41,918 nucleotides of DNA from Caldisphaera sp. (GCA_049971805.1 JBMFKU010000011.1:1-41918); one strand, 5' to 3'; positions 1 through 41,918 are shown, numbered from the stretch's first letter. A program made the numbers and translations. Notes: generated by a model not told the origin, from the sequence alone.

Positions 1-369
1 AAAGTCCTCAAAGAGTTCTTTCATGTAGTCCTTTGTCTCCTCTTGAAAGGCTATGATCACCTTAACGCCATAAGCCCTGAAAAGCTCTGCTAGGTATTCA
101 AAGCCAAAGAAGTTAATCTATCACTATAAGCGACGACCACAGCATCGATTTGCTTCCTCTTTGCTAGCTCTATGAGTTTCTTTAAACCTCTCCTATCCTC
201 CTTCAACTTTCAACCGATGTCTTTAACTTCAACAATTTTAATGTCATTAAAAGTTCTCTTAATCCACTCCCTCAGTGTGACCAGTTGTCTCTCTAAATAG
301 ACCTTTTGAGAGGTTAATCATAGTAACTAGAAGTAATTGGAAGTATTTAAAAGTTATGCAGAGGTGCTA
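1..369 (-). mobile_element. tnpA: IS607-family element relic: disrupted tnpA serine recombinase plus left-end region (continues beyond window start)
   Basis: Minus strand translates to YLERQLVTLREWIKRTFNDIKIVEVKDIG*KLKEDRRGLKKLIELAKRKQIDAVVVAYSDRL/FGFEYLAELFRAYGVKVIIAFQEETKDYMKELFEDF, with a stop and a frameshift. The N-terminal HTH is deleted. The end motif at 322-369 is shared with the copy at 33354-33401. Confidence 0.85.
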
Positions 370-409
370 TGGTCTTATAAATTATTTGCTATATCAAAAT
401 TTAAGTATT

Positions 410-850
410 TTATAAAAGGTATTCATTTAGATCTTTATGTTTTCTGAAAAATAATTCTTCCAAATCCCTAAGCTTTAAGCCATCATCAGGGCTGTTTAAT
501 TTAAAGTTTTTTCCTGTTGATTCTAAATTATTTAAAAAATGGAACTTCCATTCTTTTCCCCTAGATTTAAATGCTATAATCGGTATCCCTTTGGCTCTTT
601 TTGCAAATTCTTGCAAACCTAAAATTTGAGAGGAATCTATATATAAAGAACCGCTTTTCCTTTTAGATTTTATCTCAAAAACTAGAATTATACCATCTTT
701 TATAGCTAATAAATCGGGTGAATATCTTTTTGATACTCCAGCACCGCTAGAAGGGCCTCTTATTACTGCATAGCCCAAAGACCAAAAGGTATTTGCAAGA
801 TCATTTTCAAGCCTTGATGCTTTTGCTTTGGCGTACATTTTCTCACTCAA
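410..850 (-). CDS. hjc: Holliday junction resolvase (Hjc/Hje family)
   Basis: PD-(D/E)xK motifs ENDL, RGPSSG, PDLLA and FEIK; 146 aa. Confidence 0.9.
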   Translation of the reverse strand: MSEKMYAKAKASRLENDLANTFWSLGYAVIRGPSSGAGVSKRYSPDLLAIKDGIILVFEIKSKRKSGSLYIDSSQILGLQEFAKRAKGIPIIAFKSRGKEWKFHFLNNLESTGKNFKLNSPDDGLKLRDLEELFFRKHKDLNEYLL

Positions 851-973
851 TCTATAAATGGGTGCAAATATATATTAATTCTTTATATATTTGTTTTAAT
901 TCACAAATGAGATTTTAATTTTTGGTTGCATACCTTTTTAAATTCTAGATTTTACTAAGCAATAGGGATCGAG

Positions 974-1474
974 ATGTCTAATCTAAGTTATGAAGATAAG
1001 AAGAAGTTTATTTTTTATTTTAAAGGAGAGGCAAAGAGGGAAGTTGAATATGCAGAACAAATAAAGAGAACCAGCGATAAATCAGTAAATCCTATTATTA
1101 GATTGATAATGGAAGCTGTTTCTCAGGATTCAATAAAGCACTCAAAAATATACGAAACTTTATCAAAGATAATTGAATCTCCTCAATTAATAGGAGAAAC
1201 TGAATCATTAGAGGTTTTAAAAGATATGGAATCTCATATAAAATTAGAGCAGGAATCCGTGGACGAACTTAAAAGATTAATTGATGATCCAAGGTTTAAA
1301 AATGATAAACCAATATTATTTTTATTAAATATGTTGCTTAGAGATGAGCTTTTCCATCATGCAATTCTTTTAGATTTATACGAAACATTAATTAAAAAGA
1401 TCACTTTAACAGAAACTGATATTTGGGATCAAGTTTGGAACGATGCTCTATACCATGGAGCTCCTGGTGGTTAG
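974..1474 (+). CDS. Ferritin-like/rubrerythrin-like di-iron four-helix bundle protein
   Basis: Two E...(D/E)xxH half-sites (REVEY...QDSIKH; LEQES...RDELFHH); C-terminal HGAPGG. Confidence 0.7.
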   Translation: MSNLSYEDKKKFIFYFKGEAKREVEYAEQIKRTSDKSVNPIIRLIMEAVSQDSIKHSKIYETLSKIIESPQLIGETESLEVLKDMESHIKLEQESVDELKRLIDDPRFKNDKPILFLLNMLLRDELFHHAILLDLYETLIKKITLTETDIWDQVWNDALYHGAPGG

Positions 1475-2050
1475 ACTATTAATTATCTCGATCATGGCTA
1501 AATCTTCTATTGCTTCAACCATTTCCAATGCATGATATATTGTTTCTTTTGAAAAAGATACAATACCATGACCTCTTAATAAAGCAGCATTGCAACCTTC
1601 TTTTAAAGCCTTACTCACGGAGTCTGCTAACTCTTGTGTCCCAGGTTGTAATAGTGGAACCTCATTTATGCATTTAACTCTCAGTGATGTTTCTGTTAAA
1701 ATACTTAAATCTAATTTAATGTTTGCCTTATCTAATGCTAATAAATAAGGGGTGTGGGCATGAACTATTGCCTTAGCATCTTGAATTTCTTTATATATTG
1801 CTAGATGCATCCTCCATTCGCTGCTAGGCAAACCAATAATTGCTTTTCCATTGATATCGATAACAGCTATGTCATCTTTAGATATTTTATGCCTTGGAAT
1901 TCCTGTTGGACTAATATAAACTAGATTATTTTCTCTATCTATTATACTTGCATTTCCACCCCTTATTTGTATAAGCCTTCTTTGATACATGAGTTTCATA
2001 ATATCGCTTATCTCATCTAGATATAATTCATTTAAATCCAATTCATGCAC
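1448..2050 (-). CDS. Class II aldolase/adducin family protein (FucA/MtnB-like)
   Basis: GGNAS, SPTG, PSSEWRMH, VHAHT and LLRGHG zinc-binding motifs. Confidence 0.9.
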   Translation of the reverse strand: MHELDLNELYLDEISDIMKLMYQRRLIQIRGGNASIIDRENNLVYISPTGIPRHKISKDDIAVIDINGKAIIGLPSSEWRMHLAIYKEIQDAKAIVHAHTPYLLALDKANIKLDLSILTETSLRVKCINEVPLLQPGTQELADSVSKALKEGCNAALLRGHGIVSFSKETIYHALEMVEAIEDLAMIEIINSLTTRSSMV

Positions 2051-2074
2051 CCAATAAAAAATGTTTAAAGTAAA

Positions 2075-3658
2075 CTATAAAGTTTCTCTAAGTATCTCTC
2101 TTTTTTGTTTTCTTGTTTTAATATAATTATACTCGTTTAACGTTTCCCTATATCTATTTATAACGTAATTAATTATGTAATTTCCAATATTAAATATTAT
2201 TGATTTTGTAATAGGATTGTACATTTTATCAACAGCAAGCTCTAGGCTATCTTTAGATTCACTTAACGCCTTAATTAACGCCCTAGTAATAAATTCCCCT
2301 CTTAATGGATCCAACAGCATTTTGTCTAATATTGTAAAATCTCTGTGCCTTAGTGCACCCATTGGAATAAATGGCAATGGCCATGTTATTACTTTTAATT
2401 TTTTAAGCCTATCCAATAGCTCTAAATTCTTTATTATATCATCATCTGTTTCTCCAGGTAAATTTAAAATCATTGTACCGACAACAACCCATCTGTTATC
2501 ATTTAAAATACCTATGGACTCTTCGACTATATCTGGGTATTGCTCAGGAGTGAATGGTTTGGCCTTTCCTGCCATTAGTCTTTTTATAATTCTTGGTGAA
2601 CCAGACTCAATACCCATTTCTATAAAGGTCCATCTATTACCTTCATTTATATAATCAGCTACCTCATAGACCATCTTAGGACTTTCTACCACAACTGCAG
2701 CTGTTGTGAAATCTGTTGATATTGTATAATCATCGCCATAGGATTTAACTAATTTATATGCCTTTTTGGTCAATTCTATAACTTTTTCTGGTTCAGGATC
2801 AATACCTTTAGCACCATATCTGAAGAATTCTTCGCTGTGCAAATTAATGTCCTTTGTCTTACCTTTTTCTATATTAACCTTGATTTCTTTATCTATATGT
2901 CCTTCAAACGGAAATGATTTTATCATACCGCTCAATGTAGGTGTACAAAATGAGCATCCTCTACCACAACCCCTTGTTATTTCAACCAATCCACCATTAG
3001 ATGGGGTAATTATTGTCGGTATATCATTTAAATTTGCAGCTCCCCCAAGAACTATTTTTGGTACATCCCTCCCATTTAATATATCTTTAAACAATGCTGG
3101 CCCTTTGGATTCGAATTCTCCTTCATAAACTACATCTATCCCCAACTTTTTGTTAAATCCTGTATCAGTTAACTGCCATGTTGCAGGCCCTCCAACAACT
3201 ATTTTTAAATATTTTCTATGCTTCAAAACTGATGGATTAATTAATATGTTTAAAAAAGATCTTGCTATATATGGAATTCCCTGATATGGTAGACCTGCTA
3301 ATTTTAATATCCAATATGTAATACCGCTTCCAAAGCTCAAACCTAGAGGATCCATTACATATATACCTAAAATTCTTGTATCATTTCCGATAATTTTGTC
3401 TAAGTTATTAGGATCTGCAATTACTACATCTTCTCTTGATATACCTGAATAGATTAGTGATGCTTCTACCTTTGATAGACCATATGGTGCTTTAAATGCA
3501 ATACCTTTTTTATTTTTTACACCGAAATAAAATTTAGATATAATCGATGAGATGTAATTATCAGGCAATGCGCTAATAAATCCTGCAACTGTTGAACCAA
3601 GAGTTTCGCTGGCCGTAGCCCCTTCAGCTGTTAAGACTATCTTAGGGCCATCGCTCAT
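2075..3658 (-). CDS. Radical SAM protein with N-terminal B12-binding-like domain
   Basis: EITRGCGRGCSFC (CxxxCxxC), APYGL, VVGGPA and GIESGS motifs. ATG at 3658 follows a GGGTGA RBS. Confidence 0.9.
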   Translation of the reverse strand: MSDGPKIVLTAEGATASETLGSTVAGFISALPDNYISSIISKFYFGVKNKKGIAFKAPYGLSKVEASLIYSGISREDVVIADPNNLDKIIGNDTRILGIYVMDPLGLSFGSGITYWILKLAGLPYQGIPYIARSFLNILINPSVLKHRKYLKIVVGGPATWQLTDTGFNKKLGIDVVYEGEFESKGPALFKDILNGRDVPKIVLGGAANLNDIPTIITPSNGGLVEITRGCGRGCSFCTPTLSGMIKSFPFEGHIDKEIKVNIEKGKTKDINLHSEEFFRYGAKGIDPEPEKVIELTKKAYKLVKSYGDDYTISTDFTTAAVVVESPKMVYEVADYINEGNRWTFIEMGIESGSPRIIKRLMAGKAKPFTPEQYPDIVEESIGILNDNRWVVVGTMILNLPGETDDDIIKNLELLDRLKKLKVITWPLPFIPMGALRHRDFTILDKMLLDPLRGEFITRALIKALSESKDSLELAVDKMYNPITKSIIFNIGNYIINYVINRYRETLNEYNYIKTRKQKREILRETL

Positions 3659-3821
3659 ATGGTTCACCCTATATTATTATCTTCGATATATGCATGATAT
3701 ATATTTGTCTAGGTAATTAATAAATATTTGTTAATACAAGATATAATTGTAAATCGTGTATGCCCAATAGTATATATATGTGTACTTTAATCTTCTCTGT
3801 ATAATATAATTGGTGAGTTAT

Positions 3822-5162
3822 ATGTCGTATGAAGAAGAGGCGGAAAAATATTATCTAAAAACTGGTTTAAGAATTCCATTTAGTTTAATAAAATCCGTTT
3901 CTCTAATAAAGGCATCTGCAGCTATGGCAAACAAAGAGTTAAACCTTATAGACAACGAGATAGCTGATGCAATAGTAAAGGTTTCATTAATGGTGGCTGA
4001 TGGAAAATTTAATGATGAAATTAAGGTTGATGTTTTTCAAACAGGATCTGGAACTGGAATAAATATGAATATAAATGATATTATTTCAAGGCACTCTTCA
4101 GAAATTATAAATAAAAAAGTGCATCCAAACGACCATGTAAATATGTCCCAAAGCAGTAATGATGTAATACCTTCTGCAATAAGAATAGCATCTTATATGG
4201 ATGCTAATGAAAAAGTTTTGCAAAATCTTAATAATTTGGTAAAAAGGCTAGAGGAATACTCTGAAAAATATAAAAATCTCATAAAGCCTGGAAGAACACA
4301 TTTAAGAGATGCTTTACCTGTTACCTTTGGTCAGGAGCTTTATGCATATTATGAAGAATTTTATAAGGACTATAACGATCTAAAATATGCCATGGGTCAA
4401 ATTTTAGAAATACCTTTAGGAGGAACAGCTGTTGGGACAGGTATTAATAGTCATGAAAAATTTAGTGAACTGGCTTTAAAATACCTCAAAGAATTTTCAA
4501 AAATAGATATAAGTTCGCCAAAGTCTTTGATGAGACCAATGAAGCTATTGAGCGATCTCTTATTGTTAAGTTCTGTATACAAAAAAATAGCAGTTGATTT
4601 ATGGAAGATTGGAAACGATATTAGGCTAATGTTTTCTGGACCAAACACTGCTATTGGAGAAATAGATATGGATATCGCTTTAGCAGGTAGTAGCATAATG
4701 CCAGGTAAAATAAATCCTGTAACTGTTGAGGCAATATTGCAGGCGTCGTCTGAAATAATTGGGCTGGACAATGCAAACTCCTATATATCTTTGCTTGGTG
4801 AGTTTGAGTTAAACATGGGTAATCCATCGTTAATGTATAATTTATCTCTTCAATCTCTCCTTCTCCAAGAATCTCTAACTAAGCTTAGCGAAGTTGTTCT
4901 CCCCAGCATTAAACCCTTAGAGGATAGAATGAAAGCACTTGCTTTAAGCAGTCCATCATTAATTACAATATTTTCTCCCCTTATAGGGTATGAAAACGCC
5001 AAAGAATTGTATGAAAGAGTTAAAAACGGAGAAAAATTAGAAGAGGTGGCAAAGTCTTTGAGATTAGATGAAGAAACTATAAAGAGGATAACAGACTTAA
5101 ATGTGTTGGTTAACCCAGGGATACCAGTGCTTAAAATGAAGGATAATAAACAATATAAATGA
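3822..5162 (+). CDS. fumC: Class II fumarate hydratase (fumarase/aspartase superfamily)
   Basis: FQTGSGT, HPNDHVNMSQSSND, GRTHLRDA, GGTAVGTG and GSSIMPGKINP. ATG at 3822 follows GGTGAG. Confidence 0.88.
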   Translation: MSYEEEAEKYYLKTGLRIPFSLIKSVSLIKASAAMANKELNLIDNEIADAIVKVSLMVADGKFNDEIKVDVFQTGSGTGINMNINDIISRHSSEIINKKVHPNDHVNMSQSSNDVIPSAIRIASYMDANEKVLQNLNNLVKRLEEYSEKYKNLIKPGRTHLRDALPVTFGQELYAYYEEFYKDYNDLKYAMGQILEIPLGGTAVGTGINSHEKFSELALKYLKEFSKIDISSPKSLMRPMKLLSDLLLLSSVYKKIAVDLWKIGNDIRLMFSGPNTAIGEIDMDIALAGSSIMPGKINPVTVEAILQASSEIIGLDNANSYISLLGEFELNMGNPSLMYNLSLQSLLLQESLTKLSEVVLPSIKPLEDRMKALALSSPSLITIFSPLIGYENAKELYERVKNGEKLEEVAKSLRLDEETIKRITDLNVLVNPGIPVLKMKDNKQYK

Positions 5163-5410
5163 TGCTGTTAAGCTAAAAGCTTGAAAAAGCCTATAAACTT
5201 TTGTAATTTATTTTTGGGTTTATCTCTAATTTTTAAATAATTAATAAAAAAAGTTAATTTATCTTTATGAATTTTATATATATTAGCAAAAAGCCTTGCT
5301 TAATTTTTAATGTCCTTCTTCATAAAAGTAAAAATTAGATATGCTTATTATCAATATCATAAAGAGTGATCAGCAAATAGGGTAAACACTCTATATTTTA
5401 GTTTATTAAC

Positions 5411-5426
5411 TTTAACATGTGTTAAA
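5411..5426. promoter_or_regulatory. Inverted repeat TTTAACA-TG-TGTTAAA between the putative TATA box and sufC; candidate operator
   Basis: Perfect 7-bp arms immediately downstream of TTTATTAA (5402-5409). Confidence 0.4.
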
Positions 5427-5443
5427 TAAGATGGGTAAAGAAC

Positions 5444-6187
5444 ATGGCACTAAAAGGAGAAAATCTGGAAGTATCAATCGAAGAAAAGCCTATATTGCAT
5501 GATATTAGTTTGAAGATAGAAAAAGGGGAGGTTTTAATATTAATGGGACCTAATGGAAGCGGAAAGACAACACTTGCATATTCTTTGATGGGCCACCCAA
5601 AATATAAATTAAATAAAGGAAAAATTATAATGGATGAAAATGATATAACTGATCTACCTGCATATCAAAGGGCATTATTGGGCTTAGGATTAGGCTTCCA
5701 GAATCCAGTTGAGATATCAGGTCTAAGATTATCAATACTTTTAAATGCAATAAGCATGAAAAAGAAAACCGGTTCATTTGATATTTCACAAATTGATCCA
5801 AAGCTTTTAGCATGGGCTAGGAAGAAATCAGTAGAGTTAGGTCTTGGCCCATCATTTCTTGAGAGAGAAGTAAATGTAGGATTTAGTGGAGGGGAAAAGA
5901 AAAGATCAGAAATTTTGCAATTAATGGTAATGGATCCAAAATATATTATATTAGATGAGCCGGACAGCGGTTTAGATGTTGATGGAATTAAAATAATTGG
6001 AGATTCAATAGAAAACTTAAGGAACTCAGGGAAAGGTATATTGATAATAACACACCATGCAGAAATAACAAAATTTGTTGAGCCAAACAGGGTAATAATT
6101 ATATCGAAGGGAAGAATTGTTGATGAAGGAGGAGTTGAATTAATAAAGAAGATTGAAAGTCAAGGTTATAAAGATTATGGAGAGTGA
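5444..6187 (+). CDS. sufC: Fe-S assembly ABC ATPase SufC
   Basis: GPNGSGKT, FSGGEKKR and LDEPDSGLDVD. Confidence 0.95.
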   Translation: MALKGENLEVSIEEKPILHDISLKIEKGEVLILMGPNGSGKTTLAYSLMGHPKYKLNKGKIIMDENDITDLPAYQRALLGLGLGFQNPVEISGLRLSILLNAISMKKKTGSFDISQIDPKLLAWARKKSVELGLGPSFLEREVNVGFSGGEKKRSEILQLMVMDPKYIILDEPDSGLDVDGIKIIGDSIENLRNSGKGILIITHHAEITKFVEPNRVIIISKGRIVDEGGVELIKKIESQGYKDYGE

Positions 6188-7650
6188 TTGAATTGGATTC
6201 AGCTATTAAATTAACTAAAGAAAGCGAATTAAAAGATGTTTTAAGGCAAAGGAGAGTAGAAGACATAATGGGGAAGTCAATAACCTATCCAAAAGAAATA
6301 GAGCTAAAAGGAAAAATTTCAAGAGATTTAATAGAAGAAATATCGAAGTCAAAAAAAGAACCACAATGGATGTTAAACTTAAGGTTAAAGGCCTTAGAGC
6401 TTTTTGAAAAATTACCAATGCCTATGTGGATAGAAGGTGTTGAAAGCATAGACTTAGAGGAATTTTCTCAATATGTAAAGCCAAGTGTTGAAGTTGCTGA
6501 AAATTGGGACCAATTACCAGATTGGATGAGAGACATCTATTCAAAGATTGGATTGCCTGAAACCGAAGCAAAGGTTTTATCAGGATTGACTGCAGTTTTT
6601 GATAGCGAAAACATTATAAGCAGAGTTAAAGAGGAGCTAAAACAAAAAAATGTTGTGTTTATGTCAATGGACGAGGCTGTTCAAAAATACCCTGATTTAG
6701 TTAAGGAATACTTTGGAAAAGAGTTTCCAATGGCTGATCATAAATTTGCTGCATTACATTATGCGCTTTGGAGTGGAGGAGCATTTGTTTATGTTCCAAA
6801 AAACACAAAGATAGTAAATCCAATTGAAGCGTTTTTTATAATTGGTAGTGAAATGGAGGGCCAATTTGAGCACACATTGATTGTAGCAGATGATAACAGC
6901 TCTTTTGGAACTAGCTACGTGCACTTTATAGAAGGTTGCGCAGCGCCTGTGTTAAGAAACTTTAGCTTCCACGATGGTATGGTTGAAGTATATGCTGGAA
7001 AGAACTCACAAGTTTATTTTTCTACATTACAAAATTGGAGCAGGAGCATAATAAACTTTAATAATAAGAGGGCAGTAGCTATGGAAAATTCCCATGTTGA
7101 ATGGGTTGAAGGAAGCATTGGGAGTAAAATGACATATACTTATCCTAGCACAATATTAAGAGGTAGGGGGGCCTCAACAAGAAATATTTCAATAGGAATT
7201 TCCAATGGGCCATATGTAAAAGATGTTGGATCAAAGGCTATTCATGCAGCACCTGATACAAAAAGCATGATAATATCGAAGAGCATTAGTTCAAATGGAG
7301 GAATAGCAACATATAGAGGCCTGGTTAAGGTATTAAAGGGAGCAGAGAGAAGCTTTTCACATGTGCAATGTGATAGCTTAATATTAGACGATAAAAGTCA
7401 GGCCTATACATTGCCAAGAAATGAGGTTGATGAGCCAACTGCAATTGTTTCTCATGAAGCTTCTGTTGGTAAATTGGGTGAAGATCAGTTGTTTTACATG
7501 GGAAGCAGGGGGATTAGAGAGGGAGAGGCAAAAGCTTTAATAGTTAACGGCTTTATAAAAGACGTTTTAAAGAGCCTGCCTTTAGAGACTGTTAGCATAT
7601 TGACCAAGGTTATAGGTCTTGAGTTCAGCGAGTTAGGAAGTGTTGGGTGA
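6184..7650 (+). CDS. sufB: Fe-S cluster assembly protein SufB
   Basis: GQFEHTLI, EGCAAP, TLQNWS, QCDSL and HEASVG. Confidence 0.95.
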   Translation: MIELDSAIKLTKESELKDVLRQRRVEDIMGKSITYPKEIELKGKISRDLIEEISKSKKEPQWMLNLRLKALELFEKLPMPMWIEGVESIDLEEFSQYVKPSVEVAENWDQLPDWMRDIYSKIGLPETEAKVLSGLTAVFDSENIISRVKEELKQKNVVFMSMDEAVQKYPDLVKEYFGKEFPMADHKFAALHYALWSGGAFVYVPKNTKIVNPIEAFFIIGSEMEGQFEHTLIVADDNSSFGTSYVHFIEGCAAPVLRNFSFHDGMVEVYAGKNSQVYFSTLQNWSRSIINFNNKRAVAMENSHVEWVEGSIGSKMTYTYPSTILRGRGASTRNISIGISNGPYVKDVGSKAIHAAPDTKSMIISKSISSNGGIATYRGLVKVLKGAERSFSHVQCDSLILDDKSQAYTLPRNEVDEPTAIVSHEASVGKLGEDQLFYMGSRGIREGEAKALIVNGFIKDVLKSLPLETVSILTKVIGLEFSELGSVG

Positions 7651-8756
7651 TTATATTGAGTTTATCATTGATAAAGAAAAAAAGTGAAGATTTATATAAA
7701 AAAATTAAATGGCAGGAAATAAATGATTCACCAACGACTAAAAATTATACAGACTGGTCTCAATTTGAGAAATACATTAATAAAAATGATAATGAAATAA
7801 GATATGAAAAGCCTGAAGGAGATTTTGATATAATAGTTGGTTCTTGCGGAAATAAAGGAAGCAAAGATTTATATGAGAGCTTAATAAAATTTGAGGAAAG
7901 CAAGTTAACAGCATATCATTTTTATAAGGCCGAGGAAATATATAGCTTAAATTTAAAATCTGGAAAATACAGAATTGCATTTTGCTATCCAATTTCAAGC
8001 TCTTGGGTTTCTCAGCATTTAAAAATAAACATAGAAGAAGGATCAAACACATCTATTGTTATATATGAGAAAAGGGATTCTCCAGGAAGTACTGCTATCG
8101 AAATAAATGCATTAAAAGATTCAAATAATGAGATTTCAATAATATTAGATTCAAACGAAATTTATCCCACTGCTTATTTAATTAGAAAGGCATTGCATAA
8201 CAATGTAGAGATGAAATCATTTACTTTATCTAAATCAAGTATAATGAATAGGGTTGAAGAGAAGGTTGTTTTATTCGAAAACTCTAAATTAAAGCACAAC
8301 CTTTTGAATTTATCATATAAAGGTTTTAGATCTGATAATATAATCGATACAATACAAACTGGTTTAGGCTCTATAAGTGAGGTATCTGGTTTAGGCTTTG
8401 CTTTTAATTCTTCTCTATCATCTGTTAGAGGTACCGCAATAATTATGCCAGAGGCAAAAAAGAGCAGATCCTCTTTCAATATTGAGGCTCTATTATTTGG
8501 AGATAATGCAAAGGCATATACTATGCCTATGATGAAAATAGAAACAGGGGATGTAATATCTGCAAACCACAGATCAGCACAATATAGATTAAACGAGGAA
8601 ATACTGTTTTATTTAGAATCAAGGGGTATAGATGTAAATGAGATAACTTCTTTGCTAGTATATGAAAAAAGCCTAGGCATGACAGGTCATTTAGATGCAT
8701 ATAAGGAATTTGTTCAAAATATTATAATCAAGGAATTGAAGAAGATATATAAATAG
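7647..8756 (+). CDS. sufD: Fe-S cluster assembly protein SufD-like
   Basis: Beta-helix region and C-terminal ANH...LFYLESRGI; follows sufB. Confidence 0.85.
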   Translation: MIILSLSLIKKKSEDLYKKIKWQEINDSPTTKNYTDWSQFEKYINKNDNEIRYEKPEGDFDIIVGSCGNKGSKDLYESLIKFEESKLTAYHFYKAEEIYSLNLKSGKYRIAFCYPISSSWVSQHLKINIEEGSNTSIVIYEKRDSPGSTAIEINALKDSNNEISIILDSNEIYPTAYLIRKALHNNVEMKSFTLSKSSIMNRVEEKVVLFENSKLKHNLLNLSYKGFRSDNIIDTIQTGLGSISEVSGLGFAFNSSLSSVRGTAIIMPEAKKSRSSFNIEALLFGDNAKAYTMPMMKIETGDVISANHRSAQYRLNEEILFYLESRGIDVNEITSLLVYEKSLGMTGHLDAYKEFVQNIIIKELKKIYK

Positions 8757-8844
8757 AATCATTTTTTATCTGATTTTATAAAAGAATAAAATAAAACTCC
8801 AGATGATAGAAGCAAAAAGATTAAAAATATTATATCTAAAATGC

Positions 8845-9306
8845 TCATTTCTCATCACTGTAAATCTTGGGAAAGCTTTTTATTAATATATAGTTTAGCT
8901 GCATTACATTAACAACCCTTTGACCAGAAGAAAATATGTAAATGTCTTCCCTTTCTATTTGATTAGAATTTTCATATATAATTTTTATCAGATAGCTCTT
9001 TGGTATGCCTGTATAATTGCTTATCCTATCTACCTGGGAAAGGGCCTGGTTAACCGTTATATAGGGGTCATAGCCAAATTCAAATGAGTTATTATAATTT
9101 GGCCAGAAAAGTGCGCTGTTGTTTATTTTACCTGCAATTAAATATGAACCAATTATTGTACCATTAATTATAATAGGGCTTCCAATGGTGTTTTCCTTAA
9201 AAAATAAGTACCCTAACCCTGTTAATAGATATGGATATGCTATTCCAGCTATAACTAAAACAAATACAAAAACTATTATTGGGGTAAAAAATTTATTATT
9301 CTTCAT
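8845..9306 (-). CDS. kdpC: K+-transporting ATPase subunit C
   Basis: N-terminal TM helix, GSYLIAG, DPYIT..AL.QV.RI and VNVMQLN. Confidence 0.9.
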   Translation of the reverse strand: MKNNKFFTPIIVFVFVLVIAGIAYPYLLTGLGYLFFKENTIGSPIIINGTIIGSYLIAGKINNSALFWPNYNNSFEFGYDPYITVNQALSQVDRISNYTGIPKSYLIKIIYENSNQIEREDIYIFSSGQRVVNVMQLNYILIKSFPKIYSDEK

Positions 9307-11435
9307 ATCCTAACACCCATTAATATAGTTAATAACAAATCTATTGCTTTTATAGCAACAAATGGTAGAGCTGCACCACCCAGACCATAGATGAGCAAAT
9401 TTTTAATAAATGTTTTTCTAGGGGGTTCCGGTTTATACTTAACTCCTCTTATGGCTAGAGGAATTAATAGGGGAATAATTATAGCATTAAATATCATTGT
9501 TGCAAGTATTGCAGTTTCTGGAGAATGAAGATGCATTATATTAAGATATGATAGTCTTGGGTTGTTTAAAATCAAGATCATTGGTAATATAGTAAAATAT
9601 TTTGCTATATCATTTGCAATGCTAAACGTAGTTATTGCTCCCCTCGTTACTAAAAGCTGCTTACTCAATTCTATAATTTTCACCACCCTAGATGGATTTG
9701 AATCCAAATCTATCATGTTTGCAGCCTCCTTTGCTGCTCTGGTTCCAGAGTTCATAGCAATCCCAACATCTGCCTTAGCTAGTGCTGGAGCATCATTTGT
9801 TCCATCTCCCATAGTTATTACTATATGGCCTTCTTTTTGCTCTTCCTGGACCTTGTTTAATTTATCAATAGGCTTTGCTCTAGAAATAACTTTTTCAATT
9901 CCTGCCTCTCCCGCTATCACATTTGCAGTTATAGGATTATCTCCAGTTACCATTATAGGGGTTATACCCATTATTTTTAAATCACGTATAACTTCTTTAA
10001 TACCATGCTTTAATCTATCCTTTAATACTATCACTCCAATAGCTTTATCATTTATTGCTATTAGCAATGGTGTTTCACCTTTCTGAGAAACATTTTCAAC
10101 AATTTTTTGCAATTCTTCCTTGTTAACATTTTTAATGAACTGCATAATTGAATCAACAGATCCCTTTAATATTTTTATGCTGTTATTGTTCTTAGCATAA
10201 TCATTTATTATTTCGATCAATTTCTGGCACTCCTTTTCATCAATCATCACTTTCTCAAGCATTGAAGGCTTTATTATTTCAATTCCGCTGTACCTTTTAT
10301 TGGCATTGAATTCTATAGGCTTAGAAAGCAATGCAAGGTCTACTATACCGTCTGGTATATTTATGTTTGAGGACTTTATAAAGTCTAAAATCGATTTTCC
10401 TTCTCTTGTTGAATCATTAAATGATGCCAGATAAGATGCTATTGCAACACATCTTTCATTATAACCATCTAATGGTATTAAAGAAGTTGCAACCCTGTTT
10501 CCTTCTGTTATGGTCCCTGTTTTATCTAATAATATGATATCAGCATCGCTTGCTGCCTCTATTGCTTTACCGGACTTGGCTATTATATTATCTCTTGTTA
10601 ATCTTGATATGCCTGCAATACCTATAGCAGGTAATAGTCCTCCAATAGTTGTCGGCATTAACGCAACCAAAAGGGCAATTATTAAAGCGGTGTTAACATA
10701 AGTATATCCGAGGGATTTTAATATATAGTAAAGGGTGCTCGTTACAATAATAAAAATTAGTGATAACCCTGATAACAAAATATTTAAAGATATCTCGCTC
10801 TGGCTTTTAGGTCTTTTTGCCTGAGAAACTAATGAGATCATTTTATCAACAAAGCTCCTACCCCTTTCTGATGTTATCTCAACAACTATTTCCCCTCCGA
10901 TTACCTTTGTACCACCTATAACATGATCTTCCTTTGTTTTGAATTGGGGCTCTGATTCCCCTGTTATCATGGATTCATCAATGTAGGCTGAACCATCGAT
11001 AATGAATCCATCCATCGGGATTAGCTCTTCATTTCTTATTATTATCCTATCACCAATTTTTAGTTGGTTTGATTTTATATCAACAGTTTTATCGTTTAAT
11101 ATTTTATGCGCTAAAATTTCTTTTTCTAAAGACCTTAATGAATCAACCCTTGCCTTTGCCTGCTGCTCTGAAAACGATTCTGATAGAGTTGAAAACCATG
11201 CAGCCAAAAATAGTGTTATTGATACTCCAATATAAAAATATGTCTGATTTTTAGGATAGGAATTTGGTATAAAGAAATTTATTATTGTAACGAGAAAACC
11301 TATAATAACAACAAACATAACAGTGTTGTTCTTTGCTAAATAATACGGGTTGAGTTTTATAATTGATTCTATTAATACTCTTTTTAAATTAACTCTTTCA
11401 TGGAATCTCCTCTCTTTTTCAATCTCTTTCTTCAT
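9303..11435 (-). CDS. kdpB: K+-transporting P-type ATPase subunit B
   Basis: TGES, PTTIGGLL, DKTGTIT, GDGTNDAPAL and TTFSIANDIAKYF. Confidence 0.97.
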   Translation of the reverse strand: MKKEIEKERRFHERVNLKRVLIESIIKLNPYYLAKNNTVMFVVIIGFLVTIINFFIPNSYPKNQTYFYIGVSITLFLAAWFSTLSESFSEQQAKARVDSLRSLEKEILAHKILNDKTVDIKSNQLKIGDRIIIRNEELIPMDGFIIDGSAYIDESMITGESEPQFKTKEDHVIGGTKVIGGEIVVEITSERGRSFVDKMISLVSQAKRPKSQSEISLNILLSGLSLIFIIVTSTLYYILKSLGYTYVNTALIIALLVALMPTTIGGLLPAIGIAGISRLTRDNIIAKSGKAIEAASDADIILLDKTGTITEGNRVATSLIPLDGYNERCVAIASYLASFNDSTREGKSILDFIKSSNINIPDGIVDLALLSKPIEFNANKRYSGIEIIKPSMLEKVMIDEKECQKLIEIINDYAKNNNSIKILKGSVDSIMQFIKNVNKEELQKIVENVSQKGETPLLIAINDKAIGVIVLKDRLKHGIKEVIRDLKIMGITPIMVTGDNPITANVIAGEAGIEKVISRAKPIDKLNKVQEEQKEGHIVITMGDGTNDAPALAKADVGIAMNSGTRAAKEAANMIDLDSNPSRVVKIIELSKQLLVTRGAITTFSIANDIAKYFTILPMILILNNPRLSYLNIMHLHSPETAILATMIFNAIIIPLLIPLAIRGVKYKPEPPRKTFIKNLLIYGLGGAALPFVAIKAIDLLLTILMGVRI

Positions 11436-11440
11436 TTATA

Positions 11441-13027
11441 TCACCATGAAAAGGGACCTATTATTATGAATGGGAAAAACGTTAGAACTGTTAATAAAAA
11501 TATCATAAATAATAGTATTAAGATAAATAATAGACCTTCAGTAGGTATGGGCTCGATCTCAGCCTTTCTATCCTTTGTTGAAAAAGAATTAGACAGGGCA
11601 AGCATTAATCCTATTGGTAAATACCTACCTAAAAACATAACTATGGCTGTTGAATAGTTGTAAAATTGTGTGTTGGCAATAATTGATAGATAATCCGAAC
11701 CGTTATTTGCAGCTGATGATGTAAATTCGTAAAGGATTTGAGTATATGTGTATGCATTAATTTTAAGGTGGAGAAAGGAAAAAGATAATGCAATCGCTGT
11801 TGGTATTAGTATGAGTATTGGATGCGTTAAAAATACCCCTATTGATAGCTTAATATCCTTTGGATTTATCTTCATCCCCATAATTTCTGGCATCTTCCCT
11901 ACCATTAATCCTAGGATAAATAATGTTAGTATAACATATACTATCATATACATAAACCCTGTGCCTATCGATCCGGGTATTGATTGTATAAACATTGCCA
12001 ACAAAAATCCTGTTATCGCCATTGAAGACATTGAATATAGGGATGAACTCAAGGCGCCAGTGTTTGTAGAAAGGGATACCGAATTAAATAGTAATGAAGA
12101 ATAATTGCCAAACCTTACGCTTATAATCCCTTTTGGAGGAGATATAACTGATAAAACAATTATAATTGCCATACCTATAATCATAGATGCTAATATTGAA
12201 AATCCCCTTTTTTTACCAAGCAGCCTACCAAAGGCTAATGGCATTGATAATGGGAACACAAGCATCAAAAGCATCTCAAAGTAGTTAGACAAGTTGCTTG
12301 GATTTTCAAAGAGGTTTGCAGAGTTTGATCCATAATAACCACCACCATTATTTCCTAATAGCTTAATGCTCTCCAAAGAAGCTACAGGGCCTGTATAAAT
12401 AATTTGATGTGTATTGGTAATATAATATGGATTAAATGTTTGTGGTAGTCCTAAAGAAATAAATATTATCGATGTGACAATTGATATAGGTAATATGAGG
12501 AACAAAAATGACCTAATAAAATCAACATAAAAGTTTCCTATATATTTTGATTTTCTTAAAAATCCCCTAGTAAAGGCATAGAAAGCAGATAGACCGGTTG
12601 AAGGACCAATAAACATAGATGATGTTATTACTAAGATTTGAGAAGTAATAGAAAGGTTTAGTTCTCCAATGTAGTGCTGTAGGTTTGTGTTTGTAACAAA
12701 AGAAATTGCTGTGTTAAATGATAGATCAATGCTTAAGCCTTTATATTTTGGACCTATAAATGATAAAAATCCTTGATAACTTAAAAAAATTGTATCAAAT
12801 ACTATAAATATGATGTTTAATAATAAAAGAGATATAAAATACTCTTTCCAGTTCATGCTATAGTTTTTATCAATATTTAAGAAATTAAATATTTTATTTT
12901 CTATTTTTTCAAAGACTTTACTTTTAATTTTACCATCTATAAACAATGAAATAGGGTAGCTTAATATATATGATATTATTATTGTAAGAGACATAATTAT
13001 AGCTGTTTGCAGAATGAATTCTAACAT
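11441..13027 (-). CDS. kdpA: K+-transporting ATPase subunit A
   Basis: Selectivity-filter motifs FVTNTNLQHY, LGNNGGG, TNTGA and AANNGS. Confidence 0.95.
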   Translation of the reverse strand: MLEFILQTAIIMSLTIIISYILSYPISLFIDGKIKSKVFEKIENKIFNFLNIDKNYSMNWKEYFISLLLLNIIFIVFDTIFLSYQGFLSFIGPKYKGLSIDLSFNTAISFVTNTNLQHYIGELNLSITSQILVITSSMFIGPSTGLSAFYAFTRGFLRKSKYIGNFYVDFIRSFLFLILPISIVTSIIFISLGLPQTFNPYYITNTHQIIYTGPVASLESIKLLGNNGGGYYGSNSANLFENPSNLSNYFEMLLMLVFPLSMPLAFGRLLGKKRGFSILASMIIGMAIIIVLSVISPPKGIISVRFGNYSSLLFNSVSLSTNTGALSSSLYSMSSMAITGFLLAMFIQSIPGSIGTGFMYMIVYVILTLFILGLMVGKMPEIMGMKINPKDIKLSIGVFLTHPILILIPTAIALSFSFLHLKINAYTYTQILYEFTSSAANNGSDYLSIIANTQFYNYSTAIVMFLGRYLPIGLMLALSNSFSTKDRKAEIEPIPTEGLLFILILLFMIFLLTVLTFFPFIIIGPFSW

Positions 13028-13212
13028 AAATTGGTCTACCCCTATTAATCAACATTTTTTATTTCTTTGTTTTGATCTTTCATGGAAATCCCGTTTTTTG
13101 CTTAGCAAATAATAAATAGATAAAGAGGTTTTTATATGTTAAATGAATCTTAGTTATAACAAAAATTTTAAATAAAAAATATAAAGATTAAGAAAAAATT
13201 ATTGGTAATAGG

Positions 13213-13830
13213 CTAAGGCCATTTCATGCTTTTCATTTCTTGTTTTATCTTTTCTCCATTTTCTTCTACATGTTTTAATCTCAAGTTATAGTAATTATCT
13301 CCATTAGAATCTATAGTAATGACCAGCGGACCAAATTTATCAACTTCAAGTACCCACAATGCTTCTGGTACACCTAGTTTATCTAGCCAAAATACATCTT
13401 TTACTCTCTTTATCCTTTCAGCTGCCAATGCACCAGCTCCTCCTGTAAAGACTGCATATACTGCAACGTGCTTTTTCATTGCATTTGCAGTCCTTTCCCC
13501 CATACCACCTTTTCCAATAATCATCTTTGTCCCAGTCTTTTCTATGAATTCTGCTTCAACGCTTTCCATTCTCATGCTAGTTGTTGGCCCAGCAGCCACT
13601 ATTCTCCATGAATTGTTTTCTTTCACTACAACAGGACCACAGTGATACACAGCTAACCCCCTAAAATCTATTGGTAATTTTTCGTTTTTGGCTAGCAATT
13701 CTAGTGCCATCTCATGTGCTTCATCCCTTGCTGTTACCATAGTACCGCTCAAAAAAACTATATCTCCAATTTTTAACTTCTTAATATCATCATCCTTTAA
13801 AGGAGTTGATAAATAATATTCCATACTCAT
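13213..13830 (-). CDS. Class I fumarate hydratase / L-tartrate dehydratase beta subunit
   Basis: TARDEAH, YHCGP, GPTTSMRM and IGKGGM. ATG at 13830 follows GAGGTGA. Confidence 0.9.
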   Translation of the reverse strand: MSMEYYLSTPLKDDDIKKLKIGDIVFLSGTMVTARDEAHEMALELLAKNEKLPIDFRGLAVYHCGPVVVKENNSWRIVAAGPTTSMRMESVEAEFIEKTGTKMIIGKGGMGERTANAMKKHVAVYAVFTGGAGALAAERIKRVKDVFWLDKLGVPEALWVLEVDKFGPLVITIDSNGDNYYNLRLKHVEENGEKIKQEMKSMKWP

Positions 13831-13835
13831 ATATA

Positions 13836-14750
13836 TCACCTCTTCACAACACATTCCGTTCCGTTATAAAAAAGATGTTTACTTGTTAATTCCCAAGAAC
13901 CATCGGAATGAATAATAGCCGAAGATCTTCTTGTAGCCCAACAGCTTGTAACTATGCCAATAGCATATGTTGCTGGATGCCTATATGCATATTCTATTTT
14001 CACATCTAGTGCAGTTAATTGCCCTCCAAATCCATGAGGACCTAATTCCAATTTGTTAAGCTCATTTAATATATCTAATTCCATTTTAGCTAAGTTTGGA
14101 TCCTTATTCCTTTCACCCACAGGTGATAACAAGGCCTTTTTGGCCAAAGACATAGCTATATCTCCTCCTGCTGCAACTGATATTCCAACAATTAATGGAG
14201 GACATGGCAATGGACCGTACTTAACTATTGTATCAACAACTCCCCTCTTTAATTTATCAAGCCCCTCTATAGGTTCGCTCATTATTAATGTTGAAGGGGC
14301 TTCGCAACCCCCGCCCTTTGTCATAAACCATACCTTTAAATCATCGCCTTCAACTATATCGTAGTGGAACCATGGTATGTATCTACCAGTATTATCCCCG
14401 CTGTTCTTTTTATAGAAAGGATCAACAGCATTTGGCCTTAGATAACCATCCTTTGTAACCTTTCTTAGAGCTTCTGATGCAGACTTGTAAAGTCCTGCCC
14501 TAATGGGGAAGTTCTCACCCATTTCAACGTAGAAATAAGGTGTTCCAGTATCTTGGCAGATTGGTACCTTTTTCTTACAAGCAATATCTATATCTAACAA
14601 AATTGCCTCCAATTGCTTTCTAGCTGCGGGATTTGTTTCCTTATCATATGCCTTTTTCAATGCATCATAAACATCAACCGGTATACTCGTAGAGGTTGTT
14701 TTAATCATATCATAAAAAATACTAGTTAAACCCTCCTGCGTTATAACCAT
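13836..14750 (-). CDS. Class I fumarate hydratase / L-tartrate dehydratase alpha subunit (4Fe-4S)
   Basis: PICQDTG, KGGGCE, PCPP, HPA and SCWATR. Confidence 0.92.
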   Translation of the reverse strand: MVITQEGLTSIFYDMIKTTSTSIPVDVYDALKKAYDKETNPAARKQLEAILLDIDIACKKKVPICQDTGTPYFYVEMGENFPIRAGLYKSASEALRKVTKDGYLRPNAVDPFYKKNSGDNTGRYIPWFHYDIVEGDDLKVWFMTKGGGCEAPSTLIMSEPIEGLDKLKRGVVDTIVKYGPLPCPPLIVGISVAAGGDIAMSLAKKALLSPVGERNKDPNLAKMELDILNELNKLELGPHGFGGQLTALDVKIEYAYRHPATYAIGIVTSCWATRRSSAIIHSDGSWELTSKHLFYNGTECVVKR

Positions 14751-14817
14751 TCTCTCACCATACTAATAGTAATTAAATGGAAATTATATTTTTGAACTAT
14801 AATAGGATTATAAATAA

Positions 14818-15867
14818 CTAATATCTTGAATTAAAATTATCTATTATTTTTGATATCTCAATGGCAGAATCATTAAATTTTAATGGCTCAGTATTTTCTT
14901 TTGTTATTTCATTTAAAGTTTTTAATAGGTCAATCCTTAAAAGATCCTTGCATGAAAAAACCCTATAGCCCTTTCTATTTTCCATTAATTTGGCGTTTTC
15001 TAAGTGCTCAAAATGGTTATCTATATATAGAAATATTGCCGGCTTGTTTAAAATGTTTGTTTCTACAATGCCTCCATAGCCTGATAATGTTATAATAGCC
15101 TTTGATTTTTCCATCAATTTGAAGGGGTTTTTATTAAAGTATTTTGATGAACCTATTATTATTGTTTCAACCTTATTTTTTTCAAGCCTTTCTTTTATCT
15201 TTTCTGCCATGTTTTTAGCTGCATCAGTTCCTCCAATGTTTATCAAAATATATTCATTTTTAGATGAATCTCCATTTCTTCCATTTTTTTCATTAAAATC
15301 ATGGGTAAATGAAGGGCCTAAATTTATATAATCTTTATCTCTATCCCATAGGCTTAAATTAATCCTTAATGAAAATTTTTTATTTAACCTTTCTCTTAAT
15401 CCATTGTTAAGCTTAGGTATAACATATTTTTCAAAAAAACCCATTTTATTATATGTAATCCTTGTGAAATCCGTTATAAAAATTGATTTTTCCTTTGGAA
15501 GTCTATCTAATAGCAAAAACTCCCAGAACTCATCTGCAACTATTAAATCATAGCTATCAAAATCTATGCCTTCTTTTATTTTTTCTGAATTAAACTTAAC
15601 AGCTTTATAAAATGAGTAAGAATTAAGAGGATTAATTTTAACTTCGCAATTCCTTATTATTTTATCCCCTAAATATGAACCTAAGTTTTTTAATTCATAT
15701 GATATTGTTTCAATTTTTTCATTTTTAATTTTTAGGTAATTTAATGCGTTACCAGATGTAAGCCATATTACATCATGGTTTAAAAATTTTTTAATGTGAT
15801 AATCTCTTGTTACGTGGCCTAATCCTATGCTAGAAGTTGCATAAAGTATCTTCGTTAATCTCACCAT
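14818..15867 (-). CDS. GT-B glycosyltransferase (GT28/MJ1255-like)
   Basis: N-terminal GLGHVTR, INIGG, SGYGGIVE and HFEHLENA. Start is probably ATG at 15867, which removes the overlap with uppS. Confidence 0.75.
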   Translation of the reverse strand: MVRLTKILYATSSIGLGHVTRDYHIKKFLNHDVIWLTSGNALNYLKIKNEKIETISYELKNLGSYLGDKIIRNCEVKINPLNSYSFYKAVKFNSEKIKEGIDFDSYDLIVADEFWEFLLLDRLPKEKSIFITDFTRITYNKMGFFEKYVIPKLNNGLRERLNKKFSLRINLSLWDRDKDYINLGPSFTHDFNEKNGRNGDSSKNEYILINIGGTDAAKNMAEKIKERLEKNKVETIIIGSSKYFNKNPFKLMEKSKAIITLSGYGGIVETNILNKPAIFLYIDNHFEHLENAKLMENRKGYRVFSCKDLLRIDLLKTLNEITKENTEPLKFNDSAIEISKIIDNFNSRY

Positions 15868-15878
15868 TTTAAATGGCT

Positions 15879-16529
15879 TTAAACACCAAAGTTCCTCTGT
15901 TGTAGAGAAAACCATTGGATCGACTTTTCAAGTTCGCTTTTGTTAAAATCAGGCCACAGAATGTCTGAAAAATAGAATTCTGCATAGTTAACTAATAGAG
16001 GGAAGAAGCCGCTAATCCTCTTTACCCCACCTGTTCTAATAACTAAATCAATTGGGCTTAAATCTAAAGAAACAGGTCTTTCTCCTCTCTTTATTTTTTC
16101 TATTTCCCACTCACCAGAATAACAATATGCCAGATTTAAAACTCCATTGTTTCTGTTTTTAGTTTCTTCATGTGTTTTTTCTATCTCATCCAAAACAAAG
16201 TCAGGTGGGATTGATAGATCTCCTGTTACCCTAACAGATATATCATTTTTTTGCAATTTTTTGTTTTCTCTGATATATTTAAAGCCCTCTCTAGATAAAT
16301 TAAATAAGAAATTAAGCTCATCTTTAGTCCTTTTTTTGCAGTTCTCATAGCTCAATATGTAAACAGAGGCATTGTATATGCTTAAATCTATGATAGAGTC
16401 CAAAATCCTTTTTAGGTTTTCAAATCCTTGTCTGTATGCTGTAAAGTAATCGATACCAATTTTTTTCGCCCATCTTCTGTTTCCGTCAGGTATAATTCCT
16501 ATGTGATTCGGTATCACTTTTCTCCCCAC
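15879..16529 (-). CDS. uppS: cis-prenyltransferase (undecaprenyl/dolichyl diphosphate synthase)
   Basis: HIGIIPDGNRRW, IRTGG..RISGF and C-terminal RNFG. Confidence 0.95.
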   Translation of the reverse strand: MGRKVIPNHIGIIPDGNRRWAKKIGIDYFTAYRQGFENLKRILDSIIDLSIYNASVYILSYENCKKRTKDELNFLFNLSREGFKYIRENKKLQKNDISVRVTGDLSIPPDFVLDEIEKTHEETKNRNNGVLNLAYCYSGEWEIEKIKRGERPVSLDLSPIDLVIRTGGVKRISGFFPLLVNYAEFYFSDILWPDFNKSELEKSIQWFSLQQRNFGV

Positions 16530-16610
16530 ACCTATAATTTTTTTAGAAATAAATAACTCTTTCCAAACTATATATATAAATCTTTAGTTTAAATATTTAT
16601 TTGAGGAGAG

Positions 16611-17489
16611 ATGAGTAATTGGAAGAATTTAATAAGAGAAATAATGAAGTACGCAAAAAACGAGGACTGCATTGATTACGATTCATGCAGGCTAGGTAAT
16701 TTTTTATTAAACATAGATGGATATTCATCTTCTAGGAGCAAGCTACCTTGGATGAGCTATTACGATTGGGGCTATAAAGCTACTGTAGCATCTATGAGTG
16801 ATATAATAGTTTCAGGAGGAGAACCTAAGGGAATATTGTACAGCGTTGGGGCATTAAATGAGGAAAACTTAAAGGAAATAGCTAAAGGTGTTGGAGACGC
16901 ATCTATATATTTAAATAGCGTAGTTTTAAAGGGTGATGCAAATAAAGCCCTAGATGATCCATGGATTGATGTTGCATCTATAGGTGAAGTGCACGAAAGG
17001 CATGTGAAAAGGAAGGGAGCAAAAGAGAAAGATTATTTGTTACAAATAGGTTATGTTGGATATGGAGCTCTATCAGAAAAGGCATTAAAAAACTTTAATT
17101 TTGATGAAAAAATAATTGAAAAAACTAAGAGGCCTTGCTTAGAGGTAAATGCATGGAAACCAATATCTTTGTATGCAACATCATCATCTGATAACAGTGA
17201 TGGTTGGGCATCAACAATATATAATATAATAGATTCTAGCAATGTAAGGATTGATTTAAATTCAATAGAGATAGACCCTGAATTGCATGATATTGTAAGT
17301 GATGAGGATGCATTAAAAAGCGGTGAGGACTACTCATTTGCAGTAACAGTTGATAAAAACGATATAGAAAATTTTTTAGATATGTGCACATCATTAAAAA
17401 TAAAATGCTTTGTTGTCGGTCATGTAAAAAATGGTTATGGATTATATTATAAAGGAAAATTAATAGAAAATGAGGGATGGACCTGGTAA
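16611..17489 (+). CDS. thiL: Thiamine-monophosphate kinase
   Basis: GYKA...SDI..SGG, KGD, DNSDG, GEDY and terminal GW. Confidence 0.8.
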   Translation: MSNWKNLIREIMKYAKNEDCIDYDSCRLGNFLLNIDGYSSSRSKLPWMSYYDWGYKATVASMSDIIVSGGEPKGILYSVGALNEENLKEIAKGVGDASIYLNSVVLKGDANKALDDPWIDVASIGEVHERHVKRKGAKEKDYLLQIGYVGYGALSEKALKNFNFDEKIIEKTKRPCLEVNAWKPISLYATSSSDNSDGWASTIYNIIDSSNVRIDLNSIEIDPELHDIVSDEDALKSGEDYSFAVTVDKNDIENFLDMCTSLKIKCFVVGHVKNGYGLYYKGKLIENEGWTW

Positions 17490-17502
17490 CTAGGGGATTT
17501 AA

Positions 17503-18357
17503 ATGAAGTTAAATGAAGAAAGGATCAATGAAATAAGTGATGCTATAAAAGATTTCGGCATTTATTCAATTTTAAGATTGGAAGAAAATTACGATCCCCA
17601 GTTTAAATCAATACAAAATGTTTCACAAAGGATTGGAAAAAACTATTCATCAGCTTACTCCCTTCTTGTTTCTCTAGTAAGCTATAGGTTGGCAATGAAG
17701 GGTGAGGATTGGTGGGATTGCTTTTCAAAATACTTCTCAGAAAAAGATATTCCTAAGAACTATGATGAATTGATAAAAAATGTAATTGATTTTATTAATA
17801 GCTGCAGAGGATCTATTATAGGTAGGGAAAACAAGATAAAGAGGATAAAAAAGGTTTCATTGAATGCAAGGGATTTATTAATAAAAATATTAAACGAACC
17901 AAATTTAATATTAAACGAACCAAATAAAATCATGAAAGAAATTTCTAAGGCATTGAATTCTCAAGAATGGAGAAAGACGATATCTTTTTCAATAAAAATG
18001 GCATATTATGCAGTCAAAGATAGAAACGAATTAAAGCCTTTGCTGATTAAAATTCCATTACCAATAGATCTAAGGATATCATGTATAACATATACAAGCA
18101 ATTTAATTGATGCAGAAAGCTATAAAAAGATTTTATCAAGCCCAAAAATGGCCATATATGCATGGGATTGCATATCTGAAAAGAGCGGCGTACCTCAAAT
18201 CCATTTAGATAGCCTTTTATGGACAATTGGTTGGATTCCAAGAAATATGGGGATTAAAGAAGGGAGGAAAAAAGTTGTTGATATTTTAAAGAATATCTCT
18301 GATGAAGAGAAATCAGAAAAGATTGCTGAACAGTTCTTAATAAAGGAATGTAGATAG
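17503..18357 (+). CDS. Archaeal 8-oxoguanine DNA glycosylase/AP lyase (AGOG)
   Basis: EE.DPQF, SYRL..KGEDWW, KTISFSIKM, IPLPIDLRI and HLDSLLW. Confidence 0.9.
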   Translation: MKLNEERINEISDAIKDFGIYSILRLEENYDPQFKSIQNVSQRIGKNYSSAYSLLVSLVSYRLAMKGEDWWDCFSKYFSEKDIPKNYDELIKNVIDFINSCRGSIIGRENKIKRIKKVSLNARDLLIKILNEPNLILNEPNKIMKEISKALNSQEWRKTISFSIKMAYYAVKDRNELKPLLIKIPLPIDLRISCITYTSNLIDAESYKKILSSPKMAIYAWDCISEKSGVPQIHLDSLLWTIGWIPRNMGIKEGRKKVVDILKNISDEEKSEKIAEQFLIKECR

Positions 18358-18411
18358 GAACGAAAGGTTTTAAAATTCATTTTCTAATAATATGATTGAA
18401 AGGTGTAAAAA

Positions 18412-18798
18412 ATGGGAGTTTACCAATATAGGGATTTAAAAAAGCCAAGCGGAGGATTAAAGCATCTGGTTCATAAAAGGAAGAGAAGGTATGCAATGGG
18501 AGAGCTTTTTGTTGCAGCTGAGGTTTCAGATAAGGAAGAAAAGGTAATAAAGGATTGCATGGGCGGGAATAAAAAGATATCATTAAGGAAGGTAAATAAG
18601 GCAGTAATAACTGTAAATGGAAAATCAAAGGTTGTTAAGATTTTAAGCGTTATTTCAACCCCTGCAAATAGAGAATATGCTAAAAGAAACATAATAACAA
18701 AGGGGGCAATCATCGAGACGAGCGATGGTAAGGCAGTTGTTAAATCAAGACCGGGTCAGGATGGAATAGTAAATGCTGTTCTATTAAATAAACAGTAA
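18412..18798 (+). CDS. rps8e: 30S ribosomal protein S8e
   Basis: KPSGG, RNIITKGAIIET and SRPGQDGIVNAVL. Confidence 0.97.
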   Translation: MGVYQYRDLKKPSGGLKHLVHKRKRRYAMGELFVAAEVSDKEEKVIKDCMGGNKKISLRKVNKAVITVNGKSKVVKILSVISTPANREYAKRNIITKGAIIETSDGKAVVKSRPGQDGIVNAVLLNKQ

Positions 18799-18857
18799 TT
18801 AAATAAATTTGTATAAACTTTATATTTTAACTTGTAATTTAAAAGCTAGGTGGTAGA

Positions 18858-19775
18858 ATGTCTATTAATTATCCATGGCATTGGATTATAGAATGGAGCA
18901 CTCCTGGTACTGCACACATGCATGCAGTTAATAATGTGTATGCCTATGGCCAATCTAAATACCAAAGATGGGCAATAGTTGAATATGCAGATCTTGGAAA
19001 GGCATTAGTAATAGATGGAAAGGTGCAATCATCTTTATTGGATGAATTTGTATATCATGAATCGTTGGTTCAACCAGCAATGATATTAAATGGGAACCCC
19101 ATGAAAATCTTGATATTGGGTGGTGGTGAAGGAGCAACTTCTAGGGAAGTATTGAGATTTAAATCAACTGAAAAGGTTGTAATGGTAGATATAGATGACC
19201 AAATTGTTGAGGTTTGTAAAAAATATTTACCTGAATGGCATCAAAATTCATTTTATGATAAAAGGGTTGAATTGATTATAGATGATGCGGAGCACTATAT
19301 AGATAGCACAAATGAAAAGTTTGATGTAATAATTTCAGACCTTGTTGATCCAGAAGAGGCAGGACCTGCTGTAAGGCTATATACAAGGGAGTTCTATCAA
19401 AAGATTTTAAATAAATTGAATAAAAATGGTATATTTGTTACACAATCAACTAGCCCTGTATTAACTCCAACAGTTCATGCTGTTATATACAACACAATAA
19501 AAAGTGTTTTCAAATATGCATCTTCATACTATGTTTACATAAGAAGCTATGAAGGAATTTGGGGTTTTGTTATTGCATCAAATGAAGTAAACGTTGAAAA
19601 CATTAAAAGCCTAAACGTTGATGAATATGTAAAAATTAATGTAAAAGATAAAAATAGGTACTATGATAATGAATCTCATGCCCACATGTTTTATATACCA
19701 AGATACATAAGGAATATATTCGAAAAAGAAAAGAGGATATCAACAATTAAGGAACCAATTTATTTGCCAGCATAA
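18858..19775 (+). CDS. speE: Polyamine aminopropyltransferase (spermidine synthase family)
   Basis: DEFVYHESL, ILGGGEG and FDVIISD. Confidence 0.93.
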   Translation: MSINYPWHWIIEWSTPGTAHMHAVNNVYAYGQSKYQRWAIVEYADLGKALVIDGKVQSSLLDEFVYHESLVQPAMILNGNPMKILILGGGEGATSREVLRFKSTEKVVMVDIDDQIVEVCKKYLPEWHQNSFYDKRVELIIDDAEHYIDSTNEKFDVIISDLVDPEEAGPAVRLYTREFYQKILNKLNKNGIFVTQSTSPVLTPTVHAVIYNTIKSVFKYASSYYVYIRSYEGIWGFVIASNEVNVENIKSLNVDEYVKINVKDKNRYYDNESHAHMFYIPRYIRNIFEKEKRISTIKEPIYLPA

Positions 19776-19845
19776 TTTATTTTTGATTTTTTATCCTATT
19801 TTCACCCTCTCTCTATAAGATTTTTTTAATATAAGGGGTGAAAAC

Positions 19846-20085
19846 TTGGATATTATAACGTTTGTTCAGCAGGTAACGGAAAGAGTTACTGCATTGGCAT
19901 GGGCTCTATTTTTATTAACATGGAGCATTGGTTGGACTTTAAGAGGTGCCCCGTTACCTATTAATAGGCTTAAAAGAGTTGGTTCAGGGCTAATTGAGGA
20001 CTCAATATGGGCAGCTTTTTGGCTCGCAATAGGTTCTTCCCTGTTTAGCTTCATTGTTTATATCGTTAATTTAATAGCTGGGTAA
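19846..20085 (+). CDS. cedA1: Ced DNA-import small membrane protein / pilin CedA1
   Basis: 79 aa with two hydrophobic helices and the WSIGWTLRGAPLP...G..LIEDSIWAAFWLA motif. GGGGTGA RBS; directly upstream of cedA and cedB. Confidence 0.85.
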   Translation: MDIITFVQQVTERVTALAWALFLLTWSIGWTLRGAPLPINRLKRVGSGLIEDSIWAAFWLAIGSSLFSFIVYIVNLIAG

Positions 20086-20089
20086 TAGC

Positions 20090-21484
20090 ATGAATAGCAA
20101 TTTTTATTATATATTAGCAATAAATTTGTCATTGCTAACTTTTTATATAGGGGCATTGATATATGCACTTCCCATACCTGATAAATATTTTAAAAGATTT
20201 GGACCACAGCTAATAAAGGATTCGATACTTTCTTTTATAATAATATTATCAATATCGTTTATATATAGTTATTTAGATAATTTAGCATTATCTTTAGGAG
20301 GATCATGGCAGTACTTCAACCTATGGTTTGCAAACTCATTAAGCTTTGGGATATCGATTAAAGAAATTGTCTTAGTATTTTCATCTCTTTTTTCCCAAAT
20401 ACCTTTGGTGTCTCAAGTAAGATCATTGCTATCTCCTATAAATGATGCATTAAATGCTCAAATAATTTTTCTAGCGGCAATTTATGCGATCTATTATATG
20501 GTTAAGATAATGGGTAATTTTATCCTGTTAATTGGCCTTGTCCTATATTCAATACCTTTTAGGTTATCAAGAGATGCTGGTGCATGGTTTATTTCATTTA
20601 TTTTAGTGTTTAGCATTGGTCTCCAGGTAATGCCAGTTTTTTTGGTGAATTTTGCTCAATCGTCAAACAGCTATACTAATAATCAAGGTATTGATATGGG
20701 GTTGACATATGTTAATGCAAGAGTTTTAGATGAAAATAATGAACCAATACCCGGTTCTTTAATTTATGTTTATGTAAATCAAAACAATTCATTAAATCAA
20801 ATAGCATTATATAAAACAAATGACTTAGGAATAGTATATAGCCCTGACTATAACTATGATAGTTTAATCTCATTACCTAGCCAGGTCAGCTCATATATTT
20901 GGGGGGAAGAGGATGGTGTTGCATATAAGTTATTCCCTTATCCTCTAGATTCTTCAGACATAAGTTTTAATGGAACTATCAATCAGGTAACCCTCTATGC
21001 ACCAAATATTTTGTATGTAAATAAATATTATACAATTGTCTTCACTAATGGGAATTCATTTAAATTAAACCAGATTGGAAATAAGATTTTAATATATGGG
21101 AATTCATCAAATTATGTTGAAATAAGGTTTTTAAAAGGTTGTATAGCCAATCTATCTTATGTAAATGCTACCCTAACAAGATCAAGCTGGTCTTGGGAAA
21201 AATTAAACGGTCTGTCATACAGATTTGTTCCTTTAGAAAACGAAAATGCCTTAATAACATTTCAATTGAATTTATGCAAATCTGAGAATTTAAGCGCAAA
21301 ATATGATGACTATGCCATGAATTATTTATCATTAAACAACCTTTTATCACCTTCTTTAATAGAGAATATAATACTATATTATTTAACAGTTCCTTTAATC
21401 TATTTTTCATTGCTAGTATCTATAACATACGGTTTATCAAGGCTACTGGGAGGTAGGAGAGGTATAATACCAAGAGTGATATAA
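20090..21484 (+). CDS. cedA: Ced DNA-import membrane protein CedA (VirB6-like) with a large inserted extracellular domain
   Basis: G.LIYALPIP...G..LI.D, YSIPFRL.R..GA and C-terminal TM ending GLSRLLGG. Polar beta-rich insert at about aa 190-425. Confidence 0.82.
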   Translation: MNSNFYYILAINLSLLTFYIGALIYALPIPDKYFKRFGPQLIKDSILSFIIILSISFIYSYLDNLALSLGGSWQYFNLWFANSLSFGISIKEIVLVFSSLFSQIPLVSQVRSLLSPINDALNAQIIFLAAIYAIYYMVKIMGNFILLIGLVLYSIPFRLSRDAGAWFISFILVFSIGLQVMPVFLVNFAQSSNSYTNNQGIDMGLTYVNARVLDENNEPIPGSLIYVYVNQNNSLNQIALYKTNDLGIVYSPDYNYDSLISLPSQVSSYIWGEEDGVAYKLFPYPLDSSDISFNGTINQVTLYAPNILYVNKYYTIVFTNGNSFKLNQIGNKILIYGNSSNYVEIRFLKGCIANLSYVNATLTRSSWSWEKLNGLSYRFVPLENENALITFQLNLCKSENLSAKYDDYAMNYLSLNNLLSPSLIENIILYYLTVPLIYFSLLVSITYGLSRLLGGRRGIIPRVI

Positions 21485-22986
21485 TGATTTTCTCATTCAC
21501 ATTATTTGACATAATAATAGGGATTGTTGCCCTAATATCTCTTTTCTTAATTATAAAAAATATGAAGGTGAGGAATGAATTTTATATACCTATTAAATTT
21601 AGACCAAAAATCAGTGAAAATAAAAAGTTTTTCGAATTAAGTTTTAATGGTAAAAAATATTTGGGAATTACATATATTTCAGAAAACCTACCGAGAGGTG
21701 GTGATGATCTACCAAAAAGAATTATAAGGCTTGCAAAGTCAAGCAGGTTAAGCGTTTCATTTATTTCAAACATGTATAATGTAAACAAGAGCACACTTTT
21801 AAAGCTAATAGATGAGGAGATGAAGAAGGCTGATCTATCATTATCATCAACAGGTCAGATAAAATTTAGGGAAAGGCTAAAGTATTTGGAGGAATTATAC
21901 AAAGAGGTTGCAAGGATTGGGGTTCCATACATTGGAAACTTTGGTTTCATAGTTTGGATAGATCAAAACGACAGGGATTCTGAGCTGTCTGCAGAGGCAT
22001 TTAGGAGTTTAGTTGAGGCTGAGTCCCAGATAAAGACTAAAAGAATTAATGCAGATGAAATAGATGAAATGCTTTCAATAAATAACCCCATAAGTATTGT
22101 TAATGATGAGAATTCAATTTTAGTTACATCAGCAGACGATTTGGGAGAATATGAAGGTATAATAATTGGGGAAGAAGAAAATGATCCAGGCAAAATTGTT
22201 ATAATTTCATATCCTGAAAATCTTAAGCATCATATGGGTATCTTTGGTCCAACAGGTAGGGGTAAAACAGTTTTGCTTTCTGGTATAGCATCTCAGCTTT
22301 CGTTGCTTTCATCAGTTACCAAAAGTCCAGATTCAATTATTGTTTTAGACCCGAAGGGTGATATAAGCGATTTGCTAAAAAGGGTCTCAGATAACTATAT
22401 TGAGCCGGGATTAAACGATTGTATTCCATTTTCAAGGATAGAGGGTTTAGCAAATAAACTAATAGAGAGTAGCTATTTAACTGGAGATGGATTTAAAATA
22501 AAGATTTGTGAAGGACAAATAAATTATAAGGGTTTAACAGTTTATAACTTGTCAAGGATGCCTAACGAGGCAAGAAATGTTTATGGCTCCCTAATAATTT
22601 CATCTCTCGCCTTAGATGCAAGCGAAAACAAGTTAAATGGGATAAAGGTTTTGATTTTAGATGAGGCATGGAGATTCGTAAAAAATTCTCAAACACATCT
22701 AGAGTTCGCATTAAGAGAAGGCAGAAGCAAGGGGCTTTATTTAATATATGCAACACAATTGCCAAGTGATGTGGGTAAAGAAGTAATAGATAACACAGGT
22801 ACAAAGGCAGTATTTGGGGGGTTTACAAAATATTATGCTGAACTTGCTTCACAGCTAGGCATTTCAGATTCAGAGCAAGTAAAGACATTGCCAATAGGGT
22901 ATATTTTATTAAAAATTGAAAACAATAAAGAAAAAAGCGTAAAGGTTTTAGACTTCAGCAAATTGCTTTTAAATAGAAGAAGATAA
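21484..22986 (+). CDS. cedB: Membrane-anchored HerA/VirB4-like ATPase CedB
   Basis: N-terminal TM helix, Walker A GPTGRGKT, LDPKGD, Walker B LILDEAW, REGRSKG and ATQ. The start overlaps the cedA stop. Confidence 0.82.
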   Translation: MIFSFTLFDIIIGIVALISLFLIIKNMKVRNEFYIPIKFRPKISENKKFFELSFNGKKYLGITYISENLPRGGDDLPKRIIRLAKSSRLSVSFISNMYNVNKSTLLKLIDEEMKKADLSLSSTGQIKFRERLKYLEELYKEVARIGVPYIGNFGFIVWIDQNDRDSELSAEAFRSLVEAESQIKTKRINADEIDEMLSINNPISIVNDENSILVTSADDLGEYEGIIIGEEENDPGKIVIISYPENLKHHMGIFGPTGRGKTVLLSGIASQLSLLSSVTKSPDSIIVLDPKGDISDLLKRVSDNYIEPGLNDCIPFSRIEGLANKLIESSYLTGDGFKIKICEGQINYKGLTVYNLSRMPNEARNVYGSLIISSLALDASENKLNGIKVLILDEAWRFVKNSQTHLEFALREGRSKGLYLIYATQLPSDVGKEVIDNTGTKAVFGGFTKYYAELASQLGISDSEQVKTLPIGYILLKIENNKEKSVKVLDFSKLLLNRRR

Positions 22987-23034
22987 AAATAAGAGAGGAT
23001 AGATAAAGAGAGGGAAAAAAGAGAGTGATCAAGT

Positions 23035-23750
23035 ATGGGTAAGAGCTTAAGACAACAAAGAGCAGGCAGAGGTAGTCCAACATTTAGAAATCCTGGGCAC
23101 TTGCATGTTTCACCAGCAAAATATCCGGATATAATTGAAAGTACTGAAATTGGGAAAGTAAAGGAGCTAATCCACGACCCAGGAAGATATGTACCGTTAG
23201 CCCATGTTGTTACGGAGTCAGGAAGAGATTTTTACATACCTGCTGCTGAAGGTGTTTATGTGGGTAAAAAGATAGAGATAGGAAAAGATGCTTCTCCAGG
23301 CTTTGGAAATATACTGCCTCTATCGAAGATACCTGAAGGTACCTTAATTTTTAATGTTGAACTGAGACCGGGAGATGGAGGTAGGTTAGCAAGGCAGGCC
23401 GGTAGCTATGCATTGGTATTGGGGAAGAGCGGGGATAAAATAAGGATTAGATTGCCAAGTAAGGTAGAAAAGGATTTGGAAGGCAATTGCAGGGCAACAA
23501 TAGGAATTCCAGCAGGTTCTGGCAGGACTGAAAAGCCTATATTAAAAGCTGGTGTAACTTATTATAAATATAAAGCAAAGGCAACTAAGTTTCCAAAGGT
23601 AAGGGGGGTTGCTATGAATGTTGTATCTCATCCATTTGGTGGTGGATTCCATCAACATGAGGGTAGACCCACAACAATTGCAAGAAACACTCCTCCAGGA
23701 AGAAAGGTAGGGCATATAGCTGCGAGGAGAACAGGGAGAAGGAAAAAGTG
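23035..23750 (+). CDS. rpl2: 50S ribosomal protein L2 (uL2)
   Basis: MGKSLRQQRAGRG, IHDPGR, VRGVAMN..SHPFGGG and HIAARRTG. Confidence 0.97.
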
Positions 23751-23984
23751 ACGAATTTCTCTGCTTTACATTTAGATCAAAAATTGTTTTCTTGAAATCT
23801 ACAATTAATAGATATTTGAAATTTAATATGGGGGAATTTTTTGTGAACTAACATTATTATGTTGATTAATAATTTATAATGATAATCTTCCAAACCTTTC
23901 TAATTCATAAAGATAATTATTATTTGACATTTGAAAATAAATTTTTGGTATATTATAAAACACTAGATTCGATTTGTAACTTGA

Positions 23985-24112
23985 TAGAGGCCTACTTCAT
24001 ATCACTTCCCTGTGAAGAATACCCTTGATGGCTATTCATATCTAATTATTTAAAAAACTAACCTTAAAAGCATTACCCCCTAGAAGGGTGAGGCTTGTCA
24101 TTTCTTAAGTCA
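23985..24112 (-). mobile_element. IS200/IS605-family left-end relic with a truncated tnpB start
   Basis: Minus strand reads TGAC-ttaagaaa-tgacaagcctcacccttctagggggtaa (degenerate subterminal hairpin), then atgaatagcc...cagggaagtgatATGAAGTAG, resembling the leader of crenarchaeal tnpB elements as recalled. Confidence 0.55.
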
Positions 24113-25495
24113 AATAATTTTGGCAATTTTTATCATTTTTTCTATAACTTCTCTAGGAATTTTTCCAAATATTAATGCACCTGGCTCTTTCCCAAAATCT
24201 CCATAATCTATTATTATATCAATAGGTTTGTTCTTGTCTTTAACTGCAAAAGAAATCCCCCACTGCATAGAACTACCTTCTTTTTCTTTTACATCCTTAG
24301 GCTCATATTTTCTATCATAGTATGAATAGGAAAATCCTATATCTTCAATGGCTTTTTTAATTTTTTCATTATAGGCTATATTAGCAGAAGACCTGTATTC
24401 AGGGTAATAATCCATGTACTTTAATAATGCTCTTGCAACATGATCGCTAGCCCCAAATTCTGGATCTCTCGAAAAAACTAATTTGTTCCTATAATATCTA
24501 ATCCTCCCGGGTATTGCTATTACATCTTCTACACCTTTTGCATAAGGCTTTGGTAAAGCCATGGCTATATTTGTTGAAACTTCAGGAATTAATTTAGATA
24601 TAATCTCCTGATTTTCTTCAATTAGATTTATTGCCTTTTTCATCTCTAAATATGCTAAATATTTTTGATATGGTATATCAATATATGCCATAGGGTTAAC
24701 AGGGCCATGACCCTTTCCTATTTTAAGTCCATAATATATTGCATCATTTATTAGCATCTTAGCTATCCTGACTGATTCGATTATATCATAGCCTTTAGCC
24801 AAATTTGCGGCAATGCCTGCTGAAAATGAGCAACCAGTTCCATGATCTGTTTTTGTATTAATTCTTTTCGATGAAAATTCCTTAAATTCCCCTTTATAAT
24901 ATAGGATGTCAATAGATTCATCACCTCCCATATGGCCTCCTTTTATTATCGCTGCTTCTGCCCCGAGATTTTCAACAATATATTTAGAGGCCTTTTTTGC
25001 TTCTTCAATGTTATTAATTTTTAAGTTTGTAATTTTTTCTGCCTCAGGTACATTTGGAGTAACAACGGTTGCCCTCGGCAACAGTTCTTTTATTAAAATT
25101 TTTATTGCATCTTCTCTTAATAGAGGTGCAAGGCTCTTGGATACCATAACTGGATCTACTACCAATGGAAATTCATATTTTTTTAATGTGCTTGAAACCT
25201 CTTTAACTATCTCTGCACTGCTTAACATACCAGTCTTTGCTGCATCAATACCAAAATCGTTATATACAGCTTCAATTTGTTTTCTAACCATTTCAGGAGA
25301 AACATCGTAAATACCTGTTACCTCATATGTGTTCTGTGCTGTAACGCTTGTAATAGCAAGCATGCCATGAACACCCATTGCTGCAAATGTCTTTAGATCG
25401 GCAGCTATTCCAGCACCTCCACCGCTATCGCTTCCAGCTATTGTTAATGCAGTATGTATTGTCTTATTTTCCTCCTTTATTTTATCAATGCTCAT
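24110..25495 (-). CDS. thiDN: Bifunctional HMP/HMP-P kinase and ThiN thiamine-phosphate synthase
   Basis: TIAGSDSGGGAGIAADLKT, DPVM, KGGH and HGTGC; ThiN domain with IPEV.TN, FGASDH and DFGKEP. Confidence 0.93.
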   Translation of the reverse strand: MSIDKIKEENKTIHTALTIAGSDSGGGAGIAADLKTFAAMGVHGMLAITSVTAQNTYEVTGIYDVSPEMVRKQIEAVYNDFGIDAAKTGMLSSAEIVKEVSSTLKKYEFPLVVDPVMVSKSLAPLLREDAIKILIKELLPRATVVTPNVPEAEKITNLKINNIEEAKKASKYIVENLGAEAAIIKGGHMGGDESIDILYYKGEFKEFSSKRINTKTDHGTGCSFSAGIAANLAKGYDIIESVRIAKMLINDAIYYGLKIGKGHGPVNPMAYIDIPYQKYLAYLEMKKAINLIEENQEIISKLIPEVSTNIAMALPKPYAKGVEDVIAIPGRIRYYRNKLVFSRDPEFGASDHVARALLKYMDYYPEYRSSANIAYNEKIKKAIEDIGFSYSYYDRKYEPKDVKEKEGSSMQWGISFAVKDKNKPIDIIIDYGDFGKEPGALIFGKIPREVIEKMIKIAKII

Positions 25496-26570
25496 TTTTA
25501 TTTTCCCTCAGTAACTCTATTGTTTTGAAGAAAACCGGCCAAAAATCATCTTTTTCAGGCTGTCTTATTATTTCCTCCTTATCATTATCTATTAGATAGA
25601 CCCCCTTACCTTCAGTTGCTTCACCTATTATGGCTGCATCAATCCCTTTTTGATTTAATATACTTAATGCCTCTCTTTCTTTATTTTTGTCTATTGCAGC
25701 GATTAATGTACCTTCGCTTATAGATGAAAATGGGTCGATTTTTAAATTTGTAAAGGAAGAGAATGATTTTAAAACCTTCGATACATCATCCCTTATAAAA
25801 AGCTTTTCCTTATAAACCCTTATCCCGACATTACTCGCCTCTGCAATATCGTTTAATGCCCCCCACAAACCATACTCTGTTGCATCGTGCATTGCTTTAA
25901 CACCTTTTCTCAATCCTAATTTAGATAGAGTCAAGGCATCATCAACAACTGATTGGAGCCAAAAAATTTTCTGAGCATTTAATGAAAATTCCTTGCCATA
26001 ATCCTTTTCCAATATTTGGGGGAATAAGGAAGATAGTATGCCAGCTGTTTCTATGGCAGGCCCCTTTGTCATTAATATTAAATCTCCTGGGGAAGCCATT
26101 GTTGGAGAAACAAAGTTGTCTCTATCTGTTATTGCTATCATTGTAGCACCACCAATCATGGGATAGTCAATACCATCATATCTTCCAGTATGGCCTGAAG
26201 CTATAGATATACCCAAATTCTCGCATTCTTTATGCATATTAATCCACATTTTTTTAAACTCGTCATCTTTCATCTTCATAGGCAAGTTTAAATCTATAAA
26301 CAAATATCTAGGAGGTATTCCAGAAACAGATACATCACTTGCTAATATATGGATTGCAAACCATGAGCTCTTTTCCCAACCATACTCTGGTACTATATAA
26401 ACAGGATCTACTTCTATAATCATATCTTTATCACCTATGTTTATTACGCCAAAATCAACTCCGAATTGTGGGCCAACTTTTACTGAGTCGTCTTTTTTAC
26501 CTAGATTGGGATATATAACTTCTTCAAAGAGCTTTCTGTTAACCTTTCCTATAACTATTTCTGAACTCAT
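25485..26570 (-). CDS. AIR synthase (PurM/HypE/ThiL) superfamily protein
   Basis: VGPQFGVD, ASDV, SGHTG and MHDATEYGL. Confidence 0.85.
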   Translation of the reverse strand: MSSEIVIGKVNRKLFEEVIYPNLGKKDDSVKVGPQFGVDFGVINIGDKDMIIEVDPVYIVPEYGWEKSSWFAIHILASDVSVSGIPPRYLFIDLNLPMKMKDDEFKKMWINMHKECENLGISIASGHTGRYDGIDYPMIGGATMIAITDRDNFVSPTMASPGDLILMTKGPAIETAGILSSLFPQILEKDYGKEFSLNAQKIFWLQSVVDDALTLSKLGLRKGVKAMHDATEYGLWGALNDIAEASNVGIRVYKEKLFIRDDVSKVLKSFSSFTNLKIDPFSSISEGTLIAAIDKNKEREALSILNQKGIDAAIIGEATEGKGVYLIDNDKEEIIRQPEKDDFWPVFFKTIELLRENKNEH

Positions 26571-26878
26571 GTTATTACCCCTTTTAGTAGTAATAAGGAA
26601 GGGATAAATAGTTTTTTATATTTTATTCTAAGGGATCGTAATTCTTAAACTTTATATGAAAAACAATTACGACTCCATGGTGCACAGCTAAATATATTTT
26701 TTATGCATAAGAACAAACTCGTATAGAGGAATTGCGTTATGCCTATTATCTAAGATCGACATGATGGATTTAATACTTGGAAGAGCTTAAACCATTTAAT
26801 TAACGCATAACAAGCAAATTCTTATATGAAAACCATCAGATTAACATTATTCTGTTTTATTTATATTTTTTCTTTATT

Positions 26879-27370
26879 TTACCTTGAATATTTTCCCATT
26901 AAAACTGCATAACCGATAACTTTTCCTTTCATTGAATTTAGCAGTTTTTCAGCATTTGCCTCCCCCTTAATATTTAGGCTCTCGACATTTAATGCATGCA
27001 AGGCAAAGTAGTATCTATGAAATCCGTGTCCCCTTGGTGGACAGGGCCCTCCATAACCAATCTCTCCAAAATCGTTTCTTCCCTGTTTCCCTATTTCTTC
27101 AATAAATTCTTTTTTCGGTACTGCTTCATATAAGCGATTTAAATTACCCTTTATATTATAGATGACCCAGTGAATAAATGTTCCCATAGGTGCATCAGGA
27201 TCATATAAAATAAGGGCATAGCTTTTTGCATCAGGTGAATCGCTCCATCTCAATTCCGGGCTTATATTATCTGCATCGCAAGTAAACCTCTTAGGTATTA
27301 TGCTTCCATTTTCAAAGGAAGAATTTAAAATAAATTGCTTCCCCTCCCTTAATATGTATTCTTTAGCCAT
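26879..27370 (-). CDS. YbhB/YbcL family PEBP-like protein
   Basis: SPEL.W, DPDAP..F.HW and YGGPCPP.GHG.HRY. Confidence 0.93.
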   Translation of the reverse strand: MAKEYILREGKQFILNSSFENGSIIPKRFTCDADNISPELRWSDSPDAKSYALILYDPDAPMGTFIHWVIYNIKGNLNRLYEAVPKKEFIEEIGKQGRNDFGEIGYGGPCPPRGHGFHRYYFALHALNVESLNIKGEANAEKLLNSMKGKVIGYAVLMGKYSR

Positions 27371-27480
27371 CCCCCTCCCCTTTTAACTAGTTGCTTTTCA
27401 AAAATATAAATCTGTTTAATAGTTTTTTCAAAAAAGGAGTAGAAAAAGAATTTGATTAAATTTCATATTCTTTTTATAAG

Positions 27481-27536
27481 ATGGTCAGTTGAGACAGGTT
27501 ACATCATAGATCAGACCCGTGGCGTCTTCATTCCAT
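27481..27536 (-). ncRNA. Double-guide C/D box sRNA (2'-O-methylation guide)
   Basis: AUGG-A-AUGAAGA (C)-CGCCACGGGU-CUGA (D')-UCU-AUGAUGU (C')-AACCUGUCUCAA-CUGA (D)-CCAU, with a 4-bp terminal stem, in an otherwise AT-rich intergenic region. Confidence 0.9.
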
Positions 27537-27628
27537 AAATTTAATTGTTTGTTAAAATTAAAAGCTTTTCAAAGAGAAAATTTAAAAGGTTTATTACCAA
27601 TAATTAATTGAGCTTGAGGGAGAAAATT

Positions 27629-29482
27629 TTGTGCGGTATAATAGGAATAACAAATAAAAAGTGCAATATTGTTGATAAGCTAATTGTTGGCCTCCAAAAG
27701 CTAGAATACAGAGGTTATGACAGTGTTGGTATAGCAGTAATTAATAATGGTTCTATACAATTAAAAAAAGGAGCAGGTGATTTAGAAACAGTTATGAAAA
27801 GGCTTGATTTTTCTGATCTAACAGGTCTTACTGGTATAGCCCACACAAGGTGGGCAACCCATGGAGGGGTTAACGATACAAATGCCCACCCCCATTTAGA
27901 TTGCTCAGGCAATATAGCTGTTGTCCATAATGGTGTTATAAGGAATTTTGCTTCTCTAAGAATAGAACTGGAAAACAATGGGCACAAAATAAAAAGCGAA
28001 ACAGATACAGAGCTATTTGCCCATTTGTTAGAAGACGAAGAAAAGAAAAGCAATAGCTTTATTGAGGCATTGGCAAAGGCACTATCAAAGATAGATGGAA
28101 CATACTCCTTTGGTATACTGCATAGAAATGAAGGGGATAAGGTATACTTTGCAAAGATGAGATCCCCATTAATTATTGGTTTCAGTGAAGATATAAAGGC
28201 AATAGCAAGTGATCTTCCTGCTTTGTTAGATATGACGAAAACAGTTATTTTATTGGAAGATGGGGAGTTTGGTTATATAAGCCCAACAAATTTTGAAATA
28301 TATAAGTTAATTCCTGGAGGAGGTTATAGGAAATTAAGCCTAGAAGAAATCACATTAAAAGTCAAAACAGTTGAGTTAAGCCCAGAGGCAGCAAGCAAGG
28401 GTGGTTACCAGCATTTTATGATAAAGGAAATTTATGAGCAACCGAGCGCCATAAGGGAGACGTTTGATGGAAATATTGAAGACCCAGCCTTGAGAAAGGC
28501 AGCCGAAATCATTTCCTCTTCAAACAGGGTTTTCTTAACTGCTGCAGGAACAAGCTATCATGCTTCTCTTGTTTTTTCAAAGATAATTGCCAAGAGGGCT
28601 AAGCTTTTCTCATATCCAATTATATCATCTGAAATGAGCTATGTTTCACCAGCAATTCAAAGAGATGATCTGTTAATAGCAATTTCCCAGAGCGGAGAAA
28701 CATATGATACATTACAGGCCATAAGGGATGCAAAAAAGAGCGGAGCAAAGATTATCTCTATTACAAATGCGTTGGGAAGCGCAATAGTAAGGGAATCAGA
28801 TTTTTCTTTATATACAAGGGCAGGTCCAGAGATAGGTGTTGCAGCAACGAAGACATTTTTGTCTCAAATAATGCTTTTGGAGATGCTATCAGCATTTATT
28901 TCATATGAAAGGAAAACATTTGATAATGATGAAAAAAACAATGTATTAAACTATTTAAAATATGCCCCAAATCTATTGCAATCATCATTGGAGGCAAGTG
29001 ATACATTGATACCCGCATTAATTAATTTACACAAAAAGGACTCATCGTATATCTTAGGTAGAGGTCTTGGATCTGCTATAGCTATGGAAGGTGCCTTAAA
29101 GATTAAAGAAATAACATACTTGCATGCAGAATCTTATCCAGCAGGGGAGAGCAAGCACGGGCCAATAGCCCTTGTAGAAAGGGACTTCCCAGTTTACATA
29201 GTTTCTACAAGCGATGCACCTGAAATAGCTGGTAACGCTATAGAAATGGCTGCAAGAAATGCAAAGGTAATTGTCGTTAAACCTGCTGATTTAAATCTTG
29301 AATTAAAGGAAGATAAGAAGAACATTTATTTTGCAGACATGCCTCCCTCAAATAGCGTTTTAGAGCTTGAACCATTTATTTTAACACCCCTATTCCAAAT
29401 AATTGCTTATAGGCTATCCGTGGAAAGGGGGCATAACCCGGATAAGCCAAGGAACCTAGCGAAGACTGTAACTGTTGAATAG
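27629..29482 (+). CDS. glmS: Glutamine--fructose-6-phosphate aminotransferase
   Basis: A TTG start at 27629 gives the required N-terminal Cys (MCGIIG); LEYRGYDS, HTRWATHG, SQSGET and PRNLAKTVTVE. Confidence 0.97.
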   Translation: MCGIIGITNKKCNIVDKLIVGLQKLEYRGYDSVGIAVINNGSIQLKKGAGDLETVMKRLDFSDLTGLTGIAHTRWATHGGVNDTNAHPHLDCSGNIAVVHNGVIRNFASLRIELENNGHKIKSETDTELFAHLLEDEEKKSNSFIEALAKALSKIDGTYSFGILHRNEGDKVYFAKMRSPLIIGFSEDIKAIASDLPALLDMTKTVILLEDGEFGYISPTNFEIYKLIPGGGYRKLSLEEITLKVKTVELSPEAASKGGYQHFMIKEIYEQPSAIRETFDGNIEDPALRKAAEIISSSNRVFLTAAGTSYHASLVFSKIIAKRAKLFSYPIISSEMSYVSPAIQRDDLLIAISQSGETYDTLQAIRDAKKSGAKIISITNALGSAIVRESDFSLYTRAGPEIGVAATKTFLSQIMLLEMLSAFISYERKTFDNDEKNNVLNYLKYAPNLLQSSLEASDTLIPALINLHKKDSSYILGRGLGSAIAMEGALKIKEITYLHAESYPAGESKHGPIALVERDFPVYIVSTSDAPEIAGNAIEMAARNAKVIVVKPADLNLELKEDKKNIYFADMPPSNSVLELEPFILTPLFQIIAYRLSVERGHNPDKPRNLAKTVTVE

Positions 29483-29493
29483 GTGAGGAAAAG

Positions 29494-30645
29494 ATGCTTG
29501 GAGTTGTTTTGGCTGGAGGATATGGTAAAAGGCTTTTGCCCTTAACTAAAGAAAAACCGAAGTCGTTTTTAGATGTTGGCGGGAGGCAGCTATTTGATTA
29601 CAGCGTTGAAATTTTGAGGAATGCTGGTATAAGGAAAATTGTTGTAATAGTACCACCAGACTATGAAAATCTTGCCATACCAAGGGATGAAGATGTCTAT
29701 ATTGTTAGTCAGAAAGGAGAAGATATAAGAGGAGGGATATATACAGCTGTACAAGAGGCAAATAAAAGGAAAGAAGAGCAGATATTGCTTGCATATTCAG
29801 GTTTTTTGGCAAGCCCAAATATAGGTAAGGCAGTTTTAGATTTTTATGCATCATCGGGTTACCCAATTGTTATAGCTGTTGCCCCTGTTTCAACTGGATT
29901 GGAAACATATGGCTTTGTTTCCCTAGATTACAAGGGGCAGATAACTAATTACAATCAGCCAGATGAAAAGAACAGGAGTTGGCTGAAGAACAGGGGTTAT
30001 GTATTTGCTGGCTTGATGGTATCAGATGTTAAACAATTGGAAAGAATTTCCAAGGATCAGTTTGAGTCTTCAATGGCAATTGTATCAAAGGAGGGGCTTG
30101 TTGGGGGTATAGTGTGGACAAATAAATGGATTGAAATTGGCTATCCATGGGATTTCTTAGATGCACTAAAAGTAATTCTAAGCGATTCCGGAATTAAAAT
30201 AAGCAGGAGTGCAAACGTGAGCAGATCTGCAATAATTTCTAATGGTGTTATAATAGATGATAATGCAGTAATTGAGGAAGGTGCAATTATTATAGGCCCA
30301 GCATATATTGGTAAGAGAAGCCAAGTTCTTGCTGGTAGTATAATAAAACAGTATACTAGCATTGAAGAAAATGTTTTAATAGGTGAAAACAGTGTTGTGC
30401 TTTCCTCATTAATAATGAGGGATTCATACATATCTCCTCTATCAGAAATAAGGTATTCTGTTTTAGGGGAAGGGGTTAGGGTTGAGCAATCATCTCATTT
30501 AATTGAAGGTGTTCCTGAGATGCTTCCTGATAGGCTAAAAGGTGTTACAGAGTTTTTGGGTGAAGTCAGGCTTGGGGCAATAGTTTCTCCGAGAGAAAAA
30601 ATAAAACCATTTAGCGTTATAGGTAGCGGCAAGATTATTGAATAA
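29494..30645 (+). CDS. Sugar-phosphate nucleotidyltransferase with hexapeptide-repeat domain (GlmU/GCD1-like)
   Basis: LAGGYGKRLLPLT..PK, W.EIGYPWD and a C-terminal left-handed beta-helix; follows glmS. Confidence 0.85.
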   Translation: MLGVVLAGGYGKRLLPLTKEKPKSFLDVGGRQLFDYSVEILRNAGIRKIVVIVPPDYENLAIPRDEDVYIVSQKGEDIRGGIYTAVQEANKRKEEQILLAYSGFLASPNIGKAVLDFYASSGYPIVIAVAPVSTGLETYGFVSLDYKGQITNYNQPDEKNRSWLKNRGYVFAGLMVSDVKQLERISKDQFESSMAIVSKEGLVGGIVWTNKWIEIGYPWDFLDALKVILSDSGIKISRSANVSRSAIISNGVIIDDNAVIEEGAIIIGPAYIGKRSQVLAGSIIKQYTSIEENVLIGENSVVLSSLIMRDSYISPLSEIRYSVLGEGVRVEQSSHLIEGVPEMLPDRLKGVTEFLGEVRLGAIVSPREKIKPFSVIGSGKIIE

Positions 30646-32770
30646 CATGAAAAATAAATTTATAATTTACATCGTTTGGTAAATCTTTAACGCTGCATCT
30701 CCTATTTAAACATGCTATCTTTGCCCTTATTTTGTAATCATAATAGCTTGTTTCCGCATTTTCTCCATATAAGTGGAATTCCAAGTTATTAAAATATTTT
30801 TTATCATCAATATAATAAATTTCTTCCCCTAATGTTGGTATAACAGAGTTTAGCTTGACAAAAATAGGAAAGCTGTCCAATCCATAGCTTAATCTGTACC
30901 ATTTTTCACCTTCAAATAACTTATCAGAAAAGAATTCAAAATAGTTTCCTTTGGGTAAATAAAGTTCTCTTTCACCCCCTTCTTCAGTTATGGGTGCAAC
31001 TATTATGCTTTTTCCAAGATAAAATTCATCATCTATATTATAAGTGTTTTTATCATCAGGGTTATCAAAAAACAGAGGCCTTACAAGAGAGATTTTATCT
31101 TCAACAGATCTTAAAGATTCGCTGTAAATATAGGGCAGCATCTTATACCTTAGCTTTATAATCTTTTTTGTAACCTCTTCATTAAACTTCCATGGTTCTC
31201 TATCACTGTCTCCATGAGTCCTTACATGGCTTATCATAATTCCTGCCTGAAGCCATCTTATGTAAAGCTCTTCACTTGGTTTACCTGAAAAACCTCCTAC
31301 ATCGAAGGAAGCAAACATGGCACCTGATGAGTGAAAAGATAAAAGACCTCTTATTGATTGTCTTAAACCTTCCCAGCTAGACGGTGTATCCCCACCCCAA
31401 TTCAATGGGTACTGCCAAACACCAGTATATCCAGACCTTCCCCAGACTATACCATAACCCTTTAGTTCCTTTGTTGCCTCGTAAACCGCTCTCATATAAA
31501 ATAATGGAAATAAGTTATGGAGTTCCTCCCCTCTTAACCCATTTGAAACAGCATCATAAGGTATTGCCTCACCATAGTCTGCCTTTATTACTTCTGCATA
31601 TCTTAAAATCCTTTCCTTTAAAATTTTTTTATAGCTTTCAAATGCTTTATTTTCAAAAAGGTTTGGTATCCCGGCGCTTTCTCTTTTTTGACAATCTGCC
31701 ATAGGAATTGCATGCCCACCATTTTCTGATTTAATTAGATTGTCCTTCATCATATTCCATAAATTTGTGTTTGGTTCGATGTATGGGTTTATCCACAAAG
31801 AAAGCTTAAAATTCATTTTGTGCAGATTATCAATCATTCCTTGGGGATCTGGAAAATTATTTCTGTCCCATTCAAAATCAACTGTATCGCATTTGTACTT
31901 ATCCCAATTTCCTTGCCATGTAGGGTCAATATGAATAACATCTGCTGGATAACCCTTTTTCCTAAGTTCCTCTGCAATTTTTAAGACCTCTTCTTGGTTT
32001 TTATATGCACATTTGCTTTGCCAATAACCAAAGCTCCACTTTGGTAATTCATTTTTCGGCTCTCCTGCTATCTTATAAAGATTTTTAAATATTTCATTTA
32101 TATTACCCAAAAATAGATATGCATCAAAATGACCCCTCATTAAAATCAAAAGTCTGTCATACGATGTTTTACCTATGTCAAAATATACTGGTGAAGAAGT
32201 GTTAATTAAGATACCCCAACCCCTTGGGGACCAAATAAATGGGATTGGTATGTATGTTGCGTAGTTTGGTGTAGAAGGCATATCCGAGGCCCATGTTATA
32301 AAATCATAACCTCTTTTGTTTATGTGCCCGAAGTGCTCTCCAAGACCAAATATTGGTTCTTCAGGGGATAAGGAAAGAGAAAATGAATAGCATATCTTAT
32401 CACCTCTACACGTTAAGATACCTGTTGTAATTGTTGTTCTATCAACCCATTTTAATGTTGGATAAAATAGTGGATCGAACCAAGGCCTATCACCTTCTTT
32501 TTCACCAGTCCCCCATTCCTCAACAATTTTATTTTTTTCTCTAAATATTTTTAATTTTGGCAAAAGTTTCACATAAAATTTTGATGTATTGAAGCTCTTT
32601 TCAACGTTTCCCTTAATTACATTTCCAAATCTTATTATACCTTCATCGATTAGCGAATAACAAATTTTACCGTAATCAGAATAAACACACCCATCATTAA
32701 AAAACCTGTTTATAAATGGAGAAAATGATAGTGCTTTAAATTCATTTTCATCAAACTTTATTGTTGCCAC
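30635..32770 (-). CDS. GH31 glycoside hydrolase (YicI-like alpha-xylosidase/glucosidase)
   Basis: FGLGE, KADYGE nucleophile, WGGD acid/base, FDVGGF and RTHG. Probable GTG start at 32770 after GGTGG. Confidence 0.88.
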   Translation of the reverse strand: MATIKFDENEFKALSFSPFINRFFNDGCVYSDYGKICYSLIDEGIIRFGNVIKGNVEKSFNTSKFYVKLLPKLKIFREKNKIVEEWGTGEKEGDRPWFDPLFYPTLKWVDRTTITTGILTCRGDKICYSFSLSLSPEEPIFGLGEHFGHINKRGYDFITWASDMPSTPNYATYIPIPFIWSPRGWGILINTSSPVYFDIGKTSYDRLLILMRGHFDAYLFLGNINEIFKNLYKIAGEPKNELPKWSFGYWQSKCAYKNQEEVLKIAEELRKKGYPADVIHIDPTWQGNWDKYKCDTVDFEWDRNNFPDPQGMIDNLHKMNFKLSLWINPYIEPNTNLWNMMKDNLIKSENGGHAIPMADCQKRESAGIPNLFENKAFESYKKILKERILRYAEVIKADYGEAIPYDAVSNGLRGEELHNLFPLFYMRAVYEATKELKGYGIVWGRSGYTGVWQYPLNWGGDTPSSWEGLRQSIRGLLSFHSSGAMFASFDVGGFSGKPSEELYIRWLQAGIMISHVRTHGDSDREPWKFNEEVTKKIIKLRYKMLPYIYSESLRSVEDKISLVRPLFFDNPDDKNTYNIDDEFYLGKSIIVAPITEEGGERELYLPKGNYFEFFSDKLFEGEKWYRLSYGLDSFPIFVKLNSVIPTLGEEIYYIDDKKYFNNLEFHLYGENAETSYYDYKIRAKIACLNRRCSVKDLPNDVNYKFIFHVIQ

Positions 32771-32845
32771 TTTTCCACCAATTGTTTTATTATAAATCAA
32801 TAATTTAATATTATCTCTTTGGTTTTTCAACTGATGAAGAAATTG

Positions 32846-33401
32846 CTAATACTCCTTCGTCTTCTCCTGAAATGCTGCAATTACGTCAACGCCATAAGCT
32901 CTGAACAGCTCTACTAGATATTCAAAGCTGAAGAGAGTTAGCCTATCCTTATATGATAGTACAACAGCATCGATTTGCCTCCTCTTTGCAAGCTCTATGA
33001 GTTTCTTTAAACCTTTCCTATCTTCCTTCAGCCCAGAACCAACGTCACTAACTTCAACAGTTTTAATGTCATTAAAAGTTCTCTTAGACTCACTCCATTA
33101 AAGCTTTTAATTGCTTCTCCAGATCATCATTTTGTGTATTTGATGAAACCCTTGCATAAATTGCTACTTGCTTAACCCTCTCACTTCCACTTAATAATTT
33201 CTCAACCTCACTATAAGGAATCCTTCACCTACCGTTAATCTCAACAGCTTTGATTTTCCCCTCCCTTATCCACTTAATAACACCACTCCTACTCATGCTG
33301 AATATTTCGGCAACTTCACTGGGAGTTAAGTATCTCTTCACGTACCTCTCCACAGTAATTAGAAGCAACTAGAAGTATTTAAAAGTTACGTGCAAGTGCT
33401 A
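32846..33401 (-). mobile_element. tnpA: IS607-family element relic: tnpA pseudogene with left end; no tnpB
   Basis: MERYVKRYLTPSEVAEIF...IREGKIKAVEINGR*RIP...AIYARVSSNTQNDDLEKQ (MerR-like HTH plus the catalytic Ser motif YARVSS). Internal stops; truncated at AFQEKTKEY*. Confidence 0.9.
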
Positions 33402-33435
33402 CACTCTCCCTCAGGTCAACTTAATAAGGAATTAG

Positions 33436-33547
33436 AGTAACTTTACTCCCACCTGAAGGGAGAAATAAGAGTATCATAAAGGGGGTAACCATTAAGACCT
33501 CAGGAACCAACGCCCTTCATGGCTGTTGGCTTATATAAAGAGGTCAG
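33436..33547 (+). mobile_element. Degenerate IS200/IS605 end(s) / MITE-like relic
   Basis: ttactcccacctgaagggag and ggaaccaacgcccttcatggc...gaggtcag resemble archaeal IS605 hairpins and the right-end GAGGTCAG. Confidence 0.45.
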
Positions 33548-33665
33548 TGGAAAAATTAAATGAATTATATAAAATTTATCTCTAAGTAACAATCTCTAAG
33601 AATAGGATTTAAACATCTTAAATTAAATGCAATAAACTAATTAAAATGCCATATGAAAGATAATA

Positions 33666-34118
33666 CTATATAAGTATACTGTTTAATCCTTCTTTTAGTG
33701 CTATTTCATGAAGTTTTTTATCTGAAACAAGAAATGAATTTGCGCCTATATAGTTTGCTGACACAATTTGCAATGCGTCTGCTTGATATAATTGATATTT
33801 TTCAATTATTTTCCATGTTTGTTTTATTATAAAGCTTTTTAAATCTACTATAATAAGCACGTTCAACTTTAAGAGCCTTGTGGTCTCACCTAGAAACCTT
33901 CTTTTAATCAAGCCATAATCTTCTTCATTTAACCTTCCAAGTCTTTTGGCCTTATCTAGAACTCCAAGTATTTCACCAATATTCCATAAACTGAAAGCTA
34001 TTTTTAGTTCAACGTTATAAGCACTCTTGTATATATTTTTCATGTAATCAGATCCAGACTCAGCAACGTATCTTTTAACAATGGCGCTTGTGTCAAGATA
34101 AACTGTTTGCTCGCTCAT
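33666..34118 (-). CDS. vapC: PIN-domain toxin VapC
   Basis: YLDTSAIVKRY..E.GS, ADALQI and SDKKL...A..EGL. Confidence 0.92.
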   Translation of the reverse strand: MSEQTVYLDTSAIVKRYVAESGSDYMKNIYKSAYNVELKIAFSLWNIGEILGVLDKAKRLGRLNEEDYGLIKRRFLGETTRLLKLNVLIIVDLKSFIIKQTWKIIEKYQLYQADALQIVSANYIGANSFLVSDKKLHEIALKEGLNSILI

Positions 34119-34359
34119 CTCTCATCTCTCTGACTAAGTTGCTAACAAATCCTTCCTTAGGCTTTATTGGTTCAAAGTCTAATTCATCATTAAATGAACC
34201 AGCAATTTCTCTTAATGCGGCTTCGATATTTTCGCCTAATTCTTCTTTAATCATGTCTTCCAATAAGAGGCTAATCTCTATATCTTTCTTTGATGCAACT
34301 TCTTTTATTTTTTTCCAAAGATCTTCATTAATAAAAACGCTGGTCTTCTTTCTGGCCAT
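34093..34359 (-). CDS. Ribbon-helix-helix antitoxin (VapB-like)
   Basis: KKTSVFINEDLW..IK RHH N-terminus and C-terminal VREMRDER; overlaps vapC. Confidence 0.8.
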   Translation of the reverse strand: MARKKTSVFINEDLWKKIKEVASKKDIEISLLLEDMIKEELGENIEAALREIAGSFNDELDFEPIKPKEGFVSNLVREMRDERANSLS

Positions 34360-34374
34360 ATAGACACCAGTAAG

Positions 34375-34396
34375 TATATACCGAAGTAGGTATATA
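34375..34396. promoter_or_regulatory. Inverted repeat TATATACC-n6-GGTATATA; putative vapBC autoregulatory operator
   Basis: Perfect 8-bp arms 15 bp upstream of the antitoxin start, overlapping the likely TATA box. Confidence 0.6.
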
Positions 34397-34547
34397 TTCT
34401 TATATCAAAATGATGAACTATTAGAATGACTTAAAAGGAGTCTCATGACATACTTGCCGTAAAGACTAGTAGATGATTAGAGCTAAATTCCTATACTCCA
34501 TAATGAATTGAGATAAAGTAATAGAATTAATAACAAACCTTGCCTTT

Positions 34548-34990
34548 CTAAGCAGAACCCAAAATCTTTTTAAAATCTATTCTACCAGATTGATATAATT
34601 TTAACCAAGATTTTATGATAATCGAGTTAGGGGACTCATTTGGTGTATCTGAAAATATTATATCACTTTCTTTAACGTTTCTTCTCTCTTTAAAACCAAT
34701 TTCAGCTTTAAAATCCTTAGTTTCTTGCCATACATTTAAAGATGATTCCAAGTATTTTTTGTTACCCGTTACTTCATAAGCTGTTAAGGATGATGATAAA
34801 GATGATGATAAGTCTTCCAAAATTTTTTCTCCATTTTCATTTATTCTTCTTCCAGAATTTCCAAGTTTTTCTACTATATTTAATGACTCATAAATCCCTT
34901 TGTCAGTTAGTAAACTGGATAATAACAGTGCTTCTGCAGCTCTCGCATTTTGATATGTATAAGCATTATTGTTTTTCCTTGGTTTTCTCT
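34548..34990 (-). pseudogene. Internal fragment of a YyaL/SSP411 thioredoxin-domain protein
   Basis: RKPRKNNNAYTYQNARAAEALLL...LED...AYEVTGNKKYL...DTPNESPNS; no N-terminal domain, bounded by stops. Confidence 0.65.
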
Positions 34991-35631
34991 AGCTTTCTTT
35001 ATATAAATATAATTTAATGAGAACAGGATGAGAACAATCATTTAAAGTTCCACTATATAAAATTTTATCACATATCATCACATTCATAGTAGAAAGATTT
35101 CCAATATATTGGTTAGGTTAGAGCGCTATTTCAATATCAGGTCTGTCAATTATGTTTGGATTGATTTTCTTAATATATTATCATAAGAATGAAAAATTAA
35201 AGAAGCAAGATTTTATATATGGCTGATGGTTATCTTTAATATTTATCTTTAATATTTAATTGTAATATTAATTATTTTATATCCATGTGCTATGGAATTA
35301 ATAAAATACCATTTCTATATGACAATATGTCATTTTTGGATATTTTATTAATGTTCTATAATTGATGGTATTAAGAAGTTAAAAATATAATTATTAAAAG
35401 ATGGTAAAACAGATAAACCATTATTTATTTCTATTGATTTTGATTTGACATGTATCTATTTATAATTCTCAGAATTAACGTAATCATGAAGTCTATATTT
35501 ATAAATTATTTTTAAATATAAAAATATATTTGTTATTTTTAAATATACAATAATTATTAAAATATAATATATTTAATTTTCCATTGAGAAGCAAAATCCA
35601 TTTTAATCTTTCTATTTTTATTATTATCTGG

Positions 35632-35705
35632 GCCGTGGTAGCTCAGCCTGGTGGAGCGCTGCCCTGGTAAGGCAGAGGTCCCGGGTTCAAAGCCCGGCCA
35701 CGGCT
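35632..35705 (+). tRNA. tRNA-Thr(GGU)
   Basis: Acceptor stem GCCGTGG/CCACGGC; anticodon arm CTGCC-CTGGTAA-GGCAG; T-arm CCGGG-TTCAAAG-CCCGG. CCA is not encoded. Confidence 0.96.
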
Positions 35706-36402
35706 ATCTTATTTAATTATGTATGCCATGTATGACGTTACAAAATTTAATTTATGATATAAATTTCTACACCATCTAAACGATTTTTTTGTTTTCAATA
35801 GAATAAATTGCTTGTATAGATTAAACAAAAACAAATTATCGAATTATAGAAATTGTTTCTTTAATAAATTTTGGGTATAATGATTATGAGAAGATATTAA
35901 TAAAAAATAATAATGGGTGATAATATTTTTTAAACAATAGAATATTAATATATAATTTGCTAGTTATATTGGATATAATCTTCAAAAAATTAGTCAAATA
36001 AAATTTTATAGTTTGTATCAAAGTTTAATTATACTACTTTTATAAATTGTCGAAGCATCATTATCTTTATAATCGAATCAAAATAGTATGTTAATTCTAT
36101 TTTTCTGCATGACAACATTTTTACAAAAATAAATTCTCTATAAGAAAGTCAACTATGTTAACTAAATCATAAATGAAAAATTTAGAATTCTTATATATAT
36201 AAGATAAGTTAGCAAGAACTAATTTAAATCTTAAAATTGATATAAAATTATTTAGGATATATTCAATAAGCTCACTATAATTAATATATTAATATGATTA
36301 ATAATTTTAGATTCCCTTATAAAACTCTTATTAATTATTTTTGTGATTATTTATATAATAATTTTAATATATTATTAATTAATTTTTAACTTTTTATATA
36401 AG

Positions 36403-36494
36403 TGGGCCCGGGGGGATTTGAACCCCCGACCACAGGGACCCGATTCGGGTGCTTATGGCAAACCCCGCATCCTGCCAAACTGGACTACGGGCCC
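36403..36494 (-). tRNA. tRNA-Pro(CGG) with 18-nt intron at position 32/33 (intron 36444-36461)
   Basis: Acceptor stem GGGCCCG/CGGGCCC-A. Removing TTGCCATAAGCACCCGAA gives CGGGG-TTCGGGT-CCCTG. A bulge-helix-bulge motif forms at the junctions. Confidence 0.92.
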
Positions 36495-36554
36495 TCATAA
36501 TTTATTAAGGAAGAGAAAAATAAAAGGATTATCTTATTCATTTATCCTTTGTAA

Positions 36555-38225
36555 TTAAACCTGGTCTGTCTTTAAAACCATGTCTGTATTAGTTGGTGGA
36601 AGATCATCTTTGCTTATAATCAAATCAATTAACAAAGCCTCATCCCTTATAATTTCATTTAATGTATTATCAATTTCATTATCGTTATCAACCTTAATCC
36701 CTTTTATTCCAAATGATTCAGCTAGTTTAGCAAAATCCGGATTGTTCAAAACTGTTCCATATACTCTACCTGATTTATTTATTAACTGTTTCAAATAAAG
36801 AACCCTATAGGAACTGTCATTAACAATGATAATCTTAACGTTTAAATTTTCATCCTTTATTGTTTGCAATGCCTGTATACTCATCAACGCTTCACCATCT
36901 CCAGCTATGGCAATAACTTCCCTATCGGGGTTAGCAATCTTTGCTCCTATGCTAGCAGGTAAGGCAAAGCCCATTGAGCCCAAATTTGTTGCAGCAACAA
37001 ATCCTCCAAATTTATGTATTTTTAAGTAATCATAAGCATATAAAATATGAGTTCCCTGACCTCCTACAATTATCCTGTTTTTTGGCAAGACCTTGTTTAA
37101 TTCATAAAAGAACTTAGCTGGATTAACGTTTTCATACCTCCTTTTTAACGTTTCACTTAATAAATTTTCCCAGCTCTTCCTATATTCTTTAACTTCGTTA
37201 TTCCAATCCTCGTTGTTATTTCTTTTTTCATTGTTTAATTCCTTAACTAATTCTTTCAAAAAATTAACTGGGTTTCCTTTTATTGTTTCGTAATATGAAG
37301 GCCTTAACTCAGATGAGGAATCTAAGGAAACAACAACTATGCTATTAGAAGGTGTTAAGTTAAAACCATAAGTTGTTACATCGTTATACTCATTACCTAA
37401 AATAAGCAAATAATCTGTTGACTTTAATGCATTATCAGCAAACAATGAACCACCACCATAACCAACTCTTCCCAAACATCTATAATCATCTTCATCACAA
37501 ATCCCCCTGCTATTGCCTGTTGTTAAGATAAAACCATCAACGATTTCAGCCAGATCGTATATGTACTTATTAACCTCTTCATAATTAGCCTCTCCAGATA
37601 CTAAAATTAAAGGTTTTTTAGAATTTTTCAGCTCTTCCTTAACCCTTATCACATCTTCCCTATTAATTTCATTATCTTCTTTATTAAAATCAATTTCCTC
37701 ATAATTAGCATCAATTTCCTTATCCCATAAATCTTCGGGCACCTCTAGAACAACAGGTAAGGGCAATCCCTGAAATAGATCTTTCATTACTTCATTAAAG
37801 ACATCACTAAATCTTTCAGTATCTTCAAGATAATGGTATTTTATCCCTAATGATTTAGAAATTTCACCCTGATTTACCTCAAGCCAAGAATCTGTATTTT
37901 TAAGCCTTCTCTTTACTCCCCCAGTTATTAATAAAAGCCTAGACCTGTCTTTCATAGCTATACCTAAACCAGTTAATGAATTTAGAAAACCTCCTCCTGC
38001 ATGAACAACTACTGCAGCAGGTCTCCTTGTTGTTCTGTATTCTGCATCTGCAGCTGAAATAGCAACGTTTTCATGTCTAACAGTTATTTCCCTTATTTCG
38101 TTTTTATGATAATAGAGGGAATCGTAAAAGTTCAAAACAGTTGTACCTATTATACCATATACCCTCTTTATACCATATTTTATTAAACCATTTGCTATAG
38201 CTTCAGATAATTTAACTTCAGCCAT
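36555..38225 (-). CDS. Thiamine-pyrophosphate-dependent enzyme (acetolactate synthase-like family)
   Basis: VRHE, GSMGFALPA and GDGE...ND TPP-binding motif. Probable ATG at 38225. Confidence 0.9.
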   Translation of the reverse strand: MAEVKLSEAIANGLIKYGIKRVYGIIGTTVLNFYDSLYYHKNEIREITVRHENVAISAADAEYRTTRRPAAVVVHAGGGFLNSLTGLGIAMKDRSRLLLITGGVKRRLKNTDSWLEVNQGEISKSLGIKYHYLEDTERFSDVFNEVMKDLFQGLPLPVVLEVPEDLWDKEIDANYEEIDFNKEDNEINREDVIRVKEELKNSKKPLILVSGEANYEEVNKYIYDLAEIVDGFILTTGNSRGICDEDDYRCLGRVGYGGGSLFADNALKSTDYLLILGNEYNDVTTYGFNLTPSNSIVVVSLDSSSELRPSYYETIKGNPVNFLKELVKELNNEKRNNNEDWNNEVKEYRKSWENLLSETLKRRYENVNPAKFFYELNKVLPKNRIIVGGQGTHILYAYDYLKIHKFGGFVAATNLGSMGFALPASIGAKIANPDREVIAIAGDGEALMSIQALQTIKDENLNVKIIIVNDSSYRVLYLKQLINKSGRVYGTVLNNPDFAKLAESFGIKGIKVDNDNEIDNTLNEIIRDEALLIDLIISKDDLPPTNTDMVLKTDQV

Positions 38226-38226
38226 T

Positions 38227-39255
38227 TCAAACACCGTTAACAACGTTTTCAGGCTTTTCTCCATTTAAAACCTTTACCACATTTTCTATAGAAACAGAAA
38301 TTATCCTTGCCCTTGTATCAGTATTTGCACCTGCAATGTGAGGTGTTAAAATTAAATTAACGTTTGGGTTTTTTCTTAAAAGCGAAACAAGGGGATCGCC
38401 CTCATCTGGTGGTTCCTTAATAAACACATCTATTGCTGCACCTCCTATAATACCGTTTTCTAAGGAATTCGCTAAAGCTTTTGCATTAATTAGTTCCCCC
38501 CTAGCAGGATCTATGAAAATTGCTCCAGGTTTCATCATCCTGAATTCTTTTTGAGAAATCATGTTTCTAGTTTCATTTGTTAATGGTACGTGTACTGAAA
38601 CTATGTCTGAATCCCTTAAAAGCTGGTTTAATGGCTTGTAAGAAACATTTAGTTCCTTTTCGCTCTTTTCATCACTGAACTTATCGTAATAGATTACTTT
38701 TACGTTAAAGGGGATGAGCCTTTTAGCCAGTTCTTTTCCCTGTCTGCCTAAACCAATAATACCCCAAGTTTTTCCATATAAATCGTAAGTCCCCATATCC
38801 ATAAGTTCCCATTGCAACCACTTACCTTCTTTTATACCATTATTTGCTAGGATGAGTTTCTTCAATAAAATTAAGGCAACTGCTATAGTATATTCAGCAA
38901 CAGATAATGAATTTGCAGCCCCAATATTAGCAACTGGTATCCCTTTTTCCCTACATGCTTCTATATCTATGTGATCAAATCCTGTTGAAGGCTGCTGCAA
39001 TAGCTTTACGTTGCCAAACATATCACAAATTTTTCTATCTATTTTAATTTGCATTGTATGGTCTCCTATAACAACATCAGCCTTTCTTAACGCCTCTCCA
39101 ATTTTTTCCATATCAGATATGTCTGCAAACACTTCTATATTAATGCCTTTTTTCAATTTGTTTGCATAGGGCTCAAACAAAGACTGGTAAAATGCCTTAG
39201 GAAGGGGGTCTAGAACAACTACATTAAAGTTCTCTCCAGACAATTTCCTCACCAT
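38227..39255 (-). CDS. D-isomer-specific 2-hydroxyacid dehydrogenase (glyoxylate/hydroxypyruvate reductase-like)
   Basis: STGFDHID, GLGRQG, HVPLT, ARG, DVF..EP and TPHIAG. Confidence 0.92.
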   Translation of the reverse strand: MVRKLSGENFNVVVLDPLPKAFYQSLFEPYANKLKKGINIEVFADISDMEKIGEALRKADVVIGDHTMQIKIDRKICDMFGNVKLLQQPSTGFDHIDIEACREKGIPVANIGAANSLSVAEYTIAVALILLKKLILANNGIKEGKWLQWELMDMGTYDLYGKTWGIIGLGRQGKELAKRLIPFNVKVIYYDKFSDEKSEKELNVSYKPLNQLLRDSDIVSVHVPLTNETRNMISQKEFRMMKPGAIFIDPARGELINAKALANSLENGIIGGAAIDVFIKEPPDEGDPLVSLLRKNPNVNLILTPHIAGANTDTRARIISVSIENVVKVLNGEKPENVVNGV

Positions 39256-39559
39256 ATATTAATATTAGTATGAAATATAAAACGTTATTGGATACAAAAA
39301 TAAATCCTTTAAATTATAAATACTATAAAATTAATGAATTTATATAATCAAATTATTTGCTGAGCATAAAATTCTTTTTCTTCTCTTCTTTACTTATCAT
39401 GTTTATTTAAAAAATTGGTGGTAAAAATCCTCGAAATAAGTAGAGGGAAGCTTTTGAAGAGTATTAACTTCTTGCTTGATAAAATTAAAGAAGGCAACTA
39501 TATGCAGTTTATTTAACAAATCTAACAAACATCTTTTATTTTACTAGCATATCAATAAT

Positions 39560-39759
39560 ATTAACAGAGATACTCTTCGCATCATACCTTCTAAAGCCAT
39601 TCGGTATTATTCTAGGAGCTAAAAATGATTTGAATTGGTTTACAACTGTACCAATTATAAGTGCTTATATGTTTATCATATTAGGTAATATTTGGATCAT
39701 TTTTATGTTCTATTGCTAGTGGAAAATTTGAAATCAAACTTCCAAGTAGAACTACATGA
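39560..39759 (+). pseudogene. YeeE/YedE (thiosulfate transporter) fragment
   Basis: Frameshifted hydrophobic fragment ending IFGSFLCSIASGKFEIKLPSRTT*, resembling the YeeE G.F..A..SGEF...P motif; lies next to a TusA/YeeD relic. Confidence 0.55.
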
Positions 39760-39764
39760 TGAAT

Positions 39765-39996
39765 ATGGTTGATATAGTATTGATAGTAAAGGTCTAGCTT
39801 ACCAGAACCTATAACAGAACTAATAAAGGCATACAAGAAATCAAAGAATGGAGATAAAATAATATTATATGCAACTGATCCAGGAGTTAAGGCAGATTCT
39901 AAAGCATGGTGCGATAGAACAAAAAATAAACTGGTAAGCATAGAAGAAGAAAATGGGGTGTTTAAAGTAACAATAGAAGTAATAAGTAAAAAATAA
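39765..39996 (+). pseudogene. TusA/YeeD-family sulfurtransferase, frameshifted
   Basis: MVDIV/IDSKGLA/PEPITELIKAYKKSKNGD.I...ATDPG...D..AWC.RT.N. Two single-base deletions, one of which destroys the CPxP Cys codon. Confidence 0.8.
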
Positions 39997-40159
39997 TTTT
40001 CATTTTATCATTAGCAAAAATAAACTTAAACCTAATAATTTTTTCTATTTATATAGAAATACATGATTTATATCAAAAATATACATAGAGAAAAAATTTT
40101 TATTTGTATGAACTTAAAAATAATTTAATTCTTTTAGGCTTAAAACATAGTGATGTGAC

Positions 40160-41032
40160 ATGGGTGAAATTAAGGAAATTGTTGATAATAATTGGTTGTT
40201 ATCCCATTTAAAGGATGATAATGTAAGAGTTGTCGAGGTAGATTATGATCCAACAACAGCATTTAATATTTGGCACATACCTGGCTCAGTATTAATAAAA
40301 TGGAGAGAAGATTTGAGGCATAAAGTATTAAGGGACTTTTTAGAGCCAAAGGAGTTTGAAGAATTGATGGAATCAAAAGGTATTAATAATGATACTATAG
40401 TAGTGCTATATGGGGATTATAATAATTGGTTTGCAGTATATGCTTTTTGGTTATTCAAAGCGTATGGCCATGATGATGTAAGAATTTTAAATGGTGGTAG
40501 AACAAAATGGGCTAAAGAAAATTTACCCATAGAAAAAGGTAACGTTGAGACTAAATACAACAAAGGAAATTATAAGATTAAAAAACTTGACTGGGGAAGC
40601 AATAGGGTATTTTTCTGGGAATTACTGCAAAAAGTAACTAAAAACGAAGTAGGTAAGACAACTTTTCTAATAGACGTAAGATCTCCAAAGGAATTTACTG
40701 GAGAGATTAGGGCACCGCCAGAATATGCAGATGAGCAGACACAAGTTGGAGGACATATACCAGGTGCCATAAATTTCCCATGGTCTCAGGCAGTAAACCC
40801 TGAAACTGGAGAATTCAAGAGCAAAGAAGAACTTGAAAGATTATTTGAAAGCTCTGGGATAAGAAAAGATAAAGAAATTATAACTTATTGTAGAATAGGT
40901 GAAAGAGCTTCACATACTTGGTTTGTTTTAAAGTACATATTGGGGTATCCTTCTGTAAGGGTATATGATGGATCTTGGGCGGAATGGGGAAACATTGTTG
41001 GAGCTCCAATAAAGAAAGGTGCTGAACCTTAA
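40160..41032 (+). CDS. Thiosulfate/3-mercaptopyruvate sulfurtransferase (tandem rhodanese, SseA/CysA type)
   Basis: HIPG occurs twice; DVRSP.EF.GE, active site YCRIGER and YDGSWAEWG. Confidence 0.95.
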   Translation: MGEIKEIVDNNWLLSHLKDDNVRVVEVDYDPTTAFNIWHIPGSVLIKWREDLRHKVLRDFLEPKEFEELMESKGINNDTIVVLYGDYNNWFAVYAFWLFKAYGHDDVRILNGGRTKWAKENLPIEKGNVETKYNKGNYKIKKLDWGSNRVFFWELLQKVTKNEVGKTTFLIDVRSPKEFTGEIRAPPEYADEQTQVGGHIPGAINFPWSQAVNPETGEFKSKEELERLFESSGIRKDKEIITYCRIGERASHTWFVLKYILGYPSVRVYDGSWAEWGNIVGAPIKKGAEP

Positions 41033-41286
41033 TGAAAATAATAGACAAAATCAAAATAAATAAATTTGAAGGTTGCGGCAATAAGAATCCATTAATCATT
41101 ATGCAGGAGTCCATTAAGAAAATTAAAAATTGCGACGAAGGGGTAGAATTAGAATTTAACGATTATGATTGGCTAATAAGTATAAAAGATATTTTAAAAA
41201 TAATGCAACAAGATATAAAATTAAAAATAATAGAAAATCGTATAGATAATGGTTATATTTCTTTAGATGTCGTGGCAGATTGTTAA
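41032..41286 (+). CDS. Small protein, possibly a divergent TusA/SirA-like sulfur carrier
   Basis: 84 aa; GCGNKNP near the N-terminus; start overlaps the rhodanese stop. Confidence 0.5.
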   Translation: MKIIDKIKINKFEGCGNKNPLIIMQESIKKIKNCDEGVELEFNDYDWLISIKDILKIMQQDIKLKIIENRIDNGYISLDVVADC

Positions 41287-41436
41287 ATCTAAAATTCTTA
41301 AACGAATTATTTAACTAATATTTTTACATAAGATGTTTAAAATAAAATTGTTTAAAATTTAAAAGCTACAACTAATAATTTTTTATATAAATATATGTTA
41401 GAAAGGAAAATATAATAAAATGTTAGACCGTGATAA

Positions 41437-41538
41437 GCACCAAGGCTAGCGATGAAGTTTGCCAAGGCATTTGACTGCGATCGCATGATCATGGAATACA
41501 CGTCACTATACAGGGAAGTTGTTAGAGAAAAAGACTAA
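41437..41538 (+). pseudogene. C-terminal fragment of a GT4 glycosyltransferase
   Basis: RLAMKFAKAFDCDRMIMEYTSLYREVVREKD* matches the GT4 terminal helix (F.W..i...y..lY); higher GC than its surroundings. Confidence 0.55.
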
Positions 41539-41585
41539 ACATGGTCTTAACGACTAGTCTTAGGTAGTAGGGAGCGGTAAAAGAG

Positions 41586-41918
41586 TTGAGGGTAGTTCAC
41601 GTAGTTCACAACTATTGGCCTGTAGTGGGCGGGATTGAAGGCGTAGTCAAGGGCTTAGCTGAAGGCATGACTAAACGCGGGCACGAAGTTCATGTGATAA
41701 CAAGCAACTACAGTAGTAAAGGAAGGATCAAGGAGGAGGTGGTCGAAGGAGTCCATGTCCACAGGATTAAGTCTGTCAGGTTTGTCTTCCCCGACTTGAC
41801 TTATCCACTTGATGTGCCTAGGGAGCTGCTTAAGTCAGCTGATGTACTGCATGGACACAGTCAGAACAGCCTGTTCACAGTAAAAATGATAGAAGAGGCG
41901 AAAAGTCTCAGTGCTAAA
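41586..41918 (+). CDS. GT4 family glycosyltransferase (partial, runs off the window)
   Basis: TTG start; MRVVHVVHNYWPVVGGIEGVVKGLAEGMTKRGHEVHVITS...DVLHGH; open to the window end. Confidence 0.9.
   Translation, partial: MRVVHVVHNYWPVVGGIEGVVKGLAEGMTKRGHEVHVITSNYSSKGRIKEEVVEGVHVHRIKSVRFVFPDLTYPLDVPRELLKSADVLHGHSQNSLFTVKMIEEAKSLSAK

Follow-up and report, generated by a model that had tools for sequence, protein, structure and literature searches.

Three tightly coupled genes lie among housekeeping genes in the genome of a Caldisphaera-like archaeon of hot springs, and they raise the question of which machine they encode: a DNA-import apparatus of the Ced type, a related apparatus with another task, or an ATPase of mobile or defensive origin beside unrelated neighbours. 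A preliminary description had read them as a compact, three-gene Ced-type machine consisting of a pilin, a membrane channel, and an ATPase. It is very probable that the trio is a chromosomal cluster of the Ced DNA-import type and that its orthologues are the cedA1-cedA-cedB loci found in Acidilobus and Aeropyrum. This assignment is based on sequence homology, folds, the order of the genes, their chromosomal setting, and which partner genes occur or are missing. Pilus formation, transfer direction, a DNA substrate, and induction by damage would carry over by analogy, with import direction and damage induction known from Sulfolobales genetics only.

Layout and chromosomal setting of the cluster

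Positions are counted from the first base of the window, that is, the whole 41,918-nucleotide stretch of DNA that was analysed.

18858..19775, upstream flank: speE (NF002010, 272.5 bits, cut-off 260)
19798..19803, + strand: ATTTTC hexamer, 48 nt ahead of the cedA1 start and matching 5'-ANTTTC-3', the element that responds to DNA damage in Sulfolobales; putative function
19814..19841, + strand: AT-rich TATA-like stretch (TATAA at 19814-19818; TTTAATATAA at 19825-19834) and ribosome-binding-like GGGGTGA (19835-19841), by reading of the sequence
19846..20085, + strand: cedA1, predicted VirB2-like pilin of the Ced pilus, 79 aa (NF041797, 8dfu_B)
20090..21484, + strand: cedA, predicted long-form VirB6-like membrane platform/channel, 464 aa (NF041796, TrwI/VirB6 fold)
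20090..20317, + strand: CedA residues 1-76, helical hairpin at the N-terminus, a homologue of CedA1 (8dfu_B, Z 7.5)
20699..21280, + strand: CedA residues 204-397, two tandem beta-sandwich domains before the last transmembrane helix, probably extracellular (AlphaFold2)
21350..21445, + strand: CedA residues 421-452, last transmembrane helix, followed by the basic tail RLLGGRRGIIPRVI (hydropathy, model, alignment)
21484..22986, + strand: cedB-type ATPase, 500 aa, with N-terminal transmembrane anchor, N-terminal domain, and HerA/VirB4-class motor (Pfam, folds, tree)
21499..21570, + strand: CedB residues 6-29, membrane anchor helix, seen both by hydropathy (2.78, residues 6-24) and in the model (residues 7-29)
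22147..22971, + strand: CedB residues 222-496, FtsK/HerA-superfamily motor, with Walker A GPTGRGKT (22246-22269) and Walker B DE (22660-22665) (VIA-align)
23035..23751, downstream flank: rpl2 (NF007180, 346.6 bits, cut-off 265)

The three open reading frames of the ORF listing share the + strand and start with TTG (cedA1), ATG (cedA), and ATG (cedB). The TTG of cedA1 stands just 3' of the GGGGTGA motif and is aligned with ATG, GTG, or TTG starts of related loci. A 4-bp spacer (20086-20089) separates cedA1 from cedA, while base 21484 is common to the cedA stop and the cedB start (TAATG). Judging from this 1-bp overlap, cedB is joined to the operon. The coupling of the three genes and their position between speE and rpl2, as first described, are accurate to the base.

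The cluster is chromosomal, sits among core genes, and lies outside any mobile element. A Pfam scan identified the surrounding genes as housekeeping genes, and no integrase, transposase, or relaxase family was matched among the 33 window ORFs scanned (7 + 26) at the thresholds used. The same set holds no VirD4-type coupling protein and no VirB3, VirB5, VirB8, VirB9, VirB10, or VirB11, and no Sir2 or nuclease partner for the ATPase occurs within the window. GC content is 0.30-0.34 over 19-23 kb, inside the window-wide range of 0.23-0.39. Thus, the claim that relaxase, integrase, and GC anomaly are absent stands for this window. Searches by tblastn at E 1e-3 gave no match among 72,556 plasmid records, queried with the ATPase, or among 50,697 phage records.

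Related loci have the same arrangement. The cedA1-cedA-ATPase trio is present in every one of the 36 loci with at least 1.9 kb of upstream sequence and in two more with less, the remaining three of the 41 being cut. Adjacency of cedB and rpl2 is frequent among relatives, 26 of 40 loci having the genes next to rpl2; an Aeropyrum-like locus (L049) likewise combines a long CedA of 465 aa with rpl2 downstream. Upstream neighbours are more restricted, as the order AGOG-S8e-speE is common to Caldisphaera- and Acidilobus-type loci only.

Predicted components of the apparatus

The first gene is predicted to encode CedA1, a small, two-helix, VirB2-like protein. It scores 121.8 bits against the curated Ced_CedA1 model (NF041797, cut-off 100), covering model positions 1-74 of 75, and is the sole match above the cut-off in the genome. 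Residues 2-77 align to residues 3-78 of a chain of the A. pernix conjugation pilus (8dfu_B, E 2.5e-29), and the protein is about 70% like this solved Ced pilin (8DFU). The pilin was therefore correctly typed as Ced at the outset. The two-helix architecture proposed for it agrees with the alignment to the two-helix A. pernix pilin, while a simple hydropathy scan flags the second helix alone (60-78). Pfam returned nothing for CedA1 or CedA.

The second gene appears to encode CedA, a polytopic, VirB6-like protein, and is the only CedA homologue that the NF041796 search found in the genome. The match to this Ced_CedA model (E 5.6e-32, 111.3 bits) falls short of the cut-off, 330, which is tuned to Sulfolobales. 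The alignment pairs residues 3-192 with model positions 4-195 and a C-terminal piece with positions 206-254, the model being a 259-position Sulfolobales CedA without an outer domain. Hydrophobic segments span residues 8 to 186, plus 427-445, and the AlphaFold2 model (pLDDT 84) has seven-helix-like topology, as expected from the first report of a polytopic membrane protein. A VIA wide search over 48,161 chains places the TrwI/VirB6 chain 7o3v_F second, with Z 8.7 and an rmsd of 8.0 across 208 aligned residues. A Foldseek search of the whole model against the PDB was uninformative, returning only tandem-Ig Fab chains with TM-scores of 0.08-0.20. The N-terminal hairpin is apparently homologous to CedA1: it superimposes on the A. 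pernix pilin chain over 75 residues with 25% identity, and residues 9-52 are matched by the CedA1 profile. This kinship is already noted in a passage of the Discussion of PMC9905601. In the tail behind the last helix, G454 is invariant, and R451 and G455 are nearly so.

Between the membrane helices, CedA carries an additional segment that is all-strand in the AlphaFold2 model and, judging from the model, probably lies outside the membrane. Its first half (residues 206-306) resembles 3e8v_A (Z 9.6, rmsd 2.2, 81 aligned), as well as usher C-terminal, CnaB-pilin, and transthyretin-like domains (Z 6.4-7.5), and its second half (311-397) resembles beta-sandwich domains of glycosidases (Z 6.5-6.8). 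Six of the seven N-x-S/T sequons of CedA fall at 232-400. The outer domain is fast-evolving and occurs in every sampled family except the Sulfolobus family, whose genomes lack this segment of about 195 aa and carry CedA forms of 260-277 aa. The literature search, like the available passages of PMC9905601 and PMC11823120, yielded no description of it. CedA homologues also carry a precomputed label, PF27251.1.

The third gene is predicted to encode a membrane-anchored ATPase of the VirB4/HerA class that belongs to the CedB lineage and is very diverged from Sulfolobus CedB. The early reading of a transmembrane-anchored HerA/VirB4 ATPase is supported by the hydropathic helix at residues 6-24 and by two P-loop Pfam families above their cut-offs, PF01935 (33.1 bits) and PF12846 (29.3 bits). 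Foldseek placed TrwK/VirB4 (8rtd_O, E 4e-16) and S. solfataricus HerA (4d2i_A, E 8.5e-16) at the top. For the motor domain, VIA-align gave the highest score to HerA (4d2i_B, Z 25.9, rmsd 3.0, 253 aligned), with VirB4 (4ag5_B, Z 22.7), TrwB (1e9s_H, Z 22.5), and FtsK (2iut_A, Z 20.8) behind. Residues G255-K261, D393, and E394 are invariant in 17 ATPase sequences. Identity falls from 65-68% with Caldisphaera proteins to about 48% with Acidilobus and about 30% with Aeropyrum.

For this ATPase, the best NCBIfam model is CedB (NF041017) at 53.1 bits, against a cut-off of 700, with CedD next (49.9 bits, cut-off 600). Within its own genome, the CedB model scores a CedD-like gene on contig C20 (73 bits) above the window ATPase (31 + 23 bits). 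A 36-row tree, built by a quick search with SH-aLRT values only, unites the 17 window-type ATPases with CedB of the Sulfolobaceae type and with CedB-like genes of two related genomes, G012 and G029, and sets them apart from CedD and HerA (SH-aLRT 97). The window-type clade has a long stem of 1.78 changes per column. In G012 and G029, the best gene for the CedB model (180 and 217 bits, respectively) lies directly 3' of cedA1 and a long cedA. Counting against the Ced assignment, CedA reaches 111 of the 330 bits, and above all CedB 53 of the 700 bits, that the NCBI curated cut-offs require. Taken together, profile and structure searches against CedA1, CedA, and CedB uphold the Ced match, and none of the other systems compared fits better.

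Partner genes and the upstream region

The Ced machine is incomplete in these three genes, so the notion of a compact three-gene machine does not hold: a CedD-like ATPase of 536 aa sits on another contig, C20. Its residues 33-512 match positions 25-526 of the 527-position model NF053655 at 250 bits (cut-off 600), and it clusters with CedD in the same quick tree (SH-aLRT 88). In Sulfolobales, CedD is essential for import, according to a passage of PMC11868833. Complex prediction for the N-terminal domains of CedB (40-215) and the CedD-like protein (60-205), run without controls, gave scores of 0.01 and 0.00 against a mark of 0.32, which speaks neither for nor against an interaction.

Other known partners were sought in the genome, which is 96.6% complete. 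The cedA2 model NF041798 had no match at E 0.01, and the cluster leaves no room for such a gene. CedE was not found in the genome. Profile searches for UpsA and UpsF gave no protein that reaches a cut-off, with best scores of 30.1 bits (cut-off 130) and 44.8 bits (cut-off 400), respectively; two type-IV-pilus-like ATPases in the genome score best as FlaI or BasE. The cluster had been presented as a variant with a single small subunit and no ups genes in the window. The composition is correct, but it is not new, as Acidilobus and Aeropyrum share it.

The region 5' of cedA1 holds the ATTTTC hexamer listed above, which resembles a damage-response element and whose function here can only be inferred. 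A passage of PMC6061795 assigns the role of ANTTTC as a damage-responsive element to Sulfolobales. Between -100 and -16, ANTTTC occurs on the coding strand in 15 of 37 cedA1 upstream regions and on the other strand in one, with shuffles giving a mean of 5.9 and a maximum of 13 of 37. It is missing from the other 22, including the Aeropyrum-like locus L049. In the AT-rich genome itself, the chance background per 85 nt is 18.5% for ANTTTC and 2.9% for the strict form TA.TTTC[AG]. A search for sequencing runs covering positions 19700-23800 yielded metagenomic DNA from hot springs and none of RNA. The genome encodes a second Orc1/Cdc6 paralogue on contig C13.

A damage regulon joining Ced to a type-IV-pilus locus was considered and rejected. 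The strict form does occur 5' of the first gene of a pilus-like operon on contig C2 (at -58) and 5' of a gene in a pilus locus on contig C30. The link was dropped because ANTTTC is kept in only 3 of 20 loci of the C2-type family; the strict form occurs in one of the 20, that of the genome itself. Close relatives of the C2-type operon have in common a palindrome-like CATTTC...GAAATG element instead. No regulon could be defined from a motif scan of the whole genome on crude ORF calls, whose noise was too high, and a sigma-70 promoter and terminator scan, a method inapplicable to archaea, gave no enrichment.

Likely function and relation to other systems

The closest counterparts are the Ced loci of two genera, Acidilobus and Aeropyrum. 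Recalde et al. 2025 (PMC11823120, Table S1) list cedA1-cedA-cedB for Acidilobus saccharovorans and both Aeropyrum species, without CedA2 or Ups entries; there, CedA1, CedA, and CedB are ASAC_1270/1271/1272 and APE_0220a/0220/0219, and CedD lies elsewhere. A passage of Beltran et al. 2023 (PMC9905601) likewise reports that CedA2 lacks conservation and that Ups is absent from A. pernix. CedA2, which is thus not a conserved part and is entered as '-' for both genera in Table S1, does not define a Ced system. The window cluster shares this gene order, the lack of cedA2, the separate cedD, the absence of listed Ups, and a pilin that matches 8DFU. It differs in coming from another genus and in its diverged ATPase and partly different upstream neighbours.

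The Sulfolobales systems are more distant. Their named parts are Saci_0569/0568/0567/0748/0667 in S. acidocaldarius and CedA1, CedA, CedA2, CedB, CedD, and CedE in Sa. islandicus. Both types are chromosomal and share a homologous CedA1, a VirB6-like CedA, a transmembrane-anchored CedB, a CedD paralogue, and an ANTTTC-type element 5' of cedA1. In Sulfolobales, however, the cedB locus number is distant from that of cedA (Table S1, PMC11823120), whereas the window cedB is part of the operon. The window genome also lacks any CedA2, CedE, or Ups ortholog above cut-off, its CedA has the extra outer domain, and its highly diverged CedB is shorter by about 90-115 aa.

Two further systems share the same general logic. 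The Ted system of Thermoproteales (TedC, TedA, TedB) is also a chromosomally domesticated VirB2/VirB6/VirB4 apparatus, although Ced and Ted parts have no recognisable sequence similarity, according to passages of PMC9905601. TedC has a cleaved signal peptide, whereas the window pilin matches the A. pernix chain and, in a PDB sequence search up to E 1 that included TedC (8DFT), nothing else. A Ted identity was rejected on this result, with all best family names being Ced. Bacterial conjugation offers the second comparison: the ATPase resembles TrwK and CedA resembles TrwI of the R388 T4SS inner-membrane complex, and the Ced pilin is described as VirB2-like in a passage of PMC9905601. Unlike bacterial conjugative T4SSs, the window holds none of the relaxase, VirD4, or further VirB components and has no plasmid context. 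An identity as a plasmid or ICE conjugative T4SS was accordingly discarded, with neither relaxase nor coupling protein in the 33 ORFs and no plasmid match for the ATPase.

By analogy with these systems, CedA1 would enter the membrane without signal-peptide cleavage and polymerise into a thin pilus of the VirB2 type that contains lipid. CedA resembles VirB6, has seven helices, and begins with a hairpin homologous to CedA1; it could form a platform or channel in the membrane where the pilus is rooted, with its double beta-sandwich probably outside the membrane. CedB would act as a membrane-anchored, hexameric VirB4/HerA-class ATPase that drives assembly, DNA passage, or both, the motor being completed by the unlinked CedD-like protein. 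Imported DNA could then pass to homologous recombination; the genome has an Mre11-Rad50-NurA-HerA operon (contig C24), and an Hjc resolvase gene lies in the window.

The same apparatus might instead serve chiefly as an exporter, or as a two-way, conjugation-like bridge for chromosomal DNA in this lineage, which we regard as unlikely. Its parts are homologous to VirB2, VirB6, and VirB4 of exporting T4SSs, and CedA1, CedE, and Ups also act in DNA export in Sa. islandicus, according to a passage of PMC11868833. The direction known in Sulfolobales is import, though, which S. acidocaldarius genetics credit to CedA and CedB (cited in passages of PMC9905601 and PMC11823120), and the window has neither a relaxase gene nor one for a VirD4-type coupling protein. 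It is still less probable that the CedA1 pilus serves adhesion or a non-DNA substrate, and that DNA transfer is not the function here. Because no Ups ortholog was found, the pilus could have taken over cell contact, and the CedA double beta-sandwich is like that of adhesive pilins and ushers. Against this, the genome keeps a CedD-like translocase, the motor keeps the FtsK/HerA fold of a DNA pump, and the genes are strictly orthologous to, and syntenic with, DNA-exchange systems. That the ATPase derives from a mobile conjugative element or a HerA anti-phage system, with unrelated neighbours, is highly improbable: its PADLOC matches (mad8 65.7 bits, HerA 49 bits) and NCBIfam matches (TraD, TrbE, VirB4) are weak and, for PADLOC, generic, while its neighbours are a CedA1 over cut-off and a CedA, both without PADLOC matches. 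In 38 loci, the trio keeps its synteny next to core genes, rpl2 among them. Plasmid and phage records gave no match, the window holds neither an integrase or relaxase nor a Sir2 or nuclease partner, and its GC content here is ordinary. HerA-based defence of the Sir2-HerA or DUF4297-HerA type was rejected on the same neighbours and PADLOC scores.

On the Ced reading, a Caldisphaera-like genome joins the lineages with a domesticated, conjugation-like Ced machine. Outside the Sulfolobus family, the common form is the 'Aeropyrum-type' layout, in which cedA1-cedA-cedB make up one operon, cedD lies elsewhere, and both cedA2 and Ups are lacking. Less described are the CedA outer domain, the ANTTTC upstream of cedA1, and the frequent cedB-rpl2 adjacency. 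As a tentative idea, possible but doubtful, the double beta-sandwich may serve outside the cell as a collar or contact module on a genuine Ced pilus, permitting cell joining and DNA uptake without Ups; it would then have been lost in the Sulfolobus family, in which contact is made by Ups pili and no extended Ced pili have been seen; the ANTTTC element, in turn, may place Orc1-2-type damage control of Ced before the Sulfolobales. The outer domain and promoter element are handles on Ups-less contact and on the timing of DNA exchange. For annotation, the practical point is that these orthologues score far under the cut-offs of the NCBI curated models for CedA and CedB and are missed by them. Public names of the orthologues include 'hypothetical protein', 'DUF87', and 'putative ATPase'.

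The ced cluster and its surroundings

The Ced cluster in the window is very probably genuine, intact and chromosomal, and of the Acidilobus/Aeropyrum type. Its three open reading frames lie exactly where the preliminary description had placed them:

19846-20085, +, ORF1 (cedA1), 79 aa, TTG start
20090-21484, +, ORF2 (cedA), 464 aa
21484-22986, +, ORF3 (cedB-type ATPase), 500 aa

The tight coupling claimed for these genes was confirmed: ORF1 and ORF2 are 4 bp apart, and ORF2 and ORF3 overlap by 1 bp (TAATG). GGGGTGA lies 5 nt upstream of the TTG start of ORF1, which lines up with the start codons of relatives. ORF1 exceeds the cut-off of the NCBI curated CedA1 model (121.8 bits; cut-off 100), and its sole PDB sequence match is the Aeropyrum pernix conjugation-pilus pilin 8DFU (E 2.5e-29, residues 2-77).

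The cluster lies between speE and rpl2, as first described; genes for an AGOG-type glycosylase and rps8e also lie upstream. GC content is 0.30-0.34 at the ced genes versus 0.23-0.39 across the window, in keeping with the claimed absence of an anomaly. The claimed lack of mobile genes also holds, as none of 33 window ORFs put through a Pfam scan matches an integrase, transposase or relaxase; apart from an Hjc resolvase, their functions are housekeeping ones (Suf, Kdp, fumarase, thiamine, GlmS and others). In plasmid and phage collections, tblastn with the ATPase gave no match at E 1e-3, and PADLOC returned only generic HerA-type matches for it and none for the ced neighbours. The Hjc Holliday-junction resolvase gene (410-850, -; PF01870, E 3.4e-24) is 19 kb from the cluster. 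Two tRNA genes, 35632-35705 (+) and 36403-36494 (-), lie in or beside the most AT-rich kilobase of the window (35001-36000, GC 0.227); the second spans 92 nt and may contain an intron.

The host genome, 66 contigs totalling 1.52 Mb, is 96.6% complete, and the public runs containing this stretch are hot-spring metagenome DNA only. ATPase identity is highest in Caldisphaera (65-68%), followed by Acidilobus (~48%), Desulfurococcales and Aeropyrum (~30%). A genome-contig collection supplied 41 related loci. In each of the 36 that extend 1.9 kb or more beyond the ATPase on its upstream side, cedA1, cedA and the ATPase gene share order and strand; of the other five, two have the trio with a shorter upstream region and three are cut. 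Of the 40 loci that extend 0.9 kb or more downstream, rpl2 follows the ATPase directly in 26; speE sits immediately before the trio in 9 of 41. The cedB-rpl2 adjacency (loci L019-L057) spans records labelled Caldisphaera, Acidilobus, Aeropyrum, Thermodiscus and Pyrodictiaceae. Window rpl2 (23035-23751, +) stands alone after a 48-bp spacer. The order AGOG-type 8-oxoguanine glycosylase-rps8e-speE (17503-19775, +) recurs in Caldisphaera- and Acidilobus-type loci. One sampled genome (G005) has two seemingly identical, inverted copies of the trio on one contig (C2:5776-8466, 63407-66097).

Profile searches of the host genome found no CedA2, no second CedA and no CedE, and matches to Ups proteins stayed well short of the cut-offs (UpsA 30 bits versus 130, UpsF 45 versus 400); two generic type-IV-pilus-like loci lie on contigs C30 and C2. 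CedD is present, unlinked to the cluster. The same pattern of partners is published for Acidilobus and Aeropyrum (Table S1, Recalde et al. 2025, PMC11823120), and Beltran et al. 2023 (PMC9905601) describe CedA2 as not conserved and A. pernix as lacking Ups. Thus, the reported absence of cedA2 and ups stands, but what had been called a variant is the norm for this lineage. Nor is this a three-gene machine, a label that leaves out the fourth known component, CedD, encoded elsewhere in the genome. Pilus formation, the import direction and damage induction would follow by analogy with relatives.

Assignment of the ATPase to CedB

ORF3 has one N-terminal transmembrane helix (hydropathy, model), and its Walker A (GPTGRGKT) and Walker B (DE) motifs are invariant in 17 homologues. 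The motor domain is structurally closest to Saccharolobus solfataricus HerA (Z 25.9), followed by VirB4 (Z 22.7), TrwB (Z 22.5) and FtsK (Z 20.8), and the top Foldseek hit is R388 TrwK/VirB4 (E 4e-16), with HerA in third place (E 8.5e-16). Against the Sulfolobales CedB model ORF3 reaches only 53 bits (cut-off 700), nearly equalled by the CedD model (50 bits), and a gene on contig C20 scores higher on the CedB model (73 bits). Orthology was therefore tested in three ways.

Firstly, a survey of the host genome showed that the C20 gene encodes a 536-aa protein aligning over its full length to the CedD model (250 bits). A HerA gene lies in a Mre11-like/Rad50/NurA/HerA operon on C24, with further weak HerA-class matches on C32 and C8.

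Secondly, the CedB cut-off is exceeded in only 7 of 81 genomes sampled from the order, all in family f13, read as the Sulfolobus family because S. acidocaldarius is the only control genome above that cut-off. Intermediate families score 180-323 bits. In two genomes (G012 and G029), cedA1 and a long cedA are followed immediately by the best CedB-model gene (180 and 217 bits, nearly the full model), which is also the best match to a profile of window-type ATPases. Of five genomes checked, none has a separate window-type gene in addition to a CedB-like one. In eight genomes of the sister family f7, the CedB match is split over two adjacent ORFs, an N-terminal piece of ~190-207 aa and an ATPase piece of ~385-405 aa (for example G078:C5:20636-22244 and G069:C7:16600-18208).

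Thirdly, a quick tree with SH-aLRT was built from 36 sequences: the window ATPase with 16 of its 62 listed homologues, five of the seven f13 CedBs, two intermediate and two syntenic proteins, four f13 CedDs, the C20 gene, one CedD-like protein from G003, three HerAs and one other G029 gene. It separates window-type, syntenic CedB-like, intermediate and f13 CedB proteins from CedD and HerA (SH-aLRT 97). The C20 gene groups with CedD (SH-aLRT 88), and the window-type clade sits on a long stem (1.78).

Since Table S1 of Recalde et al. (PMC11823120) also names ASAC_1272 of Acidilobus and APE_0219 of Aeropyrum CedB, these results together lead us to accept ORF3 as a fast-diverged CedB. CedB orthologues are publicly named 'putative ATPase', 'DUF87 domain-containing protein', 'helicase HerA domain-containing protein' or 'type IV secretory system conjugative DNA transfer family protein', and CedA orthologues 'hypothetical protein'; the NCBI Ced models fall short of both.

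CedA and its predicted outer domain

In the parts of the literature consulted, the less covered points are the CedA outer domain, the promoter element upstream of cedA1 and the cedB-rpl2 adjacency. ORF2, the only CedA homologue in its genome by profile search, has no match in the Pfam copy searched. Its alignment to the CedA model (E 5.6e-32; 111 bits, under the cut-off of 330) is split, one part covering residues 3-192 and the other, C-terminal, falling on model positions 206-254. An AlphaFold2 model (pLDDT 84, 18-row alignment) predicts a helical region (residues 3-189), two all-beta domains (~204-306 and 311-397) and a last transmembrane helix (421-452). Compared with 48,161 PDB representatives, the first beta domain of this predicted model resembles 3e8v_A (Z 9.6, rmsd 2.2, 81 aligned), as well as usher C-terminal, CnaB-pilin and transthyretin-like sandwiches (Z 6.4-7.5). 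Taken as a whole, the helical region resembles TrwI/VirB6 of R388 (Z 8.7, 208 aligned, rmsd 8.0, rank 2), a match that is supportive rather than decisive because helical bundles with Z under ~13 can be generic. Residues 1-76 resemble the A. pernix CedA1 pilin (Z 7.5, 25% identity), a relation of the N-terminal hairpin already stated in the Discussion of Beltran et al. (PMC9905601).

CedA is matched in 68 of the 81 genomes. All seven f13 genomes have open frames of 260-277 aa that match only profile positions 5 to ~200. Among the other 61, the host included, the best match lies in a frame of 450-587 aa in 60, and the remaining frame (341 aa) is cut by a contig end; alignment of the middle part is incomplete in 12 of these genomes (families f2 and f9). 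A search of 1.84 billion representatives with the outer domain alone, formed by the two beta domains, matched 18 proteins at E <=0.001: 13 have the size of CedA (455-465 aa), another is a 358-aa partial record of the window protein itself (100% identity), and four are large repetitive proteins, matched probably through their composition. The rate of sequence change in the domain is about double that in the membrane part (mean pairwise identity 19-24% versus 36-44%, 18 sequences), and six of CedA's seven N-x-S/T sequons fall within it. The positive-inside rule predicts that it faces outward, from the basic loop 27-44, R158/R161 and the basic C-terminal tail. A literature search found no description of it.

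A putative promoter element and a candidate regulator

ATTTTC lies at -48 of cedA1 (19798-19803). In Saccharolobus islandicus, Orc1-2 binds ANTTTC as the damage-responsive element, which most damage-response genes carry between -23 and -55 (PMC6061795). Upstream regions of cedA1 were compared for the window and 36 loci, omitting three without cedA1 and two that were too short. ANTTTC occurs on the coding strand between -100 and -16 in 15 of these 37 regions, versus one on the other strand; the 15 are not independent, as they belong to a few related groups; 300 dinucleotide shuffles gave a mean of 5.9 and a maximum of 13. All 15 sites fit NANTTTCR (shuffle mean 1.9, maximum 6). The element is missing from 22 of the 37.

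The host genome has two Orc1/Cdc6 paralogues, the more diverged of which (G000:C13:15108-16247, -) scores 215.6 bits versus 432.8 for the other and has a TACTTTCA element ~90 nt upstream of its start (-90). This arrangement is reminiscent of Orc1-2, the self-inducing damage regulator of Sulfolobales. Damage control of cedA1 through the promoter element is suggested by sequence as a lead, not a demonstration. Elsewhere in the genome, the first gene of the type-IV-pilus-like operon on C2, which encodes a 145-aa protein, an ATPase and an UpsF-like membrane protein, is preceded by a palindrome-like CATTTC-N6/7-GAAATG shared by close relatives (G000:C2:11400-11465; loci L105-L109), possibly an operator distinct from ANTTTC.
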